DNA of 32,000 nt from NCBI RefSeq assembly GCF_000621645.1, contig NZ_JHXR01000014.1:136748-168747 (forward strand), written 5' to 3'. A model generated the notes under the pieces. That model worked only from the letters and a program-made list of their open reading frames with translations. It was not told the origin of the DNA and ran no database searches. This document shows positions 1 through 32,000 of this stretch, in pieces. The position numbers were made by a program, and so were the translations under genes. The stretch comes from Vibrio cholerae ATCC 14035 (GTDB taxonomy: Bacteria > Pseudomonadota > Gammaproteobacteria > Enterobacterales > Vibrionaceae). Position 1 is the stretch's first letter; every line of letters begins with the position of its first letter.

Positions 1-208
1 TCCTTTAACAGCGATGACTTTCCCCGTTTAACAGTTAGCAGAGACGCGAGTCGCCAGCTTTACTTATGAGGGAATAATGAATGGCGAACATTCTAACCAC
101 GGATTATGTGATGGCAAGCAACCCATTTGTAAATTGTTGTTGATGACAGATAAAGTTTTTAGAAACATGCCGATAAACTATAAGAAGTTCAATAACTGAG
201 TGTTTGAG

Positions 209-823
209 ATGAAATTCTGGGTGTTGTGCGTGACGTTTTTGCTAACAGGATGTGGTTCGCTGGTGACTGACCGCATGTTTAACGACAATCTGCTCGATGT
301 TGCCCCGAAAGGCGATTTCGATGTGCGTTATCCAGAGTGGGGTTACGCACCGCAAAAGAACACCAGTGTGATGTCCAATGCAATGACCCAGCAGCGTTCG
401 GCCAGTTACGAAGATTTACGTCAGTATTTATTGAGTAACGGCATTCAGCATGAAGTGGTGCCGGGTGACTACCCGATGATTAAGTTGAACAATACCGTTC
501 GGTTTGAAACAGGTTCAGCGAAAGTCTCTATGGCTTCCAAACAATGGTTAGACACGGTCGCTCGATTTCTCGCTACCGAGTCAGGGATTGATATTGTACT
601 CGAAGGGCATACGGATAATACCGGTTCAGAGAAACTGAACGACAAGTTAGCCGAGCGACGGGCCAATGCGGTCAAAGCGGCTTTAGTACAGAGTCGAGTG
701 GCACAAAATGCCATTTACACTCGTGGATTTGGTGAGAATGTTCCTGCGTGCACCAACAGTACTAAGAATGGCCGAGCATGTAACCGCCGAGTAGAGATCC
801 GTTTCATCCTCGCGTCTAATTAA
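209..823 (+). CDS. OmpA-family lipoprotein (OmpA C-terminal peptidoglycan-binding domain)
   Basis: Same frame as track ORF 200..823. I place the start at ATG 209 because the track start at 200 is GTG. The N-terminus MKFWVLCVTFLLTGC carries a lipobox (LLTG|C). The C-terminal half (NTVRFETGSAKV...LEGHTDNTGSEKLNDKLAERRANAV...NRRVEIRF) is the classic OmpA-like motif set. Confidence 0.85.
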   Translation: MKFWVLCVTFLLTGCGSLVTDRMFNDNLLDVAPKGDFDVRYPEWGYAPQKNTSVMSNAMTQQRSASYEDLRQYLLSNGIQHEVVPGDYPMIKLNNTVRFETGSAKVSMASKQWLDTVARFLATESGIDIVLEGHTDNTGSEKLNDKLAERRANAVKAALVQSRVAQNAIYTRGFGENVPACTNSTKNGRACNRRVEIRFILASN

Positions 824-881
824 GGTTAATATTCAGTGTCTCTCTTTTGAGACTGTTCGCAGAACAAATCGAAATATCGCA

Positions 882-925
882 AGAGTGGAATTTCATAGCA
901 TGAGGTTCCGCTCTTTATTCTTTTC
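882..925 (+). terminator. Putative rho-independent terminator after the OmpA-family gene
   Basis: A 9-bp stem, AGAGTGGAA (882-890) with TTCCGCTCT (906-914), includes one G-U pair and has a 15-nt loop. It is followed by the T-rich tract TTATTCTTTTC. Confidence 0.45.
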
Positions 926-1056
926 TAAGTATTAACCCTAGTGTTTTTGATGTAATTCACGTTTGCGTTGCCCACGAGTCTCCAGAGTTTGAGTTTTTAA
1001 TAACAAGTGTGTATACATTTGCGCTCATAAAAATAACCGAAGAACAACAAGCCGAA

Positions 1057-2619
1057 ATGTCAGCCTATACTCCCTCTGCTCAACAAGAAGTCCTTGTCGG
1101 CGACCATGACCAATTGGTATCAACGACGGATTTAAAAGGTGTCATCACCTACTGTAATGATACATTTTGTCGTATTGCTGGGTTCCAAGCCGATGAGCTG
1201 CTAGGAAAAAATCACAATATCGTTCGCCATGCTTCGATGCCGAAAGCGGCGTTTGCCGATATGTGGCACCACCTTAAGCAAGGGCATGCTTGGCGCGGAA
1301 TCGTGAAGAATCGCACTAAATCCGGCGGGTTTTACTGGGTTGACGCCTATGTAACGCCGATTTATCAACAAGGCCAACTTACAGGTTATCAATCGGTTCG
1401 GGTAAAAGCTGAGCGAAAGTGGGTAGAGATTGCCACCAAAGCCTACCAAGCGTTATTAGTGGCTGAAAAGGCCGGTAAAAAAATCCAATTTAAGCTGCAT
1501 ACTTCGCTGCGTTACGCCTTGTTGCTCGGTGCATTGATGTCACCAGCATTGGCACATGGGTTTCAAGCTCCTGAACAGTGGCAATGGTTAGCCAGTCTTT
1601 TACCAGCGGGAGTATTAGGTTTGTTGTTTCGGCAAGAGCTAGTGCGTACCCCGCAACAGCTCAAACAGTGGCAAAACGAGTATGACAGTATCAGCCGTTT
1701 GATCTATTCGGGCGCTGATGCTTTTTCTGTTGCCGACTACCATCTAAAAATGGCTTCCGCTCGGATCCGTACCATTCTCGGTAGAATGATGGACTCGGCG
1801 CGTCCATTGGGTGAACTGGCCAATCAGCTGCATTTGACGACGCAAGAAGTGCATCAAGCGTTGGCGGCACAAAACAGCAACATCCAAGCCGTAACGCAAG
1901 CCACCGATGCTGTCGAGAGCGCCGCTGAGCGGGTTTCGAGCCATACTCACTCGGCTCATCAATTGATTGATCAAGTGCAAAATCATTGTGCCGAGACCAA
2001 ACACAGCATCAATGTCACCCATCAGAATTTACAGCGACTGGCTACGCAAGCTGAGAGTGCTGCCTTGACGACACTAAAACTGAGCGATCAAGCGCAGCAG
2101 GTCGGGCAATTAATGACTGAAATTGGCGGGATTGCTGAGCAAACCAATTTACTGGCGCTGAATGCTGCGATTGAAGCCGCTAGAGCGGGTGAACAAGGTC
2201 GAGGGTTCGCCGTTGTGGCGGATGAAGTGCGCGCATTATCGGCTCGTACTCAGCGTGCCACACAGCAGATCCAAACCAGCATTGATACTATGTTGTCCAC
2301 TATTGAAGCGTGGCGAGGGGATATCACTGCAAGTCGTGATCAAACCGAGCAGTGCGCTCAAGATGCGAATACCACGCTGCAGCAGTTGCAGGATGTAGAA
2401 TGCGTAATGAGTGACATGCTGCGAGTTATCGGTGAGGTCGCGAGTGCTGCGCAACATCAACGTGAGCTCACCTGCGAGGTTAACCAACATATCCACTCTA
2501 TCGCCAGTGTGGCAACGCAAAATTCCGCGGCCACCCATACCGTAGAACAGTTAGCGATGGCGATGAGCGGTAAAGTGGCAGAATTTGGAGCGCTTTCGAA
2601 GCAGTTTGCACAAAAATAG
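1057..2619 (+). CDS. aer: Aer-like aerotaxis/energy-taxis receptor (N-terminal PAS, membrane hairpin, methyl-accepting signalling domain)
   Basis: Same frame as track ORF 1009..2619. I prefer ATG 1057 (MSAYTP...) over GTG 1009. The PAS core is [81 protein letters not shown] hydrophobic hairpin follows ([16 protein letters not shown]...[11 protein letters not shown]). The MCP hairpin tip [35 protein letters not shown] is highly conserved. Confidence 0.9.
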
Positions 2620-2644
2620 GCTCGAGGAAGGGCATAGCCGATTC

Positions 2645-2701
2645 TGAGCCCAAAAGAAAAAAAAAGAGAAAAAGACAAATGGCCACGTTATGTGGCCATT
2701 T
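2645..2701 (-). terminator. Rho-independent terminator of glpD, possibly bidirectional and also serving the chemoreceptor gene
   Basis: A perfect 10-bp stem, AAATGGCCAC (2677-2686) with GTGGCCATTT (2692-2701), has a 5-nt loop. The plus-strand A-run at 2645-2676 becomes the T-tract on the minus strand. It lies between convergent genes. Confidence 0.7.
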
Positions 2702-2724
2702 CAGTTTCAGCGAGTGCTTGGATT

Positions 2725-4263
2725 TTACACGGTCGCTTTTAGCGGCTGATCAGCGTGGAATTTCTGCTGTAAATAGGACTCCACTTCCTCAACCACACTT
2801 GTATCGTGATTTAAGCCGAGTTTGCTTCTGCGCCAGAAAATATCTTGTGCATGGCGGGCAAACTCTTTCTCACACAGATAATCGATCTCTTTTTGGTAGA
2901 GCTCACCGCTGAACGCGATGCCGAGATCTTCAATGCCTGTCACACCTGCCAAAAGTTGCGTGGTGCGGCTGCCATAGCTGCGTAACCAACGCTCAATCAC
3001 TGACTCAGTAATAAAAGGAAAGGCCACCACCAGCTGGTTTTTTAAGGCTGCATAGTCAAAGTTTTCACCACCTGGCAGAGGAGCATCCTCTGTCCAAGGG
3101 GCTTTCATTTTCGGGAAGAAAGGGGCGAGATGTTTCATCGCCGCTTCGCCTAGTTTGCGATACGTCGTGAGTTTGCCACCAAAAATGGACAGCAGCGGCG
3201 CTTCATCAGCTTGTTGATCCAGAGACAGTGTATAGTCACGAGTAATGGCCTGTGGCGAGTTCGATTCGTCATCGCACAGTGGGCGTACACCACTGAATTC
3301 AGCAATGATGTCTGAACGCGCGATTTCGCGCATAAAATGTTTGTTCACAATCGAAATCAAATAATCACGCTCAGCATCGGTAATCGCCACTTTTCTTGGG
3401 TCGCCTTTGTATTCGACATCGGTTGTGCCAATCATCGAGTAGGCATCAAGATAAGGGATGACGAAGACAATGCGTTTATCTTCATTTTGCAGAATATACG
3501 CCTGCGGCTCATCGTGAATGCGCGGCACGATAATGTGTGAGCCTTGGATTAAACGAATGCCGTAAGGGGAACTGACGTGAGCATTCTCGTTTAAAAACTG
3601 CTTTACCCAAGGGCCTGCGGCATTCACAAGTGCATGACTACGGCGCTCAAAGCGTTGTTGAGTCTGCTCATCCAGTAGCGTCACATGCCATAAATCGCCC
3701 ATACGCTCAGCTTTTTCGACGGTGCAGTAGTTCAACACTTCTGCCCCTTGTTCTTGAGCTTGCATGGCGTTGAGGATAACTAAACGAGCATCGTCAACCC
3801 AGCAATCGGAATACTCAAAACCAATTTGCATTTCAGGTTTCGTCACGCTGCCCGCTTTTAAGTTGACTTTGTGACTTGCAGGTAGGGAAGTGCGTTTGCC
3901 CAAATTATCATAAAGAAACAGACCAGCGCGGATCATCCATGCTGGGCGTAAGAAAGGACGATGTGGCAAACGAAAACGCATCGGCGTTACGATGTGCGGT
4001 GCTTTTTTCAAAAGCACTTCGCGTTCCGCCAGTGCTTCACTGACTAAGCGAAATTCATAATGTTCTAAATAGCGCAAACCACCGTGTACCAGTTTTGAGC
4101 TGGCAGAAGAGGTTGCACTGGCAAAATCTTTGGCATCGTATAAGCCAACTTTTAATCCCCGCCCTGTTGCGTCTGCGGCAATGCCAGCGCCATTAATGCC
4201 ACCGCCAACAATAATCAAATCGAGCACTTCATCTTGGGTAAAACGTGTTGAGCGAGCATTCAT
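2725..4263 (-). CDS. glpD: Aerobic glycerol-3-phosphate dehydrogenase (FAD-dependent)
   Basis: 512 aa. FAD-binding N-terminus DLIIVGGGINGAGIAADATGRGLKVGLYDAKDFASATSSASSKLVHGGLRYLEHYEFRLV. Full-length GlpD-like pattern. GGAGA ribosome-binding site upstream of ATG 4263. Confidence 0.95.
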   Translation of the reverse strand: MNARSTRFTQDEVLDLIIVGGGINGAGIAADATGRGLKVGLYDAKDFASATSSASSKLVHGGLRYLEHYEFRLVSEALAEREVLLKKAPHIVTPMRFRLPHRPFLRPAWMIRAGLFLYDNLGKRTSLPASHKVNLKAGSVTKPEMQIGFEYSDCWVDDARLVILNAMQAQEQGAEVLNYCTVEKAERMGDLWHVTLLDEQTQQRFERRSHALVNAAGPWVKQFLNENAHVSSPYGIRLIQGSHIIVPRIHDEPQAYILQNEDKRIVFVIPYLDAYSMIGTTDVEYKGDPRKVAITDAERDYLISIVNKHFMREIARSDIIAEFSGVRPLCDDESNSPQAITRDYTLSLDQQADEAPLLSIFGGKLTTYRKLGEAAMKHLAPFFPKMKAPWTEDAPLPGGENFDYAALKNQLVVAFPFITESVIERWLRSYGSRTTQLLAGVTGIEDLGIAFSGELYQKEIDYLCEKEFARHAQDIFWRRSKLGLNHDTSVVEEVESYLQQKFHADQPLKATV

Positions 4264-4283
4264 TTTCTATCTCCACGCTTAAT

Positions 4284-4323
4284 TGTTTTCGTTTTTGTTC
4301 TTTAATGTTCGCATGAAAGCATT
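4284..4323. promoter_or_regulatory. Candidate GlpR (DeoR-type) operator region upstream of glpD
   Basis: Three phased TGTT(TT)CG half-sites at 4284-4291, 4296-4300 and 4306-4311. AATGTTCGCA matches 8/10 of the E. coli GlpR half-site WATGTTCGWT. There is an imperfect palindrome AATGTTCGCA/TGAAAGCATT at 4304-4323, 20-60 bp upstream of the glpD ATG. Confidence 0.35.
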
Positions 4324-4492
4324 AAAACATAGGAATGCGCAATATTTCTACTATGAATTTTGATCTTGATCATAAATGAATGAGGGAAATGGGTGTAATG
4401 AGCGCTCGAATATTCCATTTTTACTGGAGCCGCATGTGTGTGGCTGCTGCACCAATCCGTTTGGGGATGGGATGAGACGTGATGATTCTCTA

Positions 4493-4512
4493 GTTAGGTA
4501 ACGTTCCCGAAA
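4493..4512. promoter_or_regulatory. Candidate ScrR (LacI-family) operator upstream of the fructokinase gene
   Basis: GTTAGGTAAC|GTTCCCGAAA. The right half is identical to the sites at 7369-7388 (reverse complement) and 8590-8609. It is pseudo-palindromic around a central CG, as is typical for LacI/GalR operators. Confidence 0.55.
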
Positions 4513-4660
4513 AAGTAAAGAGAAACTTACTATAGAGATCACAATCTCTATTTAAGCTCACAGAAATGAGCAATTCCTGACCTGAACTCGAATATGGCAG
4601 TTTTCCCACTTGAAGGCTTTGGTTAGACTCAGCTCAAACCACATTTTCAGGAGTGATTCT

Positions 4661-5581
4661 ATGTCAAGAGTATGGCTGACAGGCGATGCGGTGGTCGATC
4701 TGATCCCAGATGGGCAACAGCATTATTTAAAGTGTCCGGGTGGTGCACCCGCTAATGTTGCCGTCGCGATCGCCCGTTTATCCGGTCGCAGTGCTTTTTT
4801 TGGTCGAGTCGGGAACGATCCCTTTGGCCGATTTATGCAACAGACACTCACTGACGAGCAAGTGGATTGCCAGCACTTGCATTTCGACCCCGTACATCGC
4901 ACTTCCACTGTGGTCGTTGACCTTGATGAGCATGGAGAGCGCAGTTTTACCTTTATGGTGAAACCGAGCGCGGATCAATTCCTGCAACTCAGTGATATTC
5001 CCTCTTTTCAAAAAGGCGAGTGGTTGCATGTCTGTTCGATTGCTTTGGCCAATCAACCGAGCCGCAGCTCGACCTTTGCCGCAATTGCGCAAATGAAAGA
5101 GGTGGGGGGATATGTCAGCTTTGATCCTAATCTGCGTGAAGAAGTATGGTCAGAGCCGCAAGAGTTACAGGCCACTGTCATGCGTGCCGTCGGTTTGGCG
5201 GATGTGGTGAAGTTTTCGGAGGAGGAATTACAGTTTCTAACCGGGACTCAGTCAATTGAAGAAGGATTACAGGCGATAGCTGACTTCCAGATCCCTCTTG
5301 TTGTCGTGACATTAGGCGCGAAAGGGGCGCTGGTGGCCACGCCAAACTCGCAGCAAATTGTGTCGGGCAAGGCAGTCAAACCGATTGATACAACGGGCGC
5401 GGGAGATGCGTTTGTTGGCGGCTTGCTCTATCGATTATCCGTGGCGCAAGATTGGCATAACCAAGCCACGATTTTAGATGCCGTCAAATGGGCTAATGGC
5501 TGTGGCGCTTTAGCGACCACACAGAAAGGAGCCATGACCGCACTTCCGAATCAAGCGGCGCTGTATGCCTTTTTAGAATGA
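4661..5581 (+). CDS. scrK: Fructokinase (PfkB/ribokinase family)
   Basis: Same frame as track ORF 4610..5581, whose start is TTG. I prefer ATG 4661, preceded by CAGGAG at 4648-4653. Motifs: WLTGDAVVDL, GGAPANVA, and the C-terminal DTTGAGDAFVGGLL PfkB signature. It lies within the sucrose cluster. Confidence 0.9.
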   Translation: MSRVWLTGDAVVDLIPDGQQHYLKCPGGAPANVAVAIARLSGRSAFFGRVGNDPFGRFMQQTLTDEQVDCQHLHFDPVHRTSTVVVDLDEHGERSFTFMVKPSADQFLQLSDIPSFQKGEWLHVCSIALANQPSRSSTFAAIAQMKEVGGYVSFDPNLREEVWSEPQELQATVMRAVGLADVVKFSEEELQFLTGTQSIEEGLQAIADFQIPLVVVTLGAKGALVATPNSQQIVSGKAVKPIDTTGAGDAFVGGLLYRLSVAQDWHNQATILDAVKWANGCGALATTQKGAMTALPNQAALYAFLE

Positions 5582-5659
5582 AATATGGCTAGAGTGAAGA
5601 TTGACTCTGGCCATATTGACTCTTCGCATAGTGGGATATATCTCTCTGAGATATATCCC
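5582..5659. terminator. Two strong stem-loops between convergent scrK and scrB, probably transcription stops or RNA-stabilising hairpins
   Basis: Hairpin 1 is a 13-bp stem, AATATGGCTAGAG (5582-5594) with CTCTGGCCATATT (5605-5617), including one G-U pair. Hairpin 2 is a perfect 12-bp stem, GGGATATATCTC (5633-5644) with GAGATATATCCC (5648-5659). Neither has a clear T-tract. Confidence 0.4.
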
Positions 5660-5708
5660 CTTGCAACTTGAAGCGGCATATCTGCCACGCCAAGTTGTTT
5701 ATTCAAGG

Positions 5709-7349
5709 CTACACATTCACTTCTAGGTTAAATGGCGCAGATGCAGGAGCCATGTAGTACAGCTTTGCGTCTACGCTCGCGCCATGCAATGAAATACCGG
5801 TTGCATCCAGTGGAGTAAAGATGCGGCTGGTCATCACATGTTCGCCTTGATTGATGAAAATCTCTAATGAGGATTGATCAGCCAAGATGCGCAGCTCAAC
5901 CGTTGGGCTATCGAGCTTCAGCTCCCGAATGGTGTCCCCTTGGCGAATTTGAGTTGCAGAGCGATCGAGGCGTAATAGTCGATTTTCTGCATCTAACGTT
6001 AGCGTGACGCAATACTGCGCATTTTGCATCAAGCGTAGCTCACATCCCCAAGGCAGAGTCACTTGCAGATCAAAGCTCTTGGTTTTTAGCTCAGTGACGG
6101 TGTCACTCAAAAGCAAGGTGTGCGGTTCACTTTGCAGTGTGTCGAGTTCACGCAATGGGTGCTGATAAATCTTGCCTTCACGCCACTCTAGTTCACGGAG
6201 TGCGGTCAGTTGATGAATCCAGCCTTGGTCACAGCTAGGGTGCTGCGTTTCATCGGGTAGCCCCATCCAGCCACACAATACTCGCCGTCCATCGGCAGTT
6301 TGCGCGGTTTGCGGTGCATAAAAATCAAAGCCTTCATCCAGTGGCCAACCCTGCAGTAACGCTATTTCGCCTTGTGCATTCTGGGTCGCTCGAAAGATCC
6401 GATTTTGATGTTCAATGGTGTGATGAGGATTCGCCGATGCGATGCCTTGTGGCCCGAACACAAAAAACGCTTCACCTTGCAGTTCAAACCAGTCAGGACA
6501 CTCCCACATATACCCGTAATCGCCGAGTTCATCGCCATAGAGCTTATCGAAATGCCAATGGAGTAAGTCATCTGAGTGGTAGACCGCCAGTCGCCCTTGA
6601 TGAGCGAGCGTTTGCGCACCAAGCAACATCTGCCACTTTCCTTGGGTGTAAATCACTTTAGGATCGCGGATATGTTCGGTCACGCCTTCAGGTAAACACC
6701 GAATCACAGGTCCTAATTTTTCAAACTCACCATTGGCGTTCATGCGTGCGGCGCACTGCATGGTTTGGCGTTGGCGCTCTGTACCTAAGCGCGTGTTGCC
6801 GGTATAGAAAAGCCACAAATCTTGTTGATGGCTGACCGCATGACCTGAAAATACCCCGTGACTATCAAACCAATCCGAAGGTGTTAGGGCGACCGACTGC
6901 CACTGCCAATGGACTAAATCGAGGCTCTTAAGATGCACCCAGTATTTATCTTTGTGTTCGCAAGCGAAAGGATGCCATTGATAAAAGAGGTGGTATTCCT
7001 CTTGATGATAAATAAAGCCGTTGGGGTCGTTGAGTAAGCCCTGTGGTGGTGAGATATGCCACTGGGGCCGATAAGGGCAGTCTAAGGCTGTTTGATAAGG
7101 GAGCGTTGCCCGCTTTTGGCGCTCGGCAATTGCTTTACCTATCGCGGCGAGTTGCTGATCGGACACTTCAGCAGTGCGTTGGACAGAGAGTTGCCACTCT
7201 CCGAGTACCGATTGCAAACTCACATCATCAGGAAGGTGAGGGGCATGCGGGGGATGTTTTAGTGCCAAAACCACTTGCCCCTGTGGAGCTAAAATGCGCG
7301 TGACATTGTTTATTCCACCCGCGAGTTCGAGCAGCGTATCTAATAACAT
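5709..7349 (-). CDS. scrB: Sucrose-6-phosphate hydrolase (GH32) with an N-terminal extension of about 60 aa
   Basis: 546 aa. GH32 catalytic motifs include WHISPPQGLLNDPNGFIYHQEEYHLFYQWHPF, and RDPKV and WECPD further on. It sits in the scr cluster with a ScrR-type operator 20 bp upstream of its ATG. Confidence 0.9.
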   Translation of the reverse strand: MLLDTLLELAGGINNVTRILAPQGQVVLALKHPPHAPHLPDDVSLQSVLGEWQLSVQRTAEVSDQQLAAIGKAIAERQKRATLPYQTALDCPYRPQWHISPPQGLLNDPNGFIYHQEEYHLFYQWHPFACEHKDKYWVHLKSLDLVHWQWQSVALTPSDWFDSHGVFSGHAVSHQQDLWLFYTGNTRLGTERQRQTMQCAARMNANGEFEKLGPVIRCLPEGVTEHIRDPKVIYTQGKWQMLLGAQTLAHQGRLAVYHSDDLLHWHFDKLYGDELGDYGYMWECPDWFELQGEAFFVFGPQGIASANPHHTIEHQNRIFRATQNAQGEIALLQGWPLDEGFDFYAPQTAQTADGRRVLCGWMGLPDETQHPSCDQGWIHQLTALRELEWREGKIYQHPLRELDTLQSEPHTLLLSDTVTELKTKSFDLQVTLPWGCELRLMQNAQYCVTLTLDAENRLLRLDRSATQIRQGDTIRELKLDSPTVELRILADQSSLEIFINQGEHVMTSRIFTPLDATGISLHGASVDAKLYYMAPASAPFNLEVNV

Positions 7350-7368
7350 GGACTTACCTAACCACTAA

Positions 7369-7388
7369 ATTCGGGAACGTTCTCAATT
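7369..7388. promoter_or_regulatory. Candidate ScrR operator upstream of scrB
   Basis: ATTCGGGAAC|GTTCTCAATT. The left half is the reverse complement of the GTTCCCGAA core shared by the other two sites. It lies between scrB (ATG 7349) and the 3' end of scrR. Confidence 0.55.
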
Positions 7389-7424
7389 TAGCGCTGCAAA
7401 ATCGGTAAAGCAAGTGTTTCATGG

Positions 7425-8417
7425 TTAGACTGGGCAAGTCTCACGTTGAATGTTTTGGAAGGTCAGTACCACTTTACTCATCTCTTGTCCACGTCCGGCG
7501 ATGCGTTCTAATAGCATTTTCGCAGCGTTTTCTCCTGCCTTATCAAAAGCATAGTTAAAAGTGGAGAGTGGGGGATTGCTGACATAAGCCAACTCATCAT
7601 TACCGACACCGAGCAGTTTGACTTGCTGTCCAACGTGAACCCCAAGCTCTTGCAAGGCTTTAATGGCGCCAACCGCTAGCCTGTCGGTGGCACAGAAAAG
7701 GCCATCGAGCTGCGGATAGTCAAGGTAGGCTTGTTTTGCCATTTGGTAGCCCGATTCTATTGAGAAATTACCGCGCGCATGAAACAGCAACGTTTGTTGA
7801 TGGAACCCCAGAGCTTGCTGCAAGCCTTGTGAACGCAGCACATCAACCGCAATGTCATCGCTTTGTACCCCAATGAAACCGATCTTTTTGCAGCCTGCTT
7901 TGACTAAGCGTTGTCCTGCTTCGAAGCCGACACGGTGATCGTCATGCACAATACTGGGAATGTTATACAAAGAGCCATCTTGGCCAACCAAAACCACAGG
8001 TACCGCCGAGTGTTGAATCGCATGAATCAGCGGCTGATCAAGGTGAGTGGCATAAAACACAATACCTTCCACCCGCTTTTGATTAAATATCTGAATATAT
8101 TCAATTTCCTTTGCATGGACTTGATGAGTATTGGCCAGTAAAACATGTTTACCTGCTTGCTCAAAGATAGCGGTAAGTCCATCCACACCTTGCGCTGTTG
8201 CGTGAGAGGAGACGCGCGGCACAATCACGCCAATTAAGTTGGTTTTTTGTGATTTGAGGTCTTTAGCGACTTGATTGACCATATAGCCACACTGCTCAAC
8301 CGCCTTTAACACTTTGATTTTTGTAGACTCTTTAACGCCATATTCATCATTAATGACGCGTGAGACGGTGGACTTAGAGACACCCGCTAAACGGGCGACA
8401 TCATGCAAACTGGCCAT
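7425..8417 (-). CDS. scrR: LacI-family transcriptional repressor of the sucrose regulon
   Basis: 330 aa. N-terminal helix-turn-helix ASLHDVARLAGVSKSTVSRVIN followed by a periplasmic-binding-protein-like sugar-binding fold. It is located between scrB and scrA. Confidence 0.85.
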   Translation of the reverse strand: MASLHDVARLAGVSKSTVSRVINDEYGVKESTKIKVLKAVEQCGYMVNQVAKDLKSQKTNLIGVIVPRVSSHATAQGVDGLTAIFEQAGKHVLLANTHQVHAKEIEYIQIFNQKRVEGIVFYATHLDQPLIHAIQHSAVPVVLVGQDGSLYNIPSIVHDDHRVGFEAGQRLVKAGCKKIGFIGVQSDDIAVDVLRSQGLQQALGFHQQTLLFHARGNFSIESGYQMAKQAYLDYPQLDGLFCATDRLAVGAIKALQELGVHVGQQVKLLGVGNDELAYVSNPPLSTFNYAFDKAGENAAKMLLERIAGRGQEMSKVVLTFQNIQRETCPV

Positions 8418-8589
8418 AACGTATCCTGTAGGCTCAAAAACTGGGATGGATTGCAGAAATCAGTACAGCAATCAAACGAATGATCGGATTTTAACCCCGT
8501 TCTAAGGTTTATCCTCACTAAATTTGGCGATCCTATTCACATTTTCACTGTGTTGATTTTGACCATTACTCCGAAACAGACAAGAATCA

Positions 8590-8609
8590 CTTTGCAAACG
8601 TTCCCGAAA
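8590..8609. promoter_or_regulatory. Candidate ScrR operator upstream of scrA
   Basis: CTTTGCAAAC|GTTCCCGAAA, about 105 bp upstream of the scrA ATG. The right half is identical to the site at 4493-4512. Confidence 0.55.
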
Positions 8610-8714
8610 TTAATATCGAAACCAACGAATCATTCAATTACACAACAACATCCAAACGACTTGGAGCAGGTAATACAGCTTCAAGTTGAAAGGGGATAAC
8701 TACCGGGGTGAGTT

Positions 8715-10154
8715 ATGGACTATCCAGTCATAGCAAAACAACTTCTTGAGAGCTTGGGTGGCAAAAGTAATATCCAAGCACTCGCGCACTGCGCGACTCG
8801 TTTACGCTTAGTGCTTAACGATGAAACGCAAATTAATGAGGGCGTCATTGAATCACTGCAAGGTGTCAAAGGACAATTTAAGGTCGCAGGGCAGTATCAA
8901 ATCATTTTCGGCTCAGGCATTGTCAACCAAGTCTATGCTGAGATGGCGAAATTGACCGGTTTGGTTGAGATGTCAACCAATGATGTCGCTTCCGCGGGTG
9001 CCGAGAAACAGAATTGGGTACAGCGCGCAGTAAAGGGATTGTCCGATATTTTTGTCCCTATCATCCCCGCGATCGTGGCCGGTGGTTTATTGATGGGGCT
9101 GTTCAACGTATTGACTGCACCGGGACTGTTTATTGAAGGCCAATCTTTGATTGATGCCAATCCGGGATTGGCTGATCTCGCGAGCATGATCAACACCTTC
9201 GCGAATGCCCCTTTTGTCTATTTACCCGTATTGTTGGCTTTTTCTGCCTCGCGCAAGTTTGGCGGCAACCCCTTTTTGGGCGCTGCGCTGGGTATGCTGA
9301 TGGTGCATCCCGATCTCTTAAACGGCTGGGGGTTTGGCAGTGCATCCGTATCTGGCACTGTTCCAACTTGGAATATTCTCGGTTTTGAAATCGAAAAAGT
9401 CGGTTATCAAGGCTCGGTATTGCCCGTGCTGGTTTCCACTTACATTCTGGCCAAAATTGAAAATGGCTTACGCAAAATCGTACCGTCCGTACTGGATAAC
9501 TTGCTTACCCCAATGCTGGCGATTTTTATCACGGGTTTTCTGACCTTTACTTTGGTCGGACCGCTAACGCGTGATATCGGCTTCATGTTGGGAGATGCAC
9601 TGAACTGGCTGTACGATTCGGCAGGGTTTGTCGGTGGCGCACTGTTTGGCTTTATCTATGCTCCTTTTGTGATCACTGGGATGCACCATAGCTTTATTGC
9701 GATAGAAACTCAGCTACTTGCCGATATCGTGACTACAGGTGGTACCTTTATTTTCCCTATCGCTGCGATGTCTAACATTGCGCAGGGTGCCGCGGCTTTA
9801 GCTGTGGGTGTGATGACGAAAGAGACCAAACTCAAAGGGGTTGCGATTCCTTCGGGTGTGACCGCGTTGCTGGGGATCACTGAACCTGCCATGTTTGGCG
9901 TGAATTTGAAATTGCGTTATCCGTTTATTGCTGCCATCTGTGGTGCGGCTTTAGCCAGTGCTTTCATCACCTTATTCAATGTAAAAGCCCAAGCGCTAGG
10001 CGCGGCTGGTTTGCCAGGGATCATTTCGATTAATCCACAGCAAATTGGTTACTACATCATGGGTATGGCGATCTCATTTGTGGCCGCCTTTGCGTTGACT
10101 GTCGTGCTTGCGATGCGTGAAAAAAACAAACAAGCGGCTCAGGTCACCGCGTAA
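8715..10154 (+). CDS. scrA: PTS sucrose-specific EIIBC component
   Basis: 479 aa. N-terminal EIIB motif LLESLGGKSNIQALAHCATRLRLVLND with the phospho-cysteine, followed by a polytopic EIIC domain. No EIIA domain is present. Confidence 0.9.
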   Translation: MDYPVIAKQLLESLGGKSNIQALAHCATRLRLVLNDETQINEGVIESLQGVKGQFKVAGQYQIIFGSGIVNQVYAEMAKLTGLVEMSTNDVASAGAEKQNWVQRAVKGLSDIFVPIIPAIVAGGLLMGLFNVLTAPGLFIEGQSLIDANPGLADLASMINTFANAPFVYLPVLLAFSASRKFGGNPFLGAALGMLMVHPDLLNGWGFGSASVSGTVPTWNILGFEIEKVGYQGSVLPVLVSTYILAKIENGLRKIVPSVLDNLLTPMLAIFITGFLTFTLVGPLTRDIGFMLGDALNWLYDSAGFVGGALFGFIYAPFVITGMHHSFIAIETQLLADIVTTGGTFIFPIAAMSNIAQGAAALAVGVMTKETKLKGVAIPSGVTALLGITEPAMFGVNLKLRYPFIAAICGAALASAFITLFNVKAQALGAAGLPGIISINPQQIGYYIMGMAISFVAAFALTVVLAMREKNKQAAQVTA

Positions 10155-10179
10155 CTGCTCCCCCTATCTTGGCTACGCA

Positions 10180-10204
10180 GCCCACTCTTTGAGTGGGCTT
10201 TTTT
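10180..10204 (+). terminator. Rho-independent terminator of scrA
   Basis: Stem GCCCACTC (10180-10187) with GAGTGGGC (10191-10198), 3-nt loop, followed by a T6 tract. Confidence 0.8.
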
Positions 10205-10230
10205 GATAGTTCAATACCAAGGTGAATCTC

Positions 10231-10270
10231 TGAAAGATAGAAAAACGAAAGGAGCGCTTTGGCGCTCCTT
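10231..10270 (-). terminator. Rho-independent terminator of the 145-aa gene
   Basis: Stem AAGGAGCGC (10249-10257) with GCGCTCCTT (10262-10270), loop TTTG. On the minus strand it is followed by TCGTTTTTCTATCTTTCA. Confidence 0.7.
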
Positions 10271-10320
10271 AGTTATCTTTTTGCCTTTCAAACACGAATG
10301 TGCATGAGGGCTAGGTTTAC

Positions 10321-10758
10321 TTACTTAGCAAACACATCTTTGAAGTCACGCTTCAGAATCGGGTCGCGGCGGGCTTTTTTGATCTGCTTAACCATGTCTT
10401 TCACACAGTTGTGTAGCACTTGATCAAGCAGTTGAGCGCGGTACGCGTCTTTATCTTCTTCGCTCATCTCTTTAGGAAGGTTCAGCGTTGGGAACTCTTC
10501 CATCACGTTTAGACCAGCAAATGCTTGGCTTACCGAGATGAGAGCGTGGAACTGTTCAAAGTTATCCAGAATATTTTGCGCGCTCGCTGGCAGTGAATCC
10601 CATGCTTCGCGAACCACTTCTTCAGAGACTTCATGGATTGAAGTCACCATATGGAACATCGCTTCAGGCACCTGATCAAACTCTAGAACCTGACGCAGTT
10701 CAGGAGAGATGGATTCGAGATCCACTTTTGGTGTTTCGGTTTGGTTTGTCTCAGACAT
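10321..10758 (-). CDS. Hypothetical acidic cytoplasmic protein
   Basis: 145-aa ORF, Glu/Asp-rich, with no TM segment or recognisable motif. It has its own terminator and appears monocistronic. I cannot assign a family by eye. Confidence 0.6.
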   Translation of the reverse strand: MSETNQTETPKVDLESISPELRQVLEFDQVPEAMFHMVTSIHEVSEEVVREAWDSLPASAQNILDNFEQFHALISVSQAFAGLNVMEEFPTLNLPKEMSEEDKDAYRAQLLDQVLHNCVKDMVKQIKKARRDPILKRDFKDVFAK

Positions 10759-11029
10759 GGAAAATTCTCATTAGAGTAAAAAACGCCATGCTAAAAACTT
10801 ATCCCAAAATGTCAATACAACAGCGATAAATTGCCGTTTAGAGCACGTTTAACGTTGCTTTTGTCACCAATGCCTTCTTTTATTCTGTCACTTAGCATGA
10901 CGGGAGAGCATAAGGATCTCCATTTTCTTTTCAGAATCTTTTCTTTGTGGCGTTGAGTGCCTGAAATTTTAAATCCACCGATTCGGTCTAGAGTAATAAG
11001 TACAGTGAATGATTGGTTTGGATTGATTT

Positions 11030-11611
11030 ATGGAAGCCGCTTTTAGCGAATGGCTCACCTTGCATAGCTGCTCACCCTTTTGGGTGTTTCTTGGCATCGT
11101 TGTGCTTTCTTATTTATTAGAAGATGTCGCGATCGTTACGGCGGCGGGGCTCGCCAGTCAACAGCTCACGCCCATGCCTTTCGCTTTGCTGGCGATATTT
11201 ATCGGCATCGCAACAGGAGATATTGTGCTTTATTACCTTGGGCGTTACAGCCGTTATTTTCGCGCAATGCGCTACCGATTATTGACCAATCCATATTTTC
11301 GACAGGTCCGTCGCCGCTTATTAGCCAGACCTTTCATTAACCTGTTTACGATTCGTTTTATTCCGGGGCTTCGCACGGTCGGCTATACGTTAAGTGGTTA
11401 TGTCGCTTTGCCGCTGCGGCTATTTACGGCTGCGGTATTGATGGCAACCGCTTTGTGGACGGTGGTCGTGTTTTTCGCCATCTATCAATTAGGCAGTCAG
11501 GCTTGGTTTCAGGCCAGTGAATACCGCTGGTGGTGGCTGTGCTTATTGGTTGTGTTGTTACTCGTTTTTAATCGCGTCTTCAGTGCCAAAATGATTAAGG
11601 AAACCGCATGA
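11030..11611 (+). CDS. DedA / VTT (SNARE-associated) family membrane protein
   Basis: 193 aa with several TM segments. The loop motif FTIRFIPGLRTVGYTLSG is typical of DedA/VTT proteins. Its stop overlaps the next start in an ATGA junction at 11608-11611. Confidence 0.75.
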   Translation: MEAAFSEWLTLHSCSPFWVFLGIVVLSYLLEDVAIVTAAGLASQQLTPMPFALLAIFIGIATGDIVLYYLGRYSRYFRAMRYRLLTNPYFRQVRRRLLARPFINLFTIRFIPGLRTVGYTLSGYVALPLRLFTAAVLMATALWTVVVFFAIYQLGSQAWFQASEYRWWWLCLLVVLLLVFNRVFSAKMIKETA

Positions 11612-12744
11612 CAGTTCTTTCTCCCGTGGCATGTATTGCCGAGCATAAAGTGAATGCGGGTATGCCTCTTTTAGTTGAGGCCGCCAACGAACGGGCGATC
11701 TCGCCTTTTGAATTTCTGCCTAGCTGGTTTTGTTACGCGCCTGTGGTGGTGCAAAGTGTGCTGCTGGGGCTTTATTACCGTGATTTACGTCTGCCTTTGG
11801 TGGCGAATCCCACCATTTATTTAAGCGGTATGGTCGGTGAGTCCAAGCACGATATTTTGAGCCTAGCTGGCGACCAAGCGCGACGTTGGATCTCGCCGTT
11901 TATCACTTGCACGGTAAACGATCTGCCTCTCACCGAACAGGTAAAAGCCATTGAGCAACGTTTACATGACGCAGATTTGCGCTTTCCTTTAGTGGCTAAG
12001 CCCGATCTCGGTTGTCGTGGTGTGGGGGTAAAACTCATCCAATCCCATGAACAACTGAGCGAGTACCTACGCCGTTTTCCTGTCCAAGCGCGTTTTCTTT
12101 TGCAGCAAAAAGCGCCGTATAGCGCTGAAGCGGGGATTTTCTACGTGCGTTTTCCCGGTGACGCGCAGGGGCAAATCATCTCAATGACCTTGAAATACGC
12201 TCCGAGTGTGATGGGGGATGGCGTGCGTACGCTGCGTGAATTGATCCACGCTTGCCCGCGATCTGGACAACTGGCGCACCTCTATTTACCACGCCACCCT
12301 GACAAGCTGGACTGGGTAGTTCCGGACAAACAAGAGTTCCAATTAGCGTTTGCGGGCAGTCACAGCCGGGGTTCGATTTTTCGTAATGGCAATCGCTATA
12401 TCACGCCTGCTTTAGTCGAAAAACTGGATGCAATATTTGACGATTTCCCCGGTTTTCACTACGGCCGACTCGATGTGAAATTTAGCCATATTGATGCGCT
12501 CATGCGTGGTGACTCGTTCACCATTCTTGAGGTCAATGGCGCGAGCAGCGAAGCGACTCATATATGGGATCGCGAAACGCGGCTCGGTGAAATCTTCACT
12601 ACGTTACTTAAGCAATATCGGATTTTGTACGCGATTGGCGCTGAACAGAGAAAACGAGGCCACAAACCGCCAAGTTTGCTCGCTTTATTACGTGCTTGGC
12701 GGCAGGAAAAACAATTGATCCAGCACTATCCAGAGACAGATTAG
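11608..12744 (+). CDS. ATP-grasp family carboxylate-amine ligase, substrate unknown
   Basis: 378 aa. ATP-grasp pattern: FPLVAKPDLGCRGVGVKLIQSHEQL ... LLQQKAP ... GRLDVKF ... FTILEVNGASSEATHIWD. There is an N-terminal hydrophobic stretch WFCYAPVVVQSVLLGLYY. It is translationally coupled to the DedA-like gene. Confidence 0.75.
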   Translation: MTVLSPVACIAEHKVNAGMPLLVEAANERAISPFEFLPSWFCYAPVVVQSVLLGLYYRDLRLPLVANPTIYLSGMVGESKHDILSLAGDQARRWISPFITCTVNDLPLTEQVKAIEQRLHDADLRFPLVAKPDLGCRGVGVKLIQSHEQLSEYLRRFPVQARFLLQQKAPYSAEAGIFYVRFPGDAQGQIISMTLKYAPSVMGDGVRTLRELIHACPRSGQLAHLYLPRHPDKLDWVVPDKQEFQLAFAGSHSRGSIFRNGNRYITPALVEKLDAIFDDFPGFHYGRLDVKFSHIDALMRGDSFTILEVNGASSEATHIWDRETRLGEIFTTLLKQYRILYAIGAEQRKRGHKPPSLLALLRAWRQEKQLIQHYPETD

Positions 12745-12832
12745 CGGAACGCATGAGCGCCGAATGCTCTGGAATAACCATAACCAGATATTACAAAGAC
12801 CGGATATTGAATAAGACATTGAAGGGGATTTT

Positions 12833-13375
12833 ATGCTTGCTGTGACAACCTTAGCGCAACCATACCGATACTCAGCCGCCATTCATGGCTGTTTGGAGAC
12901 ACTAGAACAAGGGCGCGATTTTTTAAACACGATTGGAGACGATCACTACACCTACGTGGCGAAGCCGCATGTGAGCAGCAGTATTGGCCAGCATTTTCGC
13001 CATTGGTTAGACATTTTCCATGCGCTGTGCGCTGCGCCAAACACCGTCGATTACAACCAGCGTCGACGTGGGCATCCGGTTGAGTTGTCTCGCCAAGTGG
13101 CACTTAAGGAGATTGAATCGCTCATCGCATGGTTAGAGTCTGATTTACTACAGTCACCTCAAATGGCCATTGATGTGGTGATGGAAGTGTCTTTATCGCA
13201 AACCGAAAGCTGCACCTTTCATTCAACCTTAGAGCGTGAATTGGCCTTCGCTGCGCTGCATGCGAATCACCATTTTGCGATGGCAAAAGTGGTGACCAGT
13301 TTACTGAACGTGCAAACGCCGAGTGATTTTGGTTTAGCGCCCGCGACCGCCACTTTTTTACGAGGCAATGCCTAA
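12833..13375 (+). CDS. DinB-like (DinB_2/YfiT-type four-helix-bundle, His-triad) protein
   Basis: 180 aa. SSIGQHFRHWLDIFHAL together with C-terminal ALHANHHFAMAKV resembles the metal-binding His pattern of the DinB superfamily. Its TAA stop overlaps the next ATG by 1 nt at 13375. Confidence 0.6.
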   Translation: MLAVTTLAQPYRYSAAIHGCLETLEQGRDFLNTIGDDHYTYVAKPHVSSSIGQHFRHWLDIFHALCAAPNTVDYNQRRRGHPVELSRQVALKEIESLIAWLESDLLQSPQMAIDVVMEVSLSQTESCTFHSTLERELAFAALHANHHFAMAKVVTSLLNVQTPSDFGLAPATATFLRGNA

Positions 13376-14121
13376 TGTGCTCCGTCACTTGGTCTTTGAG
13401 TGACACCGGTTATCAGGTGTTTTTCAATCGCGATGAGCAAAGGAGTCGAGCCTTAGCGCTGCCTCCCGCCATCTATGATCGACAAGGAGTTGCAGTCATG
13501 ATGCCGCTCGATCCGCAAGGTCAGGGCAGTTGGATTAGCCTTAATCAGTTCGGGTTATCGCTGTGTCTGCTTAATAACTATCAAGGCCGAGTGCCAGATG
13601 GGACGCTGATCAGCCGCGGATTGCTGCTCAAATCCCTTGCGGGATCCTCTTCGATTGAACAAATCACGCTTGCGTTTGAAAAATTGGCGTTGTCTCGTTT
13701 TGCTCCCTTCACTCTGCTGGCTTTTGATCCTTTGCTTACTCAACAGCAAGGTGAGGTATTGGCTTATGCGTGGGATGGCGAACAATTTTGCTCAGGCGTG
13801 ACTTCATCACCCCTTTTTTCATCCGGTGTTGCGCTTGACGAAGTGCAGCGCTATCGCACGCAGGTCTATCAACACCTCACTGCCGATGGAGTAACACCGG
13901 AAAAGTTGTTGGCGTTTCACTGCCATCAACACCCACAGTGGCCGCATCTTTCGGTGGCGATGCAGCGAGACGATGCCCATACCGTGAGTTTTACTCACAT
14001 CAAGGTCAGTGATGGACAACTGGGAATGAGTTATTTCTCTGGTCGCCCAACGCAGCTGACAGATCAGATATTGCATCAGCCGCAGTATCCATTTCCTCAA
14101 ATAATATCTTTGGTTTCTTAA
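13375..14121 (+). CDS. NRDE-motif / TANGO2-family protein with an N-terminal Cys2
   Basis: 248 aa. It starts MCSVTW, with the literal family motif FNRDE at residues 17-21. This is the NRDE (DUF833/TANGO2) family, which has an Ntn-hydrolase-like fold and Cys directly after Met. Confidence 0.8.
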   Translation: MCSVTWSLSDTGYQVFFNRDEQRSRALALPPAIYDRQGVAVMMPLDPQGQGSWISLNQFGLSLCLLNNYQGRVPDGTLISRGLLLKSLAGSSSIEQITLAFEKLALSRFAPFTLLAFDPLLTQQQGEVLAYAWDGEQFCSGVTSSPLFSSGVALDEVQRYRTQVYQHLTADGVTPEKLLAFHCHQHPQWPHLSVAMQRDDAHTVSFTHIKVSDGQLGMSYFSGRPTQLTDQILHQPQYPFPQIISLVS

Positions 14122-14131
14122 GGAGTTCGTA

Positions 14132-14578
14132 ATGAAATATTGGTTTGGTTTAATCCTGTTCTTTTTCAGCACATTCACCATGGCGCAAGATCCGATTTAC
14201 ACTGGCACGTTCAGCAATAAAGCGCTGGATGGGTATGACACGGTCGCTTATTTCACCGAAGGCAAACCCGTTAAAGGGGCCGCGCAGTTTAAAACTGAGT
14301 ACCAAGGTGCCGAGTGGTTGTTTGCCTCTCAACAAAACCTCGACGCGTTTTTAGCTGACCCTGAAAAATACGCGCCGCAATATGGTGGCTACTGTGCATG
14401 GGCGGTATCTGAGAAGAAGGATTTCGCGCCTGGTGATCCGCAATACTGGGCCATTGAAGACGGTAAGCTTTATCTGAACTACAACAATAAGATTAAAGGA
14501 TTGTGGGAAAAAGATCGGGCGCATCATATCGCTCAGGGCGACCAAAATTGGCCTGCGCTGATTGGGACAAGCGAATGA
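14132..14578 (+). CDS. Secreted YHS-domain protein
   Basis: 148 aa. Signal peptide MKYWFGLILFFFSTFTMA|QD. The pattern ALDGYDTVAYF ... YQGAEWLFASQQNLDAFLADPEKYAPQYGGYCAWAV is the YHS/TRASH-like pattern. AAGGAG ribosome-binding site at 14120-14125. Confidence 0.7.
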   Translation: MKYWFGLILFFFSTFTMAQDPIYTGTFSNKALDGYDTVAYFTEGKPVKGAAQFKTEYQGAEWLFASQQNLDAFLADPEKYAPQYGGYCAWAVSEKKDFAPGDPQYWAIEDGKLYLNYNNKIKGLWEKDRAHHIAQGDQNWPALIGTSE

Positions 14579-16320
14579 TGCAAACCCAGCCATTTCGATT
14601 GCCGCGCTTCACCCCATTTGGGGTGATAGAAAAGGGGGTAGAGTTAGCGACGGGGCTTAGTCAGCTAGAGCGCTATTACCAACAAAGGCCAACCACGCGT
14701 GATGGTTTTGAGTTTATGCGTTACACCCTTGAAGCGCTCAATGTGCATTACCAAGTGGATAGAGGCCGCGTTGAACAGATCCCCGCGCAAGGGCCTGTGG
14801 TGATTGTGGCCAATCATCCGCTTGGTGCCATTGAAGGGGTGATTTTGGCCGATTTGGTTGGGCAAGTACGCAAAGATGTCAAAGTGCTCGCTAATCAACT
14901 GCTTAAACGCTTACCTGAAATTGAACCTCTGTTCATTGGTGTGGATGTGTTTAATGGCGCGCAGGCGAGTAAAACCAATGCACGAGGTATTCGAGAAGCA
15001 CACCGACATTTAGCGGAAGGTGGCGTACTGATCGTATTTCCCGCCGGTGAAGTTTCGACACCGCAAAAAGAAACCGGACAGTTGAGTGATATTGACTGGA
15101 GTCAATCCGTTGCGAAATTCATTCAGCGTAGCCAAGCGACGTGCGTGCCGATTTATATTTATGGTCGTAACAGCGCGTGGTTTTATCGCGCTGGAAAAAT
15201 TCATCCGCTCTTGCGCACCGCCATGTTAGGTCGAGAGCTTTTGAATAAAAGCGCGAGCACCATTTCCCTATGCATTGGTCAGCCGATTCCTTATGCGGAA
15301 TTAAAAGAGTTCACCAAAGATGAAGATGTGGTCAATTACTTGCGGCTCAATACCTATTTGATGAGCCCGCATGGCCAAGCTGAATCGGCAAAAGTCTCTT
15401 TTACGATTCCGGTAATTGATCCTGTACCTAAAGCAGCTCTCATCGCAGAGCTTGCTCAATTAGATAAGCAAGCCAAGTTATTGGAGCAGGGTGAATTCAC
15501 CGTGTACTGCGTACCTTCAACCCACATTCCACTCATGATGCAAGAAATTGGTCGTGTGCGTGAAATCAGTTTCCGCGCGGTGGGGGAAGGCAGCGGGCAG
15601 GCTTGCGATGTGGATGCGTATGATCACTATTATTGGCAACTGTTCGTTTGGAATCGAGAGCAGAGCGAGCTGGTTGGTGCGTATCGCATGGGCTTGGTCG
15701 ATAAAATTGTCGCAGAAAGAGGGCTGCAAGGCCTCTATTCCCGTAGCTTGTTTCATTACGATCACGCTTTCTTGGCGACCTTAGAGAATGCGATTGAGCT
15801 TGGTCGCTCAGTGGTGGCTGAACAGTATCAACGTAATCTCAACTCATTGCTTTTACTCTGGAAAGGCATTGCGCGTTTCGTAGAATTGAACCCACATTAC
15901 ACCCATTTGTTTGGCCCGGTCAGCATCAGCAATGATTACAGCCCAGCGGCTCGACAACTGATGGCTGCGACTTTATCCATCCATCACTATGATCAACATA
16001 AAGCGGCTTTGGTCAGTCCATCAACCCCTTTGCGTGCCGGAACAGAAGTGTTTTGGCAAAAGAGCTTGCTATCGGCACTCGCCAGTGTCTCTTTGCTCTC
16101 AAAAGTAGTTGCGCGGATGGAGCAGGGCAACGGGCTGCCTGTGTTGCTGCGCCAGTATCTCGGTATGAATGGCAAGTTGGTCTGTTTTAACGTTGATCCT
16201 GCTTTTAACGATGCGTTAGATGGCTTGATTGTGGTGAATTTGAAGCAAGTACCACTGAAAACGTTGGCTAAATACATGGGTAAAGAGGCTGCGCAGCATT
16301 ACCTTTGCTCAGTGACGTAG
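14575..16320 (+). CDS. Two-domain acyltransferase: N-terminal PlsC-type O-acyltransferase plus C-terminal OlsB-like GNAT N-acyltransferase (OlsF-like, 'putative hemolysin' family)
   Basis: Same frame as track ORF 14503..16320. I prefer ATG 14575, which overlaps the YHS stop in an ATGA junction. N-terminal domain: VIVANHPLGAIEGVILADL ... LIVFPAGEVS. C-terminal domain: FRAVGEGSGQACDVDAYDHYYWQLFVWNREQSELVGAYRMGL, typical of OlsB/COG3176 N-acyltransferases. Confidence 0.8.
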   Translation: MMQTQPFRLPRFTPFGVIEKGVELATGLSQLERYYQQRPTTRDGFEFMRYTLEALNVHYQVDRGRVEQIPAQGPVVIVANHPLGAIEGVILADLVGQVRKDVKVLANQLLKRLPEIEPLFIGVDVFNGAQASKTNARGIREAHRHLAEGGVLIVFPAGEVSTPQKETGQLSDIDWSQSVAKFIQRSQATCVPIYIYGRNSAWFYRAGKIHPLLRTAMLGRELLNKSASTISLCIGQPIPYAELKEFTKDEDVVNYLRLNTYLMSPHGQAESAKVSFTIPVIDPVPKAALIAELAQLDKQAKLLEQGEFTVYCVPSTHIPLMMQEIGRVREISFRAVGEGSGQACDVDAYDHYYWQLFVWNREQSELVGAYRMGLVDKIVAERGLQGLYSRSLFHYDHAFLATLENAIELGRSVVAEQYQRNLNSLLLLWKGIARFVELNPHYTHLFGPVSISNDYSPAARQLMAATLSIHHYDQHKAALVSPSTPLRAGTEVFWQKSLLSALASVSLLSKVVARMEQGNGLPVLLRQYLGMNGKLVCFNVDPAFNDALDGLIVVNLKQVPLKTLAKYMGKEAAQHYLCSVT

Positions 16321-16364
16321 CAAAGATAAGACAGCAAAATCCACAGAGTTTGACTATGGTGATT

Positions 16365-16400
16365 GAGAATAGATTCGGTCTCGTGGATTCTCTGTTTTTC
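16365..16400 (+). terminator. Putative terminator after the acyltransferase gene
   Basis: Stem GAGAAT (16365-16370) with ATTCTC (16387-16392), followed by TGTTTTTC. The stem is weak and AT-rich. Confidence 0.4.
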
Positions 16401-16435
16401 TGCGGGATAGGGACAATCAAAATAAAGGTGACATC

Positions 16436-16816
16436 ATGCTCAATAATCCCGTAGGTTGGTTTGAAATTTATGTGAATGATATGGAACGTGCAAAAACGTT
16501 TTATGAGACGGTTTTGAAGGTTTCTTTGGAAGAAATGCCTAATCCAACGTCGATGCCGATTAAAATGCTCACGTTTCCTTCCAATATGGAAAAGTACGGG
16601 GCATCCGGCGCGTTGGTCAAAATGGAAGGCATTTGCGCTGGTGGCGGCGGTACACTGATTTATTTCTCGAGCGACGACTGTGCCGTGGAACAAGAGCGAA
16701 TTGTTGCAGCAGGTGGTCAAATCCATACGCCGAAAATGTCGATCGGCGAGTATGGCTTCATTACTTTAGCGGTCGATACCGAAGGTAATCTGTTTGGTTT
16801 GCATTCGATGCAGTAA
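16436..16816 (+). CDS. VOC-family (glyoxalase/bleomycin-resistance/dioxygenase fold) protein
   Basis: 126 aa. NPVGWFEIYVNDMERAKTFYETVL ... GEYGFITLAVDTEGNLFGLHS is the typical single-module VOC pattern. Confidence 0.8.
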   Translation: MLNNPVGWFEIYVNDMERAKTFYETVLKVSLEEMPNPTSMPIKMLTFPSNMEKYGASGALVKMEGICAGGGGTLIYFSSDDCAVEQERIVAAGGQIHTPKMSIGEYGFITLAVDTEGNLFGLHSMQ

Positions 16817-16843
16817 ATGCAGCAAGCCGCACCATCAAAATAG

Positions 16844-16871
16844 AAAAGAGATGGCATGTGCCATCTCTTTT
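16844..16871. terminator. Bidirectional rho-independent terminator between the VOC gene and the CoA-disulfide reductase gene
   Basis: Near-perfect palindrome AAAAGAGATGGCA / TGCCATCTCTTTT, giving a T-run on both strands. It lies between convergent genes. Confidence 0.75.
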
Positions 16872-16909
16872 GACTTTCTGTGTTCCGATTCTGTCTGGGA
16901 ACCCTAACT

Positions 16910-18613
16910 TTAAGCCTTAGCAAACTTGTAAGTACGGTAACCCCCAATCAGGTTGCGTGCTTTAAAGCCGTTATTGACCAGTTGACGGTACGCTACGTTA
17001 CCGCGTAACCCAACTTGGCAATAAATCACAATCTCTTTGTCTTTTGGCAGCTCGTTCATGCGCTGGCGCAACTGGTCAACAGGAATATTGATTGCGCCGG
17101 GAAAATAACCCATGTTTTGTAACTCCATCGGGTTACGCACATCGAGCAGCACTTGCTCATCGGTGAGATTATCAATCTCATCAAAATGGATCGCTTTCGC
17201 ATCACCTTTTATCAGGTTGGTGGCGACAAAGGCGGCTTGGTTAATCACATCTTTCGCGCTACCAAACGGTGGAGCGTAGGTCAGTTCAAGGTGCTGTAAC
17301 TGCTCAACCGTCATGCCTGCACGCTGCGCAACCGCCATCACGTCGATGCGTTTATCGATGCCATCTTTACCTACGGCTTGTGCGCCGAAGATTTTGCCTG
17401 TCTGGGGATCAAACAACATCTTGAACGACACCACTTCCGCACCCGGGTAGTAGCTCGCATGGCTTGCGGTGTGCACATACACTTTTTCGTAAGCAATGCC
17501 TTCACGCTTAAGTTGCTTTTCATTTTTACCGGTCGAAGCGACCGCTAAATCAAAAATCTTACAAATCGCAGTACCTTGTGTGCCTTGGTAGCTTTCGTTG
17601 CGGCCAAGCATGTTATCTGCGGCCATACGACCTTGGCGGTTGGCAGGACCTGCCAGTGGCACGAGCGTTTGCTTGCCTGTGACAAAGTCTTTCTCTTCAA
17701 CCGCATCACCAACCGCGTAAATCGCCGGATCGCTGGTTTGCATCTGCTCGTTAACCCAAATACCACCGAGTTCTCCGAGCTGCAAACCGGCTTCCGCAGC
17801 CAGTTTGGTTTCTGGGCGTACACCAATCGCCATGATCAGAATGTCGGTAGTTAGCGTGTCACCATTGCTGAGCACCAAATCCAATTCGCCTTCCACGTGT
17901 TTATGCTCAAGGGATTCCCCCGATTCCGTGCTAGGTAAGGTGGCGGCGGGTCTGTATTCGACTGATTTCAAAGCCGCACCTAATCGTAAATCGATGCCTT
18001 TGGCGCGGATTTCAGCGTGAGCAAAGCCCGCCATTTCGCGATCGACCGGTGTCATCACTTGATCGGCCATTTCAATCAGCGTGGTTTTTATCCCAAGGTG
18101 ATGGAAGGCTTCCATCATTTCCAAACCGATAAAACCCCCGCCAACCACGGTAGCATGCTCAGGCTTATTCATTTGCAGCGTCTGGATGATCTTATCCATG
18201 TCTGGAATATTGCGCAGCGAATGCGTCAGTGGGTTTTGAATCCCCGGAATCGGCGGGATGACTGGACCTGCACCGGGAGAGAGCAGCAGAAAATCATAGT
18301 TTTCATCATACTCAGATTGATCGAGCAGATTACGCACAGTAATGGTCTTTGCGGCGCGATTAATGCGCAACACTTCATTCATGGTGCGCACATCCACGTT
18401 AAAACGCGCTAAAAAGCTTTCCGGTGTTTGCAGCAGCAAATTGCTGCGCTCTTTGATGTCACCACCGATGTGATATGGCAAGCCGCAGTTGGCAAAGGAA
18501 ACGTAGGGGCCACGCTCGAACATGATGATTTCAGCGTCTTCGCTGAGTCGACGCGCACGAGCCGCCGCCGAGGCTCCACCTGCAACACCACCAATAATCA
18601 CTATTTTCGTCAT
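16910..18613 (-). CDS. CoA-disulfide reductase / rhodanese fusion (NAD(P)H-dependent persulfide/polysulfide reductase type)
   Basis: 567 aa. FAD-binding site KIVIIGGVAGGASAAARA and redox Cys43 in SFANCGLPY, the CoADR signature. A second NAD(P)-binding GGGFIGLE motif is present. The C-terminal rhodanese module has active-site Cys532 in IVIYCQVGLRGN. Confidence 0.9.
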   Translation of the reverse strand: MTKIVIIGGVAGGASAAARARRLSEDAEIIMFERGPYVSFANCGLPYHIGGDIKERSNLLLQTPESFLARFNVDVRTMNEVLRINRAAKTITVRNLLDQSEYDENYDFLLLSPGAGPVIPPIPGIQNPLTHSLRNIPDMDKIIQTLQMNKPEHATVVGGGFIGLEMMEAFHHLGIKTTLIEMADQVMTPVDREMAGFAHAEIRAKGIDLRLGAALKSVEYRPAATLPSTESGESLEHKHVEGELDLVLSNGDTLTTDILIMAIGVRPETKLAAEAGLQLGELGGIWVNEQMQTSDPAIYAVGDAVEEKDFVTGKQTLVPLAGPANRQGRMAADNMLGRNESYQGTQGTAICKIFDLAVASTGKNEKQLKREGIAYEKVYVHTASHASYYPGAEVVSFKMLFDPQTGKIFGAQAVGKDGIDKRIDVMAVAQRAGMTVEQLQHLELTYAPPFGSAKDVINQAAFVATNLIKGDAKAIHFDEIDNLTDEQVLLDVRNPMELQNMGYFPGAINIPVDQLRQRMNELPKDKEIVIYCQVGLRGNVAYRQLVNNGFKARNLIGGYRTYKFAKA

Positions 18614-18678
18614 GAGTTACTCCAAGTCAGTTGCTAAAACCCTACACCGTTTCAGGATGGAAAGGGGTAGGGCTGTCA

Positions 18679-18864
18679 TTAACGTAATCCTAGTTTCTTG
18701 AGAAAGAATGCGGCAGGACAAAAGCCTGTGAATGCGCTTTGGATCAGGTTTACACCCACAAATACTGTTAACCACAGAAAGTTGGGGTGGACAAACCAAG
18801 TGAGAATGACTGAGAGCAGAACCATGCTGCCAGCTAATACTCTTACACCGTTTTCAATCGTCAT
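18679..18864 (-). CDS. DUF2892 (YgaP-type) small membrane protein
   Basis: Same frame as track ORF 18679..18945. I prefer ATG 18864, preceded by GGAGG, giving 61 aa. NGVRVLAGSMVLLSVIL...LIQSAFTGFCPAAFFLKKLG matches the DUF2892 pattern, including the C-terminal CP motif. It lies 65 bp upstream of the reductase gene on the same strand. Confidence 0.7.
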   Translation of the reverse strand: MTIENGVRVLAGSMVLLSVILTWFVHPNFLWLTVFVGVNLIQSAFTGFCPAAFFLKKLGLR

Positions 18865-18961
18865 GTTGCTAACCTCCGTTGTTGTTTGTTCAGAACTATA
18901 CGTCTGAGAATTAGCTTTGTCTAATGTAAATTTAACTAAATTCAAAATGGCTAAATAAGAA

Positions 18962-18989
18962 TTGACTAATATAATTATTTTTGTATTAT
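18962..18989 (+). promoter_or_regulatory. Near-consensus sigma70 promoter for the ArsR-family/YeeE operon inside an AT-rich divergent control region (18865-19018)
   Basis: TTGACT (18962-18967), 16-nt spacer, TATTAT (18984-18989), about 30 bp upstream of ATG 19019. An operator for the adjacent repressor is expected here, but I could not define it confidently. Confidence 0.5.
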
Positions 18990-19018
18990 CTCGTTAAATT
19001 TTAGTTAGAGGATTCGCC

Positions 19019-19336
19019 ATGCCAGAACCCACCACCATCAAGATTGAAATGGATGAAATGAAGAAGAATGCCGAAGAAGTGGCTGAATTACTGCGTGTGA
19101 TGGCTCATCCAGAACGATTAATGGTTCTATGCCAATTGACGCAGAGTGAGATGGGCGTCGGGCAGCTTCAACAAGGTTCGACGTTGAGTCAATCGGCCTT
19201 TTCACAACACCTTACTGTGCTGCGAAAGCACGGCATTATCCAAGCGCGCAAAGAATCGCAACAGGTGTTTTATCGCTTGGCGGACAGTCGGATCACGGCG
19301 TTGATTCAAAGTTTACAGAATGTGTTTTGTCGATAA
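19019..19336 (+). CDS. bigR: ArsR/SmtB-family repressor of the BigR/SqrR persulfide-sensing type
   Basis: 105 aa. Winged-HTH pattern LSQSAFSQHLTVLRKHGIIQARKESQQVFYRL. There are exactly two Cys, C38 (LMVLCQL) and C104 (NVFCR), 66 residues apart. BigR (C42/C108) and SqrR (C41/C107) have the same spacing. The flanking genes are sulfur-related. Confidence 0.8.
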   Translation: MPEPTTIKIEMDEMKKNAEEVAELLRVMAHPERLMVLCQLTQSEMGVGQLQQGSTLSQSAFSQHLTVLRKHGIIQARKESQQVFYRLADSRITALIQSLQNVFCR

Positions 19337-19352
19337 ATAAGTAGAGGAAAGT

Positions 19353-19772
19353 ATGACGTTTTCTATTCCTTGGGACTCGTTAATTGGAGGGATGCTTTTA
19401 GGGATTTCAGCGACATTGATGTTGCTTATGAACGGAAAAATCGCCGGCATCAGTGGTATTTTGACGGGCTTGTTAATGCCTAAATCGCGGGATTTTGCAT
19501 GGCGACTGCTGTTTGTGGTGGGCATGATTTCCGGTGGTGTGATCGGCGTAAAGCTCTTAGGCCATGCTGTGCCGACCGATTTTGGTGTGAGCGGTATTTT
19601 GCTTGCGACGGCAGGTTTATTGGTGGGCGTGGGGACACGACTGGCCAATGGCTGCACCAGTGGGCACGGGATCTGCGGCATTGGTCGCTTCTCTAAGCGC
19701 TCCATCGTGGCGACTTGTGTCTTTATGGCCGTTGCGGCTGCCACTGTTTTCGTTCGTCTTCATCTGATGTAA
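19353..19772 (+). CDS. YeeE/YedE-family sulfur-compound transporter, N-terminal-half-type subunit
   Basis: 139 aa, polytopic. GKIAGISGILTGLL and the Cys motif LANGCTSGHGICGIGR are typical of the YeeE/YedE (sulphur transport) family. Confidence 0.8.
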   Translation: MTFSIPWDSLIGGMLLGISATLMLLMNGKIAGISGILTGLLMPKSRDFAWRLLFVVGMISGGVIGVKLLGHAVPTDFGVSGILLATAGLLVGVGTRLANGCTSGHGICGIGRFSKRSIVATCVFMAVAAATVFVRLHLM

Positions 19773-19782
19773 GTGAGTGGTT

Positions 19783-20241
19783 ATGAATAAGCTGTTGTTT
19801 CGAGCAACTTCGCTCGTCGCTGGCCTGTTATTTGGCTTAGGAATGGTGGTATCTGGTATGGCGGATCCCGCTAAAGTGATCGGCTTTTTGGATGTGGCAG
19901 GTACTTGGGACCCCAGTTTGATGTTTGTGATGGGCGGCGCGTTAGCGGTATTCATGCCTGCTTATTTCTTACTCATCAAACCCAAAGCCAAGCCTGTTAA
20001 CGCAGAAGTGTTCTGTTTGGCCAACAACACCAAGATTGATCGTCGCTTGATCTCAGGCTCAGTGATCTTCGGTTTAGGTTGGGGGTTGGTCGGCATCTGT
20101 CCGGGGCCCGTTGTCTCAAGTCTTGCCTTAGGCAATCTCGGTGCATGGGTATTTTTCCCTGCTATGATGGTTGGCTTAGGTGCAACTAATTTATTGATCT
20201 GTATTAGAAATCGTAAAGAAAGCCAAACACAAACCGCCTAA
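19783..20241 (+). CDS. YeeE/YedE-family transporter, second subunit
   Basis: Same frame as track ORF 19777..20241, which starts at GTG. I prefer ATG 19783. Polytopic. ADPAKVIGFLDVAGTWDPSL and GLVGICPGPVV are typical of the partner half of split YeeE/YedE pairs. Confidence 0.75.
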   Translation: MNKLLFRATSLVAGLLFGLGMVVSGMADPAKVIGFLDVAGTWDPSLMFVMGGALAVFMPAYFLLIKPKAKPVNAEVFCLANNTKIDRRLISGSVIFGLGWGLVGICPGPVVSSLALGNLGAWVFFPAMMVGLGATNLLICIRNRKESQTQTA

Positions 20242-20350
20242 TGCAACTAGGCTATTAGGCAGTATCTAGGCAATCACTCTCTGACCCGCTTGACGCGTTC
20301 GCGATACCGTGTGGCAACAAGCGGGAAAGTAGAATCTGCGAGGGAAGAGG

Positions 20351-21355
20351 ATGAAAGCGTTAAGTTGGAGTATCGCACTGGTGCTTGCCAGTTCGGCCTA
20401 TGCTCAAAATCAAGACAGTAACGAACGGTTTACCGTGAAAACAGAGTCGATCTCGCAGATAGTCGAATTGGACGGTGTGGTGCAGCCGGTCAATCAAGGC
20501 TCGTTAGCCGCGCAAACCTCAGGGCGAGTGGTTGGCTTATACGTCGATGTGAATGATTTCGTAAAAAAAGATCAGGTGCTTTTGGAGATCTCGGCGGTTC
20601 AGCAATCGGCCGCATTGGATGCCGCGCAAGCTCAATTGGCGAGTGCCACGGCACAAAACCGTGAAGCACAAGCCCAGCTCAATCGTTATCGTCAACTGTT
20701 CCCCAAAGGCGCGATTTCCAAAGATCAAATGGACAGCGCCGAAGCGCGTGCACGCAGTACCGATGCCGCAGTGAAATCGGCACAAGCGGCGGTCGAACAA
20801 GCCAAAGAATCGCTAGGTTACACCAACATCACTGCACCTTATGATGGCATTGTTACCCAGCGCATGGTGGAACTGGGTGAAACTGTTGCACCGGGCACAC
20901 CCCTGCTCCGCGGTTTTTCGCTCGATGAATTACGGGTTGAAACAGAAATTCCGCAGCGTTATCAGCCTTATGTGGCAGATGTCTCTCAATTTACCGTGCG
21001 CACTGCGCAAGGTGAGCAGCTGAAACCCGTCGAATTTAGCTTATTTAGCTACGCCGATCCGCAATCGCACACCTTTAAAACTCGCCTTGAGCTGCCGCAA
21101 AACAGCGCTGCTCTGGTGCCGGGTATGTGGGTAAAAACCGAATTTAACTATGGTCAGCGTGAAGTCTTAGTGGTGCCGAGCAGCGCTGTGTTACGTCGTG
21201 CCGAATTGAGCGCGGTGTACCGAGTCAATAACGGCCAACGTGCACTGAATCCTGTACGTTTGGGGCAAGTCTATGGTGACTACGTTGAAGTGCTTTCTGG
21301 ACTTGAACTAGGTGATGTGGTCGCTACACAGGCCGTCACAGCAAAAGGTGAATGA
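20351..21355 (+). CDS. vexL: RND efflux membrane-fusion (periplasmic adaptor) protein
   Basis: 334 aa. Signal peptide MKALSWSIALVLASSAYA|Q, coiled-coil Q/A-rich hairpin, and lipoyl-like ITAPYDGIVTQRMVELGETVAPGTPLL. The symbol comes from my recollection of V. cholerae VexLM and is not verified. Confidence 0.8.
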   Translation: MKALSWSIALVLASSAYAQNQDSNERFTVKTESISQIVELDGVVQPVNQGSLAAQTSGRVVGLYVDVNDFVKKDQVLLEISAVQQSAALDAAQAQLASATAQNREAQAQLNRYRQLFPKGAISKDQMDSAEARARSTDAAVKSAQAAVEQAKESLGYTNITAPYDGIVTQRMVELGETVAPGTPLLRGFSLDELRVETEIPQRYQPYVADVSQFTVRTAQGEQLKPVEFSLFSYADPQSHTFKTRLELPQNSAALVPGMWVKTEFNYGQREVLVVPSSAVLRRAELSAVYRVNNGQRALNPVRLGQVYGDYVEVLSGLELGDVVATQAVTAKGE

Positions 21356-21356
21356 T

Positions 21357-24300
21357 ATGGAAAGTCGACTCGGTATTTCGGGTCGCATCGCTGCGGCCTT
21401 TCAAAATTCAGCCATGACACCACTGCTTGCCTTAGTCGGTTTGCTGATGGGGCTATTTGCGGTCATGGTGACGCCGAAAGAAGAAGAGCCGCAGATTGAT
21501 GTGACGTTTGCGGATGTCTATATTCCGTTTCCCGGCGCTTCTCCTCGTGAAGTGGAAAGTTTGGTGACAACGCCAGCAGAGCAGGTGATCTCTGAGATTG
21601 AAGGGATTGATAAAATCTACTCATTCTCTCAACCGGATGGCGCGATGATCGTTGCCATTTTCAAAGTGGGTGTGCCACGTAATGATGCGGTGGTGCGCAT
21701 CTACAACAAACTCTATTCCAATAAAGATTGGATGCCGCAAGGCGTTGGCGTGGGTGAGCCCATTATCAAACCGAAAGGAATTGAAGATGTGCCGATTGTC
21801 ACCATCACCTTGGCGGATAAAAGTGATCGCTTCGATCAGCAGCAACTGACGCAAGTGGCGCACGGTTTAGAAACCGAGCTCAAGCGCATTCCCGGTACAC
21901 GCGATATTTATACCATCGGTGGGCAGAACACCATTGTCGATGTTCGACTGGATCCCGCCAAAATGAACGGCTTTGGCATCACCTTAGATCAACTCAATCA
22001 AAGTCTGCCGGCGGCGAATCAAAGCTCACCGATGCTGCGTTTAACCCATGATAACCAAGAGTTCCCGGTGCAAGTTGGCCAGTTTTTAACTCGGGTGGAA
22101 GAGGTCAAGCAACTGGTGGTTGGGTTACATAACGGTAAGCCTGTTTATCTGGAAGATATTGCGAGCGTATCCTTTGGGGTTAACACGCCTACTCAAAATG
22201 TGTGGACAGGCGATCGTGACGGTATTCATCCTGCGGTCACCATTGCGATTGCTAAAAAAGGCGGGGAAAACGCGGTCGATGTCGCTAGAGCGGTGGAAGC
22301 GCGTTTAGTCAGCCTTGAAAATCAGCTGATCCCACAAGGAATTGATGTCGATATTACTCGCGATTACGGGCAAACTGCCGCCGATAAAAGCAATACCTTG
22401 ATGGGGAAACTCGCTTTCGCGACGACCGCGGTGGTGATTTTGGTGCTGCTGACCATGGGCTGGCGTGAAGCGCTGGTGGTCGGTATGGCTATCATTGTCA
22501 CCCTGATGATTACCCTATTCGCCTCTTGGGCATGGGGTTTTACACTCAATCGTGTGTCGCTGTTCGCGTTGATTTTCTCCATCGGTATCTTGGTCGATGA
22601 TGCGATTGTGGTGGTCGAGAACATTCACCGGCATATGGCGATGGGCAAACGCAAGTTGTCGGAACTCATTCCCCCTGCGGTAGATGAAGTCGGTGGGCCA
22701 ACCATTCTTGCTACCCTAACTGTTATTGCTGCCTTGTTGCCGATGGCGTTTGTGTCGGGTTTGATGGGGCCGTACATGAGCCCAATTCCAATCAACGCGT
22801 CAATGGGCATGCTGATTTCTCTGGCCGTGGCTTTTGTGCTTTCCCCTTGGCTGGCGGGTAAATTCCTTAAGGCTGGGCATCATCAAGAAGAAGGCAAAGC
22901 GGCGAATGGCATCTTCCACAAAATCATGTCGCCGTTTGTCACTGCGCCAAAGCAGGGGCGTAACCGGCTGTTTTTGCTGTTGACCATTTTGGCGCTGATT
23001 GCTGGTTCCGTACTGCTGCCTGTGTTCCAAGCCGTGGTGTTGAAAATGCTGCCGTTTGATAACAAGTCGGAATTTCAGATTGTGCTGGATATGCCCGAAG
23101 GCAGTTCGCTAGAAAAAACGCAGCGGGTCTTGTTTGAGATGGGCGCGGCACTGAATGACGTTCCTGAAGTGCGGGATTACCAAATCTATGCCGGAACGGC
23201 CGCACCGATTAACTTCAACGGTTTAGTACGCCATTATTTTATGCGTAACCAAGCCCATCAAGGCGATATTCAAGTCAACTTACTCGGGCGTAAAGAGCGC
23301 GACAGAGATAGCCACACCATCGCCAGCCAACTCCGCCCACAACTGAACGAAATAGCGCAGCGCTTTGGCGGCAAAGTGAAAGTGGTGGAAGTGCCGCCGG
23401 GGCCGCCGGTTTGGTCGCCGATTCTGGCGGAAGTGTATGGTCCAACTCAAGAAATTCGTAACGAAGCAGCACGTCAGGTGCGTGAAATTTTCCGTGAAAC
23501 GAAAGATATTGTTGACGTGGACATGTACTTGCCGGAAAGGCATGAAAAATGGCAGGTGGTGATTGATCGCAGCAAGGCCGCGCATCTGCAAGTGCCTTAT
23601 GCCTCAATTGTCGATGCTCTGGCGACCGCGGTGGGCGGCAAACCCATCACTTACTTGCACAGTGAACACAGCAAGTACCCGATTCCGATCCAGATTCAAG
23701 CTACCGAAACCGCAAAGGTGCGTTTAGAGCAGGTGCTGAATATGAAAGTCGGTAGCCCAAACGGTCACGCTTATCCGCTTTCCGATCTGGTTGAGGTTCG
23801 CCAAACCCGCATGGATGATTACATCGTCCACAAAAACTTGGTGCCTATGGTGATGGTGGTCGGCGATATGTCAGGCGAGCTGGATAGCCCACTGTACGGC
23901 ATGTTTGAGATTGGTTTTGCGCTGGATGAGCAAATGGGATTGGCGCAGTACTACATCCATCAACCCGATGGCCTAAGCGGTGTTGCGGTGGCGTGGGATG
24001 GTGAATGGACGGTGACTTACGAAACCTTCCGCGATATGGGCATTGCCTACGCAGTAGGTATGGTGCTGATTTATCTGTTGGTGGTTGCGCAGTTTAAATC
24101 TTATCTGGTGCCGCTGATTATCATGGCTCCAATCCCACTGACCATCATTGGCGTGATGCCCGGCCATGCGTTGTTGGGCGCGCAATTTACCGCCACGTCC
24201 ATGATTGGGATGATTGCGCTGGCGGGGATCATTGTGCGTAACTCCATCTTGTTGGTGGACTTTATTAACCAACAGGTCGAGCAGGGCATGGCCTTCTCAG

Positions 24301-24515
24301 AAGCCGTGATTCAGTCGGCGGCAGTGCGAGCCAAACCGATCATGCTGACCGCCTTGGCGGCCATGATTGGCGCAGTGTTTATCCTCGATGATCCTATCTT
24401 CAATGGTCTGGCGATCAGCTTGATCTTCGGGATTTTCGTCTCCACGGTACTGACCTTGTTGGTGATTCCGGTGCTCTATTACGTGGTGATGCGTAAACGC
24501 TTCGCGGCACATTAA
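21357..24515 (+). CDS. vexM: RND inner-membrane efflux transporter (AcrB/AcrD/AcrF family)
   Basis: Same frame as track ORF 21312..24515. I prefer ATG 21357, 1 nt after the adaptor stop, giving 1052 aa. It has the 12-TM RND pattern with two large periplasmic loops and the motif FSIGILVDDAIVVVENIHRH. The symbol is from memory only. Confidence 0.85.
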   Translation: MESRLGISGRIAAAFQNSAMTPLLALVGLLMGLFAVMVTPKEEEPQIDVTFADVYIPFPGASPREVESLVTTPAEQVISEIEGIDKIYSFSQPDGAMIVAIFKVGVPRNDAVVRIYNKLYSNKDWMPQGVGVGEPIIKPKGIEDVPIVTITLADKSDRFDQQQLTQVAHGLETELKRIPGTRDIYTIGGQNTIVDVRLDPAKMNGFGITLDQLNQSLPAANQSSPMLRLTHDNQEFPVQVGQFLTRVEEVKQLVVGLHNGKPVYLEDIASVSFGVNTPTQNVWTGDRDGIHPAVTIAIAKKGGENAVDVARAVEARLVSLENQLIPQGIDVDITRDYGQTAADKSNTLMGKLAFATTAVVILVLLTMGWREALVVGMAIIVTLMITLFASWAWGFTLNRVSLFALIFSIGILVDDAIVVVENIHRHMAMGKRKLSELIPPAVDEVGGPTILATLTVIAALLPMAFVSGLMGPYMSPIPINASMGMLISLAVAFVLSPWLAGKFLKAGHHQEEGKAANGIFHKIMSPFVTAPKQGRNRLFLLLTILALIAGSVLLPVFQAVVLKMLPFDNKSEFQIVLDMPEGSSLEKTQRVLFEMGAALNDVPEVRDYQIYAGTAAPINFNGLVRHYFMRNQAHQGDIQVNLLGRKERDRDSHTIASQLRPQLNEIAQRFGGKVKVVEVPPGPPVWSPILAEVYGPTQEIRNEAARQVREIFRETKDIVDVDMYLPERHEKWQVVIDRSKAAHLQVPYASIVDALATAVGGKPITYLHSEHSKYPIPIQIQATETAKVRLEQVLNMKVGSPNGHAYPLSDLVEVRQTRMDDYIVHKNLVPMVMVVGDMSGELDSPLYGMFEIGFALDEQMGLAQYYIHQPDGLSGVAVAWDGEWTVTYETFRDMGIAYAVGMVLIYLLVVAQFKSYLVPLIIMAPIPLTIIGVMPGHALLGAQFTATSMIGMIALAGIIVRNSILLVDFINQQVEQGMAFSEAVIQSAAVRAKPIMLTALAAMIGAVFILDDPIFNGLAISLIFGIFVSTVLTLLVIPVLYYVVMRKRFAAH

Positions 24516-24542
24516 CTCAAAGTGACGAGACAATTTATGGAT

Positions 24543-24575
24543 AGAGGCTGATCGCACAGGTCTGCCTCTTTTTTA
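24543..24575 (+). terminator. Putative terminator after the RND pump gene
   Basis: Stem AGAGGC (24543-24548) with GCCTCT (24564-24569), 15-nt loop, followed by a T6 run. Confidence 0.5.
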
Positions 24576-24730
24576 GGTGCTATTCGCTGTCCCAAACATG
24601 TGGCTGGCCTATTCAAGGTTGGATTATCAAAAAATTTTTGAAAATGATTCAAGCAGCAGGTGGTTTCTTGTTGTGTGTCAGTCAGATATCTTAGCGTCAT
24701 CTCGAAAGACATCATCCTTAGGAGTGAAAC

Positions 24731-25384
24731 ATGAACATTGTACAAGCGTCGCAGTCTCGCTATTCCACCAAAGCGTTTGACGCCAGCCGCAAGCTATCTG
24801 AACAGCAAGTCGCCGATCTCAAAGAGTTGGTACGCATGAGTGCCTCTAGCGTGAACTCACAACCTTGGCATTTTATTTTGGCCGGCAGTGATGAAGGCAA
24901 AACACGCATTGCCAAAGCTACGCAGGGCGGTTTTTCGTTTAATGAGCGCAAAATTTTAGATGCCTCGCACGTGATGGTGTTCTGCGCCAAAACCAGCATT
25001 GATGACGCGTATCTGCTCTCTCTGCTGGACAACGAAGATAAAGATGGCCGTTTTGCGAATGAAGAAGCCAAAACCGGCATGCATGGCGCGCGTAGCTACT
25101 TTGTAAACTTGCACCGTGAAAACCTGAACGATGCTGAGCACTGGATGCAAAAACAAGTTTACCTCAACGTGGGTACACTGCTGCTTGGTGCTGCAGCCAT
25201 GGGCATTGATGCGGTGCCGATTGAAGGCTTTGATGCTCAAGTGCTAAACGAAGAGTTTGGCTTAACCGAAAAAGGCTTCAACAGTGTGGTGATTGTGCCA
25301 CTAGGTTTCCACAGTGAAGACGACTTCAACGCCAAACTGCCTAAATCACGTTGGCCGGCGGAAGCGGTCTTTACCGAGCTGTAA
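24731..25384 (+). CDS. nfsB: Oxygen-insensitive NAD(P)H nitroreductase (NfsB / FRase I type)
   Basis: 217 aa. It aligns by eye along its whole length with E. coli NfsB: RYSTKAFDASRKL, SSVNSQPWHF, FNERKILDASHVMVFCAK, KQVYLNVG, DAVPIEGFDA, LPKSR. Confidence 0.9.
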   Translation: MNIVQASQSRYSTKAFDASRKLSEQQVADLKELVRMSASSVNSQPWHFILAGSDEGKTRIAKATQGGFSFNERKILDASHVMVFCAKTSIDDAYLLSLLDNEDKDGRFANEEAKTGMHGARSYFVNLHRENLNDAEHWMQKQVYLNVGTLLLGAAAMGIDAVPIEGFDAQVLNEEFGLTEKGFNSVVIVPLGFHSEDDFNAKLPKSRWPAEAVFTEL

Positions 25385-25387
25385 GTT

Positions 25388-25678
25388 ATGATCCATTTAC
25401 TCGCAGAAATCAAAGCCTTCCCCGATTCAGCGCAGCAAGTGCAAGCGCTGCTTGAAGCGCTCCTTGAGCCTAGTCGCAATGAAGAGGGGTGCTGCCAATA
25501 TGAGCTGTATCGTGACAACTCGATTGAGGGGCTGTTTTTAATGCAAGAAATCTGGTGCTCGGAAGAGAGCTTGCAAAAGCACCAACAGAGCGACCATTTC
25601 CAGCATTTTCAGCAAAAGATCGGTGAGCGCGAGATGTTGGAATACCTGCAGTTACGCCCACTGACGTTTGTTGGCTAA
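25388..25678 (+). CDS. ABM-domain (antibiotic biosynthesis monooxygenase / YgiN-like quinol monooxygenase) protein
   Basis: 96 aa. IHLLAEIKAFPD ... EEGCCQYELYRD ... LFLMQEIWCSEESLQKHQQSDHF is the YgiN-like ferredoxin-fold pattern. It starts 3 nt after the nfsB stop. Confidence 0.75.
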   Translation: MIHLLAEIKAFPDSAQQVQALLEALLEPSRNEEGCCQYELYRDNSIEGLFLMQEIWCSEESLQKHQQSDHFQHFQQKIGEREMLEYLQLRPLTFVG

Positions 25679-26616
25679 CGAGGATTTTGCTCTCGCTCTT
25701 GAATGGCTGTCAGCACCGCACGTCGTTGTTGGCAGCCTTTTTCACGAATGAATTCCTGAAAAGCGCGAATGGTTGGAGTGATCAAACGTCGATCGGCACA
25801 CACCATATAAATGGGTACAGGGCCGCTTTCCCATTCCGGCAAAATCCGCACTAAACGCCCATCAATAATGTCCTGACTGATGTCCATCAGCGATTTATTG
25901 GCAATGCCTTTGCCTTTTACCGCCAATCTGTGTACTACTTCGCCATCATTACAGGCAGGGTTGCCTTGCACCACCACACTGTGCGTTTCGCCATTGCGGC
26001 TCAAAATCCATTTGTTGTGTAGCGTATCGGCCAGCATAAAGCACAGACAGTTGTGATGCTGTAAATCGTCAGGATGCAGAATGGGCGGGTGAGCGGCCAA
26101 ATACTCTGGCGAAGCACACAATACGCGCTCGTTAGAATCGCACAGCAACATGGCGACTAAATTGGAATCGGCGGGCTGACCATAACGAATCGCGATATCG
26201 ACCGGATTGGCGTACATATCCGTCAGACGATCAGAGAGATCCAGTTTCACCGTGACATTCGGGTGCAGCGCGATAAATTCATCAATCCAGTCGAGCAGCA
26301 AATTACGCCCCAAATCTGAAGGCGCGCTGATGTGCAGTTGGCCAGCCAACTGGCCACGCGCACAAGCGATCTGATCCAAACCCTCTTGCAAGGTGGCCAG
26401 CGCGGTTTGGGTTTTGGCAAGAAAGATTTCGCCCTCATGAGTTAAACGAATATGTCGCGTTGAGCGCACAAACAGCGGAAATTGCACTTGCTCTTCCAAG
26501 CGGCGGATCGCAGCGCTCACGGCGGCGGTCGTGAGTGATAGGCTGTTGGCCGCTTTAGAAAAACTGCCTTGGCGCGCCGTTTCGACAAACAAATTCAAAT
26601 CATTGAGTGCTTTCAT
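25675..26616 (-). CDS. LysR-family transcriptional regulator
   Basis: 313 aa. N-terminal HTH LNLFVETARQGSFSKAANSLSLTTAAVSAAIRRLEEQ followed by a LysR substrate-binding domain. Its 3' end overlaps the convergent ABM gene by 4 nt. Confidence 0.9.
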   Translation of the reverse strand: MKALNDLNLFVETARQGSFSKAANSLSLTTAAVSAAIRRLEEQVQFPLFVRSTRHIRLTHEGEIFLAKTQTALATLQEGLDQIACARGQLAGQLHISAPSDLGRNLLLDWIDEFIALHPNVTVKLDLSDRLTDMYANPVDIAIRYGQPADSNLVAMLLCDSNERVLCASPEYLAAHPPILHPDDLQHHNCLCFMLADTLHNKWILSRNGETHSVVVQGNPACNDGEVVHRLAVKGKGIANKSLMDISQDIIDGRLVRILPEWESGPVPIYMVCADRRLITPTIRAFQEFIREKGCQQRRAVLTAIQEREQNPR

Positions 26617-26625
26617 CTTTCTAGC

Positions 26626-27351
26626 CTATTGAACGAGTTCTAGAGTGGCATCCATCGAGTGAAGGATCTCCACGGCCTGATACGCTTGCCAACGCTGCTC
26701 TGCGCCCGCATCACCACCTTGTGCTTTGCGCTGATAGTGCTGCTGCAACTGCTGTAAATAACGCTGCGCGATCTTTGATTGATCTGTGCCGCTGACTTGC
26801 CACAGCAACTCACCGACCAAAGAGAGAGGGTGAGAGCAAGCCCCCGAGCTGGGAGAGATTTGCACATGCAGCAGCTCATAAATGCGCTGATTCTCTTCTA
26901 CTAAACGCTCGCTTTTCAGCTCCGCATTCAGCGCGATTAACTGCTCGCGCAAGGTATAAGTGTGGTGAACAGGGCACAGCAGCAGATCAAACGTCATGCT
27001 TGGGTGACGCTTGGCAAGCTCAGCAATAAATTCCGTCATCAAATCTCCGCCTACTCCGGCGATGATGACGAGATGCGATCCGGCGTTGGCTTCGAGTGGC
27101 AAATCGCGTACATCAAGACAGTAAGTGCGCCAGCGTGGTGAATCGGTCGTGGCAGGAAAATAGCGGATTAAATCGAGCGTCACCTTATCAATCAAAGACG
27201 GAACGATATCGACAAAATGCACTGTGCTGCTTGGGTGCTGTTTGAGCAACGCTGCGCCGAGTAAGCCGTGGTCGCAGCAGCAATCCCAAATATGGTCGTA
27301 GTCGCGCTTTACCTGTTGGACTAACTGAGTCAGCCGTTTTCCTAATTTCAT
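26626..27351 (-). CDS. TrmK-like class I SAM-dependent methyltransferase (tRNA m1A22 methyltransferase family)
   Basis: 241 aa. LGKRLTQLVQQV...IWDCCCDHGLLGAALL...VHFVDIVPSL...LVIIAGVGGDLMTEFI parallels the TrmK pattern (KRL...DIGSDHAYL...AGMGG.LI). Confidence 0.65.
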   Translation of the reverse strand: MKLGKRLTQLVQQVKRDYDHIWDCCCDHGLLGAALLKQHPSSTVHFVDIVPSLIDKVTLDLIRYFPATTDSPRWRTYCLDVRDLPLEANAGSHLVIIAGVGGDLMTEFIAELAKRHPSMTFDLLLCPVHHTYTLREQLIALNAELKSERLVEENQRIYELLHVQISPSSGACSHPLSLVGELLWQVSGTDQSKIAQRYLQQLQQHYQRKAQGGDAGAEQRWQAYQAVEILHSMDATLELVQ

Positions 27352-27542
27352 GCTGTACCTACATGCGGTAACTAAAAGAAGCCGCCGCTATCGGCTGCCG
27401 AATCAAAACAGTGGCGGCCATTTTACTCAGGTTCGGAAAAATGTTGCAGAGAAATTAACAAACTGGTTAATGAGCAGTTCTTCTTAACGGGAGAGTGATT
27501 TATAGTGGTTGCCTGTAACCTGTTCTGACAAAAGGAAATGTC

Positions 27543-27893
27543 ATGGCGGCTTTGTTTTTCAAGTGCTTGCTTGGAGCGCTTGCGGTGTTGATCATTGCCC
27601 TGTTATCGAAAACCAAAAGCTTTTTTATCTCCGGCCTTGTGCCGCTATTTCCCACCTTTGCTTTAATCGCCCATTATATTGTTGGCACCGAACGCACTAT
27701 GGAAGATCTGCGCACTACCGCGCTGTTTGGGCTGTATTCGCTTATCCCGTATGCGGCGTATCTTCTTGCGGTGTATTACTTTAGTTACCGCTTGAGCCTT
27801 ACTGGCACTCTGGTCTGTGCCACCTTGGTTTGGCTGGTATTTGCTGCACTTTTACTGGTGGGTTGGACTCGTTTACACCCGAGCATGGCCTAA
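27543..27893 (+). CDS. glpM: GlpM-family small membrane protein
   Basis: 116 aa, 4 TM. LLGALAVLIIALLSKTKSFFISGLVPLFPTFALIAHYIVG matches my recollection of the GlpM family. Confidence 0.65.
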   Translation: MAALFFKCLLGALAVLIIALLSKTKSFFISGLVPLFPTFALIAHYIVGTERTMEDLRTTALFGLYSLIPYAAYLLAVYYFSYRLSLTGTLVCATLVWLVFAALLLVGWTRLHPSMA

Positions 27894-27932
27894 GCTCACT
27901 CGCCATCATGAAACGGATTTAAGGAGAAAGCT

Positions 27933-28382
27933 GTGTCTGTAGAAAAAACCGAGCCTGTAGAGAAAACGCCAACAAGATTGCCCGTGGCAGAATGTGTCTC
28001 TTTTTTGCTGGTCAAAGAGGGCAGTTGTCTGCTCGAACGTCGCTCAGCAACCAAAGCGAGCGATCCTAATATCATCGCGATCCCCGGTGGGCATATCGAA
28101 GCGGGAGAAAACCAAGCGCAAGCGTTGCAGCGTGAAGTGCAAGAAGAGTTAGGCGTGGACGCTACGCGCAGCGTTTATCTCTGCTCGCTTTATCATCCGA
28201 CAGAATTTGAGCTGCAACTGCTGCACTATTACGTGGTGGATCAATGGCAAGGTGAGATCGCCTGCCACGAAGCGGATGAAGTTTTTTGGACGCCGATTGC
28301 GCCAAGTGCGGTGGAAACCATTGCCGATAAAATCGCGATTCAAGAGTTCCAACGCCTGTATCCACGCTATCTGGCGCTGTAA
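27933..28382 (+). CDS. NUDIX hydrolase
   Basis: 149 aa. GTG start with AAGGAG at 27921-27926. Nudix box GGHIEAGENQAQALQREVQEELGV (GX5EX7REUXEEXGU). Confidence 0.85.
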   Translation: MSVEKTEPVEKTPTRLPVAECVSFLLVKEGSCLLERRSATKASDPNIIAIPGGHIEAGENQAQALQREVQEELGVDATRSVYLCSLYHPTEFELQLLHYYVVDQWQGEIACHEADEVFWTPIAPSAVETIADKIAIQEFQRLYPRYLAL

Positions 28383-28414
28383 ATTCGCGCTCAATCATTC
28401 GTCAAGGAGAGACT

Positions 28415-28930
28415 ATGCCGTTAACTCGATTAACTTTGCAGGATGAAGCGGCGTTTGCCGAGTTCTTCCAAGATTTTCAGCGCCACGACCCGATCAATTG
28501 TGATTTTTACCGCCAAGGCGATGAGAATTTTGCCGACTATGTGCAACTGTTGGATGACCACGCCCACGGCCAAAACCTGCCTTGTGGCTACGTGCCTTGC
28601 AGCTATTTTTGGTATCAGGACCAACAAGGCAAAATTCTGGGTGCGCTGCGTTTGCGCCACCACATTGATACGCCATTTCTTACTAACGAAGCGGGGCATA
28701 TTGGTTACGATGTTGCACCCAGTGCGCGCCGCAAGGGCATTGGCCGCGAAATGCTGCGCCTTGGATTGATAGAAGCCAAATGCTTAGGCTTAAAACGCGT
28801 GTTGCTGGTTGCCGATAGCGATAATCACGCATCACGCCGCGTGATTGAAGTTAACGGCGGTGTGTTTGAAAGTACGATCACCGGAGAGTATTTCCCCTCT
28901 TTACTGGCACGCTACTGGATTGATCTTTAA
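28415..28930 (+). CDS. GNAT-family N-acetyltransferase
   Basis: 171 aa. Acetyl-CoA-binding motif ARRKGIGREMLRLGLIEAKCLGLKRVLLVADSDNHASRRVIEVNGG. Confidence 0.8.
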   Translation: MPLTRLTLQDEAAFAEFFQDFQRHDPINCDFYRQGDENFADYVQLLDDHAHGQNLPCGYVPCSYFWYQDQQGKILGALRLRHHIDTPFLTNEAGHIGYDVAPSARRKGIGREMLRLGLIEAKCLGLKRVLLVADSDNHASRRVIEVNGGVFESTITGEYFPSLLARYWIDL

Positions 28931-28945
28931 CCACAAGGACGTGAG

Positions 28946-29917
28946 ATGAAAATTGCGATTCTGGATGATTACCAAAATGTGGTGCGTGGCTTAAACGCCT
29001 TTCAATGCTTACAAGGGCATGACGTCACCGTATTCAATGATAGTGTGAGCGATGAAACCGTATTGATTGAGCGCCTGAAACCTTTTGAGGCTTTGGTGCT
29101 GATCCGCGAGCGCACCCCAATCACTGAAAATCTTTTGGCTCATCTGCCGAATTTGAAACTCATCAGCCAGACCGGAAAAGTCAGCAACCATATTGATGTG
29201 CCTCTGTGTGAGCGTTATGGCGTGACCGTGTTAGAAGGCATCGGCTCTCCCGTTGCCCCAGCGGAGCTGTGCTGGAGTTTAATCCTTGCCGCTTCGCGCC
29301 ATTTGCCAAGTTATATCGAGCAGTTACACGCAGGTCATTGGCAACAAAATGGCGGATTAGGCTTAGGTCGAACCCTCTCTGGTCGCACCTTGGGCATTTG
29401 GGGTTTAGGCAAAATCGGTCAGCGCATTGCTCAATTTGGTCACGTATTTGGTATGCCAATCTTGGTGTGGGGCAGTGAAGCCTCGCGGCAAAAAGCGCTT
29501 GAGTTGGGTTATCAAGCCGCCGCCGATAAAGCCGAGTTTTTTGCTAAAGCCGATGTACTTTCACTCCATTTACGTTTGAATGACGCCACGCGTGGCATCG
29601 TCACCAAACAAGATCTGCTTGCCATGAAACCCGATTCGCTGTTTGTGAATACCAGCCGAGCGGAGTTAGTGGAATCGGGCGCACTCTACTCAGTGATGCA
29701 GGCTAACCCAATGCGCCAAGCCGCGGTCGATGTGTACGAAAACGAGCCCGCGTTACCCAACAATGAGCCGCTGCTGAGTTTGCCCAATGTGCTGTGCGCG
29801 CCGCATCTCGGTTATGTGGAGAAAAACAGCTACGAGATCTACTTTCAGGCCGCGTTTGAGAATGTGGTCAAGTTTGCTCACTCGGCCGCGAAAGCGTCAT
29901 TGAGCGATAAGGCCTAA
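28946..29917 (+). CDS. D-isomer-specific 2-hydroxyacid dehydrogenase (NAD-binding)
   Basis: 323 aa. Rossmann motif GRTLGIWGLGKIGQRIAQ, DVLSLHLRLNDATRG, and catalytic-region VNTSRAELV ... APHLGY. Confidence 0.9.
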   Translation: MKIAILDDYQNVVRGLNAFQCLQGHDVTVFNDSVSDETVLIERLKPFEALVLIRERTPITENLLAHLPNLKLISQTGKVSNHIDVPLCERYGVTVLEGIGSPVAPAELCWSLILAASRHLPSYIEQLHAGHWQQNGGLGLGRTLSGRTLGIWGLGKIGQRIAQFGHVFGMPILVWGSEASRQKALELGYQAAADKAEFFAKADVLSLHLRLNDATRGIVTKQDLLAMKPDSLFVNTSRAELVESGALYSVMQANPMRQAAVDVYENEPALPNNEPLLSLPNVLCAPHLGYVEKNSYEIYFQAAFENVVKFAHSAAKASLSDKA

Positions 29918-29929
29918 AGGAAACACAGC

Positions 29930-30970
29930 ATGTCCGAAAGAGCTTCTTTCACACTCTTTATTCAAATCTTGATTATCGCCACCGTGGCTGCGGGGGCAGG
30001 GACGCTACTCTCCATCCCACTTTCTGAAATGTTTATTGCCTCGGGTTTGGTTATTGTGCTGCACAAGAAGCGTTGGCTAACTATTCATACGCCGCCGTGG
30101 CTGCTGCTGTTTGTGCAAGTCGTGCTTGGGATCAGTGTCGGTGCGACCATCAGTTTGAGTGAGCTAGGTACCACCTTAACCTTGCCGGTGATCGTGGGTT
30201 TGGTGTGCTGTTTAACGCTGCAAATCATCAGTAGCTATTTGTGGCTCACCAAAAAAGAGGGTTGGACGCCGTTTGAATCTCTACTCGGTGCCGTACCGGG
30301 TGCAATGGCCGCGATTTTGGTGATCAGCGAATCAAGCGAAAAGCCTTCCGCCAAAGTGGTCTATTCCCATTCTGTGCGACTGATGATCCTCACTTTGTTG
30401 GCACTGTTGATCTCCAACAGCGCGCCAGATAGCGCATCCGTAGGCGGCAGCCTGACCGTTTACACTTGGCTTATTTTCTTGGCTCTAGCGCTGATGAGTT
30501 TGCTACTGGGTAAAGCTTCCACCTTACTCGGCATTCCTGCGCCTTATATGTTGGCTGCGTTACTCATCACCGCCAGCTTTAATGGCTTTGCCACCGGCAT
30601 TGATATGCAAGTGCCGAAATGGATGGTGATATTCGCCACCGCTTTACTCGGCATTTTGATCGGCTCACGCATTGCCGATACCACACTGCGCGAAGCCATG
30701 GCGTATTCCCGCGCAGGGGTAATGGTCACCATGATTGGCCTTTTGGTCGCGGTGGGTGTCTCCGGTGTCTTTTCTATTTTGATCGATAAATCATGGGTCG
30801 TGCTGCTGCTTTCTTGGGTTCCCGGTAGTGTAGAAGCCATGACCGCTGTCGCCTTGTTACTCGGCATGGAACCGGCGTTTGTGATGATTAACCACGCTCT
30901 GCGCCTGTTGTTGCTCTATTCACTGCCCGCCATGCTGAAAAAGCAGTTGGAGGAGTTGAGGGGGAGATGA
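29930..30970 (+). CDS. AbrB-family (duplicated AbrB / putative 'AmoA-like') integral membrane protein
   Basis: 346 aa, polytopic. The internally repeated pattern, including LLGIPAPYMLAALLITA ... VPKWMVIFATALLGILIGSRI, is typical of the Gram-negative AbrB-duplication family. Confidence 0.65.
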   Translation: MSERASFTLFIQILIIATVAAGAGTLLSIPLSEMFIASGLVIVLHKKRWLTIHTPPWLLLFVQVVLGISVGATISLSELGTTLTLPVIVGLVCCLTLQIISSYLWLTKKEGWTPFESLLGAVPGAMAAILVISESSEKPSAKVVYSHSVRLMILTLLALLISNSAPDSASVGGSLTVYTWLIFLALALMSLLLGKASTLLGIPAPYMLAALLITASFNGFATGIDMQVPKWMVIFATALLGILIGSRIADTTLREAMAYSRAGVMVTMIGLLVAVGVSGVFSILIDKSWVVLLLSWVPGSVEAMTAVALLLGMEPAFVMINHALRLLLLYSLPAMLKKQLEELRGR

Positions 30971-31600
30971 TGGGGGAATTCTTGAGTAAGAGCTAGCTAG
31001 TGGATGGGGTTAGCTTAGAAGTGCCCCTTTTCTCGTTAGTAGTTTTGCTCATTCACATTCTGTTAATGCGAGTTTGACCTATGAAAAATTATTCGAAGTA
31101 AGTACGTTGTAATCATGATGATCTGCTCCAGCCTGGCTGGACATTTAACTAAGCGACTTTGCCATACCTTAGTTAATTAGCAAACATGCACGCAAAATTT
31201 TGTCCAACTTGGTGCCAGCCTTTTCGTCAGGCACGTTTACGTCCCATTTCTGTTATAAATCGCTTTACTATCAGTTAGAAAGACTTATTCAAATCACCTT
31301 TCAAAATCAACTAAATGCAATGTGACTTATGTCATATGCACGTAGAATGAAGGTTTGCTAATGTGGTCAGTTAATTAGTGCAGGTAACGGATTTGTGAAG
31401 TGTAATACTTTGCCTTGTTCATGAGTCACATCATGATTGAAGTGGTTCTTGGCTATATCGATCCTGCTGTAATCAATGAAGTGTGACACGGTGACTCGAT
31501 CCTTAGCATTGACCACTAAAGTGTGTGATTAGTCCTCGGGAAGAGAGTCCATGTTAATCGATATGTAATCAACTAATCCAACAGATAAGGAAGAAAAAAG

Positions 31601-31936
31601 ATGGCAAACCCAAGAGCATTTATTAGTTTTGACTTTGATCACAATGTCACTCAAAAGAATCTATTTGTAGGCCAATCTAAGAACTCAAAAACCCCGTTCG
31701 CAATTGAAGATTGGTCGTCGAAATCTTCGCTGCCCCAATCACAATGGGAAGCACTGATAAAAAGCAAGATTGGTAAATGTAATATGCTTATCGTCTTAAG
31801 TGGTAAAACTATGGCGAGTGCAACTGGAGTGGTTAAAGAAATAAAAATGGCTAAAGATCAAAATGTCCCTGTATTTGGTGTATATGTTGATGGAGCCAAT
31901 ACAACTAGGGAAGATGCGATTAAGTCTCTGATATGA
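31601..31936 (+). CDS. TIR-like domain protein (DUF1863 / MTH538 / Thoeris ThsB-type), short and possibly 3'-truncated
   Basis: 111 aa. RAFISFDFDHNVTQKNLFVGQ ... WEALIKSKIGKCNMLIVLSGKTMASATGVVKEIKMAKDQNVPVFGVYVDG follows the beta-alpha pattern and the FISF.(Y/F)D / VLIG / W-V..EI / GV(Y/L) landmarks of this family. AAGGA ribosome-binding site at 31587-31591. Recognised by eye only. Confidence 0.65.
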   Translation: MANPRAFISFDFDHNVTQKNLFVGQSKNSKTPFAIEDWSSKSSLPQSQWEALIKSKIGKCNMLIVLSGKTMASATGVVKEIKMAKDQNVPVFGVYVDGANTTREDAIKSLI

Positions 31937-31976
31937 GATCATAGCAACCATCAAAACAGCAAGGATGAGGTGACCG

Positions 31977-32000
31977 ATGAGTCATCAACTGACTTTCGCA
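31977..32000 (+). CDS. 5' end of an unknown gene (MSHQLTFA...), truncated by the window
   Basis: ATG 31977 is preceded by GAGG (31967-31970) at 6-nt spacing, 40 bp after the TIR-like stop. Only 8 codons are visible, so no function can be inferred. Confidence 0.35.

What the first reader, a model, noticed from the sequence alone, without database searches (positions are those of the whole stretch)
30971..32000. AT-rich segment with a ThsB-type TIR-like gene and an adjacent gene cut by the window edge: candidate defence locus
Core-like coding stops at 30970 and G+C drops sharply. My hand counts are 18/60 at 31261-31320 and at 31621-31680, against 31/60 at 30301-30360. After 630 bp with no ORF of 60 aa or more, a 111-aa ORF shows the landmark pattern of the DUF1863/MTH538 TIR-like family, which includes Thoeris ThsB. 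Glu80 in VVKEI sits where that family carries its conserved glutamate. A second ORF starts 40 bp later (GAGG, 6 nt, ATG 31977) and leaves the window. A TIR-like gene paired with an unseen partner in a compositionally foreign patch is typical of anti-phage islands. The partner could be a ThsA-type effector or something undescribed, and I cannot tell which from 8 codons.
Basis: partly seen in the sequence, partly recalled or inferred. Interest (0 to 1): 0.7.

Follow-up and report, generated by a model that had tools for sequence, protein, structure and literature searches.

The report
Broken TIR–caspase defence remnant with IS5
The AT-rich patch is the wreck of a known anti-phage system (type IV Thoeris, a TIR signal-maker plus a caspase-like killer) in Vibrio cholerae. 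A jumping gene (IS5 family) removed the end of the TIR gene and the whole caspase gene, and the "adjacent gene" leaving the window is that element's transposase.

Summary
G+C falls from about 0.52 to 0.38 after 30970, no ORF of 60 aa or more lies in 30971-31600, and the 111-aa ORF (31601-31936) passes Pfam ThsB_TIR (37.3 bits, cut-off 21.2).

The ORF starting at 31977 is the transposase of a 1195-bp IS5-family element that begins at 31909, inside the TIR gene.

Intact relatives (83-96% identical, 136 aa) head a cassette of TIR, caspase-like protease (315 aa), DUF6338 membrane protein and a small GYQP-repeat protein. The family aligns end to end with PsTIR, the validated type IV Thoeris TIR, and its Glu80 matches catalytic Glu79.

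In V. cholerae the 1738 bp between two CTAG sites of that cassette are missing, and the single IS sits exactly there. Lost are TIR residues 104-136, the whole caspase gene and DUF6338 residues 1-182.

V. metoecus carries a different candidate defence system (PDC-M18) in the same slot, so the slot is a variable cargo site.

Verdict: a decayed, almost certainly inactive remnant of a known defence system. It is ordinary.

One side observation may be worth pursuing. The DUF6338 plus small-protein pair is a separate module that recurrently sits beside TIR-caspase operons and is undescribed in the searched literature.

The parts
29930..30970 (+). Core flank: AbrB-family (PF05145) membrane protein gene, 346 aa. 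It is the left anchor of the variable slot.
   Evidence: It is 98% identical in V. metoecus and 92% in V. mimicus.
30971..31037 (.). Conserved 3' flank of the AbrB-family gene, containing a GGGG...CCCC hairpin followed by TTTT. Homology with V. metoecus ends at about 31037.
   Evidence: blastn of L001 8330-9437 against L015 6001-7108 gives 96.8%. Junction sequences are shown.
31038..31251 (.). Left part of the inserted island, AT-rich and without an ORF. No homologue was found in any fetched locus.
   Evidence: blastn against all fetched loci finds only the stretch from 31252 onward. Rfam gives no match.
31252..31600 (+). Non-coding leader or promoter region that travels with the cassette. It is conserved with intact cassettes L013/L014 and L007. 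V. cholerae carries about 100 extra bases at roughly 31475-31575.
   Evidence: blastn and alignment A1.
31601..31908 (+). Native part of the TIR (ThsB-type) gene: codons 1-102 plus 2 nt. It includes the catalytic-position Glu80.
   Evidence: 90.7% nucleotide identity to L013 351-692. Pfam and PADLOC matches. Glu80 conservation and alignment to PsTIR Glu79.
31601..31936 (+). The 111-aa chimeric ORF as it stands. Residues 1-102 are TIR. Residue 103 spans the junction, and residues 104-111 with the stop codon are read from the IS left end (C-terminal sequence REDAIKSLI).
31905..31908 (.). CTAG target site, the left copy of the 4-bp flanking repeat of the IS. It falls in the native Thr-Ser codons of the TIR gene.
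   Evidence: inverted repeat I2 with flanking CTAG. L013 has CTAG at the homologous position 689-692.
31909..32000 (+). The first 92 bp of a 1195-bp IS5-family insertion sequence. The left inverted repeat GGAAGATGCGATTAAGT lies at 31909-31925. The element continues beyond the window, to L001 11503.
   Evidence: 17-nt terminal inverted repeats with 1 mismatch, 1195 bp. (transposase). (a single copy of this end in the window).
31977..32000 (+). The first 8 codons of the IS5-family transposase (326 aa in full). This is the 'adjacent gene cut by the window edge'.
   Evidence: PF05598/PF01609 DDE_Tnp_1; NF033581, E 3.2e-108.

Best explanation
The window ends in a decayed copy of a horizontally acquired type IV Thoeris cassette. 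It sits in a variable slot between an AbrB-family gene and a SpoU-type methylase gene on a V. cholerae chromosome-II-like replicon.

How the intact system works, taken from the literature and not tested here:
- The short TIR protein senses phage infection and converts NAD+ into N7-cADPR.
- That signal activates the neighbouring caspase-like protease.
- The protease cleaves cellular proteins after arginine and aborts the infection.

What the sequences show here:
- A 1195-bp IS5-family element occupies the exact place of the 1738 bp that lie between two CTAG sites of the intact cassette.
- The deletion removed TIR residues 104-136, including the conserved C-terminal W-x-W-D-N-I helix. It also removed the entire caspase gene and DUF6338 residues 1-182.
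- What is left is a 111-aa TIR::IS fusion ORF, the last 13 codons of DUF6338 and an intact 56-aa GYQP-repeat ORF.

Inferred mechanism of the deletion: either recombination between two IS copies inserted at the two CTAG sites, or an IS-mediated adjacent deletion.

Inferred consequence: the locus no longer confers Thoeris immunity, because it has no effector and the signal-producing enzyme is truncated.
For: 1. TIR identity. Pfam ThsB_TIR scores 37.3 bits against a cut-off of 21.2, and PADLOC ThsB models match. An AlphaFold model of the intact homologue has only moderate confidence (pLDDT 62). Even so, its best Foldseek matches are TIR proteins: B. cereus TIR 8fz9, SpbK, SPARTA TIR and EcThsB.

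2. Link to type IV Thoeris.
- The family aligns over its full length with PsTIR, whose sequence was taken from Table S2 of Rousset et al. BLASTP gives E 8e-13 and the family profile scores 65 bits.
- PsTIR Glu79 aligns with Glu80 here.
- In every intact relative examined the next gene is a Peptidase_C14 caspase-like protein of 315-334 aa. It carries SGHG and DCCHSG motifs and an extra C-terminal domain.
- That matches the published architecture and detection rule.

3. The partner ORF is an IS5 transposase: NF033581 scores 361 bits against a cut-off of 140. The element has 17-nt terminal inverted repeats, is 1195 bp long and is flanked by CTAG.

4. Deletion mapping.
- L001 9964-10308 matches L013 351-692, and L001 11504-11822 matches L013 2427-2738.
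- L013 has CTAG at 689-692 and at 2427-2430.
- The reading frame after the IS gives LASEISHVELRKG*, the DUF6338 C-terminus.

5. All V. cholerae contigs read that carry this AbrB-family or TIR protein and are long enough to show the region carry the same remnant. Draft contigs break at the IS.

6. The slot is variable. V. metoecus has PDC-M18A/B there and V. mimicus has other genes.
Against: - The remnant TIR ORF keeps its leader, ribosome-binding site and catalytic-position Glu, and has no internal frameshift or stop. Residual expression or activity therefore cannot be excluded from sequence.
- The two candidate routes to the deletion cannot be told apart, because both leave CTAG on each side.
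- No ancestral V. cholerae locus with the intact cassette in this slot was found. The intact comparators are from other hosts (L013 is an unassigned Logan contig). The order of events (insertion, then deletion in situ) is therefore inferred.
- N7-cADPR production and phage defence have been shown for the Pseudomonas and E. coli systems, not for this 136-aa subfamily, which is only 25% identical to PsTIR.
Confidence: 0.87

Rival explanations
1. One reading: an intact two-gene defence locus, with a ThsB-type TIR protein and an unseen effector (ThsA-like or novel) encoded by the ORF that leaves the window.
For: The TIR profile match is real. The ORFs are co-oriented and 40 nt apart, with a Shine-Dalgarno sequence.
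Against: - The second ORF is an IS5-family transposase inside a bounded 1195-bp IS.
- Downstream there are only a 56-aa ORF and then core genes: SpoU methylase, TonB-dependent receptor, transketolase and transaldolase.
- No ThsA, SIR2, SLOG or Macro gene is present in this locus or in any intact relative.
Confidence: 0.01
2. Orphan but active TIR. The truncated 111-aa protein still folds and consumes NAD+ or makes a signal. It would serve an effector encoded elsewhere, or act as a stand-alone NADase or decoy.
For: - The ORF, its leader and Glu80 are intact.
- The Pfam model is covered over positions 1-99 of 100.
- Genomes with several ThsB genes per effector are reported.
- Another V. cholerae strain carries an intact TIR-caspase on a Tn7-like element, so a cognate effector could in principle be supplied in trans in some strains.
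Against: - The missing residues 103-136 include a strand and the last helix (119-131) of the predicted fold.
- They also include the segment LPxGLxxxRxxxWDWxxI...EGKN, which is conserved across the family and shared with PsTIR.
- Nine foreign residues are fused on in their place.
- No effector lies in the 10 kb on either side.
Confidence: 0.07
3. Simple IS insertion into a naturally short, stand-alone TIR-like gene, with no deletion.
For: CTAG is present on both sides of the IS, as expected for a simple insertion. Removing the IS gives an open frame of 104 aa ending in TTSE*.
Against: - Essentially all close homologues are 136-137 aa and continue as ...TTSNLPxGL... after the CTAG.
- The sequence right of the IS is the 3' end of DUF6338, which lies 1738 bp further along in intact cassettes.
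Confidence: 0.01
4. The cassette arrived already truncated, the deletion having happened in a donor. Alternatively, the deletion arose by a mechanism unrelated to the IS, which inserted later at the scar.
For: - No V. cholerae genome with the intact cassette in this slot was found.
- The cassette family is highly mobile: it occurs on conjugative plasmids and in Tn7-like elements, and is 83-96% identical across distant taxa.
Against: - Both deletion end-points coincide to the base with the IS termini.
- Both fall on CTAG, the 4-bp sequence that flanks this IS on each side. A coincidental later insertion is therefore unlikely.
- A deletion in a donor that already carried the IS is not excluded, but it would not change what the locus is.
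Confidence: 0.04

Closest known systems
Type IV Thoeris (TIR plus caspase-like protease; Rousset et al., bioRxiv 10.1101/2024.10.24.620036; Science 387:510, 2025)
   Same: - A short TIR protein of the PF08937 type, homologous over its full length to the validated PsTIR, with the catalytic Glu aligned.
- In intact relatives a caspase-like gene follows immediately. It has the His/Cys motifs and an extra C-terminal domain.
- The paper's Table S1 lists type IV Thoeris systems in V. alginolyticus and V. parahaemolyticus.
   Different: - In this window the effector is absent and the TIR is truncated at residue 102 of 136 and fused to IS sequence.
- The subfamily is only 25% identical to PsTIR and has not been tested experimentally.
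- In gammaproteobacterial copies the operon is accompanied by a DUF6338 plus small-protein pair that the published descriptions read here do not mention.
Type I Thoeris (ThsB TIR plus ThsA SIR2-SLOG)
   Same: The TIR protein matches the same Pfam and PADLOC ThsB models.
   Different: No ThsA, SIR2 or SLOG gene lies next to any member of this subfamily examined. The weak STALD hits (E 0.013 in Pfam, 4e-4 in PADLOC) fall on the TIR-like protein itself.
IS5 of E. coli and IS5-group insertion sequences. The properties quoted for them are from my own knowledge of the IS literature, not from a tool: 1195 bp, 16-bp terminal repeats GGAAGGTGCGAATAAG, 4-bp duplication of a YTAR target.
   Same: The element is 1195 bp long. 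Its terminal repeats are GGAAG(A/C)TGCGATTAAGT. CTAG flanks it on both sides. The transposase is a 326-aa DDE protein matching NF033581.
   Different: - It is a distinct Vibrio element. No copy covering 80% or more of it at high identity was found in the plasmid collection.
- Here it marks a 1738-bp deletion rather than a simple insertion.

Membership tests
ThsB_TIR / DUF1863 (PF08937) | Profile match above Pfam's gathering score | tested here: met
   37.3 bits against a cut-off of 21.2, E 3.8e-9, model positions 1-99 of 100.
ThsB_TIR / DUF1863 (PF08937) | TIR or flavodoxin-like fold | tested here: met
   The AF2 model of the intact homologue P0002 has only pLDDT 62 and pTM 0.61. Its top Foldseek PDB matches are TIR proteins: 8fz9 (E 3e-4), SpbK, SPARTA TIR and EcThsB 8wcf. 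Confidence is moderate.
ThsB_TIR / DUF1863 (PF08937) | Conserved catalytic-position glutamate | tested here: met
   Glu80 is at least 90% conserved in alignment A2. It aligns with PsTIR Glu79, whose E79Q mutant loses defence.
Type IV Thoeris | Short TIR protein homologous to a validated type IV TIR | tested here: met
   P0002 against PsTIR gives BLASTP E 8e-13 over 130 columns. The family profile scores PsTIR at 65 bits and EcTIR at 40 bits.
Type IV Thoeris | Caspase-like protease gene within one gene of the TIR gene (published detection rule) | tested here: not met
   This locus has no caspase gene. The IS is followed by a 56-aa ORF and then core genes. The feature is met in intact relatives L007-L014, L033-L035, L041-L043 and L124.
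Type IV Thoeris | Complete TIR domain, including the C-terminal W-x-W-D-N-I helix shared with PsTIR | tested here: not met
   The ORF diverges from the family after residue 102, and residues 103-136 are replaced by 9 IS-derived residues.
Type IV Thoeris | Infection-triggered N7-cADPR synthesis and phage defence | not testable with these tools
   This needs LC-MS and plaque assays.
Type I Thoeris | Adjacent ThsA effector (SIR2 or TM domain plus SLOG/STALD) | tested here: not met
   No such gene is present in this locus or in any related locus.
IS5 family insertion sequence | DDE transposase of the IS5 family | tested here: met
   NF033581 scores 361.4 bits against a cut-off of 140. PF01609 and PF05598 also match.
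IS5 family insertion sequence | Terminal inverted repeats and a 4-bp flanking repeat at a YTAR target | tested here: met
   The 17-nt inverted repeats have 1 mismatch. CTAG lies at L001 10305-10308 and 11504-11507, and the element is 1195 bp long. Because of the deletion, the two CTAG copies probably come from two different target sites.

The most novel reading that the evidence does not exclude
V. cholerae retains only the small gene and 13 codons of a two-gene pair: a DUF6338 three-helix membrane protein and a 55-60-aa protein with three GY(Q/I)P repeats. The most novel reading not excluded is that this pair is an undescribed module that cooperates functionally with TIR-caspase signalling. 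It could be a second, membrane-acting effector, a regulator of type IV Thoeris, or an independent new defence system.

Evidence so far:
- TIR and caspase genes are the only recurrent neighbours of the pair in 70 distinct metagenomic loci.
- 7 of the 28 loci with at least 1.5 kb on both sides have a TIR or caspase gene nearby.
- The four genes occur together in two different orders.
- Tn7-like elements carry all four as cargo.
Probability: 0.2. Interest if true: 0.55.

Novelty: new member of a known kind. Interest (0 to 1): 0.22.

Why it matters
For this window it matters mainly as a correction. A genome scan or DefenseFinder-style reading would see a "TIR domain-containing protein" in an AT-rich island and might count it as a defence gene. 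In fact the system has lost its effector and cannot work as Thoeris.

It is a clean, base-resolved example of IS-associated erosion of a defence island in a V. cholerae lineage. It also identifies the AbrB-SpoU interval as a cargo slot that holds different defence candidates in sister species.

The only lead with wider value is the recurrent pairing of DUF6338 plus a GYQP-repeat mini-protein with type IV Thoeris. No paper in the searched library mentions it.

Tried and rejected
- ThsA-type partner: rejected. The extended locus and all relatives lack SIR2, SLOG or Macro genes.
- Simple IS insertion: rejected by junction mapping.
- Sequence search of the PDB with the TIR and caspase proteins: no informative relatives. 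The best hits were CTP synthase at E 0.16 and GSU0716 at E 0.008.
- Rfam scan of the island: only a chance miRNA-family hit at E 0.09, far below that family's gathering score.
- Promoter and terminator consensus scan: no more sites than in shuffled sequence.
- Naming the IS from the plasmid collection: only partial matches of 80% identity or less.
- Searching E. coli complete genomes for the cassette DNA: essentially absent, with one 145-bp hit in a plasmid caspase gene.
- Integron cassette idea:
  - I considered that the hairpin after the small ORF, and the shared TCTAAC...GTTTYTGTCCATAAACG motif at the right boundary in V. cholerae, V. metoecus and L013/L008, might be an attC-like recombination site.
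  - The order and spacing of the core-like motifs do not fit a classical attC, and no integrase is nearby.
  - I left this unresolved.
- Left 215 bp of the island (31038-31251): no homologue in any fetched locus.
- DUF6338 and the small protein: no PADLOC, PHROG or NCBIfam hits, and no Pfam hit for the small protein.
- Locus tags: literature look-ups suggest VCA0627 is the methylase and VCA0628 lies about 1.7 kb away. That is consistent with an N16961-like chromosome II, but I did not verify the tags against an annotated record.

Full report
**Observation**

I re-read 30200-32000 and listed ORFs and composition.
- The AbrB-family ORF (PF05145, E 1.6e-54) stops at 30970.
- G+C in 300-nt windows drops from 0.51-0.53 to 0.37-0.39.
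- No ORF of 60 aa or more lies between 30971 and 31600 on either strand.
- The 111-aa ORF at 31601-31936 and the ATG at 31977, preceded by GAGG and 6 nt, are as described.

**Identity of the 111-aa ORF**

- It passes Pfam ThsB_TIR (PF08937) at 37.3 bits against a gathering score of 21.2, over model positions 1-99 of 100.
- It matches four PADLOC ThsB models, best E 1.5e-8. NCBIfam gives nothing.
- Glu80 is nearly invariant in a 29-sequence alignment reaching 29% identity.
- An AlphaFold model of the intact homologue has moderate quality (pLDDT 62, pTM 0.61). Its topology alternates strands and helices.
- Its best Foldseek matches in the PDB are bacterial TIR proteins: B. cereus TIR 8fz9, SpbK, SPARTA TIR, TIR-STING and EcThsB.

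The TIR-like call is therefore supported.

**What lies beyond the window**

- The exact protein occurs on about 1.07-Mb NCBI replicons. A source names it a TIR domain-containing protein of Vibrio cholerae.
- L001 is identical to the window tail, with an offset of 21600.
- The ORF that leaves the window is a 326-aa DDE transposase. It matches PF01609 and PF05598 and NCBIfam IS5 family NF033581 at 361 bits against a cut-off of 140.
- The repeat search found 17-nt terminal inverted repeats, GGAAGATGCGATTAAGT and ACTTAATCGCAGCTTCC.
- These bound a 1195-bp element (L001 10309-11503, window 31909 onward) flanked on both sides by CTAG.
- The IS therefore begins inside the TIR ORF. Residues 104-111 and the stop codon of the 111-aa protein are read from the IS left end.
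- After the IS come a 56-aa ORF, a hairpin, a G+C-rich inverted repeat and then core genes: SpoU-type methylase, TonB-dependent receptor, transketolase and transaldolase.

No effector gene is present.

**What the gene looked like before**

- A search of 5.8 billion proteins found 2632 relatives.
- The best 120 are 83-99% identical, and almost all are 136-137 aa. They come from Vibrio, Glaciecola, Agarivorans, Nitrincola, Rheinheimera, Klebsiella/Salmonella and Aliarcobacter.
- They continue after ...GANTTS with NLPxGLxRNRTIxWDWDxIAxAIxQMMGEGKN, which V. cholerae lacks.
- In V. splendidus, V. anguillarum and two Logan contigs the gene heads a compact cassette:
  - TIR (136 aa);
  - Peptidase_C14 caspase-like protein (315 aa; Pfam E 3.7e-21; PADLOC 'caspase' E 8e-26);
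  - DUF6338 (195-199 aa);
  - a 54-61-aa protein.
- In the V. anguillarum loci the surrounding islands carry integrases, AbiEi, nSTAND, OLD-TOPRIM/UvrD and BrxC-like genes.

**Mapping the damage**

blastn of the V. cholerae island against the intact contig L013 gives two blocks:
- L001 9964-10308 matches L013 351-692 at 90.7%.
- L001 11504-11822 matches L013 2427-2738 at 88%.

L013 has CTAG at 689-692 (in the Thr-Ser codons of the TIR gene) and at 2427-2430 (in DUF6338). V. cholerae therefore lacks exactly the 1738 bp between two CTAG sites and has one IS in their place.

The frame to the right of the IS reads LASEISHVELRKG*, the last 13 residues of DUF6338. The 56-aa ORF is 98% identical to the small gene of L013.

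Lost are TIR residues 104-136, the whole caspase gene and DUF6338 residues 1-182. In the model, the lost TIR segment contains a strand and the terminal helix 119-131.

Both end-points coincide with the IS termini and both fall on CTAG, the 4-bp sequence that flanks this IS. YTAR as the preferred IS5-group target is my own knowledge of the IS literature. I therefore infer an IS-associated deletion. It arose either by recombination between two directly oriented copies or by adjacent deletion. The two routes cannot be distinguished from this sequence.

**Which known system**

- The TIR makes N7-cADPR on infection. The protease, which has an uncharacterised C-terminal domain, then cleaves proteins after arginine and aborts infection.
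- The E79Q (TIR) and C129A (caspase) mutants lose defence.
- Their detection rule is a caspase profile plus PF13676 or PF08937 within one gene.
- I translated PsTIR from their Table S2. It aligns end to end with this family: 25% identity, BLASTP E 8e-13, 65 bits against the family profile.
- Glu79 aligns with Glu80, and the C-terminal W-x-W-D-N-I-A motif is shared.
- The cassette caspase has SGHG at residue 78 and DCCHSG at residue 124, plus about 130 extra C-terminal residues.
- Their Table S1 lists type IV Thoeris systems in V. alginolyticus and V. parahaemolyticus.

I file the intact family under type IV Thoeris. The V. cholerae locus fails two defining features, the adjacent effector and a complete TIR domain. 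It is a remnant and not a member in working order.

**Is it an insertion?**

- The AbrB-family protein recovered the orthologous regions of sister species.
- In V. metoecus, homology ends 67 bp after the AbrB stop (window about 31037) and resumes about 65 bp after the stop of the small ORF (L001 about 11794).
- The 2.5 kb in between encode a PADLOC PDC-M18A protein (E 3e-37) and a split PDC-M18B.
- V. mimicus has other genes after the AbrB-family gene.
- The cassette is AT-rich in every host examined, with G+C of 0.32-0.41.

Every V. cholerae contig read that carries the same AbrB-family protein and extends far enough carries the same remnant, and draft assemblies break at the IS.

**Mobility**

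Relatives of the TIR protein lie on plasmids (30 records, 18 of them typed conjugative) of Proteus, Providencia, Plesiomonas, Paenarthrobacter, Bacillus and Enterococcus. In Proteus plasmid pPp47, and in another V. cholerae strain, the four genes are cargo of a Tn7-like element. There the order is DUF6338, small gene, TIR, caspase.

**Side observation**

- Aliarcobacter, Plesiomonas and B. subtilis copies have TIR plus caspase without DUF6338. The core system is therefore two genes.
- DUF6338 has three N-terminal hydrophobic helices.
- Eighty metagenomic loci were retrieved with a DUF6338 alignment. The small GY(Q/I)P-repeat ORF follows directly in 67 of them.
- TIR and caspase genes are the only neighbours that recur in more than two loci among 239 neighbouring ORFs.
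- They are present in 7 of the 28 distinct loci that have at least 1.5 kb on both sides.
- No paper in the searched library mentions DUF6338 or PF19865 in this context.

This is a lead, not a finding about the window.

**Verdict**

The locus is a decayed type IV Thoeris cassette whose effector was removed by an IS5-associated deletion. The adjacent gene is the transposase.

This is ordinary biology with good resolution, and interest is low. A modest residual possibility is that the truncated TIR retains some activity. A separate open question concerns the DUF6338 plus small-protein pair.

Noticed in passing
L013 1881-2649; L001 11504-11727 (beyond the window); L041 3149-3923; L124 6728-7502: DUF6338 (a three-helix membrane protein) and a 55-60-aa protein with three GY(Q/I)P repeats form a tight gene pair (67 of 80 metagenomic loci). 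Their only recurrent neighbours are TIR and caspase genes, in two different gene orders. No paper in the searched library mentions the pair, so it may be an accessory of type IV Thoeris or a separate defence module.
   Followed up: partly
L015 7100-9625 (V. metoecus, same slot between the AbrB-family and SpoU genes): The sister species carries a different cargo at the same site: a 380-aa protein matching PADLOC PDC-M18A (E 3e-37) and a PDC-M18B split into two ORFs. The slot therefore behaves as a defence-cargo hotspot.
   Followed up: partly
L124 1-8876 (V. cholerae GCA_003057775.1) and L041 (Proteus penneri plasmid pPp47): Tn7-like elements (TnsB/C/D/E genes in L124; TnsD and TnsE within the stretch read of pPp47) carry DUF6338, the small gene, TIR and caspase as cargo. 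Another V. cholerae strain thus holds a near-intact copy elsewhere in its genome, with a caspase of 291 aa instead of 315.
   Followed up: partly
window 31252-31600: About 250 bp of non-coding sequence upstream of the TIR gene is conserved with other copies of the cassette (L013, L014, L007). It includes blocks such as GGTTTGCTAATGT...GTTAATTAnTGCAG...AACGGATTTGT. V. cholerae has about 100 extra bases. It could be a promoter/operator or a structured leader. Rfam gives no match.
   Followed up: partly
L001 11774-11830, L015 9620-9660, L013 2690-2740, L008 10330-10380: Each cargo ends in its own hairpin, followed by a shared motif (TCTAAC..GTTTYTGTCCAWAAACG). The V. cholerae / V. metoecus homology resumes inside that hairpin. 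This may be a recombination site for cargo exchange. It does not fit a classical attC.
   Followed up: partly
L001 11874-11988 (shared with L015 9700-9760): A G+C-rich imperfect inverted repeat (CCCCTTCTAGGGGAGGG...CCCTCCCGTCCTCCCC) lies between the island and the SpoU gene and is conserved in V. metoecus. It looks like a REP-like element. The Rfam miRNA hit there is chance (24.8 bits against a gathering score of 73).
   Followed up: no
L004 10309-12263 (GCA_000167935.2): In this assembly the IS appears as two overlapping partial copies (IS positions 1-844 and 312-1195, about 226 bp apart), which splits the transposase ORF. This is either a real rearrangement or a scaffolding artefact.
   Followed up: no
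P0002-P0120: The 136-aa TIR protein is 83-96% identical across Gammaproteobacteria and Aliarcobacter (Campylobacterota). The caspase is 76-92% identical across source-named Gammaproteobacteria, Lentisphaeraceae, Geobacteraceae and Desulfurivibrionaceae genomes. This points to very recent and wide horizontal spread of this type IV Thoeris subfamily.
   Followed up: partly
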